A stretch of 64,000 bases of DNA from an uncultured Candidatus Rokubacteria bacterium (GCA_963762145.1 CAVXJS010000015.1:96001-160000); one strand, 5' to 3'. Shown: positions 1 through 64,000, counted from the first letter of the stretch. Numbers and translations: made by a program. The notes: generated by a model not told the origin, from the letters alone.

Positions 1-510
1 GCCCATGATGATCTCCTTGGCGCGCGCCGGCCCGACCAGCCGCACGAAGCGGGTGGTGGTGCCGACCCGAGCGGCACGCCCAGGTCCACCTCCGGGATCC
101 AGAACTGCGCCTCCGCGGCGGCGATGCGGAAGTCGCACGCGAGCGCGAGGCCCCAGCCGCCGCCGACCGCGTGGCCGTTGACCGCGGCGATCGTGGCCTG
201 CTCGAGATTCTCCAGCAGCGCGTTCGACGCGCTCGAAGAGGCGACGGAACTGCGACTTGCGCGAGAGGAAGAGCCGGCGGCGCTCCTCCGGCGTCGCGGC
301 CTTGGCGTGCCCGGCGTCGGCGCCGGCCGAGAAGACGGGCGGTGATCCGGTTAGGATAACGACTCTAGTAGTCGCGTCGTCGCGCAGCTCGGCGAAGGCC
401 GCGCCCAGGTCGGTGAGCATCTCGTCGCTCAGCGAGTTGCGGCGGTCCGGGCGGTTCAGCGTGACGGTGGCGATGGGGCCGTCGCGGGTCAGAAGGACGT
501 TGCCGGGCAA
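1..510 (-). CDS. Enoyl-CoA hydratase/isomerase (crotonase family); 3' end runs off the window; internal frameshift(s)
   Basis: Manual minus-strand translation from TTG at 510 gives LPGNVLLTRDGPIATVTLNRPDRRNSLSDEM...VVILTGSPPVFSAGAD, and further on ATIAAVNGHAVGGGWGLALACDFRIA. These are crotonase motifs. Confidence 0.85.
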   Translation of the reverse strand, partial: MPGNVLLTRDGPIATVTLNRPDRRNSLSDEMLTDLGAAFAELRDDATTRVVILTGSPPVFSAGADAGHAKAATPEERRRLFLSRKSQFRRLFERVERAAGESRAGHDRRGQRPRGRRRLGPRARVRLPHRRRGGAVLDPGGGPGRAARVGTTTRFVRLVGPARAKEIIMG

Positions 511-515
511 AGCTA

Positions 516-550
516 CCCCCTCACCTACCCTCTCCCCTGAGGGGAGAGGG
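516..550. repeat. REP-like palindromic repeat, family 1 (CCCCTCACC-N-CCCTCTCCCC-loop-GGGGAGAGGG), copy 1
   Basis: ccccctcacctaccctctcccctgaggggagaggg; similar copies at 12996, 55276, 58211 and 61552. Confidence 0.85.
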
Positions 551-568
551 AGGACGCGTTCTCGTCGG

Positions 569-2061
569 CTAAGAGGCGGTGGCGGCCCGCGCGCACGAGC
601 TCGGTCGAGCGCGCAAACCCGGCGCCGGCGCGGCGGTCGGCCTCGATGGCGGGGCGCACCGTGTCGTCGAGGAAGCGCTCGAGCGCGCCCGGAGAGGCGG
701 CGACGCACGTCGCCGTAGCCCTTCACGATGTTGCCCAGCTCGGCGACCTCCGCGGCCAGGGCCGGGTCGAGAGCGGCGGCCGTCCGCACCGCGTCCTCCC
801 ACCGGCTCATCAGCGCGAACTCCGCTGCCGCCGCAGCGACGACGGGCGCAGCCCGCGGAGGCGGGCGAGCAGCCAGACGCGCAGGAAGCCCAGCACCGAG
901 GTGGTCTTCACGTGCTGGCCGATCGTCGGGCGGCCGTCGGGCCACCGCCGCTCCGCCCAGCGGGCGATCGGCGCGCCGATCGCGGCGGGCAGGATGCCGT
1001 AGAGCTCGTCCAGGTCCGGCTTCAGATAGTCCGTGACCACGACGACCGAGCCCTCGGGCGCCGAATTCTCGCGGCGAATGCGCTCGAAGCGGCCGCGGCG
1101 CGTCTTGAGGTCGGCCACGCGGATGGCGTCCTCGTAGGTCATCCAGACCGCCAGGCGCCGCGCGAAGACGCGCGTCAGCCGCGCGCCCGGATCGAGCGCG
1201 TGGACCGGCCGGACGCGCTCGAGGAACAGCTCCGCGTAGCGGACGTCCTGGTAGTCGATGAGCCGCGCGAGCGCTTCCCCCAGGGTCGCGTGAAGCGAGT
1301 CCGGGAACTCGGTCTCGGTCCGGGTCAGCCAGCGCCAGGAACGCGGCGCCGCGCGACCCGAGCGCGGCCGCCCGCTCGGCCTTCACGGCCGGCCACGGCC
1401 GCTCGGCGGGCGGCCCCTCCGCCCCCGCCGCACCGGCCGCCACCAGCTCCTGGCCCGCCTTCAGGCCGCGCACGTTCCGTTCCACCGCGACCCCGCCCTC
1501 GCGGATCGCGGCCTCGAAGTCGGCCGCGGTCATCGGCAGCACGCCGGTGGCCGAGAGCGCGCCCAGCAGCAACGCGTTGACCTCGGTCTGGTGCCGGCGC
1601 GCCGCGGCCAGGGCGTCGAAGCCCACGAAGCGACGGCTCAGCTTGCGGGCCGCGGCCTCCAGGCCCTCGCTCGGGTAGATCCCGTCGCCCGGCACCGACT
1701 TCTCCGCGATCGAGAAGAGCCGGTGGGTGCTCGCGACCAGCGTGGTGCGCCCCGGCGAGGCGTAGTCCATCTCGATGGTGCGCCCGGCCTCGAGCAGCTC
1801 GGAGGCGATGATCACGTCCACGTCACCCGGCGTGGGATAGAGCGAGAAGTTCGGCTCGGCGCCGCCCGCCTCGATGCGCTCGGGAAAGACCTCGACGTAG
1901 TAGGTGGTGGCGCCGGTGCGCTGGGCCACGCCCGGGATCGAGGTGGCCTGGGCCGGGTAGCCCGCGTGGGCGGCCGCGCCCACGAGCCACTCGGTGAGCA
2001 CGCCGCCGCCCTGGCCGCCGAGCGCGGCGATCAGGATCGAGACGGGGCGGCGCGCGGCCAT
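569..2061 (-). CDS. iorB: Indolepyruvate ferredoxin oxidoreductase beta-subunit family protein with C-terminal extension; frameshifted
   Basis: N-terminus MAARRPVSILIAALGGQGGGVLTEWLV...ATSIPGVAQRTGATTYYVE. C-terminal part MTYEDAIRVADLK is in ORF 810..1142. The frame changes several times. Confidence 0.8.
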
Positions 2062-4161
2062 CACGCGGGCTGGAGCCAGCCGATGACGCGGCGCCGCAGC
2101 CCGTCGAGGGCGCGGGAGCCGGCGCCCGGGTTGTGCACGACGCGCGTCTCGTAGAACGACGGGCACAGGACGGCGGCGTGCGCCACCTCCCCGCAGAGAC
2201 CGCAGCCCACGCAGCTCTGCGTCCACGTGGGCCACCGGATCGTCGCGCAGCGGGTCGGGATTGTCCTTCAAGGTGAGCGACGGGCAGCCGTTGAAGCGCA
2301 TGCACGACTTGTCGCCGGTGCACACGTCGGGGTCCACGCCGAAGCGCGGGACCTCGACCCGCCCGCCCGCCTTGAGGCGCGCGGCCGTCTCCGGCTTCAC
2401 GCGCCGCTGGCGCTCGAGCTGGCACTCCGCGCGCGCGATGATCACCTTGAGCCCGCCCGCCGCGGTGGTCATCGCCTCCTTGACCACCTTCAGGGTCTCG
2501 CCGACGCGGTACGGGTTCACGGTCTTGATCCAGGACACGCCGAGGCTCCGGATCGTGTCGGCGATGGACATCTTCACCGCGTCGCCGCGCGGGTTCTTGC
2601 CCGAGGAGGGATTGGCCTGCTGGCCGGTGGCGGAGGTGTAGAAGTTCTCCAGCACCACCACGATCGAGTCCTGCTTGTTGAAGACCGCGTTGGCCACCCC
2701 CGCGGTGAGGCCCGAGTGCCAGAAGCCGCCGTCGCCCAGGATCGAGATCACGCGCTTGTCGAAGCTGGGCGCCACCGCGCTCGCGGACGCCACGCTCATG
2801 CCGTAGCCCAGGATGGTATTGCCCTGGTTGAACGGCGGCAGCGTCGCGAAGGCGTGGCAGCCGATGTCGGCGGCCACGTGGGTCTCACCGAGCTCGCGCT
2901 GAGCGATCTTGAGCGCGCTGAAGACCGGGCGCTCCGGGCAGCCGGTGCAGAACGCGGGCGGGCGCTTGGGCAGCGGCGCGCGGAGCAGCGCCCGGCCCTG
3001 CCCCACGTGTTCGGTGAGCGCCTGCCGCCGCCGCTCCGCGTCGCCGCCCAGGAAGCGCGCGAGCGCGGCGAGCACCACCTCGGGCACGTACTCGCCCTGG
3101 GCCGCCACCAGGTCCTTGCCGTGGATGCGCGTGGTGAGCCCGTGCTCGTAGGCCATCGCCTTCAGCTCCTGCTCGATGAAGCTCGGCATGCCCTCTTCCA
3201 GCACCAGCACGCGCTCCTTGCCCTCGAGGAACGACACGAGCTGCTCGGGCACGAGCGGGTGGATCACGTTGAGCACCAGCATCGGGATGCGGGAGGCGCC
3301 GAAGGGATCGGCCATGCCCAGGAGCTCGAGCCCCCGCAGCGCGGTCGGGGTGAGCCCGCCCTGGAGGATGATGCCGAGCTCCTTCTCCTCGCCGGGGATC
3401 ACCTCGTTGAGACCACGCTCCACGATGAAGCGCCGCGCCGCGGGCAGCCGGCGCTCGAACTTCTGCGCCTCCTGCGTGTAGGTCGACGGCGGGTGGCTCA
3501 GGCGGCCGTAGTCGAAGGAGTGGCGCTCGAGCCGCGCGTTCATGGAGACGGCCGGGCGCACGTTGTCGCGGCAGACCAGGCTCCCGCGCATGTGGGCGGC
3601 CCGGATGCGCAGGCTGATCACGGTGGGGAGGTTGGAGGCCTCGGACAGGGCGAAGCCCTCTTCCACCATGCGCGCGAGGTTCTGGAGCGTCGGGCGCGGG
3701 TCGATGAGCGGCAGCGACGACTTGAGCGCGAAGGAGTGGGTGCGCTCCTGGATGACGCTCGCGCCCGCCCCGTAGTCCTCGCCGACCACGATCAGCGCGC
3801 CGCCGATGACCCCGGCCGACGCCAGGTTCGACAGCGCGTCCGCGGCGACGTTGGTGCCCACGATGGACTTCCACGTCACCGCGCCCCGCATCGGGTAGTT
3901 GATCGAGGCGCCGAGGAGCGCGGCGGCCGCCGCCTCGTTGGCGGAGGCGTCCAGGTAGACGCCCATGGGCCGGAGCAGGGATTCGTTGGCGTCGGCCAGG
4001 ACGTCCAGGAGATGCGAGACGGGGGCGCCCGGATAGCCGCCCACGTAGGAGACCCCGGACTGGAGCAACGCCTTGGTGATGGCGAGGATCCCCTCGCCCC
4101 GGAGCACCTGCCCGTCGCCCAGCGCGAGCTGCTTGACCTCCTCCGCGAAGGACCGTTCCAT
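2061..4161 (-). CDS. iorA: Indolepyruvate ferredoxin oxidoreductase alpha subunit; one frameshift near 2220
   Basis: Starts MERSFAEEVKQLALGDGQVLRGEGILAITKALLQSGVSYVGGYPGAPVSHL. Contains FCTGCPERP, DIGCH, the TPP-binding GDGGFWHSG and C-terminal ferredoxin-like CTGDKSC / SCVGCGLCGEV. Stop overlaps the iorB start. Confidence 0.9.
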
Positions 4162-4211
4162 GGCGTGGAAACTCTAGCACGCCTCGGGCGGGCCGGCTCG
4201 CCCGAGAAGCG

Positions 4212-4883
4212 CTAGGAGCCCCTGCGCCCGACCCGCGGCACCACGTACGCGTCGATCTCTTTGTTCTGCAGTTTCGCCAGGAGGCCGGCGAACGACGACG
4301 TCCGGATGATCGAGTTGAACTGGCTGCGGTAGTTCGACACCAGGCTCACCCCGTCGAGCACCACGTCGTACACCACCCACCGGGTCCCGGTGTCGAGGAG
4401 CCGGTAGTCGATGGAGATCTCGACCCGCCGATCGGTCGTGATGCGGGATCGCACCTGCGCGTAGGAGCCACTGACCGACTCGCTCAGGAAGGTGATCTTC
4501 TCGCCCGCGTAGTTCTCGATGCTGGAGAGATAGGAGCGCTCGAGCAGCGCGGTGAAGAGCCGGACGAACTCCTGCTGCTCCGAAGGCGTCCGCTCCTTCC
4601 AGTGGCCCGCGAGGGTCAGCCGGCCCATCTCCTTGAAGTCGAACAGCCCGTCGGCGAGCTGCCGGATGTCGGAGCGCCGCCGACCCTCGCTCACCGGCGT
4701 CGGCGAGGCCTGGACGATGGCCAGCACGCGGTCGACCGACGTCTTCACCAGGTCGATCGGACGGGCCCGCCCGGGCTCGGGGGCCGGTGCGGCGGCCTTC
4801 TCGCGCTCCTGGGCATGAGCGAGCGGCGCGACGGAGGATAGCGCAAGGAACAGGAGCGCGAGCGCCCACCTGGAGGTATTCAT
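4212..4883 (-). CDS. mlaC: MlaC/Ttg2D-family periplasmic phospholipid-binding protein
   Basis: Signal peptide MNTSRWALALLFL, then FDFKEMGRLTLAGHW and W.VYDVVLDGVSLVSNYRSQFNSII, typical of Ttg2/MlaC. Confidence 0.85.
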   Translation of the reverse strand: MNTSRWALALLFLALSSVAPLAHAQEREKAAAPAPEPGRARPIDLVKTSVDRVLAIVQASPTPVSEGRRRSDIRQLADGLFDFKEMGRLTLAGHWKERTPSEQQEFVRLFTALLERSYLSSIENYAGEKITFLSESVSGSYAQVRSRITTDRRVEISIDYRLLDTGTRWVVYDVVLDGVSLVSNYRSQFNSIIRTSSFAGLLAKLQNKEIDAYVVPRVGRRGS

Positions 4884-5012
4884 GCCCTCAACCCTAGTGA
4901 GAGCCGGGCGGCTCGCATATTGGACCTTGGTCCAACCCCGGATGGCCACCGGTGGACGGGGCCCCCGTCTTGGCGGATACTCGGGGACCGACCGACCTGA
5001 AAGGAGGGGCCC

Positions 5013-5828
5013 ATGGCGCACTTCACCACCAGCGACAGCGTTCGCATCTACTACGAGTCGCACGGCACCGGCGACCCACTCCTCCTGGCCTACGGCATCG
5101 GCGGCAACGCGGGGATGTGGCAGCCGAACATCTCGGCCCTCTCCGCGCGGCACCGGCTGATCCTCTGGGAGCCGCGGGGCCACGCCCGCTCGGAGAGCCC
5201 GGCCGATCCCACCAAGATCACCTTCGGCCACTGGGTGCTCGACCTGCGCGACCTGATGGCCCACCTGGGCCTCGTCCACGCGGTGGTGGGGGGACTCTCG
5301 CTGGGCGGAGGCATCGCCACCCGCTTCACGCTCGCGCACCCCGAGCGGGTGCGGGCCCTCATCGTGGTGGACTCTTCCTCCGCGGTGGGCCTGCCGCTCT
5401 CGGTCGAGAACCTGGTGATGCGCGCGAAGTCGATCGAGGTGACGCTCAAGGGCGGCATGGACGCCATGGCCGAGTTCGCGATCGCGTCGAACCCCAACGT
5501 GGCGGGCCGGCTCCGGCTGGACCCCGGCGCGCGCCAGGAGATCTTCGACTACTACCGGAGGCTGACCCCGATCGGCTACGCGAACGCCCTGCGCGCGCTG
5601 CTGCAGATGGATTACATCACCGAGCGGCTGCCCGAGATCACCGTCCCCACGCTCCTGATCTGCGGCGACGAGGATCCCTCGCTCGAGCCGATGCGGGTGA
5701 TGGAGCGGAAGGTCAAGTCGTCACGCTTCGTGCTGCTCTCCCCCGCGGGTCACTTCGGCAACCGCGACCAGCCGGAGGACTTCAACCACGCGGTGCTGGA
5801 GTTCCTCGACGCGCTCGGACCCGCGTGA
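5013..5828 (+). CDS. Alpha/beta fold hydrolase
   Basis: PRGHARS, nucleophile elbow GLSLGG, catalytic-His region AGHFGN; SD aggagg upstream. Confidence 0.9.
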   Translation: MAHFTTSDSVRIYYESHGTGDPLLLAYGIGGNAGMWQPNISALSARHRLILWEPRGHARSESPADPTKITFGHWVLDLRDLMAHLGLVHAVVGGLSLGGGIATRFTLAHPERVRALIVVDSSSAVGLPLSVENLVMRAKSIEVTLKGGMDAMAEFAIASNPNVAGRLRLDPGARQEIFDYYRRLTPIGYANALRALLQMDYITERLPEITVPTLLICGDEDPSLEPMRVMERKVKSSRFVLLSPAGHFGNRDQPEDFNHAVLEFLDALGPA

Positions 5829-6240
5829 CCGCGACGTCCGCGCCGCGGACCCCTTCCTTGCAGTCCGGGCAGTAGTAGCCGACCGACACCGGGTGCCCGC
5901 ACCCGGAGTGGACGAGCTGGGTCTCGCGGTGCACGTGCCGGCCGCCCCACGCGGCGAGCGCCCCCACCACCATCCCGAGCTCCCGGCCCCGGTCGGTGAG
6001 GTCGTACTGCGCGCGCGGCGGGTGATCCGAGTAGAGCGTGCGCCGGATCAGCCCGTGCGCCTCCATCAGCTTGAGGCGCGCGGACAGCATGTTGGGGGCG
6101 ATGCCGGGCAGGCTGCCGAGAAGATCCTGGAAGCGCTGGGTGCCTCGCAGCAGGTCGCGCACCACCAGGAGCGTCCAGCGATCGCCGATGACCTCGAGCG
6201 ACTTCGCCACCGGACAGGACTGGTTGTATCGCTTCGCCAT
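5782..6240 (-). CDS. HxlR-family winged-helix transcriptional regulator
   Basis: YNQSCPVAKSLEVIGDRWTLLVVRDLL...RFQDL...LSARLK...YDLTDRGREL. Confidence 0.9.
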   Translation of the reverse strand: MAKRYNQSCPVAKSLEVIGDRWTLLVVRDLLRGTQRFQDLLGSLPGIAPNMLSARLKLMEAHGLIRRTLYSDHPPRAQYDLTDRGRELGMVVGALAAWGGRHVHRETQLVHSGCGHPVSVGYYCPDCKEGVRGADVAVTRVRARRGTPAPRG

Positions 6241-6260
6241 GGCCCGAGTATACCGGGGGC

Positions 6261-6295
6261 TTGACACGAAAACAAGCTACTAGTATTTTACTAGT
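6261..6295 (+). promoter_or_regulatory. Sigma70-like promoter for the PaaI-MATE operon overlapping an inverted-repeat operator, probably bound by the divergent HxlR protein
   Basis: TTGACA (6261-6266), 17 nt spacer, TATTTT (6284-6289). Inverted repeat ACTAGTA-ttt-TACTAGT (6279-6295) in an AT-rich patch. ATG at 6300 implies a near-leaderless mRNA. Confidence 0.6.
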
Positions 6296-6299
6296 CACT

Positions 6300-6737
6300 A
6301 TGGCAAAGGCACTCGACTTCATCCGGATGGTGCAGCGCGGGGAGGCGGCCCCACCCCCGGTGGCGGACCTGATCGGCTTCACCCTCCGCGAGGTGGATCC
6401 CGGCCGCGCGGTCGTCGCGTTCGACGCGGGGCCGCGGCACGCCAACCCGATGGGCACGCTCCACGGCGGCGTGCTGTGCGACATCGCCGACGCGGCCATG
6501 GGCATGGCCTACGCGGCGAGCCTCGACGAGGGGGAGACCTTCACCACGCTGGAGCTCAAGATCAACTTCCTCAAGCCGGTGCGCACCGGCCGGCTGATCG
6601 CCACCGGCCGCCTGGTCAAGGGCGGGCGCACGGTGGGGCTGCTCGAGTGCGACGTGGTGGACGACAAGGATCGTCTGGTCGCGCGCGCGTCCAGCACCTG
6701 CATGACGCTCCGGGGCGAGCAGGCCGAGGGCCGCTGA
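6300..6737 (+). CDS. PaaI-family thioesterase (hotdog fold)
   Basis: HANPMGTLHGGVLCDIADAAMG and TTLELKINFLKPV. Confidence 0.9.
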   Translation: MAKALDFIRMVQRGEAAPPPVADLIGFTLREVDPGRAVVAFDAGPRHANPMGTLHGGVLCDIADAAMGMAYAASLDEGETFTTLELKINFLKPVRTGRLIATGRLVKGGRTVGLLECDVVDDKDRLVARASSTCMTLRGEQAEGR

Positions 6738-8143
6738 TGGGCCCCGCCATCGCCGCGGCGGCGCCGGTCGCGGCCGCCGCGCTGTCGCCGCGCACGCGCC
6801 GGCTCCTCGAGGGGCCGGTGGCGCGCACCCTGCTCGCGCTGGCCGCCCCCAACGTGCTCGTGATGGTGCTGCAGGCCGCGGTGAGCACCCTCGACGCGGT
6901 CTTCGTCGGCTGGCTCGGCTCGGCGGCGCTGGCCGGCGTCTCGATCGTGTTCCCGCTGGTGATGCTGATGCAGACGATGTCGGCGGGCGGAATGGGCGGC
7001 GGGGTGGCCGCCGCGGTGGCGCGGGCCCTCGGGGGAGGCCGCCGCGCCGACGCCGACGCGCTCGTGATCCACGCGGTCGTGATCGCCCTGGTCATGGGCG
7101 GGGCGTTCACGCTCGCCCTCGAGCTGGCCGGCCCCGCGCTCTTCCACGCGATGGGCGGAACGGACGAGGTCCTCGCCGCCGCGGTCACCTACGCGCGCGT
7201 GATCTTCGGCGGCGCCGTCGCCTACTGGCTCTTCAACACGCTGAGCAGCGCGATCCGCGGCAGCGGCAACATGGCGGTGCCCGCGGCGACCATGGTGGCG
7301 ACCGGGATCGTCTACCTGGTGCTCTCCCCCGCCCTGATCCTCGGCTGGGGCCCGCTGCCCCGCCTGGGCATCGCGGGCGCGGCCGCCGCCAGCGTGTTCT
7401 CCTTCGCGCTGGGCAGTGTCGTGCTGCTCGCGTTCCTCTACTCGAGCCGGAGCCTGGTGCGGCCCGCGCTGCGGGGCCAGGGGCTCCGGCGCGGCCTCTT
7501 CTGGGAGATCCTGCGCGTCGGCGCCCCCGGCTCGCTCAACACCGTCGTGACGAATCTCACCGTCGTGGTCCTGACCGCGCTGGTCGGGCCCTTCGGCGCG
7601 ACGGCGCTGGCCGGATACGGCCTGGGCGCGCGGCTCGAGTACCTCCAGATCCCGATCGTCTTCGGCCTCGGGTCGGGGCTCGTCACCATGGTCGGCACCA
7701 GCATCGGCGCGGGCGATCGCGCGCGTGCGGTGCGCGTCGCCTGGGTCGGCTCCGCGATGGCCGCGGGCATCACCGGCGTGATCGGCATCCTGGCCGCGCT
7801 GTTCCCGCTCGCCTGGCTCGGGCTCTTCACCACCGACCCGGGCGTGCTGGCCGCCGGCACGCGCTACCTCACGATCGTGGGCCCGTTCTACGGCTTCTTC
7901 GGCGCGGGGCTCGCGCTCTACTTCGCCTCGCAGGGCGCGGGCCGCCTGCTCTGGCCGCTCCTCGCCGGCTTCACGCGCCTGACCATCGCGGCGGTGGGCG
8001 GCTGGCTCGCCACGCGGTGGCTCGGGGGCGGCCTCACCGGGATCTTCGTGGCCATGGCGGCGGCCCTCGTGGTGTTCGGCACCATCAACGTCATGGCGGT
8101 CCGGCTCGGCGCCTGGCGCGCGCGCGGCCGGCAGTCGGCGTGA
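6737..8143 (+). CDS. MATE-family efflux transporter
   Basis: Multi-TM protein with LALAAPNVL, DAVFVGWLG, LGIAGAAAA and GLGARLEYLQIP; TGATG coupling to the PaaI gene. Confidence 0.9.
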   Translation: MGPAIAAAAPVAAAALSPRTRRLLEGPVARTLLALAAPNVLVMVLQAAVSTLDAVFVGWLGSAALAGVSIVFPLVMLMQTMSAGGMGGGVAAAVARALGGGRRADADALVIHAVVIALVMGGAFTLALELAGPALFHAMGGTDEVLAAAVTYARVIFGGAVAYWLFNTLSSAIRGSGNMAVPAATMVATGIVYLVLSPALILGWGPLPRLGIAGAAAASVFSFALGSVVLLAFLYSSRSLVRPALRGQGLRRGLFWEILRVGAPGSLNTVVTNLTVVVLTALVGPFGATALAGYGLGARLEYLQIPIVFGLGSGLVTMVGTSIGAGDRARAVRVAWVGSAMAAGITGVIGILAALFPLAWLGLFTTDPGVLAAGTRYLTIVGPFYGFFGAGLALYFASQGAGRLLWPLLAGFTRLTIAAVGGWLATRWLGGGLTGIFVAMAAALVVFGTINVMAVRLGAWRARGRQSA

Positions 8144-8212
8144 ACGCCCGGCCGGGACTCCTTCGCCACCCGCGCTGACCGCCGCGCCCCATTTGCCCGC
8201 GCCGTCACGGAT

Positions 8213-9685
8213 ATGAAACAATCGCGGGCGATGACCCGCCGCGCCCGCGCCGTGCTCACCGTCGCCTGCGGGGCGCACTTCATCCACGACGGCTTCTCCG
8301 ACATCCTGTACGTGCTGCTGCCCGTGTGGGCGTCCGAGTTCGGCCTGAGCTTCGCGCAGGTCGGTCTGCTCAAGACGCTCTACACCGGAGGCATGGCCTC
8401 CTTCCAGGTGCCGGCGAGCATTCTCGCGGAGCGCCGCGGTGAGGCACGGCTGCTGGCGGCGGGCACCGCGGTCACCGCGCTCGGCTTCCTGATCGCCGGC
8501 CTGACCGGCAGCTTCGTCGCGCTGCTCGCCTGCCTCGTGGTCGCGGGCCTCGGCTCCGGCTGCCAGCACCCGCTCTCGTCCTCGCTGGTGGCGCGCGCCT
8601 ACGAGACGGGGCCCCGGCGCACCGCGCTCGGCACCTACAACTTCTCCGGCGACCTCGGCAAGGTCGCGGTGCCCGCCGCGGTGGCGCTCGCCCTGCCCTG
8701 GCTCGGCTGGCGGGGCGCGGTGGAAGCCTACGGCATCGTCGGACTCGCGGCCGCCGCGACGATCCTCGTGCTGCTCGCGCGCCTGGGCGCGGGGGGAAGC
8801 CCCGCGCCGGCGTCGACCGGGGCGGCACCGGCGCGCGGGAGTGGCTCTGGCATCCGTGACGTGCGCGCGTTCACCGCGATCTCCGCGATCCACGTCATCG
8901 ACAACTCCACGCGCACCGGGTTCCTCACCTTCCTGCCCTTCCTGCTGATCGCCAAGGGCGCGACGCTGCCCTCGGTGGGGCTCGCGCTCATGCTGGTCTT
9001 CATCGGGGGCGCGGTGGGGAAGTTCGCGTGCGGAGCCCTCGCGGATCGGGTCGGGGTGATCCGCACCGTGGTGGTCACCGAGCTCGTCACCGGCGCGGGC
9101 ATCCTGTTCCTGCTGACGCTGCCCTTGACTGCCTGCCTCGTCGCGCTCCCGGTGCTCGGCGTGGCGCTCAACGGGACCTCGTCCGTGCTCTACGGGAGTG
9201 TGGCCGAGCTGGTGTCGAGCGAGCGGCGCGCCCGGAGCTACGCGGTCTTCTACACGCTCGGCATCGGGGCTTCCGCGCTGGCGCCCTTCGTCTACGGGCT
9301 GCTCAGCGACTGGGGCGGCGTCCGGCTCACGCTCGCTGTCGTGGGCTGCGTCGTCTTCCTCACGCTGCCGTTCACGCTGCCTCTCCGCTCGGCCCCCGCC
9401 GCCGTCGCGGCTTCTCACTCCGTACGCGTCTGGGCCCGGCGCGCAGGCAGGGCGGCGGGGGGCGGCCGGTGGGCCTCTGACCACGACACGCTTTCTCGTC
9501 TTACGCCCTGGAGAGTTCCCAATCCGGGATCGTGCGGTTCCGGGCTTCCCTCGGCGGGGAACGGGTCACCCGGCCCACCGGCCGCCCCCCGCCGCCCTGC
9601 CGCGCGCCTACCGTGGGATGCTGGGGACGGACACGCGCTCCGTCACCGGGGTTCGGTCGTTTCCCTTGAGCCAGGTGAAGGTTAG
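8213..9685 (+). CDS. MFS transporter (FSR-like); natural C-terminus probably near 9420, but the ORF reads on through a repeat element
   Basis: GAHFIHDGFSDILYVLLP, GSGCQHPLSSSLV, GTYNFSGDLGK; hydrophobic segments end near 9400. Confidence 0.85.
   Translation: MKQSRAMTRRARAVLTVACGAHFIHDGFSDILYVLLPVWASEFGLSFAQVGLLKTLYTGGMASFQVPASILAERRGEARLLAAGTAVTALGFLIAGLTGSFVALLACLVVAGLGSGCQHPLSSSLVARAYETGPRRTALGTYNFSGDLGKVAVPAAVALALPWLGWRGAVEAYGIVGLAAAATILVLLARLGAGGSPAPASTGAAPARGSGSGIRDVRAFTAISAIHVIDNSTRTGFLTFLPFLLIAKGATLPSVGLALMLVFIGGAVGKFACGALADRVGVIRTVVVTELVTGAGILFLLTLPLTACLVALPVLGVALNGTSSVLYGSVAELVSSERRARSYAVFYTLGIGASALAPFVYGLLSDWGGVRLTLAVVGCVVFLTLPFTLPLRSAPAAVAASHSVRVWARRAGRAAGGGRWASDHDTLSRLTPWRVPNPGSCGSGLPSAGNGSPGPPAAPRRPAARLPWDAGDGHALRHRGSVVSLEPGEG
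9438..9608 (+). repeat. Structured long-hairpin repeat element (family S), copy A
   Basis: Perfect 30-bp inverted arms 9446-9475 / 9572-9601 enclose a 96-nt core (TCTGACCACGAC...TTCCCAATCCGGGA...GGAACGGGTCACCC) shared with 25092-25255 and 32454-32634. Confidence 0.9.
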
Positions 9686-10192
9686 GCGGCCGTCGGGGTC
9701 GAAGTGGATTTCGGTGAGGGTGGCGGCGAGTGATGCGCCGGGGGTCCAGTCGCGGGTGATGCGGGCGACTTCGCGGCCCGAGAAGATCTGGCGGACTGCG
9801 ATCGACCTGGCGTCTTCCTGGGCGACGAGGAGGCGGCGGAGGTCGACGTCGAGGACCTGGGGCCTCGGGGGGGAGAGGCGGCGGCGCTTGGCTTCGAAGA
9901 AGTAGCTGGTGTGGCAGGTGGGGCCGCAGGTGAAGCGGATCTCGGCGAAGGTGGCGGCACGCCAGATGACGTCGGGTCTGGGGAGGGTCGGCCAGCCCGT
10001 GGGCGGGTCGAGCCAGACCGGCTTCTCGGGATCGCCGTAGTAGTAGCCGACGCGGCAGTCGCGGTCGGTCCGGCAGTCGGCGATCAGGCCGGTGCTGGGG
10101 AACGCGGAGCGGTAGAGGCAGCGGAAGGGCTGCTCACCGCCCGGCCCCGCGCAGTCGCCCGCGACGGGCTGGGGCGAGGAAGCGGCCGCCAT
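9608..10192 (-). CDS. Hypothetical secreted protein; start may lie ~40 nt further upstream
   Basis: Open frame with a hydrophobic leader (LPPLLLAGLLSMAAA), Cys pairs and FTCGPTCHTSYFFEAKRRRLS; follows coxG in the operon. Confidence 0.6.
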   Translation of the reverse strand: MAAASSPQPVAGDCAGPGGEQPFRCLYRSAFPSTGLIADCRTDRDCRVGYYYGDPEKPVWLDPPTGWPTLPRPDVIWRAATFAEIRFTCGPTCHTSYFFEAKRRRLSPPRPQVLDVDLRRLLVAQEDARSIAVRQIFSGREVARITRDWTPGASLAATLTEIHFDPDGRLTFTWLKGNDRTPVTERVSVPSIPR

Positions 10193-10236
10193 CGAGAGCA
10201 GGCCGGCCAGCAGGAGCGGGGGAAGCGTGAACAGCG

Positions 10237-10683
10237 CTACGCCGGCTTGGACGTGAGCAGCTCGGTCATCCGGGTGAAGAACTGATCGAGCATCATCTTG
10301 GTGACGCCGCCGAGCATCCGCTGCCCGACGCTCGCGATGAGCCCGCCCACCTGCACGTCGGCGTCGTAGCTCACCTTGGTGCCGCCGGCCACGTCGGACA
10401 TCTGCATGCCCGCGTCGCCGCGGACGAAGCCCGGGCCCCCGCTGCCCTCGACCGCCATGCGGTAACGGTTGGGCGGCTCGAGGTCGCTCAGCTTCACCTT
10501 GCCCTCGAACGTGCCCTTGATGGCCGCGACCCCGACCTTCATGGTGGCCTTGTACTCGTTGGGTCCGATCGCCTCCAGCTTCTCGCAGCCGGGCAGCGCC
10601 TGCGCCAGGATGTCGGGATCGAGGAAGGCAGCCCACACCTTCTCACGCGGGGCCGGGATGTCGGCGGAGCCTTCGATCTTCAT
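10237..10683 (-). CDS. coxG: CoxG/SRPBCC-family protein
   Basis: MKIEGSADIPAPREKVWAAFLDPDILAQALPGCE...VGGLIASVGQRML. Confidence 0.9.
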   Translation of the reverse strand: MKIEGSADIPAPREKVWAAFLDPDILAQALPGCEKLEAIGPNEYKATMKVGVAAIKGTFEGKVKLSDLEPPNRYRMAVEGSGGPGFVRGDAGMQMSDVAGGTKVSYDADVQVGGLIASVGQRMLGGVTKMMLDQFFTRMTELLTSKPA

Positions 10684-10684
10684 G

Positions 10685-11876
10685 TCAGCCCTCGAGCGTG
10701 CGAACGGCGGCGGCCATCCGTCGTAGCCCTTCGTTGATGGTGTCGAGCCCGGTCGCGTACGAGAGGCGGATGTGGGCGTCGGAGCCGAAGTCCACCCCGG
10801 CCACGGTGGCGATGCGCGCCTCGTCCAGCAGGAACGCGCACACGTCGGCGGAGCCGCGCAGCACGCCGGCCTTCGCGCGCTTGCCGAAGAGCCCGGAGAC
10901 GTTGGGGAACGCGTAGAACGCGCCCTTCGGCATCACGCAGGTCACGCCCGGGATCGCGTTGAGCGCCTCGATGATCACGCGGCGGCGCCGATCGAACTCG
11001 CCCGCCATCTTGGCCACCTCGTCCTGCGGGCCGGCGAGCGCCTCCACCGCGGCCCACTGGGCGACCGACGTGGGATTGGAGGTGACCTGGCTCTGCACGT
11101 CGGTCATCGCCTTGATGACGGGCCTGGGGCCGGCCGCGTACCCGATGCGCCACCCGGTCATCGCGTAGGCCTTCGAGCACGTGTTGACCACGATGGTCCG
11201 CGCCTTCACCTCGGCGGACAGCGACGCGATGGACACGTGCCGCCCCTCGTAGGTGAGCGACTCGTAGCACTCGTCCGAGACGATCCACAGATCGCGCTCC
11301 ACCGCGAGCTTCGCCACCTCGGCCAGCGCGTCCGGGGAGAACACCGCGCCGGTCGGGTTGCCCGGGCTGTCGAGCACGACCAGCTTCGTTCGCGGCGTCA
11401 CCGCCCGGTGAAGCGCAGCCGGGTCGAGATCGAAGCCGGTGGCCTCCTGCGGTGACCACCGGGACCGGCACTCCGCCCAGCAGGCGCACCTGCTCCGGGT
11501 ACGAGACCCAGTACGGGCTCGGGATCAGCACCTCGTCGCCCGGATTGATGAGCGCCATCACGATGTTGTAGAGCGTGTGCTTGGCGCCGCAGGAGGCCGT
11601 CACCTCGTCCGGCGCGTACTCGAGGCCGTGGTCGCGCTTGAACTTCTGGCAGATCGCAGCGCGCAGCTCGGGAATGCCCCCGACCTCGGTGTACTTGGTC
11701 TGCCCCTTCTCGATCGCGCGGACCGCGGCGTCCTTGATGCGGGAGGGCGTGTCAAAGTCGGGCTCGCCCGCCCCGAAGGAGATCACGTCGATGCCCTGCG
11801 CGCGCATCGCCTTCGCCTTGGCCTGCATGGCGAGGGTCGGCGAGGGGGCCAGCGTCTTCATCCGGTCTGCCAGCAT
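10685..11876 (-). CDS. aspC: PLP-dependent aspartate aminotransferase (class I); frameshifted near 11400-11450
   Basis: N-half SFGAGEPDFDTP...YTEVGGIPELR; C-half SPGNPTG, SDECYE and PLP-Lys motif SKAYAMTGWRIGY. Confidence 0.9.
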
Positions 11877-11892
11877 GGGCTCCTGCCTTTGA

Positions 11893-12388
11893 CTATCTGG
11901 GCTTGGAAAACTTCTGGGCCAGGCGCTCTTCCACCGGCGGCGGGACCATGCCGGTGATCGGGCGCGCCCAGCGAGGCGACTTCCTTGATGAGGCGCGAGG
12001 CGATGTAGGTGTAGCGCTCGTGCGGCATCATGAACACGGTCTCCACCGTGTGGCGGAGCTTGCGGTTCATCAGCGCCATCTGGAACTCGTACTCGAAGTC
12101 GGAGACGGCCCGGAGGCCGCGCACGATGCAGTCCGCGCCCTCGCGCTCCACCAGGTCGATCAGCAGGCCATCGAACGACGTGATGCGCATCCGGCCCATC
12201 CCGATGCCGGCGGTGCACTCGTCGATCAGCTCGAGACGCTCCTTGACCGTGAAGAGCGGCTCCTTGGAGGGGTTCGCGACGACCGCCACGATCAGCTCGT
12301 CGAAGATGCGCAGGCTGCGCTCGATCAGATCCAGATGCCCGTTGTGCATCGGATCGAACATCCCGGGATACACCGCCCGCTTGCCCAC
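11893..12388 (-). CDS. coaD: Phosphopantetheine adenylyltransferase; frameshift near the C-terminus (~11965)
   Basis: AVYPGMFDPMHNGHLDLIER, IVRGLRAVSDFEYEFQMALMN; the corrected tail ITGMVPPPVEERL ends at TAG 11893. Confidence 0.92.
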
Positions 12389-12433
12389 GCTCGCCCCCGT
12401 GCGTTCCGTCTGGAAACTGCCCGAAAACGTTGC

Positions 12434-12991
12434 TCAGTCTACGCGTCGGCGAAAGAAAGTCAAGGTCGTCTCCCCGAAGCGACGCGCCTTCCAGAGCGTG
12501 AGCGCGCCCGGAGCCGCGGCGGGCGGCGTCTTGGTACCGTGCTGGATCACCACCACCGCGTCCGCCACCAGCACGTGGCCGGCCGCCACCGCGTCGAGCG
12601 CGGCGGACGCGCGCGGCGAGTCGTACGGCGGGTCGAGGAAGACGACGCCGAAGCGCTCGCCCGCCGCTTCGAGCTCGCCGACCGCGCGCGCGGCGTCGCT
12701 CCGCATCACGCGCGCCTGATCCGCTATGCCCAGGCGCTCGACGTTGTCGCGCAGCGCGCGCAGGGCGGCGCCGTCCTGCTCCACGAACACCACCGACGGG
12801 GCCCCGCGGGAGAGCGCCTCGATGCCGACGCCGCCCGCGCCCGCGAAGAGATCGAGAAACGGGCCCGCGTCGAGGTACGGCATCAGGGTGTCGAGGCAGG
12901 CGATGCGCACCTGATCCGCGGTCGGCCGCGTGGTCCGTCCGCGCGGCGTGGTCAGCCGCTGGCCCTTCAGCGCCCCCGCCAGCACCCTCAC
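12434..12991 (-). CDS. rsmD: 16S rRNA (guanine(966)-N2)-methyltransferase
   Basis: MRVLAGALKGQRL, TRPTADQVR, LDLFAGAGGVGIEALSRGA, FLDPPY. Confidence 0.93.
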   Translation of the reverse strand: MRVLAGALKGQRLTTPRGRTTRPTADQVRIACLDTLMPYLDAGPFLDLFAGAGGVGIEALSRGAPSVVFVEQDGAALRALRDNVERLGIADQARVMRSDAARAVGELEAAGERFGVVFLDPPYDSPRASAALDAVAAGHVLVADAVVVIQHGTKTPPAAAPGALTLWKARRFGETTLTFFRRRVD

Positions 12992-12995
12992 GGAA

Positions 12996-13062
12996 CCCTC
13001 TCCCCTCTGGGGAGAGGGCAGGGTGAGGGGGTGAGTGATGAGGGGGTGAGTGGTGAGGGGGT
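12996..13062. repeat. REP-like family 1, copy 2, with tandem GTGAGGGG-like extensions and an 8-bp flanking direct repeat
   Basis: ccctctcccctctggggagagggcagggtgaggggg plus two partial repeats; CCTCACGG occurs at 12986-12993 and 13063-13070. Confidence 0.8.
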
Positions 13063-13064
13063 CC

Positions 13065-13508
13065 TCACGGCGTCGTCTCCGACGCCCCCACGCGGCGCCC
13101 GTCGACTCTCCACTGCTCCCCCTCGCGCAGCACCGCGTACTCGACGCGGTCGGGCACCCCGTCCCTCTCCGCGGCCCGGGTGGCCTCGACCAGGAACACC
13201 ACGCGCGAGGGGCTGCGCCGGATCTGCTGCACGCGGAAGTCGGCGTAGCGCGGCTCGCTCGCCGCCCGCGACTCCGCGTACTCGGCGTCGGTGCCCCGCC
13301 CCTGCCGCGTCCACTCGGCCTGCACGCGCTTCGATAGGCGCGGCCAGCACGGCGCGAAGCGCCGCGTGCGCTCGCATGCGAAGTAGTCCTCGAGCGTCTG
13401 GCGGGCGCGGGCCAGCTCCACGCTGTTCTGGCCCGCCGCCGGCGCCGGCGCGCCCAGCGCGCCCAGCGCGAGCGCGCCCACCAGGGCCCACCGCGCGCGG
13501 ACGCGCAT
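13065..13508 (-). CDS. Hypothetical exported protein (possibly NTF2/DUF4878-like fold)
   Basis: Signal peptide MRVRARWALVGALALGALGAPAPA; C-terminal YAVLREGEQWRVD. The ORF track fuses it to recG only through a frameshift. Confidence 0.65.
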   Translation of the reverse strand: MRVRARWALVGALALGALGAPAPAAGQNSVELARARQTLEDYFACERTRRFAPCWPRLSKRVQAEWTRQGRGTDAEYAESRAASEPRYADFRVQQIRRSPSRVVFLVEATRAAERDGVPDRVEYAVLREGEQWRVDGRRVGASETTP

Positions 13509-15655
13509 CAGCCCACCCCGGCCAGGTCCAGCTTGCCGCGCCATCGCTGGAGCAGCGCGGCCCGCAGGGCCCGGTGGGGCGGCAGCGACGAGATTGGGGT
13601 CCTCGCGGATCAGCGCGACCGCGTCGCGCCGCGCGGCCTCGAGCGCGGCCGCGTCGCGGAGCAGGTCGGCGACGCGGAACTCGGGCAGGCCAGACTGGCG
13701 CGTGCCGAAGAAGTCGCCGGGGCCCCGCAGCGACAGATCGGCCTCCGCGATCTTGAAGCCGTCGTTGGTGGCGGTCATCGCCTCGAGGCGCCGCTTGGCG
13801 TCGTCGGACGAGGCGCCGGAGAGCAGGATGCAGTAGCTCTTCCACGGGCCGCGGCCGACGCGCCCGCGAAGCTGGTGGAGCTGGGAGAGGCCGAACCGCT
13901 CCGCGTGCTCGACGAGCATCACCGAAGCGTTCGGCACGTCGATCCCGACCTCGATGACGGTGGTCGACACCAGGACGTGGATGGCGCCCGCCTTGAACTC
14001 CCGCATCACGCGATCCTTCTCGGCGAAGGGCATGCGCCCGTGCAGCAGACCGATGGTGAGATCGGTGAAGACCTCGCCCTGCAGGCGCTCGGCCATCTCG
14101 GTCGCCGCCTGCAGATCGAGGGCCTCGGACTCCTCCACCAGCGGGCAGACCACGTAGACCTGGCGGCCGTCGCTCACCTGCTCGCGCAGGAAGCGGTAGA
14201 TCTTCCCGCGCGCCGAGCCGGGGCGCGACCGGGTGAGCACCGGCTTGCGCCCGGGCGGGAGCTGGTCGATCACCGAGACCTCGAGGTCGCCGTAGAGCGT
14301 GAGGGCGAGCGTGCGCGGGATCGGGGTGGCGGTCATCACCAGCACGTCCGGGCTCTCGCCCTTGCGCTTGAGCGTCGCGCGCTGGTGCACGCCGAACCGG
14401 TGCTGCTCGTCGACCACGGCCAGACCGAGGCGCCGGAAGCTCACCGCCTCCTGGACGAGCGCGTGCGTGCCGATCACGCAGCGGATCTCGCCCGCCGCGG
14501 CGGCCGCGAGCACCCGCTCGCGCGCCTTGCCCTTGACCGCGTTGGTCAGGAGCCCGACCTCCACGTCGAGAGGCCCGAGGAGCTGGGTCAGGGTCATGAA
14601 GTGCTGCTCGGCCAGGATCTCGGTCGGCGCCATCAGGGCCGCCTGGTAGCCGGCCTCGACCGCGGTGAGGATCGCGAGGGCCGCCACCATCGTCTTGCCC
14701 GACCCCACGTCGCCCTGGAGCAGCCGGTTCATCGGATAGGGCTCCGCCATGTCCTGGCGGATCTCGCGCCACACGCGCTCCTGCGCTTCCGTCAGCGCGA
14801 ACGGCAGCGAGCCGAGGAGGCGCCGGGCGAGCGCGCCGGGCGGGTTCATCGCGAGGCCGGGCTGACGGCCCTGCCGCTGCCGGCGGATCGCCAAGCCCAG
14901 CTGGAGCAGCAGGAACTCGTCGTAGACGAGGCGGCGCCGGGCCCCCGCGTAGTCGGTGTCCGCCTTCGGGAAGTGGCCGGCGCGCAGCGCCTCAGCGAGC
15001 GGCACGAGGCGGTGCTTCGCCCGCAGCGCGTCGGGCAGTGGATCTTCCAGGCCGTCCACGTAGCCGTCCACCAGCCGCTTCATCAGCCGGCGCATCGGCC
15101 GTGCGGTGAGGCCGCGCGTCAGCCCGTACACCGGCACCAGGCGGCCGGTGTGGAGCGTGTCGTCCGACGGCTCCCCTGCGCCCTCCGCGGGGTCGTCCTC
15201 GACGACCTCGTAGTCCTTCACGTTCATCTGAAGCGGCCCCGAGCGGTAGCGCTGCGCCTTGCCGTGGACGATGAGGCGCTGGCCGCGCTGGAAGAGGCGC
15301 TCGAGGTACGCCTGGCCGAACCACACGCAGGTGAGGAAGCCGGTGCCGTCGCTCAGCAGCACCGACAGCGGCACCCGTGGCCGGTTCCGGGGGGCGGGCT
15401 GATCGCCCGGATGGTCCCCGTCACCGTGGTCACGTCATCGGGCTTGAGGCTCCGGAGCGGGGTGAGCTGGCTCCGGTCCTCGTGCCGGAGTGGGAGGTAG
15501 TAGAGCGCGTCCTCCACGGTGTCGAGGCCCAGATTGGCGAGGAGCTTGGCCCGCTGGGGCCCGACGCCCTTGAGGAACTGGAGCGCCGTGGCGAGGGGAT
15601 GGGTCGCGGACGCTCCCGCGCTGCGCGGGGCGCCGGCCGGCTTACTCGGGGCCAA
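13508..15655 (-). CDS. recG: ATP-dependent DNA helicase RecG; frameshifts near 15380 and 13590
   Basis: LKGVGPQRA, MNRLLQGDVGSGKT, VDEQHRFGV, MTATPIPRTL, QLHQLRGRVGRG, GDFFGTRQSG. Confidence 0.95.
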
Positions 15656-15659
15656 CGGT

Positions 15660-15688
15660 TTGCCTCATGCCAGCCCTCATGCTATAAA
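15660..15688 (+). promoter_or_regulatory. Sigma70-like promoter of rpmB
   Basis: TTGCCT, 17 nt spacer ending in an extended -10 TGC, then TATAAA, 56 nt upstream of the ATG. Confidence 0.55.
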
Positions 15689-15744
15689 AGGTGGCCGCAT
15701 CCAGCAAACCACACTCAGACCCAGGGATCGGCAGGGGATCAAGC

Positions 15745-15936
15745 ATGGCTCGAATCTGTGATGTCTGCGGGAAGGGTCCGGCCGTCGGCCACAAGATCAG
15801 CCACGCCCACAACGTGACCAAGCGGCGGTGGCTTCCGAATCTGGTCTCGCTGCGCGCCATGGTCAAGGGCCGGCCGCAGCGGATGCGTGTCTGCACGCGC
15901 TGCCTGAAGGCCGGCAAGGTCGTCAAGGTCGTCTAG
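15745..15936 (+). CDS. rpmB: 50S ribosomal protein L28 (Zn-binding C+ form)
   Basis: [33 protein letters not shown]...[12 protein letters not shown]. Confidence 0.97.
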
Positions 15937-15943
15937 CTCGGTA

Positions 15944-15978
15944 GAAAAAGAGGGCGGGGGGTGTCACCACCCCCCGCC
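15944..15978 (-). terminator. Intrinsic terminator ending the AbiEi-like/peptide transcript; may also act on rpmB
   Basis: Perfect 11-bp stem GGCGGGGGGTG-tcac-CACCCCCCGCC followed on the minus strand by CTCTTTTTC. Confidence 0.75.
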
Positions 15979-16051
15979 GTACTCTGCAGCGTAGCTTCTG
16001 AATGAGTCCCGGTGGGAGGCCGCCACCCCCCACCGCACGACTACCGCACAC

Positions 16052-16093
16052 TTACTTCTTCTTCTTCTTGGCCGCCTTCTTCTTCTTCGCCAT
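16052..16093 (-). CDS. Ultra-short lysine-rich peptide MAKKKKAAKKKKK (13 aa)
   Basis: ATG...TAA with AAGGAGGTGA 8 nt upstream; all Lys codons are AAG; below the ORF-track size limit. Confidence 0.7.
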   Translation of the reverse strand: MAKKKKAAKKKKK

Positions 16094-16137
16094 GAGGGTC
16101 GTCACCTCCTTTCATTGAGAAATAACCTCACGCTTCG

Positions 16138-16209
16138 CTACTTCCTCTTACCCTTCTTGGTGGCCTTCTTCTTGCCACCCTTCTTGACCGCCTTCTTGCG
16201 CTTCGGCAT
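16138..16209 (-). CDS. Short lysine-rich peptide MPKRKKAVKKGGKKKATKKGKRK (23 aa)
   Basis: ATG...TAG with GGGAGGTGA 8 nt upstream, 30 nt after the AbiEi-like stop; 12 Lys and 2 Arg. Confidence 0.72.
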   Translation of the reverse strand: MPKRKKAVKKGGKKKATKKGKRK

Positions 16210-16239
16210 GTGAGGTCTCACCTCCCTTCGGTCGTGGAC

Positions 16240-17286
16240 TCAGTAACCCATCGCTTCGCGCCGGAGATGCGCGGCCTGATCCCGGCCGCGGCGCTCGTAG
16301 TGATAGAGGTCCGCGAAGAGCTGGGGCAGGCAGACCACCGGGAGCCCCCCCTTTGCCAGCGGGGCATAGAAGACGCCCTGGTCGTACGGAGAGAGCAGGT
16401 AGACGTTCCCCTCCCCCTCGGCCGGCCGTAGTCCCAGCGCCCGGGCCACCGGCTGCGGGTCGCCCTCCAGATAGCAGTGGATGGCCGGGAAGCGGACGTT
16501 CGGCGCCACAAGCGCGGCGCCCGAATGGAGCGTGAACGCGTACCGGCGGTGCGCCTCGTGGGCCGCCCGGCCCAGCTCCGCCACGAGCCCGCGGGTGATC
16601 CGCTCCGGGGAAAAGTAGGCCTGGACGTCGTTCTGCCGGTACGAGTAGGCCTCCACCCAGGCATCCAGGAGCTCCCCCGGCCGGGTGAGCTGGATACGCT
16701 GCTGGCCGTTCCGCTCGACCCAGGACAGCTCCTCGAGGCGCTTCACCACGTTGTGGGCATGGCCCAGGCTCACGTCGGCGGCCTTGGCCAGCTCCTCGAG
16801 CCGCCAGGCATGCTGGGGGTCTACCAGGATGACCCTGATGACCCTGGTCGCCCGGGGGGCGAACAGCGACTTCAGGGGCCGGTTGGAGGGCCGGAGGTTC
16901 GGCTTGCCCTCCTTCTCGATCAGCACGTTCTCGAAGCTCAGGTAGCAATTGCCGGAAAGGTCCAGGTACCCCAGCCCGCTCCGTTTGAGGAGGGACGCGC
17001 TCTGGGGGCTGATGTACGGGGATACCGCGACCGGGTAGGCCTCCGGCATGTCCTTGCGGATCTCCAAAAGCCTGGTCACGGCCTCCCTGATCTGCCGGGG
17101 TTGGCCGAGAGAACTGACACCAATTGCCAGTGTGTGAGGCCTGTCGCCCATCTTGAATTTCATCAGCAGATCAGCTGTTTGACCGCCTATCTTGACGTCG
17201 GCGGACTGCTCCCACCCACTGGCTTTCGACATCAACTCGCGCACCCGCTGCGCTGCCAGGGTCTTGATATCGTCTGCTTTCGCCAT
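16240..17286 (-). CDS. AbiEi-type (AbiEi_2-like) transcriptional regulator/antitoxin: degenerate restriction-endonuclease-like N-domain, wHTH, AbiEi C-domain
   Basis: YPVAVSPYISPQSASLLKRSGLGYLDLSGNCYL; HTH WRLEELAKAADVSLGHAHNVVKRL; C-terminal PVVCLPQLFADLYHYERRGRDQAAHL. Start MAKADDIK at 17286 has SD gaagga. Confidence 0.75.
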   Translation of the reverse strand: MAKADDIKTLAAQRVRELMSKASGWEQSADVKIGGQTADLLMKFKMGDRPHTLAIGVSSLGQPRQIREAVTRLLEIRKDMPEAYPVAVSPYISPQSASLLKRSGLGYLDLSGNCYLSFENVLIEKEGKPNLRPSNRPLKSLFAPRATRVIRVILVDPQHAWRLEELAKAADVSLGHAHNVVKRLEELSWVERNGQQRIQLTRPGELLDAWVEAYSYRQNDVQAYFSPERITRGLVAELGRAAHEAHRRYAFTLHSGAALVAPNVRFPAIHCYLEGDPQPVARALGLRPAEGEGNVYLLSPYDQGVFYAPLAKGGLPVVCLPQLFADLYHYERRGRDQAAHLRREAMGY

Positions 17287-17300
17287 TCCTTCTTGTCCAC

Positions 17301-17364
17301 TTTCACTTGTTCCTTCATTTTCAGCGTATGCTGAAACCATATGAACAAATGAAAATCCTGTCAA
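17301..17364 (-). promoter_or_regulatory. Promoter with a 54-bp palindromic operator for the AbiEi-like gene
   Basis: Minus strand TTGACA (17364-17359), 17 nt, TATGGT (17341-17336). Co-centred palindrome TTTCACTTGTTC-N6-TTTCAGC-gtat-GCTGAAA-N6-GAACAAATGAAA (17301-17354). Confidence 0.75.
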
Positions 17365-17380
17365 GCAAAAATCTTCGGGG

Positions 17381-17749
17381 TTACTGGTCCCCAATCCCTT
17401 CCATGGTCTCGTCGTCGAGGCCGAAGTAATGGCCGACCTCGTGGACCACGACGTCACGGACGAGATCAGCCATTTCCTCGGGATCCGCGCAGTCCTCTTC
17501 GATGGGACCCTGGTAGATGTGGATGGTGTCCGGCAGGACATTGCCGTAGGAGGAATCCCGGCGGGTGATGTCGATGCCCCGGTATAGCCCGTAGAGGGTG
17601 TCCGGAGGCTCGATCCCCATCTCGGCGAGCGTCGCGTCGTCGGCCCAGTCCTCGACCACGACGGCAATGTTGGCCAGCTTGTCGCGGAAGGCGCGCGGCA
17701 GCTTGCGGAGGGCCGAGTCGACGAGCGCTTCGAACTGCCGGCGGGTCAT
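17381..17749 (-). CDS. Zincin-like minimal metallopeptidase (Zincin_1/DUF1025)
   Basis: LYGLYRG...LPDTIHIYQGPI...VVHEVGHYFGLDD (HExxH). Confidence 0.9.
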   Translation of the reverse strand: MTRRQFEALVDSALRKLPRAFRDKLANIAVVVEDWADDATLAEMGIEPPDTLYGLYRGIDITRRDSSYGNVLPDTIHIYQGPIEEDCADPEEMADLVRDVVVHEVGHYFGLDDETMEGIGDQ

Positions 17750-17788
17750 CAGATGGCTGGCTGGGGACGGCTGGCAACTGCTCGGGGG

Positions 17789-19936
17789 CTAGACCCCTCG
17801 GACCCGCTCGACGTTGGCGATGTCCTTCACCTCGCGGATGGCCTGCATGATGTCCTGGAGCTGGCGCAGGTCGTCCACCTCGACCACGAAGTGGTTGAGG
17901 CCCTTGCGATCCTCGGTGACGGTGATCTCGGCCTTGATGATGTTCCCCTGCCGCGAGGAGATGGCGCTGGTGATCTCCGCCAGCAGGCCCGGGCGGTCCT
18001 GTCCGATGTAGACCGCGATGCGCACCGGCCGCTTGGTCGGCTCGCCCGCCTCCCACTCCACCGCCACCAGCCGCTCCTTCTCGAGCACGTTCTTGACCAC
18101 CGTGAGGCAGTCGCGGGCGTGCACGGTCAGGCCGCGCCCTCGCGTGATGAAGCCCACGATGCCGTCACCGGGCACGGGCGAGCAGCACTTCCCGAAGCGG
18201 ACGAGCAGGTCGTCCACGCCCCGGATCCGGACCGCGGTGCCGTCGGCGCGTCGCGCCGGGCGGGCCGGCTTCGCTTCCGCGGGGGCCTCGCCATCGGCCG
18301 CCGGCGGTGCCACCCGGCCCAGGACCTGCTGGATCGACGTCTTGCCGTAGCCGATCGACGCCAGCAGGTCGTCCACGGTCGGGAACCCCAGCTCGACGGT
18401 GACCTTCTTCATCTCGTCGGAGGCGAGCAGGGTCGACGGAGCCAGCCGGTACTTCCGGGCCTCGCGCTCGAAGAACTCCCGGCCGAGCGCCAGCGAGCGG
18501 GTGCGCTCCTCGATCTTCAGCCACTGGTTGATCTTGGCGCGGGCGCGGTTCGACTTGACGATCTTGAGCCAGTCGCGGCTCGGATGCTGGGTGGGCGACG
18601 TCACGATCTCGACGATGTCGCCCTGGTGGAGCGTGTAGCGAAGCGGGACCAGCTTGCCGTTCACCTTCGCCCCGACGCAGTGATGCCCGACGTCGGTGTG
18701 CACGGTGTAGGCGAAGTCCACCGGGGTGGCGCCGTCGGGAAGGGCCTTCACGTCCCCGCGCGGGGTGAACACGTACACCTCGTCGGGGAACAGGTCGAGG
18801 CGGACGCTGTCGAGGAACTCCTTGGGGTCGCTCGTCTCGTTCTGCGACTCCAGGAGCTGGCGAAGCCAGGTGAACGCGTCGTCGAACTTGTCGCGGTCGC
18901 TCCGCTTCTCCTTGTAGAGCCAGTGGGCCGCGATACCTTCCTCGGCGATCCGGTGCATCTCCCCCGTGCGGATCTGGATCTCGACCGGGTCGCCCTTGGG
19001 CCCGATCACCGTCGTGTGCAGCGACTGGTACATGTTGACCTTGGGCATCGCGATGAAGTCCTTGAAGCGGCCGGGCACCGGCTTCCACAGCGAGTGCACG
19101 ACCCCCAGGGCCCCGTAGCAGTCGCGGACGGTATTGGTCAGCACGCGGACCGCGGTGAGGTCGTAGATCTCGTCGAATTCGCGCCCGCCCTCGTGCATCT
19201 TCTTCCAGATCGAATAGAAGTGCTTCGGCCGGCCCGCGATCTTGGACCCGATCCCCACCTCCCCCAGCTTCTCGTGGAGCAGCGTGATCAGGTGGTTGAT
19301 CTCCGCCTCGCGCTCGAGCCGCCGCTTGGCGACGCGGCGCATCAACTCCTGGTAGTCGTCCGGATGCAGGACCCGGAGGGCCAGGTCCTCGAGCTCCGCC
19401 TTGACCTTGGCCATCCCGAGGCGGTGGGCCAGAGGGGCATAGATGTCGAGGGTCTCCTGAGCGATCTTCCGGGCCTTCTCCGTGGGCAGGTACTGGAGCG
19501 TCCGCATGTTGTGCAACCGGTCGGCCAGCTTGATCATCAGCACGCGGAGGTCCCGTGCCATGGCCACCAGCATCTTGCGGAAGTTCTCGGCCTGGCGCTC
19601 CTCCCGGGAGGAGAAGGCCAGCTTGCCGATCTTCGTCACGCCATCCACCAGCTCGGCGATCTCGGTGCCGAACTCGCGCTGGAGGTCCCCCTTGGTGGCC
19701 TTGGTGTCCTCCAAAACGTCGTGGAGGAGCCCGGCCGTGACCGTGGTCACGTCCATCTTGAAGTTGACGAGGAGGCCGGCAACCTCGAGGGGGTGGGACA
19801 GGTAGGGCTCGCCGGAAGCGCGCTGCTGACCGAGGTGGGAGCGCTCAGAGAATCGGTAGGCGCGCTCCAGGAGATCCAGGTTGGCGGCAGGCTGGTACTT
19901 GGGGATCTCGTCGATCAGCGTCTGCAGTTGGGTCAA
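17789..19936 (-). CDS. rel: Bifunctional (p)ppGpp synthetase/hydrolase (RelA/SpoT)
   Basis: RASGEPYLSHP, HD motif LLHDVLED, IKLADRLHNMRTL, YQSLHTTV, TGS and ACT domains. Confidence 0.97.
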   Translation of the reverse strand: MTQLQTLIDEIPKYQPAANLDLLERAYRFSERSHLGQQRASGEPYLSHPLEVAGLLVNFKMDVTTVTAGLLHDVLEDTKATKGDLQREFGTEIAELVDGVTKIGKLAFSSREERQAENFRKMLVAMARDLRVLMIKLADRLHNMRTLQYLPTEKARKIAQETLDIYAPLAHRLGMAKVKAELEDLALRVLHPDDYQELMRRVAKRRLEREAEINHLITLLHEKLGEVGIGSKIAGRPKHFYSIWKKMHEGGREFDEIYDLTAVRVLTNTVRDCYGALGVVHSLWKPVPGRFKDFIAMPKVNMYQSLHTTVIGPKGDPVEIQIRTGEMHRIAEEGIAAHWLYKEKRSDRDKFDDAFTWLRQLLESQNETSDPKEFLDSVRLDLFPDEVYVFTPRGDVKALPDGATPVDFAYTVHTDVGHHCVGAKVNGKLVPLRYTLHQGDIVEIVTSPTQHPSRDWLKIVKSNRARAKINQWLKIEERTRSLALGREFFEREARKYRLAPSTLLASDEMKKVTVELGFPTVDDLLASIGYGKTSIQQVLGRVAPPAADGEAPAEAKPARPARRADGTAVRIRGVDDLLVRFGKCCSPVPGDGIVGFITRGRGLTVHARDCLTVVKNVLEKERLVAVEWEAGEPTKRPVRIAVYIGQDRPGLLAEITSAISSRQGNIIKAEITVTEDRKGLNHFVVEVDDLRQLQDIMQAIREVKDIANVERVRGV

Positions 19937-19978
19937 CCGTTACCCTCCCCAGGTTGACCACTGATTTTGCCACTAAAA

Positions 19979-20914
19979 TCAAGCTTTTGCTACGGCTTTT
20001 TTCCTCTTGGCGACCCACCGCTCCCGCCAGTTCGACCACTCCACGATGAGGGAGCCGGCGATGTAGATCGTCGAGAAGGTGCCCGTGACGACCCCGACGG
20101 TCAGCACGAAGGCCATATCCTCCAGGACCTTGCCCCCGAAGAAGAAGAGGACGGCGGTGGTGAAGAAGACGGTCAGGGCGGTGAGGACCGTCCGGGACAG
20201 GGTCTGGTTGATGGCGTTGTTGATCTGGGTCGCGAAGGTCTCGCCCCGGCGCCGCTTGGCCCGGTTCTCGCGCACCCGGTCATAGGCCACGATGGTGTCG
20301 TTGACCGAGTAGCCGATGATGGTCAGGAGGGCCGCCAGGATGGCCAGCGACATCTCCCGGTTGGTCAGCGACATGGCGGACAGGCAGATGAGCACGTCGT
20401 GGATGATGGCGGCCACGGAGGCCAGCCCACCCACCAGGTCGAACCGGATCGCAATATAGGCCAGGATGCCGGCCATGCTCCAGAGCACGGCGTAGATGGC
20501 CTGGATCTGGAGATCCCTCCCCACCTGCGGTCCCACGAACTCCACCCGCCGGATCTCGTGCTTGCCGAGCTCCGGGTCCTTGGAGAGGGCCTCCTGGGTG
20601 CGCCGCGTCACCTCCTCGGAGGAGAGGGCGGCCAGGGGGAGGCGCAGCAGGTACTCACGGGTATCCCCGAACTCCTGGATGACGCTCTCGCCCATCTGCA
20701 CGGTCTCGAGCGCGTGCCGGATGCGGTCCACCGCCACCGGCTTCTCGAACCGCACCTGGATCAGGGTGCCGCCGGAGAAATCGATCCCGTAACGCAGGCC
20801 GCCCTTGGCCACCATGGAGGTGAGCCCGGCCAGGATGAAGAGGATCGAGATGACGTAGGCCCAGCGCCGCCGGCCGATGAAGTTGAAGTTGGTGTCCCGG
20901 AACAGCTCGATCAT
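19979..20914 (-). CDS. secF: Protein translocase subunit SecF
   Basis: YGIDFSGGT, EFVGPQVG, IGYSVNDTIVAYDRVREN. Confidence 0.97.
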   Translation of the reverse strand: MIELFRDTNFNFIGRRRWAYVISILFILAGLTSMVAKGGLRYGIDFSGGTLIQVRFEKPVAVDRIRHALETVQMGESVIQEFGDTREYLLRLPLAALSSEEVTRRTQEALSKDPELGKHEIRRVEFVGPQVGRDLQIQAIYAVLWSMAGILAYIAIRFDLVGGLASVAAIIHDVLICLSAMSLTNREMSLAILAALLTIIGYSVNDTIVAYDRVRENRAKRRRGETFATQINNAINQTLSRTVLTALTVFFTTAVLFFFGGKVLEDMAFVLTVGVVTGTFSTIYIAGSLIVEWSNWRERWVAKRKKAVAKA

Positions 20915-22467
20915 ATGGACAGCGTCTCCCGCTTGCGCTGGCCCATGTAGATCAGGTCGAAGAGCAGCCGCGTGAAGAAGACGGCAGTGAACAGGCTGAC
21001 CGCGATCCCGATCATCAGGGTCACCGCGAAGCCCTTGATCGGCCCGGTCCCGAACTGGTAGAGGATGAGGCCCGAGACGAGCACGGTCACGTGGGTGTCG
21101 ATGACCGTCTTGAACGCGCGCGAGAAGCCCGCGTCGATGGCCCCACGTACCGTCTTGCCCCCTCGCAGCTCTTCCCGGATGCGCTCGAAGATCAGGATGT
21201 TCGTGTCCACCGCCATGCCGATGGTGAGCGCGATGCCCGCGATGCCGGGCAGGGTCAGGGTGGCGTGGAAGCCCGCCATCGTCGCCATCAGCAGCAGCAG
21301 GTTGAGGCCCAGCGCCACGTCCGCGATGATGCCGGACAGGCGGTAGTACACCAGCATGAACAGGAACACGAGCGCGGTGGAGGCGAGGATCGCGACGATA
21401 CCCTGGCGGATGGAGTCGGCCCCCAGGGAGGGCCCGACCGTCCGCTCCTCGAGCACCTGGACCGGTGCGGGCAGCGCGCCCGCCCGCAGCACGATAGCCA
21501 GGTCGGTGGCCTCGTCCGTGGTGAAGCCGCCCGTGATCTGGGCCCGCCCGGACGGGATGCGCTCGCGGATCTGCGGGGCCGAGTGGACGTTGCCGTCGAG
21601 CACGATGGCGAGGCGCTTGCCCACGTTGGCGTCGGTCACCTCCGAGAAGGCCCGGGCGCCCGCGGCATTGAAGTCCACCGAGACGTAGGGCTCGCTCGTG
21701 TTCTGGTCGATGGAGACGCGGGCGGTGCTCACGTCGCGACCGGTGATCGCCGCCTTCTTCTGCACGAGGAACGGGACCTTCTTCTCCTCGCGGGTCTGCT
21801 TGTCCACCCGGCGCTGGTAGAGGATCTCGGTGCCCGGCGGCGGCCCGGTCCGGAGCGCGGCCTCCGCCTCGGTGCGCTCGTCCACCATCTTGAACTCGAG
21901 CAGCGCGGTCTTGCCGATGAGGGCCTTGGCGCGCGCCGGATCCTGCACGCCCGGGAGCTGCACCAGGATGCGGTTCTCGCCCTGCTGCTGGATGGATGGC
22001 TCGGCGACGCCGAACTGGTCGACGCGGTTGCGGATGGTCTCGAGCCCCTGGCGCACCGCCAGGTCGCGGATGTGGCTGGCCTCGGACGGCTTGAGCGCCA
22101 GCACGACGCGGCCGGCGGCCTGATCGGCTTCCTTCCGGTCGAAGGTGGGCAGGACCTCTTCGGTGGCCTTCACCGCCGCGTCCCAGCTCTGCGGGTTGGC
22201 GAGCTGGAGGACGAGCTCGGACGTACCGCGCCGCTCGACCCGCGTGACGCCGATCCCGCGCTTCTCCAGCTCGGCCTTCGCGGTGTCCCCCGCCCGCTCG
22301 ACCTGCGCCTCGATGGCCTTGTCCACCTCGACGCCCAGGACGAGATGAATGCCCCCCTGCAGGTCGAGACCCAGATTGATGGTGTTGGCGGGCGGATACA
22401 AGTACCAGATCGACACCGCGATGACGACCACGACGAGGGCGATGCGGATACCGAGCTGACGACGCAT
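20911..22467 (-). CDS. secD: Protein translocase subunit SecD
   Basis: NLGLDLQGG, RVDQFGVAEP, LRAGALPAP, GMAVDTNILIFERIREE. Confidence 0.97.
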   Translation of the reverse strand: MRRQLGIRIALVVVVIAVSIWYLYPPANTINLGLDLQGGIHLVLGVEVDKAIEAQVERAGDTAKAELEKRGIGVTRVERRGTSELVLQLANPQSWDAAVKATEEVLPTFDRKEADQAAGRVVLALKPSEASHIRDLAVRQGLETIRNRVDQFGVAEPSIQQQGENRILVQLPGVQDPARAKALIGKTALLEFKMVDERTEAEAALRTGPPPGTEILYQRRVDKQTREEKKVPFLVQKKAAITGRDVSTARVSIDQNTSEPYVSVDFNAAGARAFSEVTDANVGKRLAIVLDGNVHSAPQIRERIPSGRAQITGGFTTDEATDLAIVLRAGALPAPVQVLEERTVGPSLGADSIRQGIVAILASTALVFLFMLVYYRLSGIIADVALGLNLLLLMATMAGFHATLTLPGIAGIALTIGMAVDTNILIFERIREELRGGKTVRGAIDAGFSRAFKTVIDTHVTVLVSGLILYQFGTGPIKGFAVTLMIGIAVSLFTAVFFTRLLFDLIYMGQRKRETLSI

Positions 22468-22468
22468 C

Positions 22469-22807
22469 CTAGGCGCTCGACTCCTTGTCGCCCGCGACGG
22501 GCACGATGCGCCCGATGGAGCCGCGCTCGAAATCGAGCTTCACCTGATCGGCCACCTTGAGCGTCACGGTGTGCTCGGACAGCCCCACCACCGTGCCGTA
22601 GAGCCCACCGGTGGTGACGACCCGATCGCCCTTCTTGATCGCGCGCAGGAGGTTCTCCCGCTCTCGCCGCTGCTTCTGCTGGGGGCGGATGATCAGGAAG
22701 TACATGATGGCGAACATGCCGATCATCAGCGGGAGGACGGACATGATGCCGCCGCCGTTACCGCCGCCGCCGGGCGATGGCGCCATCGCGTATGCGAAAT
22801 CGATCAT
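22469..22807 (-). CDS. yajC: Preprotein translocase subunit YajC
   Basis: MYFLIIRPQQKQRRE...KGDRVVTTGGLYG. Confidence 0.95.
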   Translation of the reverse strand: MIDFAYAMAPSPGGGGNGGGIMSVLPLMIGMFAIMYFLIIRPQQKQRRERENLLRAIKKGDRVVTTGGLYGTVVGLSEHTVTLKVADQVKLDFERGSIGRIVPVAGDKESSA

Positions 22808-22812
22808 GAAAA

Positions 22813-23976
22813 TCAGGCCTCCGAGTCCGCGGGAATGTCGGCCGAGCCGCGCAGGGATTCTACCCCATAACGCTCCAGAAACCGAGACCGGAACGAGGCA
22901 AAGTCGCCGCGCGCGATCGCCTCGCGCATCTGCCGCATGAGGCCCAGGTAGAAGGTGAGGTTGTGCAGGGACAGGAGCCGGTAACCGAGGAGCTCGCGGG
23001 CGCCGAAGAGATGGCGCAGGTACGCACGCGAGAAGCGGCGGCAGGCCTCGCAGGGGCACGCGGCGTCGAGCGGCGCGCCGTCGTGCCGGAAGCGGGCGTT
23101 CTCGATGTTGAGCGGTCCGTCCGGAGTGAAGGCCTGCCCGTTTCGCGCGTTGCGCGTCGGCATCACGCAGTCGAAGAGATCGACGCCGCGGGCCACCGCC
23201 TCCACCAGATCCCCGGGCTTCCCGACGCCCATGAGATAGCGCGGGCGGTCGGCCGGCAAGCTCGAGGCCACCAGCGCCGCGATGTCGTACAGCTCGGGCT
23301 TGGGCTCGCCCACCGCGAGCCCGCCGATGGCGTAGCCCGGCAGGTCGAGCGCGCACGTCTCCTGTACCGCGCGCCGCCGCATCGCGGGCGAGGTGCCGCC
23401 CTGCACGATGCCGAAGAGCGCGCCCGGCGCGCCCGCGGCCCGGTGCGCCGCGACGGCCCGGCGGAGCCATCGCAGCGTCAGCGCGAGCGAGCGCTCGGTC
23501 GCCTCGAGGGTGGCCGGATGCTCCAGACACTCGTCGAGCGGGTGGAGCACGTCGACGCCGAGCGCGTGCTGGACCGCGACGACCGACTCCGGCGTGAGCG
23601 TGCGGAGCGTGCCGTCCACGTGAGAGCGGAACTCGACGCCCTCTTCCCCGATCCGCCGCAGGTTGGCGAGGCTCAACACCTGGAAGCCGCCCGAGTCGGT
23701 CAGGATGGGCCCGTCCCAGGCCATGAAGCGATGGAGGCCGCCGAGCTCGCGCACCAGCTCGGGCCCCGGGCGCAGGAGGAGATGATAGGTATTGGCGAGC
23801 ACGATCTGGGCGCCGGCCGCGATGAGATCGGCCGGGGTCAGGCTCTTGACCGTGCCCTGCGTCGCCACCGGCATGAAGGCCGGCGTCTCGACCGCGCCGT
23901 GCGCGGTGCGGATCCGGCCGAGGCGCGCGGCGCCGTCGGTCCGGATCAGCTCGAAGCCGAAGGGCTCCACGCTCAC
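22813..23976 (-). CDS. tgt: tRNA-guanine transglycosylase
   Basis: ETPAFMPVATQGTVK, LTDSGGFQV, RYLMGVG, DLFDCVMPTRNARNG, Zn-binding CPCEAC; GTG start overlaps the queA stop. Confidence 0.96.
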   Translation of the reverse strand: MSVEPFGFELIRTDGAARLGRIRTAHGAVETPAFMPVATQGTVKSLTPADLIAAGAQIVLANTYHLLLRPGPELVRELGGLHRFMAWDGPILTDSGGFQVLSLANLRRIGEEGVEFRSHVDGTLRTLTPESVVAVQHALGVDVLHPLDECLEHPATLEATERSLALTLRWLRRAVAAHRAAGAPGALFGIVQGGTSPAMRRRAVQETCALDLPGYAIGGLAVGEPKPELYDIAALVASSLPADRPRYLMGVGKPGDLVEAVARGVDLFDCVMPTRNARNGQAFTPDGPLNIENARFRHDGAPLDAACPCEACRRFSRAYLRHLFGARELLGYRLLSLHNLTFYLGLMRQMREAIARGDFASFRSRFLERYGVESLRGSADIPADSEA

Positions 23977-25010
23977 TGGATCAGCATCGCGTCGCCGTAC
24001 GAGTAGAAGCGGTAGCGCGCGGCGACCGCGTGTCGGTAGGCGTCCAGGATCAGGTCGCGCCCCGCGAGCGCGGCGACCAGCACCAGCAGGGTCGAGCGCG
24101 GCAGGTGAAAGTTGGTGACGAGCGCGTCCACCACGCGGAAGCGGTGGCCGGGCCGGATGAAGAGGTCGGCCGCGCCCGCGCCCGCTTGGATGCGCCCGTC
24201 CCCGCCCATCGCCCACTCGAGCGCCCGCGTCGTGGTCGTCCCCACCGCGACGACCCGGCGGCCGTCGCGCTTCGCCTCGTCGACCGCGCGCGCGGTCTCG
24301 GCGGGAATCTCGATCGCCTCCGCTTCCAGGTGGTGCTCGTCGAGCCGCGTGGCCCGCAGCGGCCGGAAGGTGCCCGGCCCCACGTGCAGCGTCAGGTAGT
24401 GGGCCGCGATCCCGCGCGCGGCCAGCCGCGCCAGCAGGTCCGGCGTGAAGTGCAGCCCCGCGGTGGGCGCTGCCACCGATCCGTCGTCGCGCGCGTACAC
24501 GGTCTGGTACCGCTCGCGATCCTCCGGCTTCGGCGCATCGTGCCGCGCGATGTACGGCGGCAGCGGCGGCAACCCATGCCGCTCCAGCAGCTCCCGCACC
24601 GGCCACGGCGCCTCGATCTCGACGACCCGCGTCCCCGACTCGCCCTCCCCCACGATGCGCCCGCGCGCCACGCCACCCGCCAGCTCCACGCGTGCCCCCA
24701 CCCGGCACCGCCGCCCCGGCTGCACCAGCGCCTCCCACCGCCCCTCGCCCACCGGCCGCAGCATCAACAGCTCCACCGGCCGCCCGCCCTCGACCGCGGT
24801 CCCCAGCAGCCGCGCCGGGATCACCCGACTCCGATTCGCCACCAGGCAATCCCCCACCCGCAGCAGATCGGGCAGGTCGCGGAACGATCGATCCTCCCAC
24901 GCACTCCGCCCCCGATCGAGCACGAGGAGCCGCGACGTATCCCGCGGCTCCGCCGGCTCCTGCGCAATCAACTCCGCCGGCAGCGCATAGTCAAACAGCG
25001 AAACGTCCAT
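23973..25010 (-). CDS. queA: S-adenosylmethionine:tRNA ribosyltransferase-isomerase
   Basis: FDYALPAELIAQEP, PLPPYI, YQTVYA, GSVAAPTAGLHFT, YRFYSYGDAMLI. Confidence 0.97.
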   Translation of the reverse strand: MDVSLFDYALPAELIAQEPAEPRDTSRLLVLDRGRSAWEDRSFRDLPDLLRVGDCLVANRSRVIPARLLGTAVEGGRPVELLMLRPVGEGRWEALVQPGRRCRVGARVELAGGVARGRIVGEGESGTRVVEIEAPWPVRELLERHGLPPLPPYIARHDAPKPEDRERYQTVYARDDGSVAAPTAGLHFTPDLLARLAARGIAAHYLTLHVGPGTFRPLRATRLDEHHLEAEAIEIPAETARAVDEAKRDGRRVVAVGTTTTRALEWAMGGDGRIQAGAGAADLFIRPGHRFRVVDALVTNFHLPRSTLLVLVAALAGRDLILDAYRHAVAARYRFYSYGDAMLIQ

Positions 25011-25091
25011 AACCTACGAAGTGTAGCCCGCACCCGCCCAACGAACCAGCCGGACGCCAGAGAGGGACGGGAGGGAACCACGAAGAGAGAC

Positions 25092-25255
25092 CGGGGCGTC
25101 GGGTGGGGCGGGGGGCAGGTGGACCGGGTGACCCGTTCCCCGCCAACGGAAGCCCGGAATCACGCGATCCCAGATTGGGAACTTCCCAGGGCGATAGACG
25201 AGAAAGCGTGTCGTGGTCAGAGGCCCACCTGCCCCCCGCCCCGCCCGACGCCCCG
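25092..25255 (-). repeat. Structured long-hairpin repeat element (family S), copy B, inverted orientation
   Basis: ~34-bp arms (2 mismatches) around a 96-nt core whose reverse complement closely matches the copy A core. Confidence 0.9.
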
Positions 25256-25275
25256 CCGCCCGCGAGAGCGAGAAG

Positions 25276-25608
25276 CTAGCCGATCCGCGCGCCAGGCGCG
25301 ACGTCGACGTCCGGCGCGAGCAGGATGACCTCGCCGGCCTCGTTGTACGCGCCGAGCACGAGCACCTCGGAGACGAAGGGCCCGATCCGCTTCGGCGGGA
25401 AGTTGACGACCGCGACCACGCGCCGTCCGACCAGCGCGGCCGGCGCGTAGTGATCGGTGATCTGCGCGCTCGAGCGCTTGATGCCGAGCGGCCCGAAGTC
25501 GATCTCGAGCTTGAGCGCGGGCCGCCGGGCCTCCGGGAACTCCTGGGCTGTCACCACCACGCCCACGCGCATGTCCACGCGCGCGAACTCCTCCCAGGAC
25601 AGGCTCAC
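25276..25608 (-). CDS. csaA: tRNA-binding protein / export chaperone CsaA
   Basis: WEEFARVDMRVG...FPEARRPA...KRSSAQITDHY...VNFPPKRIGPFVSEVLVLG. Confidence 0.92.
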   Translation of the reverse strand: MSLSWEEFARVDMRVGVVVTAQEFPEARRPALKLEIDFGPLGIKRSSAQITDHYAPAALVGRRVVAVVNFPPKRIGPFVSEVLVLGAYNEAGEVILLAPDVDVAPGARIG

Positions 25609-25622
25609 GCCGATCGGCGCGC

Positions 25623-26771
25623 TCAGCGAGCGGTCGGCGCGGGCGGGAGCGTGGCGAGCACCGCGCCCGGATAGTAGTAGGCGACGATCTGCTGCGCCTG
25701 GTAGCCCTGGTCGGCCATGGTCTTGGCGCTCCACTGGTCGAGCCCGACCCCGTGACCGTAGCCGCGACCGACGAAGCGGGCCACCGGGCCCGCCACCGAC
25801 ACCGCGAAGAGCGTGCTCTTGAGCGTGTCGTAGCCGACCAGGCGGCGCAGGTCGTTGCCCCGGAGCATGACGGTGCCCGCGGTGCCGCGAACCGCGATCC
25901 GGGCCACGCGGAGGGACGTGCTCCGCTCCAGGACGTCGAGCGCCACCACGCGTCCGACCGACACCCCGCCCCGCAGGAGCGCGGCCGAGAGATCGGCCAG
26001 GGGCAGATCGAGTCGCCAGCGCTGATGCGGCGAGCCGGAGGGGAACTCGACCCGCACCGGCTTCAGCGCGGGCATGTTCGTGGCCGCGAAGACGACGCGC
26101 GGGTCCTCGGTGTGCCCGCCGCTGTCGGTGTGGTAGAAGGCGGGGAAGAGCTCGCCATTCCACAGCAGCACCTGGCCGGCCGTCTCGTTCACCGCGGCCC
26201 ACACCGGCGAATCCGTCGGCACGCGGCCGCTGTACTGCTGGTTCAGCGTCGAGGCGACGAGGTGGAACGCCTTCTCCGCGTTCAGGCGGCGGTGATAGGC
26301 GGCGTAGGTGCGCGCGACCACCGCCTGCGCCTTCAGCATCTCGACCGGCATCTTGTCGCCCGCCTCGGCCTTGACCGCGCCGGCCAGGTACTCCTCGAGC
26401 GGCAGCTCGTTGATCACGGTGAGCGCATCGCCGGTCTTCACGATCTCGAGCGCGCCGGGATACTCGCGGCCGTTGAAGCGGAGGAACCCGGTGTCGCCGG
26501 CGGCCAGCCGCAGGCCGTCCATCACCCGCCGCCCACCGCCGCTGACCTCGAGCGCGCCACCCTTCCACGTGATGCGAAGCCACGTCGGCGAATCCGCCAC
26601 CACCGCCCGGCCCGCGAGGTCGCTCACCATGATGGGCCCGCCGCCCACCTCGACGACCCGGAGGCCCTCGGCGATGGCCACCCGGATGTCGCCCGAGGCC
26701 GCCGCCGGGCCCGCGCCGAGCAGCAGGGCCAGCGCGACGAGCGCGCCGACCTTCAGGACGCGCGACGACAT
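25623..26771 (-). CDS. SpoIID/LytB-domain lytic transglycosylase
   Basis: INELPLEEYLAGAV.AE, LKAQAVVARTYA, GRGYGHGVGLDQWSA, YYYPG. Confidence 0.92.
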   Translation of the reverse strand: MSSRVLKVGALVALALLLGAGPAAASGDIRVAIAEGLRVVEVGGGPIMVSDLAGRAVVADSPTWLRITWKGGALEVSGGGRRVMDGLRLAAGDTGFLRFNGREYPGALEIVKTGDALTVINELPLEEYLAGAVKAEAGDKMPVEMLKAQAVVARTYAAYHRRLNAEKAFHLVASTLNQQYSGRVPTDSPVWAAVNETAGQVLLWNGELFPAFYHTDSGGHTEDPRVVFAATNMPALKPVRVEFPSGSPHQRWRLDLPLADLSAALLRGGVSVGRVVALDVLERSTSLRVARIAVRGTAGTVMLRGNDLRRLVGYDTLKSTLFAVSVAGPVARFVGRGYGHGVGLDQWSAKTMADQGYQAQQIVAYYYPGAVLATLPPAPTAR

Positions 26772-26998
26772 CAGCGCCGTCCGAAGAGCGAGAAGAGCAG
26801 CGTCAGGATGACGGAGACGATGAGGCAGGTGGCGAGCGGGAAGTAGAAGGTCCAGCCTCCCCGTTCGATATGGATGTCTCCCGGCAACCGTCCGAGCCAT
26901 GGCACCTTCCCCGAGAAGTGCCCCGCGACGAGCAGGGCCGATCCCAGGAGTACCATCCCGAGCCCGAATAGCAGAAGCATTTTGCCCAGCGGAATCAC
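26771..26998 (-). CDS. DUF2905 small membrane protein
   Basis: LGRLPGDIHIERGGWTFYFPLATCLIVS; usual position after ruvB. Confidence 0.9.
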   Translation of the reverse strand: MIPLGKMLLLFGLGMVLLGSALLVAGHFSGKVPWLGRLPGDIHIERGGWTFYFPLATCLIVSVILTLLFSLFGRR

Positions 26999-28062
26999 AA
27001 CGGTAGCTGCCCCTGACCTCCCGGAGCGGCCGGCAGGGCGTGTCCCAGGTGCGCGTACGCCGCGGCGGTCGCGCGGCGGCCGGTCGGGCTACGGACCACG
27101 TAGCCGATCTTGAGCAGGAAGGGCTCCACCACTTCCGCCAGCGTCTCGGCCTCGTCGTTGATGGTGGCGGCGATCGCTTCGAGCCCGACGGGGCCGCCCT
27201 TGTAGTTCTCGATGATCGCGGTGAGGAAGCGCCGATCGAGCCGATCGAGCCCGACCTCGTCGACGCCCTCCTGGTCGAGCGCGCGGACGGCCACCTCCGG
27301 GGTGACGGTGCCGTCCGCCTTCACCTGCGCGTAGTCACGCACCCGCCGAAGCAGGCGGTTGGCGATGCGCGGCGTCCCCCGCGCGCGGCGCGCGATCGCC
27401 TCCGCGCCTCCGGGCGCGATGGGCGCCCCGAGGATGGACGCGGAGCGGTTGATGATCGCGGTCAGATCCTCGCCCGAGTAGAAGTCCAGGTGATGGAAGA
27501 TCCCGAAGCGCTCGCGCAGCGGGGAGGAGAGCATGCCCGGCCGCGTGGTCGCGCCCACCATGGTGAAGGGGCGCAGGGGAATGCGGATCGTGCGGGCGTT
27601 CAGGCCCTTGTCCATCACGAAGTTGACCGAGAAGTCCTCCATCGCCGGATAGAGCAGCTCCTCGACCACGCGCGGCAGCCGGTGGATCTCGTCGATGAAG
27701 AGCACGTCCTTCTCGGCGAGGTTGGTCAGGATCCCCATGAGGTCCGCGCCCCGCTCGAGCGAGGGGCCGGCGGTGGTGATGATGTTCGCCTGCATCTCGT
27801 TGGCCATGATGGTGGCCAGCGTGGTCTTGCCGAGTCCCGGGGGACCCGAGAGCAGGACGTGATCGAGCGGCTCCCCGCGCCGCCGCGCCGCCTCGACCGA
27901 CACGCGCAGGCTGTCGACCGCCGCGCGCTGCCCCACGTACTCGGCGAGGCGCTGCGGCCGGAGCTGCCGCTCGACCTGCGTCTCCTCCGGCAGGGCGACG
28001 CGGCTCATGACGCGGGCCTCGTCGGTCATCCCCCCGTCCACGTCAGCCCTTTCGGCCGCCAC
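26995..28062 (-). CDS. ruvB: Holliday junction branch migration helicase RuvB (start 28062 or 28029)
   Basis: LRPQRLAEYVGQ, GPPGLGKTTLA, FIDEIHRL, GATTRPGML, RGTPRIANRLLRRVRD. Confidence 0.97.
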   Translation of the reverse strand: MAAERADVDGGMTDEARVMSRVALPEETQVERQLRPQRLAEYVGQRAAVDSLRVSVEAARRRGEPLDHVLLSGPPGLGKTTLATIMANEMQANIITTAGPSLERGADLMGILTNLAEKDVLFIDEIHRLPRVVEELLYPAMEDFSVNFVMDKGLNARTIRIPLRPFTMVGATTRPGMLSSPLRERFGIFHHLDFYSGEDLTAIINRSASILGAPIAPGGAEAIARRARGTPRIANRLLRRVRDYAQVKADGTVTPEVAVRALDQEGVDEVGLDRLDRRFLTAIIENYKGGPVGLEAIAATINDEAETLAEVVEPFLLKIGYVVRSPTGRRATAAAYAHLGHALPAAPGGQGQLPL

Positions 28063-28693
28063 GGTAGATCTCGTCGAGCAGCTCCTCGGGAGTCGTCACG
28101 CCGGGCCGGCGGGCGAGCGCCGCGCCGATGATCGGGGCCGCCTCGCTCGGCCGGTAGCCGAGCTGCTTCACCAGGATGTCGAAGACCATGCCGCGCAGCG
28201 CTTCCTCGTCGGGCGCGACGACCGCGGCCGGCTCCGGGCTCGCCGCCTCGCCCCGGGCGAGCGCGAACTTGGCCACCTTGGCCTGGAGCTGCGCCACGAT
28301 GTTCTTGGCCTTCTGGGGGCCGATGCCGGGCAGGCGGCGCAGATAGCCCTCGTCCTGCCGGGCGATGGCCGCCGCGATCTCGCCGACCGGGGCCGCGAGG
28401 GAGCGGGCCGCCACCATCGGGCCCACGTCCTTCACGGTGATCAGCTTCTCGAAGAACTCGCGGTCGAGCTCCGAGGTGAAGCCGATCAGCACCGGGCGCG
28501 GCTGGTTCTGGGTGGCGTGGTAGTGGATCTCGAGCGCCACCTCGTCGGCCGCGTCCCCGTCCGCGGCCTTGGCGTGCACCAGCTCCTGCTGGGTCACCGG
28601 CGGGACGAAGACCTCGTAGCCCACGCCCGCCGCCTCCACGACCACGCGATCCTCGAGCTTGCGCCGCAGCTTCCCCCGCAAGGACGCGATCAT
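28043..28693 (-). CDS. ruvA: Holliday junction DNA-binding protein RuvA
   Basis: MIASLRGKL...VVEAAGVGYEV; HhH motifs VKDVGP and LPGIGPQKA. Confidence 0.93.
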   Translation of the reverse strand: MIASLRGKLRRKLEDRVVVEAAGVGYEVFVPPVTQQELVHAKAADGDAADEVALEIHYHATQNQPRPVLIGFTSELDREFFEKLITVKDVGPMVAARSLAAPVGEIAAAIARQDEGYLRRLPGIGPQKAKNIVAQLQAKVAKFALARGEAASPEPAAVVAPDEEALRGMVFDILVKQLGYRPSEAAPIIGAALARRPGVTTPEELLDEIYRGGRKG

Positions 28694-28743
28694 GGCCGTC
28701 CGGTACCCGCGACGCGATGAACCGGCGCACGGCCTCGCTCGTC

Positions 28744-28802
28744 GGTTGCCCGCCATTGGGGAGTGCGGGGGCCATTTCTGGGCCCCCGCAGCTGAAGAGA
28801 AG
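28744..28802 (+). repeat. REP-like family 2 (GGTTG.CCGC..TGGGG(G)AG-TGCGGG.GGC-loop-GCCCCCGCA...AGAGAAG), copy 1
   Basis: Matches 32721-32782 and the reverse complement of 34705-34766; hairpin TGCGGGGGCC-atttctg-GGCCCCCGCA. Confidence 0.8.
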
Positions 28803-28838
28803 CTTCCGGTTGTCCGGCCGCGCCCGGGTGCCGCGACC

Positions 28839-29305
28839 CTACCGGTGACACGCCCCATCCCGGTCGCCGCCAGCCCGAGCGCGTCCGCCACGTGCGAAGG
28901 CCGCGGCAGCTCCTTGAGCCCGAGCACGGTCTGGACCGCGCGCTGCATCTGTCCCTTGCCCGCCGCGCCGTTGCCGGTCATCGCGCGCTTGACCTCCGAC
29001 GGCGCCAGCGCGAGGACGCTCACCCCGAGCTGACGCGCGGCCAGGTAGATGACGCCCCGGGCGTGGCCCATGAGGATGGCGGTGCGTGGGAACTTGTACT
29101 CGGTGTAGAGATCCTCGACCACGAGCAGCCCGGGCTCCTGCAGCTCGATGATCCGGTGCACCGCCCGATGCAGGGCGTTCAGACGGGCCTCCAGCGGCTG
29201 CCCGGTGGTGGTGCTGATGACACCGGCGTCGCACACCGTCACCCCGCCGGGCCCCACCTCCAGCACGCCGAACCCGGTGGCGACGAGCCCCGGGTCCACC
29301 CCCAT
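28839..29305 (-). CDS. ruvC: Crossover junction endodeoxyribonuclease RuvC; no in-frame stop, so the frame continues into ruvA
   Basis: GVDPGLVATGFGV, VVEDLY, MGHARGVI, PSEVKRAMTGNGAAGKGQM, HVADALGLA. The end given is an out-of-frame TAG at 28839. Confidence 0.92.
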
Positions 29306-29318
29306 GACGCGAAGGGCG

Positions 29319-30071
29319 CTAGGCCGCGGTGATGGCGTCGATGACCTCGTCGGCGATGTCGTAGTTGGAATAGACGGACTGGACGTCGTCCTGCTCCTCG
29401 AGGGCCTCGATGAGCCGCAGCACCGCCGCGGCCTCCTTACCCTCTACCTTCACGGTGGATTGCGGCACCATGTCCACCCGCGCCTCGACCACCGGCATCC
29501 CCTGCCGCTCGAGCGCCTGGCGGACCGTCTCCATTTCATCAGGACTCGCGGTGACCTCGAACACTTTTTCTACCTGCTTGACGTCGGTCGCCCCCGAGTC
29601 GAGGGCCTTCTCGAGCAGATCGTCCTCCTTCACCTTCTGGGCGTCCACCTCGATCATGCCCCGACGGTCGAACATCCAGGCCACGCAGCCCGACGTACCC
29701 ATCCGGCCCTCGTTCTTCTCGAAGATGTGCCGGATCTCGGGCCCGGTGCGGTTCTTGTTGTCGGTCAGCGTTCGCACCATGACCGCCACCCCGCCCGCGC
29801 CGTAGCCCTCGTACGAGATCTCCTCGTAGGACTCGCCGGGAAGCTCCCCGGTCCCCTTCTGGATCGCCCGCTTGATGTTGTCGGCGGGCATGTTGGCCGC
29901 CCTCGCCGACTCGGTGGCCGCCTTCAGGCGCAGGTTGCCCTTGGGATCGCCCCCGCCGTTCTTCGCCGCGACCGTGATCTCACGCAGGATCTTCGAGAAC
30001 AGCTTCCCGCGCTGCACGTCCGTCTTGCCCTTCTTCCGCTTGATCTGCGACCACCGTGAGTGTCCAGACAT
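29319..30071 (-). CDS. yebC: YebC/PmpR-family protein
   Basis: MSGHSRWSQIKRKKG, YEGYGAGGVA, TDNKNRT, LEEQDDVQSVYSN. Confidence 0.96.
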   Translation of the reverse strand: MSGHSRWSQIKRKKGKTDVQRGKLFSKILREITVAAKNGGGDPKGNLRLKAATESARAANMPADNIKRAIQKGTGELPGESYEEISYEGYGAGGVAVMVRTLTDNKNRTGPEIRHIFEKNEGRMGTSGCVAWMFDRRGMIEVDAQKVKEDDLLEKALDSGATDVKQVEKVFEVTASPDEMETVRQALERQGMPVVEARVDMVPQSTVKVEGKEAAAVLRLIEALEEQDDVQSVYSNYDIADEVIDAITAA

Positions 30072-30080
30072 GCCAATCTC

Positions 30081-31070
30081 CTACGCGCTGAGTGATTGTT
30101 TCAGGGTCTTGACGCGCTCCAGCCGCCGCCCCCGGCGCTCAAGGGCCAGAGCCCAGCGCCGCTGCTCGGCGGGGGTCTCGGGCGTGAAGGACCGGCACGG
30201 CCGGGGCCGCAGCGGAGCGCTCGGATCGGAGCCCAGGTGCACGAAGGTGAGGTAGGCGGTGCAGGCGTGCTTGATCTCGCCGGTCCACGGCACCTCGCTC
30301 AGCACCTTCACCCCGATCTCCAGCGACGACGTCCCCACGTGGTTGAGGCCCGCCTGGAAGGTGACGACCTCGTTCGCATGGACCGGGGCGTAGAAGTCGA
30401 GCGCGTCCAGGCACGCGGTCATGACCAGGCCCCGGCAATACCGCATGGAGAGGATACCCCCCGCCTCGTCGATGTCGAGGAGGAGCTTGCCCGCGAACAT
30501 GGTGTTGCCGAACAGCAGGTCCTCGGGCAGCACCGACCGGCAGGATTCGAATCCCCAGCGGAGCTGCTCCGGCGCGTCGTCCTCGACCTCGCGGTTGCGC
30601 TCGGCACGCCGGGCGAAGCGCGCGAGCCGCTGGGCGCGCCGCTCGCCGGCCGCCGCGTGCAGGGCCTCTTCCTCCGCCCCGCGCGGCGCCACCGTCTGCG
30701 GCACCGGGAGCGGCTTGACGTGCTCGTCCACCTTGACGAAGACGAGGTGGGAGGACAGGGTGAGCGCCCGCTCCCCGGTCGCGGGCTTCTCGGCGTACAC
30801 CCGCACCCCGACCTCGAGCGAGCACCGGCCGACGTACTCCACCTGGGCCCGCAGCACCGCGACCTCGCCCACCTTGACCGGGTGCAGGAAGTCGATGTCG
30901 TCCATGGCGCCCAGCACCACGTTGCCGCGCGCCACCCGCGAGGCCGCGATCGTCCCGCAGGTGGCGATCCACTGCATCATGCGCCCGCCGTGGATCTGCC
31001 CGGGCGCCCCCGCGTGCTCGGGGAACACCCAGTTCACCATCTCGGTAGCCGTGTCGGAGATCGAGAGCAT
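30081..31070 (-). CDS. Tandem hotdog acyl-CoA thioesterase (YciA-like, two domains)
   Basis: Two repeats: [21 protein letters not shown] and [23 protein letters not shown], each followed by a SLE(V/I)GV motif. Confidence 0.88.
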
Positions 31071-31155
31071 GGTCAGCGTCGAATGTCGCGTAAGTCTCGC
31101 ATTTTTCTACCACGGAGGGCCCTCCAAGTCCAGACGCGGAGCCCCCGCCGGGGCG

Positions 31156-31184
31156 TTGACAATCGCGCGGCCCGGCCCTAGGGT
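31156..31184 (+). promoter_or_regulatory. Sigma70-like promoter of the acyl-CoA dehydrogenase
   Basis: TTGACA, 17 nt spacer, TAGGGT. Confidence 0.5.
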
Positions 31185-31245
31185 TGGGGCCACGTCAGGG
31201 GGCGAAGCACACCGTACCAGAGGCACCGGCGCCGGGAGGGCCCAC

Positions 31246-32453
<1,208 letters not shown>

Positions 32454-32454
<1 letters not shown>

Positions 32455-32634
32455 GCGGAGGGGAGCGGGCGGGGCGGGGGTGCGGGGGGTGCGGCCTCTG
32501 ACCACGACCCGCTCCCTCGCCACCTCGCTGCAGGAGTTCCCAATCCGGGAAGGTGCGCTCTAGGCATTCCCTCGGAGGGAACGGGTCACCCGGCCGCACC
32601 CCCCGCACCCCCGCCCCGCCCGCTCCCCTCCGCT
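32454..32634 (+). repeat. Structured long-hairpin repeat element (family S), copy C
   Basis: Perfect 43-bp arms 32454-32496 / 32592-32634 around a 95-nt core (TCTGACCACGAC...GAGTTCCCAATCCGGGA...GGGAACGGGTCACCC). Confidence 0.9.
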
Positions 32635-32720
32635 CGGGTCTTTTGAAACTGCTGAACCACAGAACCAACCCCTCCCCAGACACAGAGCGCGTTCGGAACA
32701 ACTATCTGCAATTTCGAAAC

Positions 32721-32782
32721 GGTTGTCCGCCGACTGGGGGAGTGCGGGAGGCATGTCTGGGCCCCCGCATTAAATAGAGAAG
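32721..32782 (+). repeat. REP-like family 2, copy 2
   Basis: ggttgtccgccgactgggggagtgcgggaggcatgtctgggcccccgcattaaatagagaag. Confidence 0.8.
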
Positions 32783-32864
32783 CGGAACCGTAAATCTCGC
32801 AGCAGCCGGTTGACCCGACCGTGTCGCCGCGGGGCCATTCGCGCGAGGGCTGAATCTCCTGGGG

Positions 32865-33728
32865 CTACTCCCGCCAGCGCGGGTCCAGCAAGTCTCGCAA
32901 TGCGTCGCCCAGCAAGTTTATCCCCAGGACCGCGAGCAAGAGCGCGGCGCCGGGGAAGAACGCGACCCAGGGGGCGGCGGCGAGGAAGGTCTGGCCCTCG
33001 GCGAGCATGCTGCCCCAGGAGATCGTGGGGGCCTGGGCGCCCAGGCCCAGGAACGACAGGCCGGCCTCGGCGATCATGTTGCTGCCGACGCCGATGGTCG
33101 CCGCGACGATGATCGGGCCCACCGCGTTCGGCAGGAGATGGCGGACCAGGATCGTGGCGTGGCCCACCCCGAGCGCGCGGGCGGCCTGCACGTAGTCGCG
33201 CTCCTTGAGCGAGAGGATCTCGCCGCGTACGACCCGCGCGATCGTGGTCCAGCCCAGCGCGACCAGAACCAGCGCCACCTTGTCGAGCCCGGGCCGCTCG
33301 AAGACCGCAATCAGCCCGATGGCCAGGATCAACGAAGGAAAGGCCATCACCACGTCGGTGGCCCGCATCAGCAGCGAATCGCGCCAGCCGCCGTGGTAGC
33401 CGGCGAGCAGGCCCACCGCGATGCCCAGGGTCGCGGCCAGCACCTCCACCCCGAGGCCGAGCGCGAGCGAGACGCGGCCCCCGTGGAGCACGCGCGAGAA
33501 GAGATCGCGAGCCAGCGCGTCGGTGCCGAAGAGGTGCGCGGGCTCCGGCGGGCGCAGCATGACCTCGCTGAGCGCGGCCGGCACCGCGGTCGGATCGTAG
33601 GGCGCGAGCCACGGGGCGAGGAGCGCCGACGCGGCGAAGAGACCCACCAGCGTGGCGCCGATGATGAGGCGTCGGCCGCGGCGTGAGCGAAGCTCTCCCG
33701 CCGGGCGCCGGAGCGTGTCAACCGCCAC
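32865..33728 (-). CDS. Peptide/nickel ABC transporter permease (DppC/OppC-like)
   Basis: HLFGTDALARDLFSR, EAA-like DYVQAARALG, HLLPN, EAGLSFLGLG, GDALRDLLDPR. Confidence 0.93.
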   Translation of the reverse strand: MAVDTLRRPAGELRSRRGRRLIIGATLVGLFAASALLAPWLAPYDPTAVPAALSEVMLRPPEPAHLFGTDALARDLFSRVLHGGRVSLALGLGVEVLAATLGIAVGLLAGYHGGWRDSLLMRATDVVMAFPSLILAIGLIAVFERPGLDKVALVLVALGWTTIARVVRGEILSLKERDYVQAARALGVGHATILVRHLLPNAVGPIIVAATIGVGSNMIAEAGLSFLGLGAQAPTISWGSMLAEGQTFLAAAPWVAFFPGAALLLAVLGINLLGDALRDLLDPRWRE

Positions 33729-34659
33729 GGCGGATCCGCGGATCGATGACGAGATAGGCCAGGTCAACCACCAGGTTGGCGAGGACGTAGATCACCGCGA
33801 AGACGAGCACCGCGCCCATCACGACCGGCAGGTCGCGCTGCCCCACCGCGGCCACCAGCATCCGGCCGAGGCCGGGCCACGCGAAGACCGTCTCGGTGAG
33901 GGGCGCGCCGACGAGGAGATCCGCGATCCCGATGCCGATCACGGTGATCACCGGGATCAGGGCATTGCGCAGGGCGTGCTTGGCGATCACCAGCCATTCG
34001 CCGAGCCCCTTGGCGCGTGCGGTCTGGATGTACTCCTGCCGGATCACCTCGAGCAGGTTCGAGCGGGCCATGCGCGCAATGGTGCCGGTGTGGATGGCGC
34101 CCAGCGTGAACGCGGGCAGGACCAGGTTGGCCCAGGCGCCGTCGCCGTAGCCCGAGACCGGCAGCCATCCGAGCCACACCGCGAAGAGCAGCGAGAGCAT
34201 CATGCCGAGCCAGAACACCGGCGTGGAGATGCCGAGCACCGCCGCGCTCATGAGGAGCTGATCGAGCAGCCGACCCGGCCGCAGCGCGGCCACGATCCCC
34301 ATCGCGAGGCCGACGACGACCGCGATCACGGTGGCGGCCAGGGCCAGGCGCACGGTGGCGGGCAGCCGCTCGGCGATGATCTCCGCGACCGGCCGCTGCT
34401 GGTGATAAGACGTCCCGAGGTCCCCGCGGCCCAACCGCGACATCCACGTGAGGTAGCGCACGTGCACCGGTTGGTCGAGCGCGTAGTCCCGGCGGATCTG
34501 CTGGACCAGCTCCGGATCGGCGCGCTGGCCCAGCATGGCCCGGGCCGGATCGCCCAGGCCGACCGCGGTGAGCGCGAAGACGAGCAGGCTGACGCCCAGC
34601 AGGACTGGGAGGAGGGCCAGGACGCGCTTGGCCGCGGGTTCTAGCAGGTCGGAAAACAT
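33718..34659 (-). CDS. Peptide/nickel ABC transporter permease (DppB/OppB-like)
   Basis: GDPARAMLG, GDLGTSY, EYIQTARAKGL, ETVFAWPGLG, NLVVDLAYLVIDPRIR. Confidence 0.93.
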   Translation of the reverse strand: MFSDLLEPAAKRVLALLPVLLGVSLLVFALTAVGLGDPARAMLGQRADPELVQQIRRDYALDQPVHVRYLTWMSRLGRGDLGTSYHQQRPVAEIIAERLPATVRLALAATVIAVVVGLAMGIVAALRPGRLLDQLLMSAAVLGISTPVFWLGMMLSLLFAVWLGWLPVSGYGDGAWANLVLPAFTLGAIHTGTIARMARSNLLEVIRQEYIQTARAKGLGEWLVIAKHALRNALIPVITVIGIGIADLLVGAPLTETVFAWPGLGRMLVAAVGQRDLPVVMGAVLVFAVIYVLANLVVDLAYLVIDPRIRRGG

Positions 34660-34704
34660 TGGGCGGTCAGCCGGCGCGCTGGCGCGCGCTTGCTTGGGCA
34701 GCCG

Positions 34705-34778
34705 TTCTTTCTTTCATATGCGAGGGCCCAGACATGGCCCCCGCACTCCCCCAACCGCGGACAACCGGCCGCGGACAA
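34705..34778 (-). repeat. REP-like family 2, copy 3 (inverted), with a duplicated CCGCGGACAA end
   Basis: Reverse complement ggttgtccgcggttgggggagtgcgggggccatgtctgggccctcgcatatgaaagaaag. Confidence 0.8.
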
Positions 34779-34782
34779 TCCG

Positions 34783-36354
34783 TTACTCGATCTTTACTTT
34801 GCGCAGGGGGGCGAGGAACTCGGGCGCGGTGGAGAGGGGGGAGCGCTCGAGGCCTTTCACGGTGGGGCGGATCAGGGCTCGGCTCGCGTAGTGGTAGAGC
34901 GTGATCCACGCCCCGTCGTCGAGCAAGCGCTGCTCGGCACCCTGGTAGACTTTGAAGCGCGCCGGGCCGGCCGGCATCACGTCGGCCTGGTCGAGGAGAC
35001 GGTCGAGCTCCGGGCTGCGATACCGGGAGGTGTTGCCCGCCGCGCCGATGTTCCGCGAGTGAAACAGGACGGTCAGGAAGTTCTCCGGATCCGGATAGTC
35101 GGCGATCCAGCCCTGACGGAACATGGTCACCGCTCCCTCGTCCACCACCTTGAGGTGCGCGGCCCAGTCGAGCCGACGCAGCTCGAGCGTGATCCCCACC
35201 TCCCGGAGCTGCGCCTGCAGCAGCTCGCCGATGCGCTGGTTCAGATCGCTGGTGTTGAAGTGGTAGGTGATGGGCGGCAGGCCCCGGCCCCCCGGGAATC
35301 CCGCCTCGGCGAGAAGCTGGCGGGCGCGGGTCCGATCGAGGCCGGGCGCGGTCACGGCCGGGTTGTAGCCCGGCAGCGCGGGAGGCAGGATGCCCTGGCC
35401 CGCGATCACGCAGCCCTCGAGAAGTCCCTGGACGATGGCGGCCGGGTCGATGGCATGCGCCACGGCCAGGCGCATCCGGCGGTCGTTGAACGGCGGCTTC
35501 TCGACGTTGAAGCGCACCCCGTGGGTGCCCAGGGTCGGCCAGATCGCCACCTGGGCGCGAAGCCCGGGATCGGCCTGCACGGCCCGGCAATGGCCGGTCG
35601 GAATGTCGCTGATGTCGAGGTTACCGGCCTTGTAGTCGTTGAACCGGGTGATCTCGGCCGGGATGATGCGGAACACGACGCGCTCCAGGTGGGGCGCGCC
35701 CCGAAAGTGACCGGGGAAGGCCTCCAGCACGACGCGGTCGTCTCGCCGCCACTCCTTCAAACGGAACGCGCCGGTGCCGACCGGGCGACTCGCGAAGGCC
35801 ATCCCCAGGCGCAGGACCTCCTCACGCGGCACGATGGACGCCGCGTCGTAGGCCATCAGGTGGAGGAACGGGGCGAAGGGCTTCTCGAGGGTCAGCTCGA
35901 CGGTGCGCTCGTCCACCACCCGCACCCCCGAGATCTCGGGCGCCCCGCCCTTGATGAAGGCGGGCGCGCCCACGATCTTCTCGAAGACCCACGGCCGCTT
36001 GCCGCGCGCGGCGCGCTCGAAGGAGAACTTCACGTCGGCCGCCACCAGCGCGCGGCCGTGGTGGAACTTCACGCCGGGCCGCAGCACGAAGGTATAGACG
36101 CGATGATCGGCCGAGACCGTCCAGCGCTCGGCCACGCCCGGCAGGGGCTCGAGCTTCTCGTCCAGCTCCACCAGGGTGTCGAAGATCTGGCGCACGACCG
36201 CGGAGGAGGTCGTGTCGGTGGCCTGGGCCGGATCGAGCGTCGGCGGATCGGAGATGAAGACGCCGCGCAGCGGGCCCACCGGCTTGCCGCTCTGGGCCTC
36301 CGCCGGCCCGGCCGCGAGGAGCAGGCCCAGCAGCAGGACGCGGAGGCCCTTCAC
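34783..36354 (-). CDS. Peptide ABC transporter substrate-binding protein (family 5)
   Basis: Signal peptide VKGLRVLLLGLLLAAG, DPPTLDPA, VKFHHG, PVGTGAF, GWIADYPDPENFL. Confidence 0.92.
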   Translation of the reverse strand: MKGLRVLLLGLLLAAGPAEAQSGKPVGPLRGVFISDPPTLDPAQATDTTSSAVVRQIFDTLVELDEKLEPLPGVAERWTVSADHRVYTFVLRPGVKFHHGRALVAADVKFSFERAARGKRPWVFEKIVGAPAFIKGGAPEISGVRVVDERTVELTLEKPFAPFLHLMAYDAASIVPREEVLRLGMAFASRPVGTGAFRLKEWRRDDRVVLEAFPGHFRGAPHLERVVFRIIPAEITRFNDYKAGNLDISDIPTGHCRAVQADPGLRAQVAIWPTLGTHGVRFNVEKPPFNDRRMRLAVAHAIDPAAIVQGLLEGCVIAGQGILPPALPGYNPAVTAPGLDRTRARQLLAEAGFPGGRGLPPITYHFNTSDLNQRIGELLQAQLREVGITLELRRLDWAAHLKVVDEGAVTMFRQGWIADYPDPENFLTVLFHSRNIGAAGNTSRYRSPELDRLLDQADVMPAGPARFKVYQGAEQRLLDDGAWITLYHYASRALIRPTVKGLERSPLSTAPEFLAPLRKVKIE

Positions 36355-37910
36355 CGCTGGGGGGCCGGCGCGGGTGCCGCCGCCGGCGGCGGCGCGTCGA
36401 GCCAGACGCGGTCGAAGCGAGGATTGCCGCTCGGGTGCAGGCGAAGGTTCCGCACCTCCACGCGGCTCGCCGCCCAGTGCAGCCGCACGTAGAGGGGCAC
36501 CCACGGCATCTCCTCGGCCAGCATGGCCTGGGCGCGCACATATAGGCGCTGCCGCTCCGGCCGGAACGACACCTGGCTGGCCCGGATGAGCAGGTCGTCG
36601 AGCGTCCGGTTGCGGTAGAAGGACATGTTCAGCGCCGTCGGCCCCTTGGTCGCCCCTTCGCTGCTGGTCAATGGGTAGAGCAGGAAGTGCGGGTCGCCCG
36701 CCTCCACCCGGGCCTCGAGCAGCGCCATCTGATGCTGACCGGTCCGGGCGACCTGGAGCGCCGCCTCCGGCGCCTCGACCTGGATCGGCACCGTAAAGCC
36801 CGCGTTGGCCAGCGAGGCGCGGATCGCCTCGGCCACCTGCGTCTGGTCCGGGCGCTTGTCGCCGTCGCTGATCAGCAGGCCGGCCGCAGTCCCACGCGGG
36901 AAGCCCGCGTCCGTCAGCAGGCGCTTGGCGTTCGCCGGGTTCGCCTCGAGCACCGGCGAGCCGTCGCGACGCGCCCAGACCCCGAGCGGCAGAAACGAGA
37001 GCAGCGGCACGCCGGCCGGCGCGACGGTGGGGGCGAGCAAGCGCGGATCGAGCGCGGCCGCCACCGCCTGGCGCGCCTTGAGCCGGTTGAAGGGCTCCCG
37101 CTCCGCCTCGAGCGCCAGGTAGCCGATGCGCCAGCTCGGGATCGACTGGGTCCCGACGGTTCGGGACGGGGCGATCTCGGTGAGCAGGACGTCCACCGCC
37201 TGCGCCGCCAGCATCGCCTCGCCGCGGGCGTCCTCGCCGGTCTCCAGGAAGACCAGCCGCGTCGAGCGTGGCGGCCCGCCCCAGTAGGCCGGATTCGCGT
37301 CGAGCACCACCCTGCCCTGGCTCGCCTCGGTGAGCGCGAACGGTCCGGTGCCGACCCACCGCTGCCCCGCGCTGCTCGCCAGCACGATCGAGAACCCCGG
37401 ATGGGCCAGCACCGCGGGCAGCGGCGCGTAGGGCAGGAGCAGGCTGATCTGGACGGTCCGCGCGTCCACTGCCTTGACTTCCTTGACGACCCCGGGCGTC
37501 CCCCGGATCAGACGCGGCGCGATCATGTTGGGCTGGGGCGCATGGACCGCGGTGGGCTGGATGACCCGGTCGAGACTCTCCACCACGTGCTGGGCGGTCA
37601 GCGGGGTGCCGTCGTGAAACCGCACGCCGTCCCGTAGCCGGAAGGTCCACAGGAGGCCGTCGCGCGACACCGACCACTGGGCGGCCAGCCCCGGCTCGAC
37701 ATCGCTGGTGACGTCGCGGTACTGCACCAGGGTGTCGAAGATTTGCCGTGCGATGACGGAAACTGGTCCCTCGAGCGTGGTCGCGGGGTCGAGCGCGGCT
37801 GGCACCGACGGCAGCCCCACGCGGAGGATGCCGCCCTGCGCCCAGGCGCCATCCGCCAGCGTGAGGACGGCGGCGAGCGTGATCGCGATGCGCCCGCATG
37901 CGCTCCACAT
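36351..37910 (-). CDS. Peptide ABC transporter substrate-binding protein (family 5)
   Basis: LDPAT, IFDTLVQY, PGLAAQWSVS, LRDGVRFHDGTPLTA, GTGPF. Confidence 0.9.
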   Translation of the reverse strand: MWSACGRIAITLAAVLTLADGAWAQGGILRVGLPSVPAALDPATTLEGPVSVIARQIFDTLVQYRDVTSDVEPGLAAQWSVSRDGLLWTFRLRDGVRFHDGTPLTAQHVVESLDRVIQPTAVHAPQPNMIAPRLIRGTPGVVKEVKAVDARTVQISLLLPYAPLPAVLAHPGFSIVLASSAGQRWVGTGPFALTEASQGRVVLDANPAYWGGPPRSTRLVFLETGEDARGEAMLAAQAVDVLLTEIAPSRTVGTQSIPSWRIGYLALEAEREPFNRLKARQAVAAALDPRLLAPTVAPAGVPLLSFLPLGVWARRDGSPVLEANPANAKRLLTDAGFPRGTAAGLLISDGDKRPDQTQVAEAIRASLANAGFTVPIQVEAPEAALQVARTGQHQMALLEARVEAGDPHFLLYPLTSSEGATKGPTALNMSFYRNRTLDDLLIRASQVSFRPERQRLYVRAQAMLAEEMPWVPLYVRLHWAASRVEVRNLRLHPSGNPRFDRVWLDAPPPAAAPAPAPQR

Positions 37911-38058
37911 GATCGAGTTATACGACGGAATCCGGCCGCTGCGCGATGCGTAGCCACTTTCCGCGCCGCTGATCACCGGGTGGGCTCGCGCGCAGAGCCG
38001 CGCGCCCGTCCGCCGCTCGAAACGCGCGGGAACCGGCGGGATCGGCCGGCGGCGGGCG

Positions 38059-38074
38059 TGGCACCGAACGTGCT
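38059..38074 (+). promoter_or_regulatory. Putative sigma54 (-24/-12) promoter upstream of the proteasome operon
   Basis: TGGCAC-CGAAC-GTGCT has the exact GG-N10-GC spacing of the TGGCAC-N5-TTGC consensus. Confidence 0.55.
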
Positions 38075-38226
38075 TTCTTGTTAATCAGAGGAGTCGGGAG
38101 CGCTCCGGAACCGGGTCGGGTGAGCCACGGTTAAAGCGGTGAGAGCGATAGGTGATCGCCGCACCACGAATCGGAGAAAAGGAAATGAAATCAATGGCTC
38201 CCGAGGGCAAAATGAGGCCAATTCGC

Positions 38227-38256
38227 TTGACTTAACGCGAAACGGACTCCTATACT
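38227..38256 (+). promoter_or_regulatory. Sigma70-like promoter upstream of arc
   Basis: TTGACT, 18 nt spacer, TATACT. Confidence 0.6.
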
Positions 38257-38340
38257 GAGTTCACCTTTCGGAGGCTTGGGCGGCGCGCGACGGAGCGCTG
38301 GAAGTGCCCGCTGGTTCACCCGGAAAGGAAATGGGCGAAC

Positions 38341-40173
38341 ATGAAGGAGTTCGACAAGAAGGGCAATCCTAGCCGAGAGCCCGCATCCGAAGGGATGAAA
38401 GGCCTCTCGAAATTCCTCCCCATGACCGACTCTAACTACCGGCGACGCCTCACGGAGTACGAGGTCCAGGTCCAGGACCTCCAGGCCTACGTCCGCTCGC
38501 TCGAGACCGAGACCGGGCGGCTGCGCAAGAAGCTGGAGGACGCGCCGAAGGAGTTCATGATCCTGGAGAACAAGCTGCGCGAGGCCAATCGCCAGCTCGT
38601 CCAGGCGTTCAATCAGAACGAGAAGCTCGTCAACGCGCTCTACGAGGCGCGCGAGCAGATCACCTCGCTGAAGGAAGAGGTCGACAAGCTCTGCGCGCCG
38701 CCCTCGACCTACGGGGTCTACCTCTCGGTCAACGAGGACGGCACCGTCAACATCCTGTCGCAGGGCCGCAAGGTGAAGGTCAACCTGCACCCGTCGATCA
38801 AGGCGGAGGACATCAAGCCCGGTCAGGAGCTGATCCTGAACGAGGGTCTCAACGTGGTGGAGACCGCGGGCTACGAGATCCAGGGCGAGGTCGTGATCCT
38901 GAAGGAGCAGCTCGACGCCGAGCGCGCGATCGTCACCCAGCGGGCGGACGAGGACCGCGTCGGCATCATCGCGGACCCGCTGCGCCAGGTGAAGCTCAAG
39001 ATCGGCGACCACCTGCTCATCGACGCCAAGAGCGGCTACCTGCTCGAGAAGCTGCCCAAGAGCGAGGTCGAGGATCTCTCGCTGGAAGAGGTGCCGGACA
39101 TCTCCTACGAGGACATCGGTGGCCTCGGGACCCAGCTCGAGACGATCAAGGACGCGGTCGAGCTGCCGTACCTCTACTCCGAGTACTACAAGGAGCATCA
39201 CCTCGCCCCGCCGAAGGGCGTGCTGCTCTACGGCCCTCCGGGCTGCGGCAAGACCATGATCGCGAAGGCGGTGGCCAACAACCTCGCCGCGCGGATCTCG
39301 GAGAAGCGCGGCGAGAAGGTGAAGGGCTTCTTCCTCAACATCAAGGGCCCCGAGCTGCTCAACAAGTACGTCGGCGAGACCGAGCGGAAGATCCGCGAGA
39401 TCTTCATCAAGGCCCGCGAGAAGGCGGCCGAGGACGTGCCGGTGGTGGTGTTCTTCGACGAGATGGACGCGCTCTTCCGCACCCGCGGCTCGGGCATCTC
39501 CTCGGACGTGGAGACCACGATCGTGCCGCAGCTCCTGGCCGAGATCGACGGCGTCGAGCACCTGAAGAACGTCATCGTGATCGGCGCCTCCAACCGGCAG
39601 GATCTGATCGACCCCGCCATCCTGCGGCCGGGCCGGCTGGACGTGAAGATCAAGATCGAGCGGCCGGACCAGCTGGGGGCAGCCGACATCTTCAACAAGT
39701 ACATGACCACCGAGCTGCCGATCCACGAGTCGGAGATCCGCGAGAGCGCGGGCGACGCGCAGGCGGCGGTGGACCGGATGATCCAGGCCACCATCGAGGA
39801 GATGTACAGCCTCGAGGAGGAGAACCGCTTCCTGGAAGTGACCTACGCCAACGGGGACAAGGAGGTCCTGTACTTCAAGGACTTCTCCTCGGGGGCCATG
39901 ATCGAGTCGGTGGTGCGGCGGGCCAAGAAGCTGGCCCTGAAGCGCTACATCCAGCTCAGCGAGAAGGGCATCAAGGTCGAGGACCTGCTGAACGCGGTGC
40001 GCGAGGAGTTCAAGGAGAACGAGGATCTGCCCAACACGACCAATCCGGACGACTGGGCCAAGATCGCGGGCAAGAAGGGCGAGCGCATCGTCTACGTGAA
40101 GCCGCTCATGGGTGAGACGAAGGAAAAGCAGCGCGCCGTCGAGCGCGTGATCAATACCGGCCAGTACCTGTAG
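38341..40173 (+). CDS. arc: Proteasome-associated ATPase ARC/Mpa
   Basis: N-terminal coiled coil, [57 protein letters not shown]-terminal GQYL docking motif. Confidence 0.97.
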
Positions 40174-40179
40174 GCCCTG

Positions 40180-40222
40180 CGGCGGGGGGGAGCGCTGGGC
40201 TCCCCCCCGCCGTGTGTCTTTC
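40180..40222 (+). terminator. Strong hairpin between arc and dop (partial terminator or mRNA stabiliser)
   Basis: Perfect 14-bp stem CGGCGGGGGGGAGC-gctgg-GCTCCCCCCCGCCG followed by tgtgtctttc. Confidence 0.55.
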
Positions 40223-40257
40223 AACCGCCCAGCGCGATCGAGCATCCGGGGACGTCA

Positions 40258-41757
40258 ATGGCGATTCCGAAAGTAATGGGGATCGAGACCGAGTACGGGA
40301 TCACGGTCAAGAACCAGCCGGACTTCAACCCGATCCTTTCCTCGCTGCTCCTGATCAACTCCTACGAGACCTATCGCTCCTCCCGGATCCGCTGGGACTA
40401 CGAGGCGGAGAGCCCGCTGCGCGACGCGCGCGGCTTCGAGTACATGGAGGACAAGGAGGTCCCGTCGAAGGAGGAGTCGCGCCTCATCAACCTGATCCTC
40501 TCCAACGGCGCACGCTTCTACGTGGATCACGCGCACCCGGAGTACTCCTCCCCGGAGACCACCAACCCGCGCGACTGCGTGATCTGGGACCGGGCGGGCG
40601 AGCGCATCCTGGATCTCTCGCGGACCCGGGCGGAGGCGGTCTCGCCGCCCGAGCAGCGCATCCTGATCTACAAGAACAACACCGACTCCAAGGGCAACTC
40701 CTACGGAACCCACGAGAACTACCTCATGGACCGCAAGGTGCCCTTCGCGCGGATCGTCCAGTACCTGCTCCCCTTCTTCGTGAGCCGCCAGGTCTACACC
40801 GGCGCGGGCAAGGTGGGGGCGGAGAACAACACCGAGTTCTGCGAGTTCCAGATCTCCCAGCGGGCCGACTTCCTGGAGACCGAGGTGGGGCTGGAGACGA
40901 TGCACAGCCGGCCCATCATCAACACCCGGGACGAGCCGCACGCGGATCCCGAGAAGTACCGCCGCCTCCACGTGATCGTGGGCGACGCCAACATGAGCGA
41001 GGTCTCCACCTACCTCAAGTGCGGGACGATGGCGATCGTGCTCAGCATGATCGAGGACGACTTCATCGACCGCGATCTGAGCCTGGACAGCCCGGTGGTC
41101 TCGTACCGGCGCGTCTCCCGCGACCTGGGCTGCCGCGAGACGATGCGGCTCAAGGACGGCCGCAACCTGACCGCGGTCGATCTCCAGCGCGAGTTCCTCG
41201 ACCTGGCCCACCGCTACTACCGCGACCGGGAGCACGAGCCGTGGGTGGAGGACGTGATGGCGCGGTGGGGCTCGGTGCTGGACCGGCTCGCGGTGGATCC
41301 CATGAGCCTCGACCGCGAGCTCGACTGGGTGATCAAGCACCAGCTCATCGAGAACTACCGGGCCAAGCACAGCTGCGAGTGGTCGGACTCGCGGGTGGCC
41401 ATGATCGACCTCCAGTACCACGACATCCGGCCCAGCAAGGGGCTCTACTACAAGCTCGAGGAAGCGGACGCGGTGGAGCGTCTCAGCACCGAGGACGAGG
41501 TGACCAAGGCGATCTACGATCCGCCCAAGGACACCCGGGCCTACTTCCGCGGCATGTGCCTGCAGAAGTACTCCGACGAGGTCGTCTCCGCCTCGTGGGA
41601 CTCGGTGATCTTCGATCTCAAGGAGGGCCCGCTCAAGAAGATCTTCATGCTCGAGCCGCTCCGGGGCACCGAGGCCCACGTGCGCCAGCTCTTCGACGAG
41701 TCGGCCACCGCGGGCGCCCTGCTCAAGAATCTCGGCAAGCCGAGCGGCGACTTCTAG
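40258..41757 (+). CDS. dop: Pup deamidase/depupylase Dop
   Basis: VMGIETEYGI, LSNGARFYVDHAHPEYSSPE, YKNNTDSKGNSYGTHENYL, PPKDTRAYFRG, ASWDSVIFD. Confidence 0.95.
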   Translation: MAIPKVMGIETEYGITVKNQPDFNPILSSLLLINSYETYRSSRIRWDYEAESPLRDARGFEYMEDKEVPSKEESRLINLILSNGARFYVDHAHPEYSSPETTNPRDCVIWDRAGERILDLSRTRAEAVSPPEQRILIYKNNTDSKGNSYGTHENYLMDRKVPFARIVQYLLPFFVSRQVYTGAGKVGAENNTEFCEFQISQRADFLETEVGLETMHSRPIINTRDEPHADPEKYRRLHVIVGDANMSEVSTYLKCGTMAIVLSMIEDDFIDRDLSLDSPVVSYRRVSRDLGCRETMRLKDGRNLTAVDLQREFLDLAHRYYRDREHEPWVEDVMARWGSVLDRLAVDPMSLDRELDWVIKHQLIENYRAKHSCEWSDSRVAMIDLQYHDIRPSKGLYYKLEEADAVERLSTEDEVTKAIYDPPKDTRAYFRGMCLQKYSDEVVSASWDSVIFDLKEGPLKKIFMLEPLRGTEAHVRQLFDESATAGALLKNLGKPSGDF

Positions 41758-41758
41758 G

Positions 41759-42568
41759 ATGCTCGATCCGGAGCGCTGGAAGCAGGCCTTCTTCGACTAC
41801 TCGACCTCGAGCTTCGCCGAGATCCTGCACCGTGCCGCGCCCCACCTGCTGCCCGGCCGCGCCGAGGGCGGGTCGGACGAGGGGAGCGTGCCCTCGGTGC
41901 CGCACGGCACCACGGTGCTGGCCCTGCGCTACCGCGACGGGGTGATCATGGCGGGCGACCGGCAGGCCAGCGAGGGCTACCAGGTGGCCCATCGCCGCAT
42001 CGAGAAGATCTTCAAGTCCGATGACCTCTCCGGCGTCGGCATCGCGGGCGCGGCCGGGCCCGCCATGGAGATGGCCCGCCTGTTCCAGACCGAGCTCGAG
42101 CACTACGAGAAGGTCGAGGGCGAGAACCTCTCGCTGGACGGCAAGGCCAACAAGCTCGGGCAGATGATCCGCATGAATCTGCCCATGGCGATGCAGGGCC
42201 TCGTGGTGGTGCCGATCTTCGCGGGCTTCGACGAGCGGGCCGGCGTGGGGCGGCTGTTCAAGTACGACGTCACCGGGGGCCGCTACGAGGAGACCGACTA
42301 CTTCGCCCAGGGCTCGGGCGGCAAGGACGCGCGCGACTCGCTGAAGAAGCGCTTCCGGCGCGACATGAACCGTGAGGAGGCGCTGCGAGTCGCCATCGAG
42401 GCGCTGATCGACGCGGCCGACGAGGATCTCGGCACCGGCGGGCCCGACCTGACGCGCGGCATCCTGCCGTCGGTGAAGACCATCACGCGCTCGGGCTTCG
42501 CGGACGCGCCCGAGGACGAGATCCGGCGCCACTGCGAGGCCGTCCTCAATGACCGCAACCGTCTCTAG
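41759..42568 (+). CDS. prcB: 20S proteasome beta subunit
   Basis: Propeptide with SSFAEIL...APHLLP, processing site PHG|TTVLAL, AGDRQA, GSGG, DAADED.GTGGPD. Confidence 0.96.
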   Translation: MLDPERWKQAFFDYSTSSFAEILHRAAPHLLPGRAEGGSDEGSVPSVPHGTTVLALRYRDGVIMAGDRQASEGYQVAHRRIEKIFKSDDLSGVGIAGAAGPAMEMARLFQTELEHYEKVEGENLSLDGKANKLGQMIRMNLPMAMQGLVVVPIFAGFDERAGVGRLFKYDVTGGRYEETDYFAQGSGGKDARDSLKKRFRRDMNREEALRVAIEALIDAADEDLGTGGPDLTRGILPSVKTITRSGFADAPEDEIRRHCEAVLNDRNRL

Positions 42569-42583
42569 CCCGCGGGGACTCTG

Positions 42584-43276
42584 ATGCCGCTGCCCTACTA
42601 CGTATCGCCCGAGCAGATGATGAAGGACAAGGCGGAGTATGCCCGCAAGGGCATCTCCCGCGGCCGGGCCATCGTCACGATCGAGTACCGGGACGGCATC
42701 CTGCTGGTGGCCGAGAATCCGTCGACCCTGCTGCACAAGATCTCGGAGATCTACGACCGCATCGCCTTCGCGGGCGTGGGCAAGTACAACGAGTTCGAGA
42801 ACATGCGGGTGGCCGGGGTGCGGCACGCCGACGTCAAGGGCTACTCCTACAGCCGCGGCGACGTGAGCGCCAAGTCGCTCGCGAACGCCTACTCGCAGGC
42901 CCTCGGCAACATCTTCACCCAGGACATCAAGCCGTTCGAGATCGAGGTGCTGGTGGTGGAGGTGGGCGACGCCAACGGCACCAAGAACGAGATCTACCAC
43001 ATCCTCTACGACGGCACGATCGAGGACGAGAAGAACTACGCCGCGATGGGCGGCCAGTCCGAGGAGATCCGGCGGTACCTGAAGGACAACTTCCAGGAGA
43101 ACCTCGACGTGGCCGCGGCCTTGAAGCTGGGCGTCCGGGCCCTCATGGTCACCCAGAACAAGACCCTCACCGAGCGAGATCTCGAGGTGGCGGTCCTCGA
43201 CCGCACCAAGGAGCGCCGCAAGTTCCGCCGCATCCCCGCCGAAGCCCTCCACCAGCTCCTCACCGAGACCACCTAG
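42584..43276 (+). CDS. prcA: 20S proteasome alpha subunit
   Basis: PYYVSPEQMMKDKAEYARKGISRGR, LHKISEIYDRIAFAGVGKYNEFE, LEVAVLDR. Confidence 0.96.
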   Translation: MPLPYYVSPEQMMKDKAEYARKGISRGRAIVTIEYRDGILLVAENPSTLLHKISEIYDRIAFAGVGKYNEFENMRVAGVRHADVKGYSYSRGDVSAKSLANAYSQALGNIFTQDIKPFEIEVLVVEVGDANGTKNEIYHILYDGTIEDEKNYAAMGGQSEEIRRYLKDNFQENLDVAAALKLGVRALMVTQNKTLTERDLEVAVLDRTKERRKFRRIPAEALHQLLTETT

Positions 43277-43314
43277 CCCGGCAGTTTGAAGCGACGTCGA
43301 CCTGCTTCGTTCGA

Positions 43315-43381
43315 GCGCCGGCTCCGCCGGCGCAATCCGTCTTTGGGGAGGCTCGGAGGGGGCCGCCGAGGCCCCCTTCGA
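43315..43381. repeat. Double-hairpin REP-like element (TGGGGAG plus hairpin, architecture similar to family 2)
   Basis: GCGCCGG-ctccg-CCGGCGC, then TCGGAGGGGGCC-gccga-GGCCCCCTTCGA; single copy in this window. Confidence 0.5.
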
Positions 43382-43427
43382 ATGTCTATTTGCCCGGCGG
43401 CCACTCCCCTGCTACCCTGAGGGTCAC

Positions 43428-44783
43428 ATGAAGCGCCGGATCTTCGGCCTCGAGAACGAGTACGGTCTCACCTGTACCCTGAACGGTCAGCGCCGCCTGT
43501 CGCCCGACAACGTGGCGCGGTACCTCTTCGAGAAGGTGATCCCGGGCGCCCGCAACGCCAACGTCTTCCTCGAGAACGGGGCGCGGCTCTACCTCGACAC
43601 CGGCTTCCACCCCGAGTACGCCACTCCCGAGTGCGACGACATCACGGATCTGGTGATCCACGACAAGGCGGGCGAGCGCATCGTGGAGGACCTGCTGCAC
43701 CAGGCCGAGAAGCGGCTCCGCGAGGACGGCATCTCCGGCCACATCCTGCTCTTCAAGAACAACACCGACTCCGCGGGCAACTCGTACGGCTGCCACGAGA
43801 ACTACCTGGTCAGCCGTGACGTGTCGTTCCAGCGCCTGGCCGAGGGCCTGATCCCGTTCTTCGTGACCCGTCAGATCTTCGCGGGCGCGGGCAAGGTGCT
43901 GCAGACCCCGCGGGGCTTCCACTACTGCCTCTCGCAGCGGGCCCAGCACATCTGCCAGGAGATCTCGGGCGCGACCACCTCGTCCCGGTCCATCATCAAC
44001 ACCCGCGACGAGCCCCACGCCGACGCCGAGAAATACCGCCGCCTGCACGTCATCGTGGGCGACTCCAACATGTCCGAGGTCGCGACCTATCTGAAGGTGG
44101 GCACCACCGCGCTGATCCTGGACATGATCGAGGACGGCCACTTCGACCGGGACTACAGCCTGCAGTCGCCGGTCCAGGCCATCCGGGACATCAGCCACGA
44201 CCCGACGCTGCGCGAGACGATCCGCCTGAAGGACGGGCGGGCCATCACCCCGCTCCAGCTGCAGATGGAGTACCTCGAGCACGCGACCCGCTACGTGCAG
44301 GCCATCGACGCGGACCCGGTCACCCGGGACGTGCTCGCGCGCTGGACCTACGTGATCGAGCAGCTGGCCGACGACCCCATGCAGCTCAATCGTGAGGTCG
44401 ACTGGGTGATCAAGCAGCAGCTCATCCAGGCTTACATGGAGAAGAACCGCCTGTCCTGGCGCGACCCCAAGGTCTCGCTCATGGACCTGCAGTACCACGA
44501 CATCCGGCCCGACAAGGGCCTCTACTTCAGTCTGGTACGCCGCGACCTGGTGGACCGCATCACCGACGATGAGTCCATCGAGCGCGCCAAGCACATGCCC
44601 CCGCAGACCACACGGGCCCGGCTGCGGGGCGAATTCATCCGCCAGGCCAACCTCAAGGGCAAGGACTACCGGGTGGACTGGGTCTATCTCAAGCTCAACG
44701 ATCCGGAGCGCGAGACCATTCTCTGCAAGGACCCATTCCAGAGCCACGACGAGCGCGTCGAGCGACTGATTCGCTCGTTCTAG
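43428..44783 (+). CDS. pafA: Pup--protein ligase PafA
   Basis: [83 protein letters not shown]. Confidence 0.96.
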
Positions 44784-44833
44784 ACGACACCGCTCGCGCG
44801 GGTGCCGGCGAGCGGCGCAGGACCAACCAACCG

Positions 44834-47035
44834 ATGCCTCTCACGCCGCTTTCCTCCGACGTCATGGACACCATCGTCGCCGGGCAGCACGGCGACCCGT
44901 TCGCCGTACTGGGCCCGCACCCTGGAGGCGCCGGCACCGTCGGCGTCCGCGTCTTCCTGCCCGCGGCCCGCGCGGCCTCGGTCGTCACGCCCGACGGCGC
45001 GATCACCCCGCTGCGCCGGGCGCATCCGGGCGGCCTCTGGGAGGGCCCGCTGCCGGGCCGGCGCAGCCTCCCCCTGGCCTACCGCCTCCGCCTCGAGGAC
45101 GATCAAGGACGCGTCACCGAGATCGAGGACCCCTACCGGTTCACGCCCACCCTCAGCGGCTACGATCTGCACCTGCTCGGCGAGGGCACGCACTTCCGCC
45201 TGTTCGAGCGGCTCGGGGCCCACCCCCTTCGCCACGAGGACGTGGACGGCGTGCGCTTCGCGGTGTGGGCGCCCAACGCCCGGCGCGTCAGCGTGGTGGG
45301 CGACTGGAACGGCTGGGACGGGCGGACCCAGCCCATGCGCCTGCACCCGGGCAACGGCATCTGGGAGATCTTCCTGCCCGGGGTACCGCTGGGCGCCCGC
45401 TACAAGTACGAGATCGTCGGGCGGGACGGTGGGCTGCTCGCGCTGAAGTCGGACCCGCTGGCCTTCGCCTTCGAGCCGGACGATCCGCGCACCGCCTCCG
45501 CGGTCGTGGACATCAACGGGTTCGCGTGGGGCGACGCGGAGTGGATGGACGAGCGCAAGCGCCGCAACACGCTCCACCGCCCCATGTCGGTCTACGAGGT
45601 GCACCTGGGCTCGTGGCGGCGCCCCGAGCCCGGCACGCTCCCGAGCTACCGGGAGCTGGCCGAGCAGCTCGCCGACTACGTGAGCGAGATGGGCTTCACC
45701 CACGTCGAGCTCATGCCGATCACCGAGCACCCGTACTACGCCTCCTGGGGCTACCAGACCCTCGGCTACTTCGCGCCCACCCGCCGCTACGGCACCCCCG
45801 CCGACTTCATGGCGTTCGTGGACACGCTCCACCGCCGCGGCATCGGGGTGATCATGGACTGGGTCCCGGCCCACTTCCCCAAGGACGCCCACGGGCTCGC
45901 CTTCTTCGACGGCACCCACCTCTACGAGCACGACGATCCGAACCTGCGCGACCACCCCGACTGGGGCACCCGCGTGTTCAACTACGGCCGCCGAGAGGTC
46001 GCCAACTTCCTGATCGCCAACGCGGTGTTCTGGCTCGAGCGCTACCACATCGACGGCCTGCGCGTGGACGCGGTCGCCTCGATGATCTACCGCGACTACT
46101 CGCGGAAGGCGGGCGAGTGGGTCCCCAACGAGTACGGGGGCCGCGAGAACCTGGAGGCGCTCGCCTTCCTGCGGAAGCTGAACGAGGTGGTCTACGGCGG
46201 CCAGCCCGGCGCGTCGACTATCGCGGAGGAATCGACCGCGTGGCCCCAGGTCTCGCGCCCGGTCTACCTCGGCGGGCTCGGCTTCGGCTTCAAGTGGAAC
46301 ATGGGCTGGATGCACGACATCCTCGACTTCATGCAGAACGAGCCGGTGCACCGGAAGTACCACCACAACCAGCTCACCTTCGGTCTCCTCTACGCGTGGA
46401 CCGAGAACTTCGTGCTGCCGCTCTCCCACGACGAGGTGGTCTACGGCAAGCGCTCCCTCGCCCGCAAGATGCCGGGCGACGACTGGCAGCGCTTCGCGAA
46501 CCTGCGCCTGCTCTACGCGTTCATGTGGGCCTATCCCGGGAAGAAGCTCCTCTTCATGGGCGGCGAGTTCGGCCAGTCCGACGAGTGGAGCCACGACCGC
46601 GCCCTGGACTGGTCGCTGCTCGAGATGGGCCCCTACCACCGCGGGGTCCAGCGGCTCGTGCGAGACCTCAATCACGTCTACCGGAGCGAGCCGGCTCTCT
46701 ACGAGGTCGACTTCGACTCGGCGGGCTTCCAGTGGATGGACTGCAGCGACTGGGAGCAGAGCATCGTGGCGTTCTGCCGCTTCTCCCGCGGCCAGGAGCG
46801 CCTGCTGCTCTGCGCGTGCAACTTCACGCCGGTGGCGCGGCGGGGCTATCGGGTCGGCGTCCCCAGGCCCGGCTTCTACCGCGAGGTCATCAATTCCGAC
46901 GCCTCGGTGTACGGGGGCAGCGACGTCGGCAACGGGGGCGGCGTGGCGAGCGAGCCGACGCCGTGGCACGGGCAGCCGCACTCGGTGGTGCTCACCCTGC
47001 CGCCCCTCGCGGCGGTCTGGCTGATCCCGGCCTGA
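44834..47035 (+). CDS. glgB: 1,4-alpha-glucan branching enzyme
   Basis: [53 protein letters not shown]. Confidence 0.97.
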
Positions 47036-47049
47036 GCCGGCGCCCACCG

Positions 47050-49226
47050 ATGGCCGACGCTCCGCGCACCCGGCCGGGCCGGCCATACCCGCTCGGCGCC
47101 ACCTGGGACGGCGACGGCGTCAACTTCGCCCTCTTCAGCGAGCACGCCACCGCGGTGGCGCTCTGCCTCTTCGACGAGCGCGATCCGGGCAAGGAGCTCC
47201 GCCAGATCCGGCTCGAGGAGCGCACCGATCAGGTCTGGCACACCTACGTTCCGGGCATCCGGCCGGGCGCGCTCTACGCGTACCGGGTGAACGGGTCGTA
47301 CGAGCCCGCTCAGGGGCACCGCTTCAACCCGGCCAAGGCGCTGCTCGATCCGTACGCGAAGGCGATCGCGGGCACGCTCGAGTGGCAGGACGCCTTCCTC
47401 GGCTACCGCATCGGCGACCCGGCGGGGGACGTCACGCCGCACGATCGCGACAGCGGGCCGTACCTGCCCAAGAGCGTGGTGGTGGACGGGACCTTCGACT
47501 GGGAAGGCGACCGGCCGCCGCTCACCCGCTGGTCGCGCACCATCATCTACGAGGTCCACGTCAAAGGCTTCACCCGACTCCATCCCGACGTGCCGCCCGA
47601 GCTTCGCGGCACCTACGCGGGCCTCTCGTGCGACGCGGCGGTGCGGCACCTCACCGAGCTGGGCGTCACCGCGGTCGAGCTGCTGCCCATCCACCACTCG
47701 GTCACCGAGAAGTACCAGGCCGATCGCGGGTTCACGAACTACTGGGGCTACAACTCGATCGGCTTCTTCGCCCCCGACTCGCGCTTCTCCTCCTCGGGCC
47801 AGCGGGGCCAGCAGGTGGACGAGTTCAAGACGATGGTGAAGCGGCTGCACCGGGCGGGCATCGAGGTCATCCTCGACGTGGTGTACAACCACACCGCGGA
47901 GGGCAACCACCTAGGGCCGACGCTCTGCTTCCGCGGCATCGACAACGACGCGTACTATCGCCTCTCGCCCGAGGATCCGCGCTTCTACGTCGACTACACC
48001 GGGACCGGTAACACGCTGAACATGCGGCACCCGCGCACGATCCAGCTCATGATGGACAGCCTGCGCTACTGGGTGCTCGAGATGCACGTGGACGGCTTCC
48101 GCTTCGACCTCGCGGCCGCGCTGGCCCGCGAGCTGCACGACGTGGACCGGCTCTCCGCCTTCTTCGACGTCATCCACCAGGATCCGGTGATCTCGCAGGT
48201 CAAGCTCATCGCCGAGCCGTGGGACTTCGGCGAGGGCGGTTACCAGGTGGGCAACTTCCCGGTGGGCTGGGCGGAGTGGAACGGCAAGTACCGCGACACG
48301 ATCCGCCGCTACTGGAAGGGCGACGAGGGGCAGGTCGCGGAGATGGCCTACCGCCTCACCGGCTCGAGCGATCTCTACGAGATGGGCGGGCGCCGGCCCC
48401 ACGCGAGCGTCAACTTCATCACCGCCCACGACGGCTTCACCCTGGCCGACCTCGTCTCCTACAACGACAAGCACAACCTCGCGAACGGCGAGAACAATCG
48501 GGACGGCACCGACGACAACAGCTCCTGGAACTGCGGCGTCGAGGGTCCCACCGACGACCCCAAGATCGTCGCGCTCCGCGAGCGGCAGGCAGCGCAACTT
48601 CCTGGCCACCCTCTTCCTGTCCCAGGGCATCCCGATGCTGCTGGGCGGCGACGAGATGGGCCGCACCCAGCGCGGCAACAACAACGCCTATTGCCAGGAC
48701 ACCGAGCTGTCGTGGTTCCACTGGCCGCCCACCGAGACCGGGCGGCGCCTCATCGAGTTCACCCAACGCCTCATCCGGCTCAAGAAGGCCAACCCGGTCT
48801 TCCACCGGCGCATGTTCTTCCAGGGCCGTCGGATCCAGGGCTCGGCGGTGAAGGACCTGGCCTGGTTCCGCCCCGACGGCCAGGAGATGACCGACGAGGA
48901 GTGGCAGAACAGCTTGAGCCGCTGCCTCGGGCTCCGGCTGGCCGGCGACGCCATCGAGGAGGTGGACGACCTGGGCGAGCCCATCGTCGGCGACACCTTC
49001 CTGATCCTGCTCAACGCCCACCACGAGCCGGTGCCCTTCGTGCTGCCCGCCCACGCGACGCGCGTGCACCTGGGAGCCCGTGCTCGACACGCGCGACTGG
49101 GACGGCGACGCCGATCGCCCATCCCTCCGCACCGGCGAGCAGTACATGCTCGAGGGCCGCTCCGTCGCGGTCCTGCGCCTGCGGCCACCCACGCGCCCCG
49201 CTCGCGAGCCTGCCCAAGGAGCCTGA
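47050..49226 (+). CDS. glgX: Glycogen debranching enzyme; frameshifts near 48590 and 49070
   Basis: [59 protein letters not shown], and [19 protein letters not shown] in the next frame. Confidence 0.93.
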
Positions 49227-50500
<1,274 letters not shown>

Positions 50501-51387
50501 CCGACGCGGCGGCGGCCGGCGCCGCCTCGATCGAGGGCCGGCGCAGGGCCCACCGGATCCCCGCCGCGGCCACCAGCACGCCCGCCACGCTCGCGAGCTG
50601 TCCGACCCGGAAGGGGCCGATCCAGAAGCTGTCGAGCCGCAGCGCCTCGATGAAGAACCGGCCCACCGAGTACAGCCCGATGTAGCTGAAGAAGACCGCT
50701 CCGGGATACCGACCGACTCGCGGGCGGATCCAGCGCACCAGCAGCGCGAACACCACCAGGTTCCACAGCGATTCGTAGAGGAACGTGGGGTGGAAGAAGT
50801 CGAGCTGCCGGAACTCCATCGGCCGGTGGCTCGGTGAGATGTAGAGCTTCCACGGCAGATCGGTGGGCGCCCCGAAGGCTTCCTCGTTGAAGAAGTTCCC
50901 CCAGCGTCCGATCGCCTGGCCCAGGACCATGCTGGGCGCGATGACGTCGAGCGCGCGAAGCACCGGCACGCCCCACCGCCGCGCGAGCCACGCGCCGACG
51001 AGCGGGCCCACGATGATGCCGCCGTGCATCGCGAGCCCGCCCTCCCAGACCGCGACGATCTTCGCCGGATACCGGCCGTAGTAGTCCCAGTTGAAGGCCA
51101 CCTCGTAGAGGCGCGCGCCGACCAGGCCCGCGACGACCCCCCACTGCGCGGCCCGCACGAGCTGGTCGGCCGGCAAGCCCTCCTGGACCGCGCGCCGGTG
51201 AGCGAGCCAGAAGCCCACCAGGATCGCGGCGGCCATGAGGACGCCGTACCAGCGGATCTGGAGCACGCCGAAGTCGAGCGCGATGGCGCCGGGAGAGGCG
51301 AACACGCCCAGCACGATACCACGGCCTCGGCGCCATTGACGCCACGTGCGATCGTCCCTAGACTCGGCGCACCCGAGAGGAGATCCC

Positions 51388-52077
51388 ATGCATCCGGTTC
51401 ACCGCCGCACGTGTGGCGGCCCATCGATCTACACGCCGGCGGCCGCGCTCACCGTCCTGACCCTGGTCATCGTGGCGGCGGTGACGATCGTGGACTCCGA
51501 GCTCGCCGCCCGGCTGATGCGCGAGAACGGCCCGATCGAGTGGCTCCAGGTCATTCTGTTGGTCGGGACGGCGCTGATCACGGCGAGGCTCGCCACGATC
51601 GAGTGGGCGGAAGGTCGAAGCGGCGCGCCCGACCTCTTGCTCACCACGGGCTTCGCGCTCCTCGCGTTCTGCGAGATGGAGCTACCCCGGCGCATTCTCG
51701 GGAAGTCGACCAAGATCGCCCGCCTGGCCCGCGAGGTGGCGGCGGGCATGCCGCGCGAGACCGTGATCGTCCTGCTCGTGGCCGGAGTCGCGGTGGCCCT
51801 GGGCGTCTACGCCTTCCGCTATCGCGCCGACATCGTCATCTGGGGATGGTCCGTGCTGGAGACCGCGTGGGGCCGGCTGTTCCTCCTGGGCATCTCCCTC
51901 CTCGTCCTCACCGAGCTCTTCGAGCGATCGCTCAACCAGATGGCGGGGGCAGGCCTTCCGAAGCCGCTGCTGGAAGAATCACTCGAGCTGCTGGCCGCCC
52001 TCTACTGCTTTCTCGCCATGATGCGACGGCGTGCGGTCAGTGGCTCACCTGGCGGCCGGGTTCAGGGCTACCGGTAG
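51388..52077 (+). CDS. Hypothetical multi-pass membrane protein
   Basis: About 6 hydrophobic segments, ENGPIEWLQ and EESLELL motifs; SD gaggag. Confidence 0.65.
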   Translation: MHPVHRRTCGGPSIYTPAAALTVLTLVIVAAVTIVDSELAARLMRENGPIEWLQVILLVGTALITARLATIEWAEGRSGAPDLLLTTGFALLAFCEMELPRRILGKSTKIARLAREVAAGMPRETVIVLLVAGVAVALGVYAFRYRADIVIWGWSVLETAWGRLFLLGISLLVLTELFERSLNQMAGAGLPKPLLEESLELLAALYCFLAMMRRRAVSGSPGGRVQGYR

Positions 52078-52841
52078 TCGAGCCCCGCGGCCGCGAACTT
52101 GGCCTTGAACGCGGGGCGGGTCAGGAAGGCGATGAAGGCCCGGGCGGTCTCCGGCGAGGCGCTGCGCGCGGCCAGGCCCGCGGAGTAGACGGTCACCTTC
52201 TGGAGATCCGGCGGCAGCGGGCCGACCAGCACCACGCCCTTCACCGGTACGATCTCGCTGATCTGGTGCACCACCACCTCGGCCTCGCCGGTCGCGACCT
52301 TCTCGGCGGGATAGCCGCCCGGCACGAGCTGGGTCTTGCCCTTCACCGCGTCCGCGATGCCCAGCCGGTCCAGCACGCTCGCGAAGTGGATGCCACTGGT
52401 GGCGCCCTGCGCCGGATCCACGTAGACGATCGACTTCGCGGAGAGGAGCGCCTGCTTGAAGGCGTCCGAGGTGGCGATGTCGGGTCTCGGCGCGCCCTCC
52501 CGCACGCCCAGCCCCATGCCCGTCCGCGCGAGGTCGGCGCGGCTGCCCGCCACCACCGCGCCCTGCTTCGCCACGTCGTCGATGGCCACGTCGGTCATGA
52601 TGACCACGTCCACCGGCTCGGCGGAGGCCAGCTTGCCGCGCGTGACGCCGACGGTACCGAACGAGAGCGTCACGGTATTCCCGGTCTCCTGCTGAAAGGC
52701 CTGCGCGAGCTCGGTGACGATCGCCCGCACCGCGCCCGCGCTGAAGACCCGGATCTCGGCGGCGGCGGTCACGCCGACCCCCGCGCTCGTGATTGCCGCC
52801 CACGCCACCACCGTGATCGCTATCCGCAACAGGGTCGTCAT
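52068..52841 (-). CDS. ModA-like (SBP_bac_11) substrate-binding protein
   Basis: Signal peptide, EIRVFSAGAV, DPAQGATSGIHF, QISEIVPVKGV..VGPLPPDLQ. Confidence 0.85.
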   Translation of the reverse strand: MTTLLRIAITVVAWAAITSAGVGVTAAAEIRVFSAGAVRAIVTELAQAFQQETGNTVTLSFGTVGVTRGKLASAEPVDVVIMTDVAIDDVAKQGAVVAGSRADLARTGMGLGVREGAPRPDIATSDAFKQALLSAKSIVYVDPAQGATSGIHFASVLDRLGIADAVKGKTQLVPGGYPAEKVATGEAEVVVHQISEIVPVKGVVLVGPLPPDLQKVTVYSAGLAARSASPETARAFIAFLTRPAFKAKFAAAGLDYR

Positions 52842-52922
52842 GTCTTGTCCCCTTCGGAGGCCGGGACCGGGCCCACCTCCGGGTTCAGGTCGTGAAGCGG
52901 CCCGCCCGGCGAACCTCCGGCG

Positions 52923-55268
52923 TCAACCTCCATGACCGCCTCGGAGGAAGGCGGGCAGGATCGGCAGCGCGGTGATCGCCACGCCGAGCGGTTTCATCGC
53001 GTCGGCCACCGCGTTCGCGATGGCCGCCGGCGCGCCGATCGTACCGCCCTCGCCCATGCCCTTGTAGCCGCCCGGCGTCAGCGGCGACGGCGTCTCCAGA
53101 TGGCCGATGACGAAGAACGGGAGCGCGCCCGCCGTCGGGAGCGCGTAGTCCATCAGAGTGCCGGTCACGAGCTGGCCGCTCTCGTCGTAGACGAGGCGCT
53201 CGCCCAGGGCCTCGCCGATGCCCTGGGCCACCGCCCCGTGGATCTGCCCCTCGACGATCATCGGATTGATCACCGGCCCGCAGTCCTCGACGACCGTGTA
53301 TTCGCGGACCGTGACCCGCCCGGTCTCGGGCTCCACCTCGACGCCGGCCACGTGCACCGCGCCCGAGAAGGTCGGCCCCGGCGGATCGAAGGACTGGGTC
53401 GCCTCGAGTCCCGGCTCCATGCCCGCGGGCAGACCGCCGGGCGGCGGCGCGCAGGCCAGCCGCGCGACCTCGGCCACCGACACGCCACGATCGGGCATCC
53501 CTCGCACGCTCACGCGCCCGTCACGAAGCAGCAGGTCCGCCGGGCTCGCCTCGAGCACCGCCCCCGCGATCGCCAGCAGCTTGCGCCGCACGGTGCCCGC
53601 CGCCGCGTCGGCCGCGCCGCTCTGGGCGATGGCGCCGCGGCTCGCGAAGGTGCCGGTCCCGCCGGGCGCGCTGTCCGTATCGGGCTGCCGCACCGTCACC
53701 GCCTCGAGCGCCACCCCGAGCTGATCGGCGACGAGCTGCGCGGTGGTGGTGGCGTGCCCCTGCCCCTGGGAGGGAAACGACACGTAGCAGGTGACCTGGC
53801 CGTCCGCCGCCATCTCGACCCTCGCGGCCTCGTGTCCCGGCACGTCCGCCATGCCGCGGCGGCGATACGTCTCGGAGCCGATGCCCGTGTACTCCGTGTA
53901 GCACGCCAGGCCGACGCCCAGCAGCCGGCCCCGCGCCCGTCCGGCCTCGCGCTCGCGCGTGAGCCGGTCGTAGCCGGCCAGGGTGAGCGCCTCCTCGAGC
54001 GCCTTCGGATAGTCGCCGCTATCGTAGACGAAGCCGGTGGCCGAGGTGAAGGGGTAGGCGTCCCGCGAGATGAGGTTGCGGCGGCGGATCTCGGCGGGGT
54101 CGAGGCCGAGCCGCGCGGCGAGCAGGTCCAGCGTGCGCTCCATCACGAAGGCGCCCATGGTCATGCCCACTCCGCGGTAGGCGCCGAGCGGCGGCTTGGT
54201 GGTGGCGAGCGAGGTGAGATGGAACGCGTAGGCCGGCGTGCGGTACGGCCCGGGCAGGATGGACGCGGTGCCCAGCGGCTCGAGGGCGGCGGTGAGCGGG
54301 TAGATGTGATAGGCGCCCGCGTCCGACCACAGGCGCGCGCGCAGCGCCAGCAGCAGGCCGGTCGGATCGGCGGCCGCCTCGATCTCCACGCGTGCCTCGC
54401 GGGTCTGGGCGGCCGCGGAAAGGTTCTCGCTCCGGGTCTCGATCCACTTCACCGGGCGCCCGACCCGACGGGCCAGCGCGGCCACCGCCAGGTCCTCGGG
54501 CATCAGGTGCATCTTCTGGCCGAAGCCGCCACCGGTATCCGTCACGATCACGCGCACGCGGGCCTCGGGCAGATCGAACGCCCGGGCGACGCCGACGCGA
54601 AAGACGTGCGGCACCTGGCTGCCCGTCCAGAGCGTGAGCGCGTCGCCCTCCCACCGCGCGATCACTCCGCGGCCCTCGAGGGGCGAGGCGGAGCAGCGGG
54701 CGTGGGTGAACGTCTCGCGAATCACGACGGCCGCCGCCGCGAAGGCCCCGTCCACGTCGCCCTGGCCGCCGCGCCGCTCGAAGAGCACGTTGGAGCCGTG
54801 CTCGGGGTGCAGGCGCGGCGCCCGGGGATCGAGCGCGGCGGCCGCGTCGGGCACCGCGGGCAGCGGATCGTAGTCGACCTGGACGAGCCCGCAGCCGTCC
54901 ACCGCGGCGTAGGGCGTGGTGGCGGCGACCGCCGCCACCGCCTCGCCGACGAAGCGCACGCGAGCGGTCGGCAGGGCGGGCCAGGCCGTCGCGGCGAAGC
55001 CGGGCGCCTCGAGCCGCGGCGCGAGCGGGGCCACCACCCCGTCGAGATCACGGCCGGTCAGCACCAGCTCCACCCCGGCCGCGGCGCGCGCGGCCGTGGT
55101 GTCCACCGAGCGCAGCTCGGCGTGGGCGTGCGGACTCCGCGCGAAGGCGGCGTGCAGCAGGCCGGGCAGCGTGACATCGTCCAGAAAGCGTCCGCGCCCC
55201 GCCAGCAGGCGCGGGTCCTCCAGCCGCTTGACGTGAGCGCCGAGATAGCGCGGCGGCGGCGCGGACAG
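52923..55268 (-). CDS. Xanthine dehydrogenase/CoxL-family molybdopterin-binding subunit (probable CTG start at 55268)
   Basis: YLGAHVKRLEDPRLLAGRGRFLDD, ARSPHAHA, GGGFGQK, AYRGVG, QGQGHATT, EDCGPVINPMIVEGQIHG, KGMGEGG. Confidence 0.9.
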   Translation of the reverse strand: MSAPPPRYLGAHVKRLEDPRLLAGRGRFLDDVTLPGLLHAAFARSPHAHAELRSVDTTAARAAAGVELVLTGRDLDGVVAPLAPRLEAPGFAATAWPALPTARVRFVGEAVAAVAATTPYAAVDGCGLVQVDYDPLPAVPDAAAALDPRAPRLHPEHGSNVLFERRGGQGDVDGAFAAAAVVIRETFTHARCSASPLEGRGVIARWEGDALTLWTGSQVPHVFRVGVARAFDLPEARVRVIVTDTGGGFGQKMHLMPEDLAVAALARRVGRPVKWIETRSENLSAAAQTREARVEIEAAADPTGLLLALRARLWSDAGAYHIYPLTAALEPLGTASILPGPYRTPAYAFHLTSLATTKPPLGAYRGVGMTMGAFVMERTLDLLAARLGLDPAEIRRRNLISRDAYPFTSATGFVYDSGDYPKALEEALTLAGYDRLTREREAGRARGRLLGVGLACYTEYTGIGSETYRRRGMADVPGHEAARVEMAADGQVTCYVSFPSQGQGHATTTAQLVADQLGVALEAVTVRQPDTDSAPGGTGTFASRGAIAQSGAADAAAGTVRRKLLAIAGAVLEASPADLLLRDGRVSVRGMPDRGVSVAEVARLACAPPPGGLPAGMEPGLEATQSFDPPGPTFSGAVHVAGVEVEPETGRVTVREYTVVEDCGPVINPMIVEGQIHGAVAQGIGEALGERLVYDESGQLVTGTLMDYALPTAGALPFFVIGHLETPSPLTPGGYKGMGEGGTIGAPAAIANAVADAMKPLGVAITALPILPAFLRGGHGG

Positions 55269-55275
55269 GAGCTAG

Positions 55276-55314
55276 CCCCTCACCCTGCCCTCTCCCCTTC
55301 GGGGAGAGGGTGAG
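55276..55314. repeat. REP-like family 1, copy 3
   Basis: cccctcaccctgccctctccccttcggggagagggtgag. Confidence 0.85.
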
Positions 55315-55323
55315 CCCACCGGC

Positions 55324-56427
55324 TCATGGCCGCGCCACGCGGGGCAGCACCTCGCTGGCCAGCAGCTCGAGCTGGTCCATCCCCCAGGTGAGCGGGTTCA
55401 GCACGACGTACTCGCAGCCGCCGAGGTTGGCGACCTTGGCCCGGATCTTCTCGGCCAGCTCCTCCGCTTCCCCCAGGAGATAAAACTCCCGCCAATAGGG
55501 GAGATCCATGCCGGAGTAGGTCTTGAAATGCGGGATCGCGGTCTCCGGCTTCTCGCCCTTGCGGAGCACCCACACGAAGTTCGAGTAGACCTTGTTCATG
55601 TCGCCGGGCTTGCGGCCGAACTCGCCCATGAAGCGCTGGATCTTCTCCCAGTCCCCCTTCACCATGTCGGCGGTGGCGGAGGAGTGCGGGACCCAGGTCT
55701 TCGCGTACTTGGCGATGCGCCGCAGCACCGGGTCGATGTTGGTGACGGTCTGGCCGTACACCTTCTCGAAGGGCTGGCTGCCGCCGCCGATCCAGATGGG
55801 CGGATGGGGCTTCTGCGCGGGCTTGGGATCGATCGTGAGGTTGCGGAACTTGTAGTACTTGCCCTCGTACGTGACGTTGTCGCCCGCCCAGAGCGCGGTC
55901 ACCGCCTCCAGCATCTCGTCCATCCGCCGGCCGCGCTCCTTGTGCGGCACGCCCATGAGGGCGAACTCCTCCTCGTGCCAGCCGACCCCCGCGCCCAGGA
56001 TGCTCCGCCCGCCCGAGAGCAGGTCGAGCGTGGCCCACTCCTTGGCGAAGTAGGCCGGGTTGCGGAGGGGGAGGACCAGCACCATGGTGCCGAGCTTGAT
56101 CGTCCGCGTGACGCCGGCCAGGGCCGAGAGCAGCGCGATCGGCTCCAGCCAGGTGCAGGCGTAGGCGGGCGGGGTCAGCAGGAGATGGTCGATGGACACC
56201 GCGCAGTCGAAGCCCAGGTCCTCCGCGCGCCGCAGGTAGGCGCCCATCTCGGCGAGCGAGGCGGTCCGGGGGCCGAGCGCGAAGCTCGGGAGGCGCAGGC
56301 CGAACTTCATGCCTCCGGCACCGAGGCCGCCTTTGGCGCGCGGCCCACCGGAACGACTCTTTTCCGGGCGCGTCCCCGCGACCTTCTGCGGTTTGCGGTT
56401 TGGCCTCTTCGCCCCTTTGGGGCTCAT
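55324..56427 (-). CDS. LLM-class flavin/F420-dependent oxidoreductase (alternative start MKFGL at 56310)
   Basis: AEDLGFD.AVSIDH, ATLDLLSGGR..LGAGVGW..EEF, PKPAQKPHPPIWIGGG. Confidence 0.9.
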   Translation of the reverse strand: MSPKGAKRPNRKPQKVAGTRPEKSRSGGPRAKGGLGAGGMKFGLRLPSFALGPRTASLAEMGAYLRRAEDLGFDCAVSIDHLLLTPPAYACTWLEPIALLSALAGVTRTIKLGTMVLVLPLRNPAYFAKEWATLDLLSGGRSILGAGVGWHEEEFALMGVPHKERGRRMDEMLEAVTALWAGDNVTYEGKYYKFRNLTIDPKPAQKPHPPIWIGGGSQPFEKVYGQTVTNIDPVLRRIAKYAKTWVPHSSATADMVKGDWEKIQRFMGEFGRKPGDMNKVYSNFVWVLRKGEKPETAIPHFKTYSGMDLPYWREFYLLGEAEELAEKIRAKVANLGGCEYVVLNPLTWGMDQLELLASEVLPRVARP

Positions 56428-56993
56428 CGGAGTCCGTCCTCTTTCTTGGCCTCGGCCACCGTGAGGCCGCCGACCCGCGCATGGGGCCGCCCGCCGTCGG
56501 TGACCACCAGGGCCACCAGGATCTCGTTGGCGCGAGGGGCGTCGTTGACCCGGACCTCCATCGCGTCGAAGTGGGTGCGCACGAAGGCCGCGTCCTTGTA
56601 GTGGAGCGGGACGTCGATGGTGGCTCCGGGGCCGCCGAGCTTCTTGGCGGACGGGATGATCGCCTTTCCGCCGTGCACGAGCGCGCGGAACGGGGTCCCC
56701 AGGGTGGGATGCAGGATCGCGGCCGCGTGCTCGTACTCGCCGTCCGTTCCCACGATGGCCGCCTTGCCGTAGGAGTGCACCGGCCCGCCCAGCGCCATCA
56801 CCGCGCGGCGGCCGAGGAGATCGCCCAGCTCCTCGCCGGTCTTGACCAGCTCCTGGAGGTCCTCGACGTAGCGCCCCGCGAACGGGTTCGCGATCACCGC
56901 GATCGCCGCGATCTTCCTGAGCGGCTTCTCCAGGCGTCGCCCCCCGTCCTCCTGGATCTCCTCCACCACCGTGAGCAGCTTCCGAATTTTCAT
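56424..56993 (-). CDS. Amino acid synthesis family protein (AA_synth/DUF1185)
   Basis: IANPFAGRYVEDL, YGKAAIVGTDGEYEHAAAILH, DVPLHYKDAAFVRTHFD, GRPHARVGG. Confidence 0.88.
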   Translation of the reverse strand: MKIRKLLTVVEEIQEDGGRRLEKPLRKIAAIAVIANPFAGRYVEDLQELVKTGEELGDLLGRRAVMALGGPVHSYGKAAIVGTDGEYEHAAAILHPTLGTPFRALVHGGKAIIPSAKKLGGPGATIDVPLHYKDAAFVRTHFDAMEVRVNDAPRANEILVALVVTDGGRPHARVGGLTVAEAKKEDGLR

Positions 56994-57012
56994 CGAGTGA
57001 CCTCCTGCGGCA

Positions 57013-58188
57013 TCAGTGACCTCCCGCGGCCGGACCCTGCCCCTTCACGACCTCCGCCGCGCGCGTGGCGGGCGGGGTGTTCCGGCTCCGCCCGATCTTG
57101 ATCTGCCCGTCGATGAGAATCATGGAGACCCCGAAGAGATCGCCGACCCGCAGCGCCTCCAGCGCGGTCCGGCCCTGCGAGCCGATCGGCGCGTCCACGA
57201 TGCAGACGTCGGCCTCCCGGCCCGGCGCGATCACACCCACCGGCAGCTTGTAGACCCGCGCGGTATTGCCGGTCGCCATGCACACCGCCTCCTCGGGGGC
57301 GACGCCGCCGAGCGAGACCAGGTGGGCGAGCACGCGCAGGATGCCCAGCGGGACCACGCCGGTGCCGGAGGGCGCGTCGAGCCCGATGATGATGCGGTCG
57401 GTCGCCTTCGCCTCCTGGGCCCGGCGCAGGGCGTGGAGCGCGGCCTTGCCGTTGCCGCAGTGGACGATCTCGAGTGCCATCCGGGTGGCCACCAGGGCAT
57501 CGATCTCGCGCTCGCTCATCGCGGTGGTCCCGCCGTTGATGTGGCCGACCACGTCCGGGTCGGCCTCCAGCACGACCTCGCCACTGATCGCGTTGGAGCC
57601 CGCGATGGACGGCCCGCCGGTATGGATGGTCACGGTCATGCCGTGCTTCTTGGCCCACCGGACCATCGGCGCCGCGTCCTTGCCGGTCTTGACCGAGCCG
57701 AGCCCGATCTCGCCGACCAGCTTGACGCCGGCCTTCGCCATCTCCGCGAAATCCGCCTCCTCCATGCCCAGCTCCAGGATCGGGGCGCCCGCGTGCATCT
57801 TGACCCCGGCGGGCCGCGCGTTCGCGTAGGCCTTGGCGGCCACGATGGCGAGCGCCTTCAGCCCCACGATGTCCCTGGGGCGCCCGGGCAGGTGCACCTC
57901 GCCCGCCGAGATCATGGTGGTGATGCCGCCGTTGAGGCCGGAGTCGATGAAGTCGATGGTCCGCTGCCGAGGCGTGAAGTCGCCGAAGACGGGATGGCAG
58001 TGCGAGTCGATGAGGCCCGGGACCACCGTGCTGCCCCGGGCGTCGATGACGGTGTCGGCGTCGTCCTCGAGGCCGCGCCCGATCGCCGCGATCTTGCCGT
58101 CCGCGATGGCGATCGAGTCGCCGTCGAGCAGGGGCTTCGCGATGTCGCCGGACACGATCTGCCCGATGTTCCTGATCAGCGTCTTCAA
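57013..58188 (-). CDS. ena: Enamidase-like amidohydrolase
   Basis: IRNIGQIVSGDI, PGLIDSHCH, DFTPRQRTIDFI, GITTMISAGEVHLPGRP, NARPAGVKMHAGA, HTGGPSI, HINGG, DAPSGTGV. From memory this closely resembles Eubacterium barkeri enamidase. Confidence 0.8.
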   Translation of the reverse strand: MKTLIRNIGQIVSGDIAKPLLDGDSIAIADGKIAAIGRGLEDDADTVIDARGSTVVPGLIDSHCHPVFGDFTPRQRTIDFIDSGLNGGITTMISAGEVHLPGRPRDIVGLKALAIVAAKAYANARPAGVKMHAGAPILELGMEEADFAEMAKAGVKLVGEIGLGSVKTGKDAAPMVRWAKKHGMTVTIHTGGPSIAGSNAISGEVVLEADPDVVGHINGGTTAMSEREIDALVATRMALEIVHCGNGKAALHALRRAQEAKATDRIIIGLDAPSGTGVVPLGILRVLAHLVSLGGVAPEEAVCMATGNTARVYKLPVGVIAPGREADVCIVDAPIGSQGRTALEALRVGDLFGVSMILIDGQIKIGRSRNTPPATRAAEVVKGQGPAAGGH

Positions 58189-58210
58189 GGCGCCTCCGGC
58201 CTCCCTATGT

Positions 58211-58245
58211 CCCTCTCCCCTCAGGGGAGAGGGCAGGGTGAGGGG
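58211..58245. repeat. REP-like family 1, copy 4
   Basis: ccctctcccctcaggggagagggcagggtgagggg. Confidence 0.85.
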
Positions 58246-58264
58246 TGGTAAGTGAAGGTGATGC

Positions 58265-58959
58265 TCATACCGTCAGATACTTCCTTCGCAGTGCCTCGTC
58301 GGCCATGAGCTGGCTCATGGGCCCGTCGAAGCGGATCTCCCCCTTCTCGATGATGTAGGCGCGATCGGCGAGCCGCGCCGCGAACTTGAGATTCTGCTCG
58401 GAGAGCAGGATCGTCAAGCCCTCTCGCTTGAGGGCGGCGATCTGGTCGCCGAGGGCCCGCACGATCACCGGGGCCAGGCCCTCGGACGGCTCGTCGAGCA
58501 GCAGCACACGCGGGTTGCCCATCAGCGTGCGCGCCACCGTCAGCATCTGCTGCTCGCCGCCCGAGAGGCTCCCGGCCCGGCGGCTCGCCAGCTCCAGGAG
58601 CTTGGGAAAGAACTGGTAGACGCGCGCCTCGCTCCACACCCCGCCGCCCTTGGCGCCCACCGTCAGGTTCTCCTCGACGGTGAGATCGGCGAAGATGCGG
58701 CGGTCCTCCGGCACGTATCCCACCCCGACCCGGCTGATCTCGTGGGTCGGCCGCCGCGTGATCTCGCGTCCGTCGAAGCGGATGGCGCCGGCGGTCACCT
58801 CGACCAGACTCACGATCGCCTTGAGCGTGGTGGACTTGCCCGCGCCGTTGCGCCCCAGCAGCGACACCACCTCGCCCGCCCGCGCGGAGAGCGTCACGCC
58901 GTGGAGCACCCGCGACAGGCCGTAGCCGGCCTGCACCGCCTCGAGCTCGAGAGAGTCCT

Positions 58960-58963
<4 letters not shown>
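58265..58963 (-). CDS. Branched-chain-type ABC transporter ATPase (LivF-like)
   Basis: GRNGAGKST, LSGGEQQML, LLLDEPSEGLAP, SEQN. Confidence 0.93.
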
Positions 58964-59720
<757 letters not shown>

Positions 59721-59724
<4 letters not shown>

Positions 59725-61547
59725 GAGCGCCGCCCGGCGAGCATGCCCGCGATGCCGCGCGGGAAGGCCAGCACCAGCACCAGGAGAATCGCGCCCAGCA
59801 CGATCTGCCAGTAGTCGGTGTAGCGCGTGATCACGGTATCGAGCAGCTTGTAGACCGCGGCGCCGATGAGCGGCCCTGCCGGCGAGCCCACCCCGCCCAG
59901 CAGCACCATCACCAGCGGCTGCACCGACATGGGTGACTCGGTGTAGACCGGGAACACGCTCCCCTTGAGGAAGGCGTAGATGGCGCCCCCGAGGCCCGCC
60001 ACGAATCCGGCCACCACGAACGCGGTCCACTGGAGCGCGCGGATGTTCACGCCGACCGCCTCCGCGCGGCGCGCGTGATCGCGCACGGCCCGCAGCGTGA
60101 GGCCGAAGGGCGACGCGGTCACTACCCGAAGCAGGAGCAGGCCCACGAGGGTGGCCGCGAGCGCCCAGTAGTAGTAGCGGCTCGGCGTGCCCAGCCAGCG
60201 GGCCGGCCAGACGCTCAGCATGCCGTTGTCGCCGCCGGTGACGTCGTCCCACTGGTGCACCACCGCGTAGACGATCTGGGCGAAGGCGAGCGTCAGCATC
60301 GCGAAGTAGATGCTGGTGAGCCGCACGCAGAAGTAGCCGAAGACGCAGGCGGCCAGCCCGGCCACCACCGGGGCGAGCACGAACGCGGCGGGCATGGGCA
60401 GGCCGGCCAGCTGGAGTAGCACCGCCGCGCCGTACGCGCCCAGCCCGAAATAGGCCGCGTGGCCGAACGACACCATGCCGCCCACCGACATCAGGAGATG
60501 CAGGCTCGCCGCGAAGAGGGCGAAGGCGAGGATCTCGACCGCGATCGAGACCCAGAAGGTCGGCAGCACCAGGGGCAGGCCGGCGAGCGCGATCAACCCG
60601 GCGCCGAGCCAGATCGGCCCGAGCCGCCGGGGCTCCGCCTCCACCACCCCGCCGCTACCCGGCGGACGGAGCTGGATCTCGGGCCGGCCCAGCAGGCCCC
60701 ACGGCCGGACCACCAGCACCACCGCCATCACCACGAAGATCAGCACGATGGCGATCTTCGGCAGCAGGAGCACGCCGTAGGCATTGAGCACGCCGATGAG
60801 GAGCGAGGCGAGCAGCGCGCCCCAGACCGATCCCATGCCCCCGATCACCACCACCACGAACGCCTCCACGATGATGGAGGTGTCCATCACGGTGGTCAGC
60901 GCCAGCCGCGGGACCTGGAGGGCGCCGCCGAGGCCGGCCAGGAAGGAGCCCAGCACGAACACGGAGGTGAAGAGCCGCGACTGGTCCACCCCGAGCGCGG
61001 CGACCATCTCGCGATCCTGGGTGGCGGCGCGGATGAGCACGCCCCACCGCGTGCGATGGAAGAGCAGCCAGAGGCCGAGCGCGACGAGCGGCCCGAAGGC
61101 GATGACCGCGAGGTCGTAGGAGGGAAAGAGCTGGCCCGCGATCTGCACCGAGCCGGCCAGGCCCGGCGCGTTCGGGCCGGTCTTGTTGTCGGCGCCCCAG
61201 AGGTACCGGACCGCGTCGGCGGTCACCAGCACCAGCGCGAAGGTGAGGAGGAGCTGGTAGAGCTCGGGCGCCTTGTAGACACGCCGGAGCAGCAGCACCT
61301 CGACCAGGCCGCCCAGCGCCGCCACCAGGACCGCCGCCAGCAGCACCGCCGCGTAGAAGGCCACCGGACCGCCGGGGAGCGCCGCGGCCAGCGAGTAGGT
61401 CAGGTAGGCGGCGAGCATGTAGAAGGAGCCGTGGGCGAAGTTGACGATGCGGGTGACGCCGAAGATCAGCGAGAGCCCGGACGCGATGAGGAACAGGAAC
61501 ATCGCGTTGGCGAGCCCGCTCAGCAGCTGGACGAAGAGGAGGGACAT
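59721..61547 (-). CDS. Fused LivH-LivM ABC transporter permease
   Basis: First half GLSLIFGVTRIVNFAHGSFYM...RPWGLLG; second half GMVSFGHAAYFGLGAY...FPRGIAG. Confidence 0.92.
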
Positions 61548-61551
61548 GAGG

Positions 61552-61593
61552 CCCCCTCACCCTGCCCTCTCCCCCGCGGCGGGGGAGAGGGAG
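61552..61593. repeat. REP-like family 1, copy 5
   Basis: ccccctcaccctgccctctcccccgcggcgggggagagggag. Confidence 0.85.
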
Positions 61594-61611
61594 ATCGAGT
61601 GAGAGTCGGTC

Positions 61612-62826
61612 TTAATTGGCCGGGCGAAGCTTCTTGGCTTCTTCTTCGGTCGGCAGCACCTTCTCGCCCGGCACGTACTCGTGGTTCACCATGATGCCGA
61701 CCCCGCGCTGGGGATCGAGCTTGGTCGTCCCCACCCACGCACCCATGGTGGACTGCCCGTCCGCGGCGCGGAACATGACCGGTCCCATCGGGGTCTCGAC
61801 CTTCAGGCCCTTGAAAGCGGCGACCAGCTTGGGCGTCTCCGTGGAGCCCGCCTTCTTGATCGCCTCGGCCACCGACATGTAGGCGATGTAGCCGATGATC
61901 GAGCCGAGCACGGGGGTCTTGTCCCCGCGCTTGATGTAGCGCGCGACCCACTCCGGATGTCCCGCGGTCTTCACGTCGTACCAGGGATAGCCGGTCACCA
62001 GCATGCCCTCGGGCGCCTCGAGCTTGAGCGGATCGATGTACTCGGGCTCGCCGAGCAGGATGCCCACCACGAACATCTTCTGGAAGAGCCCCCGCTTCTG
62101 GGCCTCGCGCACGAACGCGAGCCAGTCGCTGCCGAAGAGCGAGACGTAGAGCGCGTCCGGGTTCTGGGCCATGATCGCGGTGACGAGCGGGCCAGGCTCG
62201 ATCTTGCCGAGGGTCGGCCAGTGCTCGCCCACCATCTGCACGTCGGGCTTCAGCTCCTTGAGCCGGTCCCGGAAGGTCTCCCACGCGCGCTTGCCGTACT
62301 CGTAGTTGGGGCCGATGGTGGCCCACTTCACGTACTTCATCTTGCCGGCCTTGTCGGCCAGCATGCGCCCCTGCTCGTAGGTGTTGGGGCGCAGGCGCAC
62401 CGCGTAGTCGTGTCCCTTGGACCAGGTGAGCGCCTCGGTCAGCGACTCGGAGGCCATGAACATGGTCTTGTTCTGCTTGGCCCAGTCCGAGACCGCGAGC
62501 CCCACGTTGGAGAGGAAGGTCCCGGTGATCATCGCGACCTTGTCGGACTCGACCAGCTCCTGGGCGTGCTTGACCGCCTCCGCCGGCTGGGCCTTGTCGT
62601 CGCGGAACAGGACCTCGATCTTGCGGCCGAGCACGCCTCCCTTGGCGTTGATCTCCTCCACGGCCATCTCGACGCCGACGCGGTAGGGTCCCGTGAAGGG
62701 CGCGCCGATGCCGCTGTAGGTATTGATGTCGCCGATCTTGATCGGCGCCTGGGCCGCGACGGAGCCGGCCCCCAGCGCGAGCAGGAGCGCGGCCGTCAGG
62801 AGGGACAGGAGACGGGGTGCACGCAT
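61612..62826 (-). CDS. Branched-chain-type ABC transporter substrate-binding protein
   Basis: Signal peptide MRAPRLLSLL, PIKIGDINTYS, EINAKGGVLGRKIE..RDD, NYEYG. Confidence 0.92.
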   Translation of the reverse strand: MRAPRLLSLLTAALLLALGAGSVAAQAPIKIGDINTYSGIGAPFTGPYRVGVEMAVEEINAKGGVLGRKIEVLFRDDKAQPAEAVKHAQELVESDKVAMITGTFLSNVGLAVSDWAKQNKTMFMASESLTEALTWSKGHDYAVRLRPNTYEQGRMLADKAGKMKYVKWATIGPNYEYGKRAWETFRDRLKELKPDVQMVGEHWPTLGKIEPGPLVTAIMAQNPDALYVSLFGSDWLAFVREAQKRGLFQKMFVVGILLGEPEYIDPLKLEAPEGMLVTGYPWYDVKTAGHPEWVARYIKRGDKTPVLGSIIGYIAYMSVAEAIKKAGSTETPKLVAAFKGLKVETPMGPVMFRAADGQSTMGAWVGTTKLDPQRGVGIMVNHEYVPGEKVLPTEEEAKKLRPAN

Positions 62827-62880
62827 GCGGAACCTCCTCGTGGTTCGTGTGTCGCTGAGTAGAGCAAATGCGCGGAGACA

Positions 62881-62905
62881 GTCAAGCCGATTCTCCCGCT
62901 TGACA
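62881..62905. promoter_or_regulatory. Divergent promoter/operator palindrome between the SBP gene and the XRE regulator
   Basis: GTCAAGC-N10-GCTTGAC, i.e. back-to-back TTGAC(A/T) boxes on opposite strands. Confidence 0.5.
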
Positions 62906-62950
62906 GGAAGGATAGCCGAGTGGTTTCCTCTGGGGCAAGCGGAGATTGCT

Positions 62951-63637
62951 TTGGACGAAAGCCCGGAAACGAGGCAGCTGGTCGACGCGGTGGCGGCACG
63001 CCTGCGGGAAGCGCGGCGCGCCCATCGCCTCACCCTGCGCGCGCTCAGCGAGAAGACCGGGCTCTCGGAGCCGTTCCTCTCGCGGCTCGAGCGGGGGCGC
63101 GTCTCGACCTCGATCGCCAATCTCATCCTCATCACCCGCACCGTCGGCATCGATCTGGGGCAGCTCTTCCAGGGCGTGTCGGGCACGACCACCACGCAGC
63201 ACTACGCGCTGGTGCGCGCGGCCGAGCGGCGCCCGCCCCAGGACGTGCCGGCCACCGGCTACACCTATCAGCCGATGGCGGTGGGCTGGCCGGGACAGCG
63301 GATGGACGCATTCGTGCTGACGTTCCCGGTCAAGAACCGGGCCGACGTGCTCACCGCGCACGAGGGCGAGGAGCTGTCGTTCGTGCTCCAGGGCGAGATC
63401 CTCTTCCAGCTCGGCGACGAGAAGATCCCGCTCAAGACCGGCGACTGCCTCTACTTCAACGCCGAGATCCCCCACATGGGCAAGAACGTCGGGCGCGTGG
63501 ACGCCAAGGTGCTCATGGTGGCGGCCCCCGGCCGCGGGCCCGGCCGCGAGTACGGCTGGTGGAAGGTGCCGGGCCCGGCCGCGACAGCGCCGCCGCGCCG
63601 GGCGCGCCGGTCATCCCGGACAAGGAGAGATCCCTAG
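62951..63637 (+). CDS. XRE-family transcriptional regulator with C-terminal cupin domain
   Basis: RLREARRAHRLTLRALSEKTGLSEPFLSRLERG; cupin HEGEELSFVLQG...GDCLYFNAEIPH; TTG start after GGAG. Confidence 0.88.
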   Translation: MDESPETRQLVDAVAARLREARRAHRLTLRALSEKTGLSEPFLSRLERGRVSTSIANLILITRTVGIDLGQLFQGVSGTTTTQHYALVRAAERRPPQDVPATGYTYQPMAVGWPGQRMDAFVLTFPVKNRADVLTAHEGEELSFVLQGEILFQLGDEKIPLKTGDCLYFNAEIPHMGKNVGRVDAKVLMVAAPGRGPGREYGWWKVPGPAATAPPRRARRSSRTRRDP

Positions 63638-63638
63638 G

Positions 63639-64000
63639 ATGGAGCAGAAGATCTACACCTCGTGCACGCTGGACTGCCCGGACGGCTGCGGGATCATCGC
63701 CCACGTGAAGGACGGGCGCGTGGTGAAGCTCGAGGGTCACCCGGATCACGAGTTCACCCAGGGCTATCTGTGCGGCAAGACCTACCGCTTCCCGGAGCGC
63801 GTCTACAGCCCCGAGCGGCAGCTCCATCCCCTCAAGCGCGAGAACGGGCGTCCCGGCGGCGGCTGGGTGCGGATCGGCTGGGACGAGGCGCTCGACCTGG
63901 TGGCGGACAAGATCCGCGGCTACCTGGCCGACCCGGGCCCGCTCTCGATCATGCACTACCAGCGCACCGGGTCCTGGGGCGCCACCAAGCTGCTGAGCCG
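63639..64000 (+). CDS. Molybdopterin-dependent oxidoreductase (DMSO reductase family), N-terminal part; truncated by the window
   Basis: MEQKIYTSCTLDCPDGCGI...LEGHPDHEFTQGYLCGK...PER.LHPLKR...IGWDEALD. Confidence 0.9.
   Translation, partial: MEQKIYTSCTLDCPDGCGIIAHVKDGRVVKLEGHPDHEFTQGYLCGKTYRFPERVYSPERQLHPLKRENGRPGGGWVRIGWDEALDLVADKIRGYLADPGPLSIMHYQRTGSWGATKLLS

Follow-up and report, generated by a model that had tools for sequence, protein, structure and literature searches.

The 64,000-nucleotide window analyzed here comes from an uncultured Candidatus Rokubacteria bacterium (GCA_963762145.1 CAVXJS010000015.1:96001-160000). A preliminary description of this DNA had proposed a self-contained minus-strand unit made up of a promoter, a palindrome, a regulator, two tiny open reading frames (ORFs), and an intrinsic terminator, and we found every one of these elements in place. 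Their positions, counted from the first letter of the window, are listed below together with those of two neighboring genes.

17336..17364, minus strand: sigma-70-type promoter, with -35 box TTGACA (17364-17359), 17-nt spacer, and -10 box TATGGT (17341-17336)
17301..17354, minus strand: putative operator, an imperfect 54-bp palindrome that covers the spacer and -10 box of the promoter as well as the transcript start
17319..17336, minus strand: operator core TTTCAGC-ATAC-GCTGAAA, abutting the last base of the -10 box
16240..17286, minus strand: regulator gene encoding X348, 348 aa (Pfam, AF2 model, Foldseek)
16218..16225, minus strand: Shine-Dalgarno (SD) sequence GGAGGTGA of micro-ORF1, 8 nt ahead of the ATG
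16138..16209, minus strand: micro-ORF1, MPKRKKAVKKGGKKKATKKGKRK, 23 codons plus stop
16102..16109, minus strand: SD sequence GGAGGTGA of micro-ORF2, 8 nt ahead of the ATG
16052..16093, minus strand: micro-ORF2, MAKKKKAAKKKKK, 13 codons plus stop
16010..16035, minus strand: 3' stem-loop, CGGTGGGGGGT-ggcg-GCCTCCCACCG, followed by GGACTCAT (16009-16002) (genus alignment)
15943..15978, minus strand: intrinsic terminator, with an 11-bp G+C stem (15978-15953), 4-nt loop, and CTCTTTTTCT tail
17381..17749, minus strand: Zincin_1 metallopeptidase-family gene, upstream neighbor (Pfam PF06262, E 4.7e-32)
15742..15936, plus strand: rpmB, encoding ribosomal protein L28, convergent; a context marker outside the operon (Pfam Ribosomal_L28, E 4.8e-22)

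The unit is located between relA and rpmB. The terminator lies 17 nt from the stop codon of rpmB, and recG follows beyond rpmB on the same strand as the unit. This order of regulator, micro-ORFs, convergent rpmB, and recG is maintained in nearly all loci with enough flanking sequence. On the other side, the Zincin_1 gene has its own terminator-like hairpin (17394-17375). It is upstream of the regulator in most orthologous loci, adjacent in many and approximately 2 kb away in others, and it was not found at the rpmB loci of five sister-order genomes. Possibly, it is part of the same inserted block as the regulator unit. Parts of the window also occur in 24 sequencing runs, 12 of which are recorded as RNA; every share is at most 0.30.

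The regulator was detected in 103 of 106 sampled Rokubacteriales genomes (a count that includes genome G000) and in 59 of 61 relatives. Outside the order, it was found in 5 of 45 genomes, always at 33-42% identity. Five sister-order genomes have relA, rpmB, and recG adjacent to one another, with no regulator and no micro-ORF. Therefore, the block is an order-specific insertion. The unit is an operon that is conserved in, and specific to, the order Rokubacteriales (phylum Methylomirabilota).

Lysine micro-ORFs downstream of the regulator

As the preliminary description had stated, the regulator is followed by two tiny ORFs, each with GGAGGTGA exactly 8 nt before its ATG. SD-led, lysine-rich micro-ORFs are found directly 3' of the regulator in 69/69 orthologous loci (53-100% regulator identity), with MAKKK[K]A[AT]KKKK-type ORFs present in loci down to 53% regulator identity. 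Together, the 69 loci contain 136 micro-ORFs (one, two, or three copies in 5, 61, and 3 loci, respectively) encoding 50 distinct peptides. Peptide length ranges from 10 to 25 aa, and the common form is 10-13 aa. The 136 products are composed of 63.8% lysine, 19.8% alanine, and 6.0% arginine, without aspartate, glutamate, aromatic residues, leucine, or isoleucine; six neighboring proteins contain 4.1% lysine and 9.7% arginine. Lysine outnumbers arginine in the peptides by approximately 10 to 1. This preference is unexplained by generic nucleic-acid binding.

All 136 copies keep a well-spaced SD sequence, a start codon, the lysine frame, and a stop codon. In an alignment of 17 loci from the genus, the SD sequences and ORFs are near-invariant (the SD sequence of micro-ORF1 is invariant), while the spacers have indels that are not multiples of three. 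The sole indel within micro-ORF1 is a 3-nt AAG that keeps the frame. The amino-acid sequence of micro-ORF2 is identical in 17/17 loci, although the spacer preceding it varies in sequence and length. Alanine is conserved at positions 2, 6, and 7 while all four alanine codons occur, which indicates a constraint on residues and not only on lysine codons. Collectively, these alignments demonstrate protein-level constraint on the micro-ORFs, in that the spacers drift around ORFs whose frame, start and stop codons, and lysine content are preserved. The preliminary description had named missing micro-ORFs and frame-breaking variation in the AAG tracts as evidence that would count against it; in 69/69 loci, the micro-ORFs are intact and in frame.

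Within the 6.26-Mb, 70% G+C genome, six ORFs of 8-40 aa contain at least 50% lysine, and three of these have an SD sequence: the two at this locus and one on another contig. The real pattern was detected in 62 genomes, compared with 0 matches in 151 genomes for a reversed-pattern control. These counts bear on the reading that the AAG tracts are chance simple repeats in a decayed AbiE toxin-antitoxin remnant; such a remnant is what the preliminary description had set out as the alternative to its own proposal. The locus has no toxin gene and its regulator scores barely above the AbiEi_2 cut-off, as might be expected of a remnant. However, the locus is intact across the whole order, the promoter and operator are conserved, and both the three SD-led ORFs and the reversed-pattern control speak against chance repeats. 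Decay is excluded because the orthologue is a core, order-wide gene, present in 103/106 genomes and accompanied by micro-ORFs in 69/69 loci. We consider this reading already refuted by the order-wide conservation, the reversed-pattern control, and the conserved promoter and operator, and give it next to no chance. The patterns of conservation suggest that the micro-ORFs are very probably real translated genes in a regulated operon.

It had been expected that standard gene callers would miss both peptides. This does not hold for micro-ORF1, whose exact 23-aa product is present, unnamed, on 11 contigs of the JGI/IMG collection. The same product returned 0 families in an NCBIfam search and 0 matches in a phmmer search of the PDB (E up to 10), both of which have little power with a 23-aa, low-complexity query. 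Neither the exact peptide strings nor oligolysine micro-genes were found in the article texts searched.

The regulator and its relationship to AbiE

AbiE systems consist of an AbiEi antitoxin and an AbiEii (DUF1814) nucleotidyltransferase toxin. Examples of this type IV toxin-antitoxin/abortive-infection system are AbiE of S. agalactiae and Rv2827c-Rv2826c of M. tuberculosis. The regulator X348 matches Pfam AbiEi_2 (PF09952) over residues 199-342 with a moderate score of 24.3 bits (cut-off, 21; 26.3 bits in the genome search). HTH_IclR, MarR, and MarR_2 match residues 145-193, all under their cut-offs. When modeled using AF2 (pLDDT 90.4), X348 is predicted to have an N-terminal domain (approximately residues 1-125) with a PD-(D/E)xK-like fold from which the catalytic lysine has been lost, a middle winged helix-turn-helix (wHTH) domain (approximately 138-200), and a C-terminal domain (approximately 203-346) of the AbiEi type with a nucleotidyltransferase-like fold. 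Foldseek/VIA matched the model to AF1548 (Z 11.2), NucS (Z 10.4), MenT1 (Z 10.2), and AbiEi 6y8q from S. agalactiae (Z 8.6). The last of these is a moderate match that aligns model residues 228-348 to residues 55-169 of AbiEi (rmsd 3.1, 102 aligned). Model residues ~133-213 match the wHTH domains of MarR, Crp, and ArsR (Z 8-9.6).

The Pfam match above its cut-off, the 6y8q fold match, and relatives that precede AbiEii-like nucleotidyltransferase genes all agree with the earlier designation of this protein as an AbiEi-type wHTH regulator. The N-terminal nuclease-like domain was absent from that description. In both AbiE and the unit described here, the regulator is the first gene of a short operon and combines a wHTH with an AbiEi-type C-terminal domain. 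Unlike AbiE, X348 has the extra PD-(D/E)xK-like domain, with the catalytic lysine lost in the orthologues: the nuclease-motif Lys58 is missing in 29/29 orthologues but retained in 6/8 toxin-linked paralogues. The wHTH of canonical AbiEi is N-terminal (PMC3985639), whereas that of X348 is the middle domain.

The preliminary description noted that no toxin is present at the locus. Consistent with this, we found no AbiEii gene between the regulator and the terminator, and the 88%-complete assembly gave 0 PF08843 matches. There is no room for a toxin gene in 69/69 orthologous loci because rpmB follows within approximately 0.3-0.8 kb. Collecting orthologues and translating the downstream DNA, the check that had been suggested, yielded SD-led, lysine-rich micro-ORFs in every one of the 69 loci and space for AbiEii in none. 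Relatives at 33-45% identity have tightly following ORFs, most of them ~250-305 aa, and 12 of 20 scanned downstream ORFs match AbiEii or NTP_transf_8, mostly below the Pfam cut-off. Lysine ORFs occur at 0/13 paralogue loci and in 0/29 metagenomic relatives of a 39%-identical homologue (total, 0/42). Toxin-sized ORFs in these relatives occupy the place held by micro-ORFs in 69/69 orthologous loci, so the peptides do fill the toxin position, as had been claimed. Gene neighborhood demonstrates that the regulator family originated next to AbiEii-like nucleotidyltransferases. A pairing of regulator and peptides across phyla was considered and rejected; past the orthologue cluster, the next representatives are at ~40% identity, and the 29 metagenomic loci surveyed around one such full-length homologue have genes of nucleotidyltransferase size and no lysine ORFs.

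Compared with AbiE, the unit lacks a toxin gene and has one to three oligolysine micro-genes in its place, and its locus is chromosomal, single-copy, and syntenic across the order instead of patchy. The module might nevertheless still act in defense or as a toxin-antitoxin system, in which the oligolysines would be growth-arresting effectors that replaced AbiEii and the ex-antitoxin would keep them off until phage attack or stress. The peptides lie at the exact toxin-gene position of the relatives, the regulator keeps an antitoxin-type C-terminal domain, and it is plausible that polycations at high dose would damage ribosomes or the nucleoid. However, we judge this to be very unlikely for a single-copy, syntenic core gene set found in 103/106 genomes, which, unlike most defense and toxin-antitoxin loci, is neither patchy nor mobile. 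Moreover, an unregulated third copy of the micro-ORF with its own strong promoter is found elsewhere in the genome, and in other phyla this ORF is present with no regulator at all.

Promoter, putative operator, and 3' stem-loop

The TTGACA-17-TATGGT promoter proposed earlier is present at 17364-17336 and matches the consensus at 10/12 positions. It is the sole promoter-like site in 15600-17800, where 0.2 are expected from shuffles. The pattern TTGAC[AT]-N16-18-TAnnnT was found upstream of the orthologue in 69/69 loci. The 54-bp palindrome that had been described over the promoter is likewise present (17301-17354) but is imperfect, with 25-nt arms that are 76% complementary and a 4-nt spacer. 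Its outer arms carry TTTCAtTTG ... CAAGTGAAA, motifs that can be recognized throughout the 69 upstream regions. The operator core TTTCAGC-N4-GCTGAAA is exact in 61/69 loci and has one mismatch in the remaining 8; in 68/69 loci it begins at the final base of the -10 box. This core palindrome occurs once in the whole 6.26-Mb genome.

The AbiEi operator consists of two inverted repeats of 23 bp, which are separated by 3 bp and overlap the promoter (PMC3985639, PMC7319586). AbiE and the unit here share long inverted repeats over the promoter with a 3-4 bp spacer. By analogy, the regulator probably represses its own operon through the palindrome. An SD-like motif precedes the regulator ATG in only 5/69 loci, and there is no good SD sequence here.

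Following the last micro-ORF, a perfect stem of at least 6 bp was found in 68/68 loci by a per-sequence hairpin search with shuffled controls. A stem of at least 9 bp is present in 59/68 loci, compared with 9% of shuffles. Within the genus, the stem-loop sequence is identical in 15/17 loci, and the other two have CCCTCC for CCTCCC in the 3' arm. The sequence is almost invariant within a family and covaries between families, with 32 distinct stems across the 68 loci, including compensatory pairs. For the 3' region as a whole, the fold z-score is -4.27. MAFFT and RNAalifold predicted no pairs for 66 distinct 3' tails because unequal loop lengths put the 5' arms out of register. We also considered the 3' arm CCUCCCACC as an anti-SD mimic and rejected this idea, since the arm reads CCCUGACCC in a second family and the feature is not conserved.

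The near-invariance of the stem-loop suggests that the RNA itself may be recognized by something, which a pure peptide model does not predict. Taken further, the functional product could be a small, purine-rich RNA whose 3' hairpin is conserved and whose reading frames are incidental. The within-family invariance, the between-family covariation, and the fold z-score would all suit such an RNA. However, 136/136 copies keep the SD sequence, start codon, lysine frame, and stop codon, and the variation is third-position or in-frame, which makes incidental reading frames exceedingly improbable. An Rfam scan of 15600-17500 (E up to 1) likewise gave no family above noise. Its lone match, to a plant microRNA model, falls on the promoter palindrome (E 0.074; 24 bits, where the gathering score is 96) and is taken as chance.

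Occurrence elsewhere and candidate functions of the peptides

The third copy of the lysine micro-ORF is a stand-alone gene on another contig of the same genome, with its own promoter and no such palindrome. Therefore, the regulator cannot control all peptide output. Control of this copy by the regulator was considered and rejected, as the genome contains the palindrome at no other site. In distant bacteria and archaea, the same micro-ORF of 11-13 codons turns up sporadically, in other phyla beside unrelated housekeeping genes. Away from this locus, genes neighboring the ORF encode aminoacyl-tRNA synthetases, BipA, a DNA ligase, an M50 peptidase, and an EamA transporter. In lineages other than Rokubacteriales, a T-run hairpin or an oligo-T tract comes after the ORF, often together with a convergent gene. 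The peptides had been described as the cargo of this regulator, but the stand-alone copy and the occurrence of the micro-ORF in other phyla indicate that the association is not exclusive. The exact motif was found only in the seed genome both among 151 genomes from the phylum of a Nanoarchaeota-labelled seed and among 61 genomes from the order of a Brocadiales-labelled seed. This sporadic distribution makes a universal housekeeping role of the exact peptide unlikely.

Tiny ribosomal proteins in other phyla have been found only by cryo-EM. Those known, including bL37, bS22, Thx, and eL41 (24-33 aa), are arginine-rich and of fixed length. The lysine peptides could be lineage-specific additions to this group and the smallest yet: they share with tiny polybasic ribosomal proteins a very short length, a high basicity, a lineage-restricted occurrence, and a tendency to escape annotation. 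Strong SD sequences and several copies per genome would suit an abundant stoichiometric component. The position between relA and rpmB and, in other lineages, neighbors that include aminoacyl-tRNA synthetases and BipA are consistent with this reading, and so is the precedent of discovery by cryo-EM alone. However, the unit is convergent with rpmB and not co-transcribed with it, and a dedicated repressor would be unusual for a ribosomal protein. The peptides differ from the known proteins in being lysine/alanine-rich, half their size or less (10-13 aa in the common form), and variable in length (10-25 aa) and copy number (1-3). Micro-ORF1 gave no NCBIfam or PDB-chain match, although it is too short for these searches to have much power. 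We also considered whether the peptides stand in for a small ribosomal protein that the genome lacks and rejected this possibility: bL33, bL36, bL34, and bS21 are all in the genome, and therefore there is no ribosomal gap to fill. We regard a ribosomal role as quite unlikely.

In the classical leader-peptide layout of the trp, his, and thr attenuators, hairpins and a terminator come after a short ORF rich in a single amino acid. The layout here resembles that of trpL, hisL, and thrL, with a conserved stem-loop immediately after the last ORF. The micro-ORFs might therefore act in cis, with runs of lysine codons, placed downstream of perfect SD sites, that load or stall ribosomes and with the peptides as by-products. 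Possible roles would include sensing of Lys-tRNA or translation status, protection of the mRNA, and control of read-through past the downstream hairpins into rpmB antisense and recG, the latter being on the same strand past rpmB. A need for lysine codons would also account for the preference for lysine over arginine. In contrast to leader peptides, however, the micro-ORFs lie at the 3' end of the operon, where the next gene is convergent rpmB and synteny is order-wide. They are terminal cistrons and not leaders because the terminator and convergent rpmB follow with no co-directional gene in between, and they are likewise terminal elsewhere, ending transcription units beside unrelated genes. 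No lysine-metabolism gene neighbors the ORF, and no lysine pathway gene lies downstream of it, in any locus checked. The conservation of alanine at positions 2, 6, and 7 across codons points to a constraint on residues, and no alternative antiterminator pairing was identified. On balance, we find an action in cis unlikely.

Lysine/alanine-rich, histone-H1-like proteins such as chlamydial Hc2 and Pseudomonas AlgP have the same K/A/T/G composition as the micro-ORF products, but they are repeats of tens to hundreds of residues, whereas the micro-ORFs encode single units of 10-25 aa. The N-terminus MAKKKA[AT]KKKK also heads proteins of 42-365 aa in other phyla, most of them K/A/T-rich throughout, and two of these longer proteins match HC2 (PF07382) at 21.2-21.7 bits (cut-off, 40), a model for which the micro-ORF products themselves have too little length to be scored. 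The peptides may represent the shortest end of such histone-H1-tail-like proteins. After removal of Met1, they would have a charge of approximately +7 to +13, 64% lysine, 20% alanine, and no acidic or bulky residues, and they could act as small, diffusible polycations that bind RNA, ribosomes, or DNA. That the peptides are nucleic-acid-binding polycations is possible, though we put it somewhat short of an even chance.

The explanation that we favor is a toxin-less, ex-AbiEi regulator and oligolysine micro-cistrons under one sigma-70-type promoter, autorepressed, with peptides that are nucleic-acid polycations. As a whole, we hold this account to be about evenly balanced between right and wrong. 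In this scheme, the regulator, with no good ribosome-binding site, would be made in small amounts and would bind the palindrome over the -10 box and +1, repressing the operon to which it belongs in the manner of AbiEi. Upon derepression, the perfect SD sites would allow that one mRNA to yield peptide in large amounts, with its 3' end defined and stabilized by the stem-loop and terminator.

Should the peptides be made, they would rank with the shortest known products of conserved genes, the common mature forms having 9-12 residues, and they would show that oligolysine is directly encoded in cells, something that standard annotation mostly passes over. In a broader and more tentative proposal, which we think somewhat unlikely, ribosomally made oligolysines would be widespread, unannotated, and in effect genetically encoded polyamine-like polycations of uncultured bacteria and archaea, with their own expression cassettes and a recognized RNA tail, the output of which is gated in Rokubacteriales by a domesticated ex-antitoxin. 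If so, the position between relA and rpmB would tie their supply to stress and the translation state. The locus is a clean example of antitoxin domestication, in which the nuclease-motif lysine of toxin-linked relatives has been lost in all orthologues examined. Compared with the free-standing copies, it adds a dedicated, conserved regulator with an operator, a toxin-antitoxin origin, and an exact relA-rpmB insertion point. The regulator, its evolutionary origin, and the insertion point provide handles for experiment.

Layout and conservation of the oligolysine operon

A minus-strand reading of 17600-15700 bore out the coordinates and motifs of the preliminary description, which had placed here a toxin-less AbiEi-like operon with two polylysine peptides. 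The unit encodes X348, a 348-aa AbiEi-type regulator, followed by two oligolysine micro-ORFs (ORF1 and ORF2).

Features of the operon and its flanks, in window coordinates
Upstream of the Zincin_1 gene: relA/spoT
17749..17381, minus: Zincin_1 metallopeptidase-family gene (PF06262, E 4.7e-32)
17394-17375, minus: terminator-like hairpin at the end of the Zincin_1 gene (terminator/promoter scan)
17364-17336, minus: promoter TTGACA-17-TATGGT, the sole promoter-like site in 2.2 kb versus 0.2 expected
17301-17354: imperfect palindrome, 25-nt arms, 76% complementary, 4-nt spacer
17286..16240, minus: X348 ORF, 348 codons
16912-17286: PD-(D/E)xK-like N-terminal domain of X348
16209..16138, minus: ORF1, 23 codons, MPKRKKAVKKGGKKKATKKGKRK, with GGAGGTGA as Shine-Dalgarno (SD) sequence 8 nt before the ATG
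16093..16052, minus: ORF2, 13 codons, MAKKKKAAKKKKK, with the same SD, GGAGGTGA, 8 nt before the ATG
16035-16010, minus: stem-loop, 11 bp
15978-15943, minus: intrinsic terminator
15742-15936, plus: rpmB, convergent on the unit (Ribosomal_L28, E 4.8e-22)
Beyond rpmB, minus: recG

The Zincin_1 gene (17381-17749; PF06262, a small metallopeptidase family) lies upstream of X348 in most orthologous loci, adjacent to it in many and about 2 kb away in others. The window holds rpmB without rpmG; bL33 is encoded on another contig. The stem-loop (16014-16038) and the terminator hairpin (15953-15982) are 76% alike as direct repeats (repeat family D5), as if one had been derived from the other by duplication.

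X348 was present in 59 of 61 close relatives and, in a phylum-wide sample, in 103 of 106 genomes of its own order, Rokubacteriales, counting the source genome (families f1, 90/93; f4, 11/11; f3, 1/1). The three genomes lacking a match are 73-87% complete. Other orders in this sample yielded matches in 5 of 45 genomes, all at 33-42% identity. Named database relatives come from Methylomirabilota/Rokubacteria MAGs, where their annotation reads "type IV toxin-antitoxin system AbiEi family antitoxin." In a 50%-identity representative library, identity falls directly to ~40% after the orthologue cluster, and the X348 orthologues therefore form a discrete group.

We assembled 69 orthologous loci from 69 genomes (49 best-returned and 20 picked from the remaining same-order matches), a part of all orthologue-bearing genomes listed. 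Lysine-rich micro-ORFs led by an SD (SD-like core 4-12 nt ahead of the start codon) lie directly 3' of X348 in 69/69 loci, or 68/68 when L029, a locus from the unpublished genome G029, is dropped. The 136 micro-ORFs (one in 5 loci, two in 61, and three in 3) are 10-25 aa long, begin with ATG (119) or GTG (17), and encode 50 distinct peptides. Without Met1, their composition is K 63.8%, A 19.8%, R 6.0%, G 4.7%, and T 2.8%, and D, E, F, W, Y, L, I, C, N, and Q are absent from all 136. Because six neighbouring proteins contain only 4.1% K (and 9.7% R), and the genome is 70% G+C, this composition points to strong selection for lysine. The SD, start, frame, and stop are kept in 136/136 copies, which argues against RNA alone as the functional product. 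A ribosomal-protein role fits poorly with the variable length and copy number of the peptides, with the convergent orientation of the unit and rpmB, and with the presence in the source genome of all four small ribosomal proteins bL33, bL36, bL34, and bS21.

Alignment of 17 loci from the genus revealed almost invariant SDs and micro-ORFs, the sole indel within a micro-ORF being a 3-nt AAG, while the spacer between ORF1 and the second SD carries sequence changes and indels that are not multiples of three. Genome-wide, the source genome has six ORFs of 8-40 aa with at least 50% Lys, three of them with an SD. The pattern MAKKK[AT][AT]KKKK was matched in 62 of 151 phylum genomes, every one from Rokubacteriales, and the reversed-pattern control gave 0 matches in the same 151. 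All four Ala and both Lys codons are used in these matches.

Promoter, putative operator, and 3' stem-loop

The promoter is conserved as TTGAC[AT]-N16-18-TAnnnT upstream of X348 in 69/69 loci. The palindrome over it, noted in the preliminary description, is present but imperfect. Its core, TTTCAGC-N4-GCTGAAA, is exact in 61 of 69 loci and has one mismatch in the other 8; it starts at the final base of the -10 box in 68/69 loci and occurs once in the 6.26-Mb source genome. In the flanks, symmetry is often extended by different bases (e.g., AGGTTTCAGCA..TGCTGAAACCT in locus L026), and the outer arms noted in the preliminary description correspond to TTTCA in the promoter spacer and CAAGTGAAA before the ATG. 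The left arm reaches into the -10 box and so is most likely left out of the transcript, which makes a DNA operator more likely than an RNA hairpin. In the published descriptions (PMC3985639, PMC7319586), the AbiEi binding site consists of two 23-bp inverted repeats that are separated by 3 bp and overlap its own promoter, and the repeats bound by Rv2827c cover the transcription start. The putative site at X348 has 25-nt arms with a 4-bp gap and covers the -10 box and +1.

An SD-like motif precedes the X348 ATG in only 5 of 69 loci but every micro-ORF, which suggests low regulator and high peptide output from one mRNA. At the other end of the transcript, a perfect stem, 6 bp or longer, lies 3' of the last micro-ORF in 68/68 loci; stems of at least 9 bp were found in 59/68 loci compared with 125/1,380 shuffles. 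The 32 distinct stems include compensatory changes (e.g., GGGGGG/CCTCCC versus GGGAGG/CCTTCC), with GGGTCAGGG/CCCTGACCC as the compensatory stem of a second family. The stem-loop sequence hardly varies within family f1, where G[GC]ACTCAT follows it. This element may serve as a 3'-end stabiliser, a processing site, or a protein-binding site.

The regulator and the origin of the locus

X348 residues 199-342 match Pfam AbiEi_2 (24.3 bits; cut-off, 21), and residues 145-193 match IclR/MarR-type HTH models below their cut-offs. An AlphaFold2 model built from a 37-sequence alignment (pLDDT 90.4, pTM 0.70) has an N-terminal domain resembling PD-(D/E)xK nucleases (AF1548, Z 11.2; NucS/EndoMS, Z 10.4; Can2/Card1-type nuclease domains, Z ~9), a middle domain resembling wHTH regulators, and a C-terminal domain (229-348) resembling nucleotidyltransferase folds (MenT1 and ANT(2''), both Z 10.2) and the Streptococcus agalactiae AbiEi C-domain (6y8q; Z 8.6 over 102 aligned residues). 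Toxin-linked paralogues retain the nuclease motif D39...E56-x-K58, with K58 in 6 of 8. K58 is missing in 29/29 aligned X348 orthologues, and the source genome additionally has G56. Because of this loss, the N-terminal domain of the orthologues is probably not catalytic, and probably represents the nuclease-dead domain of a domesticated form.

Lysine ORFs were found at 0 of 13 paralogue loci in the phylum (33-45% identity to X348), most of which instead have a tightly coupled ORF of ~250-305 aa; 5 of 10 such ORFs scanned match AbiEii or NTP_transf_8. Similarly, 0 of 29 metagenomic loci with sequence downstream of a full-length, 39%-identical homologue contained lysine ORFs. In these, a 263-295-aa ORF mostly begins at the stop codon, and 7 of 10 scanned match AbiEii or NTP_transf_8; two of these exceed the cut-off for AbiEii. 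The source assembly has no AbiEii match, and X348 is its only AbiEi_2 gene. Usual pairing with AbiEii had been proposed as a sign that the locus is a decayed remnant; homologues do usually pair, but the orthologue is no remnant: it is a stable derivative without a toxin.

In five sister-order genomes from five families, relA, convergent rpmB, and recG lie in sequence with a relA-rpmB gap of ~0.2 kb, and the zincin gene, X348, and lysine ORFs are absent from these loci. In Rokubacteriales, the interval from relA to rpmB holds the zincin gene, X348, and the micro-ORFs (window 13065-19936). The block-free arrangement of the sister orders thus indicates that the block was inserted, or assembled, at this site in the order's ancestor and has been retained ever since.

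Oligolysine ORFs outside the operon and a proposed model

A third oligolysine micro-gene, MAKKKAAKKKKKK, lies outside the window on contig C11 of the source genome (~513185-513226, minus; L204:2986-3027), flanked by genes for a phosphoribosyltransferase-domain protein and an EamA transporter. A separate TTGACA-17-TAGAGT promoter serves it, with GGGAGGGGGGTGA as SD. The site was matched in 8 of 9 sampled genus genomes, counting the source genome, and a near-identical upstream signature, GGATCGGGAGGGGGGTGACA, is common to Rokubacteria- or Methylomirabilota-labelled contigs of other MAGs. The existence of this unregulated copy outside the operon, and the core, syntenic nature of the operon locus, argue against a toxin role.

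A cross-species motif scan with one genome per species returned at least 119 stretches. Among the matches listed, the 51 loci labelled Rokubacteria or Methylomirabilota gave 64/64 matches as 11-13-aa ORFs with an SD; the 68 other-labelled loci gave 57/70 matches as ORFs of at most 20 aa, 51 with an SD-like motif, and the remaining 13 start longer, mostly K/A-rich proteins. The other labels among these listed matches are archaeal (Nano-, Woese-, Pace-, and Aenigmatarchaeota) and bacterial (Parcubacteria, Kerfeldbacteria, Saccharibacteria, Brocadiales, Verrucomicrobiota, Eisenbacteria, Spirochaetia, Armatimonadetes, and Vicinamibacterales). For some, the assignment is questionable, as Rokubacteria synteny is found on several such contigs. 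L157, deposited as Candidatus Acidoferrum, has the full Rokubacteria-type synteny (secF, relA, zincin, regulator, and rpmB; 63-77% identity) and is likely mis-binned or mislabelled. The same is possible for L151 (same MAG as L157), L131 (labelled Nitrosocosmicus), and L172 (labelled Deferrimicrobiaceae), which have only the Rokubacteria-type stand-alone cassette at ~69-73% G+C.

Outside the order, the micro-ORFs neighbour unrelated housekeeping genes (aminoacyl-tRNA synthetases, DNA ligase, BipA); in five DPANN (small-genome archaeal) MAGs the neighbour is an M50 peptidase and the ORF differences are synonymous. A hairpin and T-run (several bacterial loci) or oligo-T tracts (archaeal loci) follow the micro-ORF, and the next gene is often convergent. 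Leader peptides of an attenuator would be an alternative role, against which stand these unrelated neighbours and the lack of a co-directional gene downstream of the micro-ORFs in the operon. The exact motif is sporadic, occurring in 1 of 151 genomes sampled from the phylum of a Nanoarchaeota-labelled seed and 1 of 61 sampled from the order of a Brocadiales-labelled seed, each time the seed genome itself. Because the sequence is so short and simple, the cross-phylum likeness may reflect homology or convergence alike; the matches suggest a broad class of oligolysine micro-genes. The N-terminus MAKKKA[AT]KKKK also starts 42-365-aa lysine/alanine/threonine repeat proteins (L085, L096, L119, L122, L135, L138, L153, L170, L173, and L188) in Phycisphaerae, Planctomycetota, Sumerlaeota, Betaproteobacteria, OM182, and DPANN MAGs; in L153, a poly-K/A/T tail of ~80 residues is fused to an AhpC/TSA peroxiredoxin domain.

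We favour an autorepressed operon with oligolysine as its main product. X348 would occupy the palindrome over the -10 box and +1 and repress its own operon; upon relief, ribosomes would load efficiently on the micro-cistrons, and the stem-loop and terminator would end the transcript ahead of convergent rpmB. The peptides, as small polycations, would then work in trans, with RNA, ribosomes, or DNA as their targets. This model leaves the 10-to-1 preference for Lys over Arg, the frozen stem-loop sequence, and the signal to which X348 would respond unexplained.

The exact peptide strings were absent from all of 8.4 million papers and preprints, and searches of the literature, supplementary tables aside, for lysine-rich small ORFs, tiny ribosomal proteins, and polylysine small proteins returned nothing relevant. 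AbiE biology is well described in the literature, and we found no toxin-less AbiEi operon with peptide genes there. A bolder reading, which we put forward tentatively and consider rather unlikely, is that of a genetically encoded oligolysine system. We regard X348 as a new type of AbiEi regulator that has no toxin partner, and the putative peptides as the extreme short end of lysine/alanine-rich polycations.
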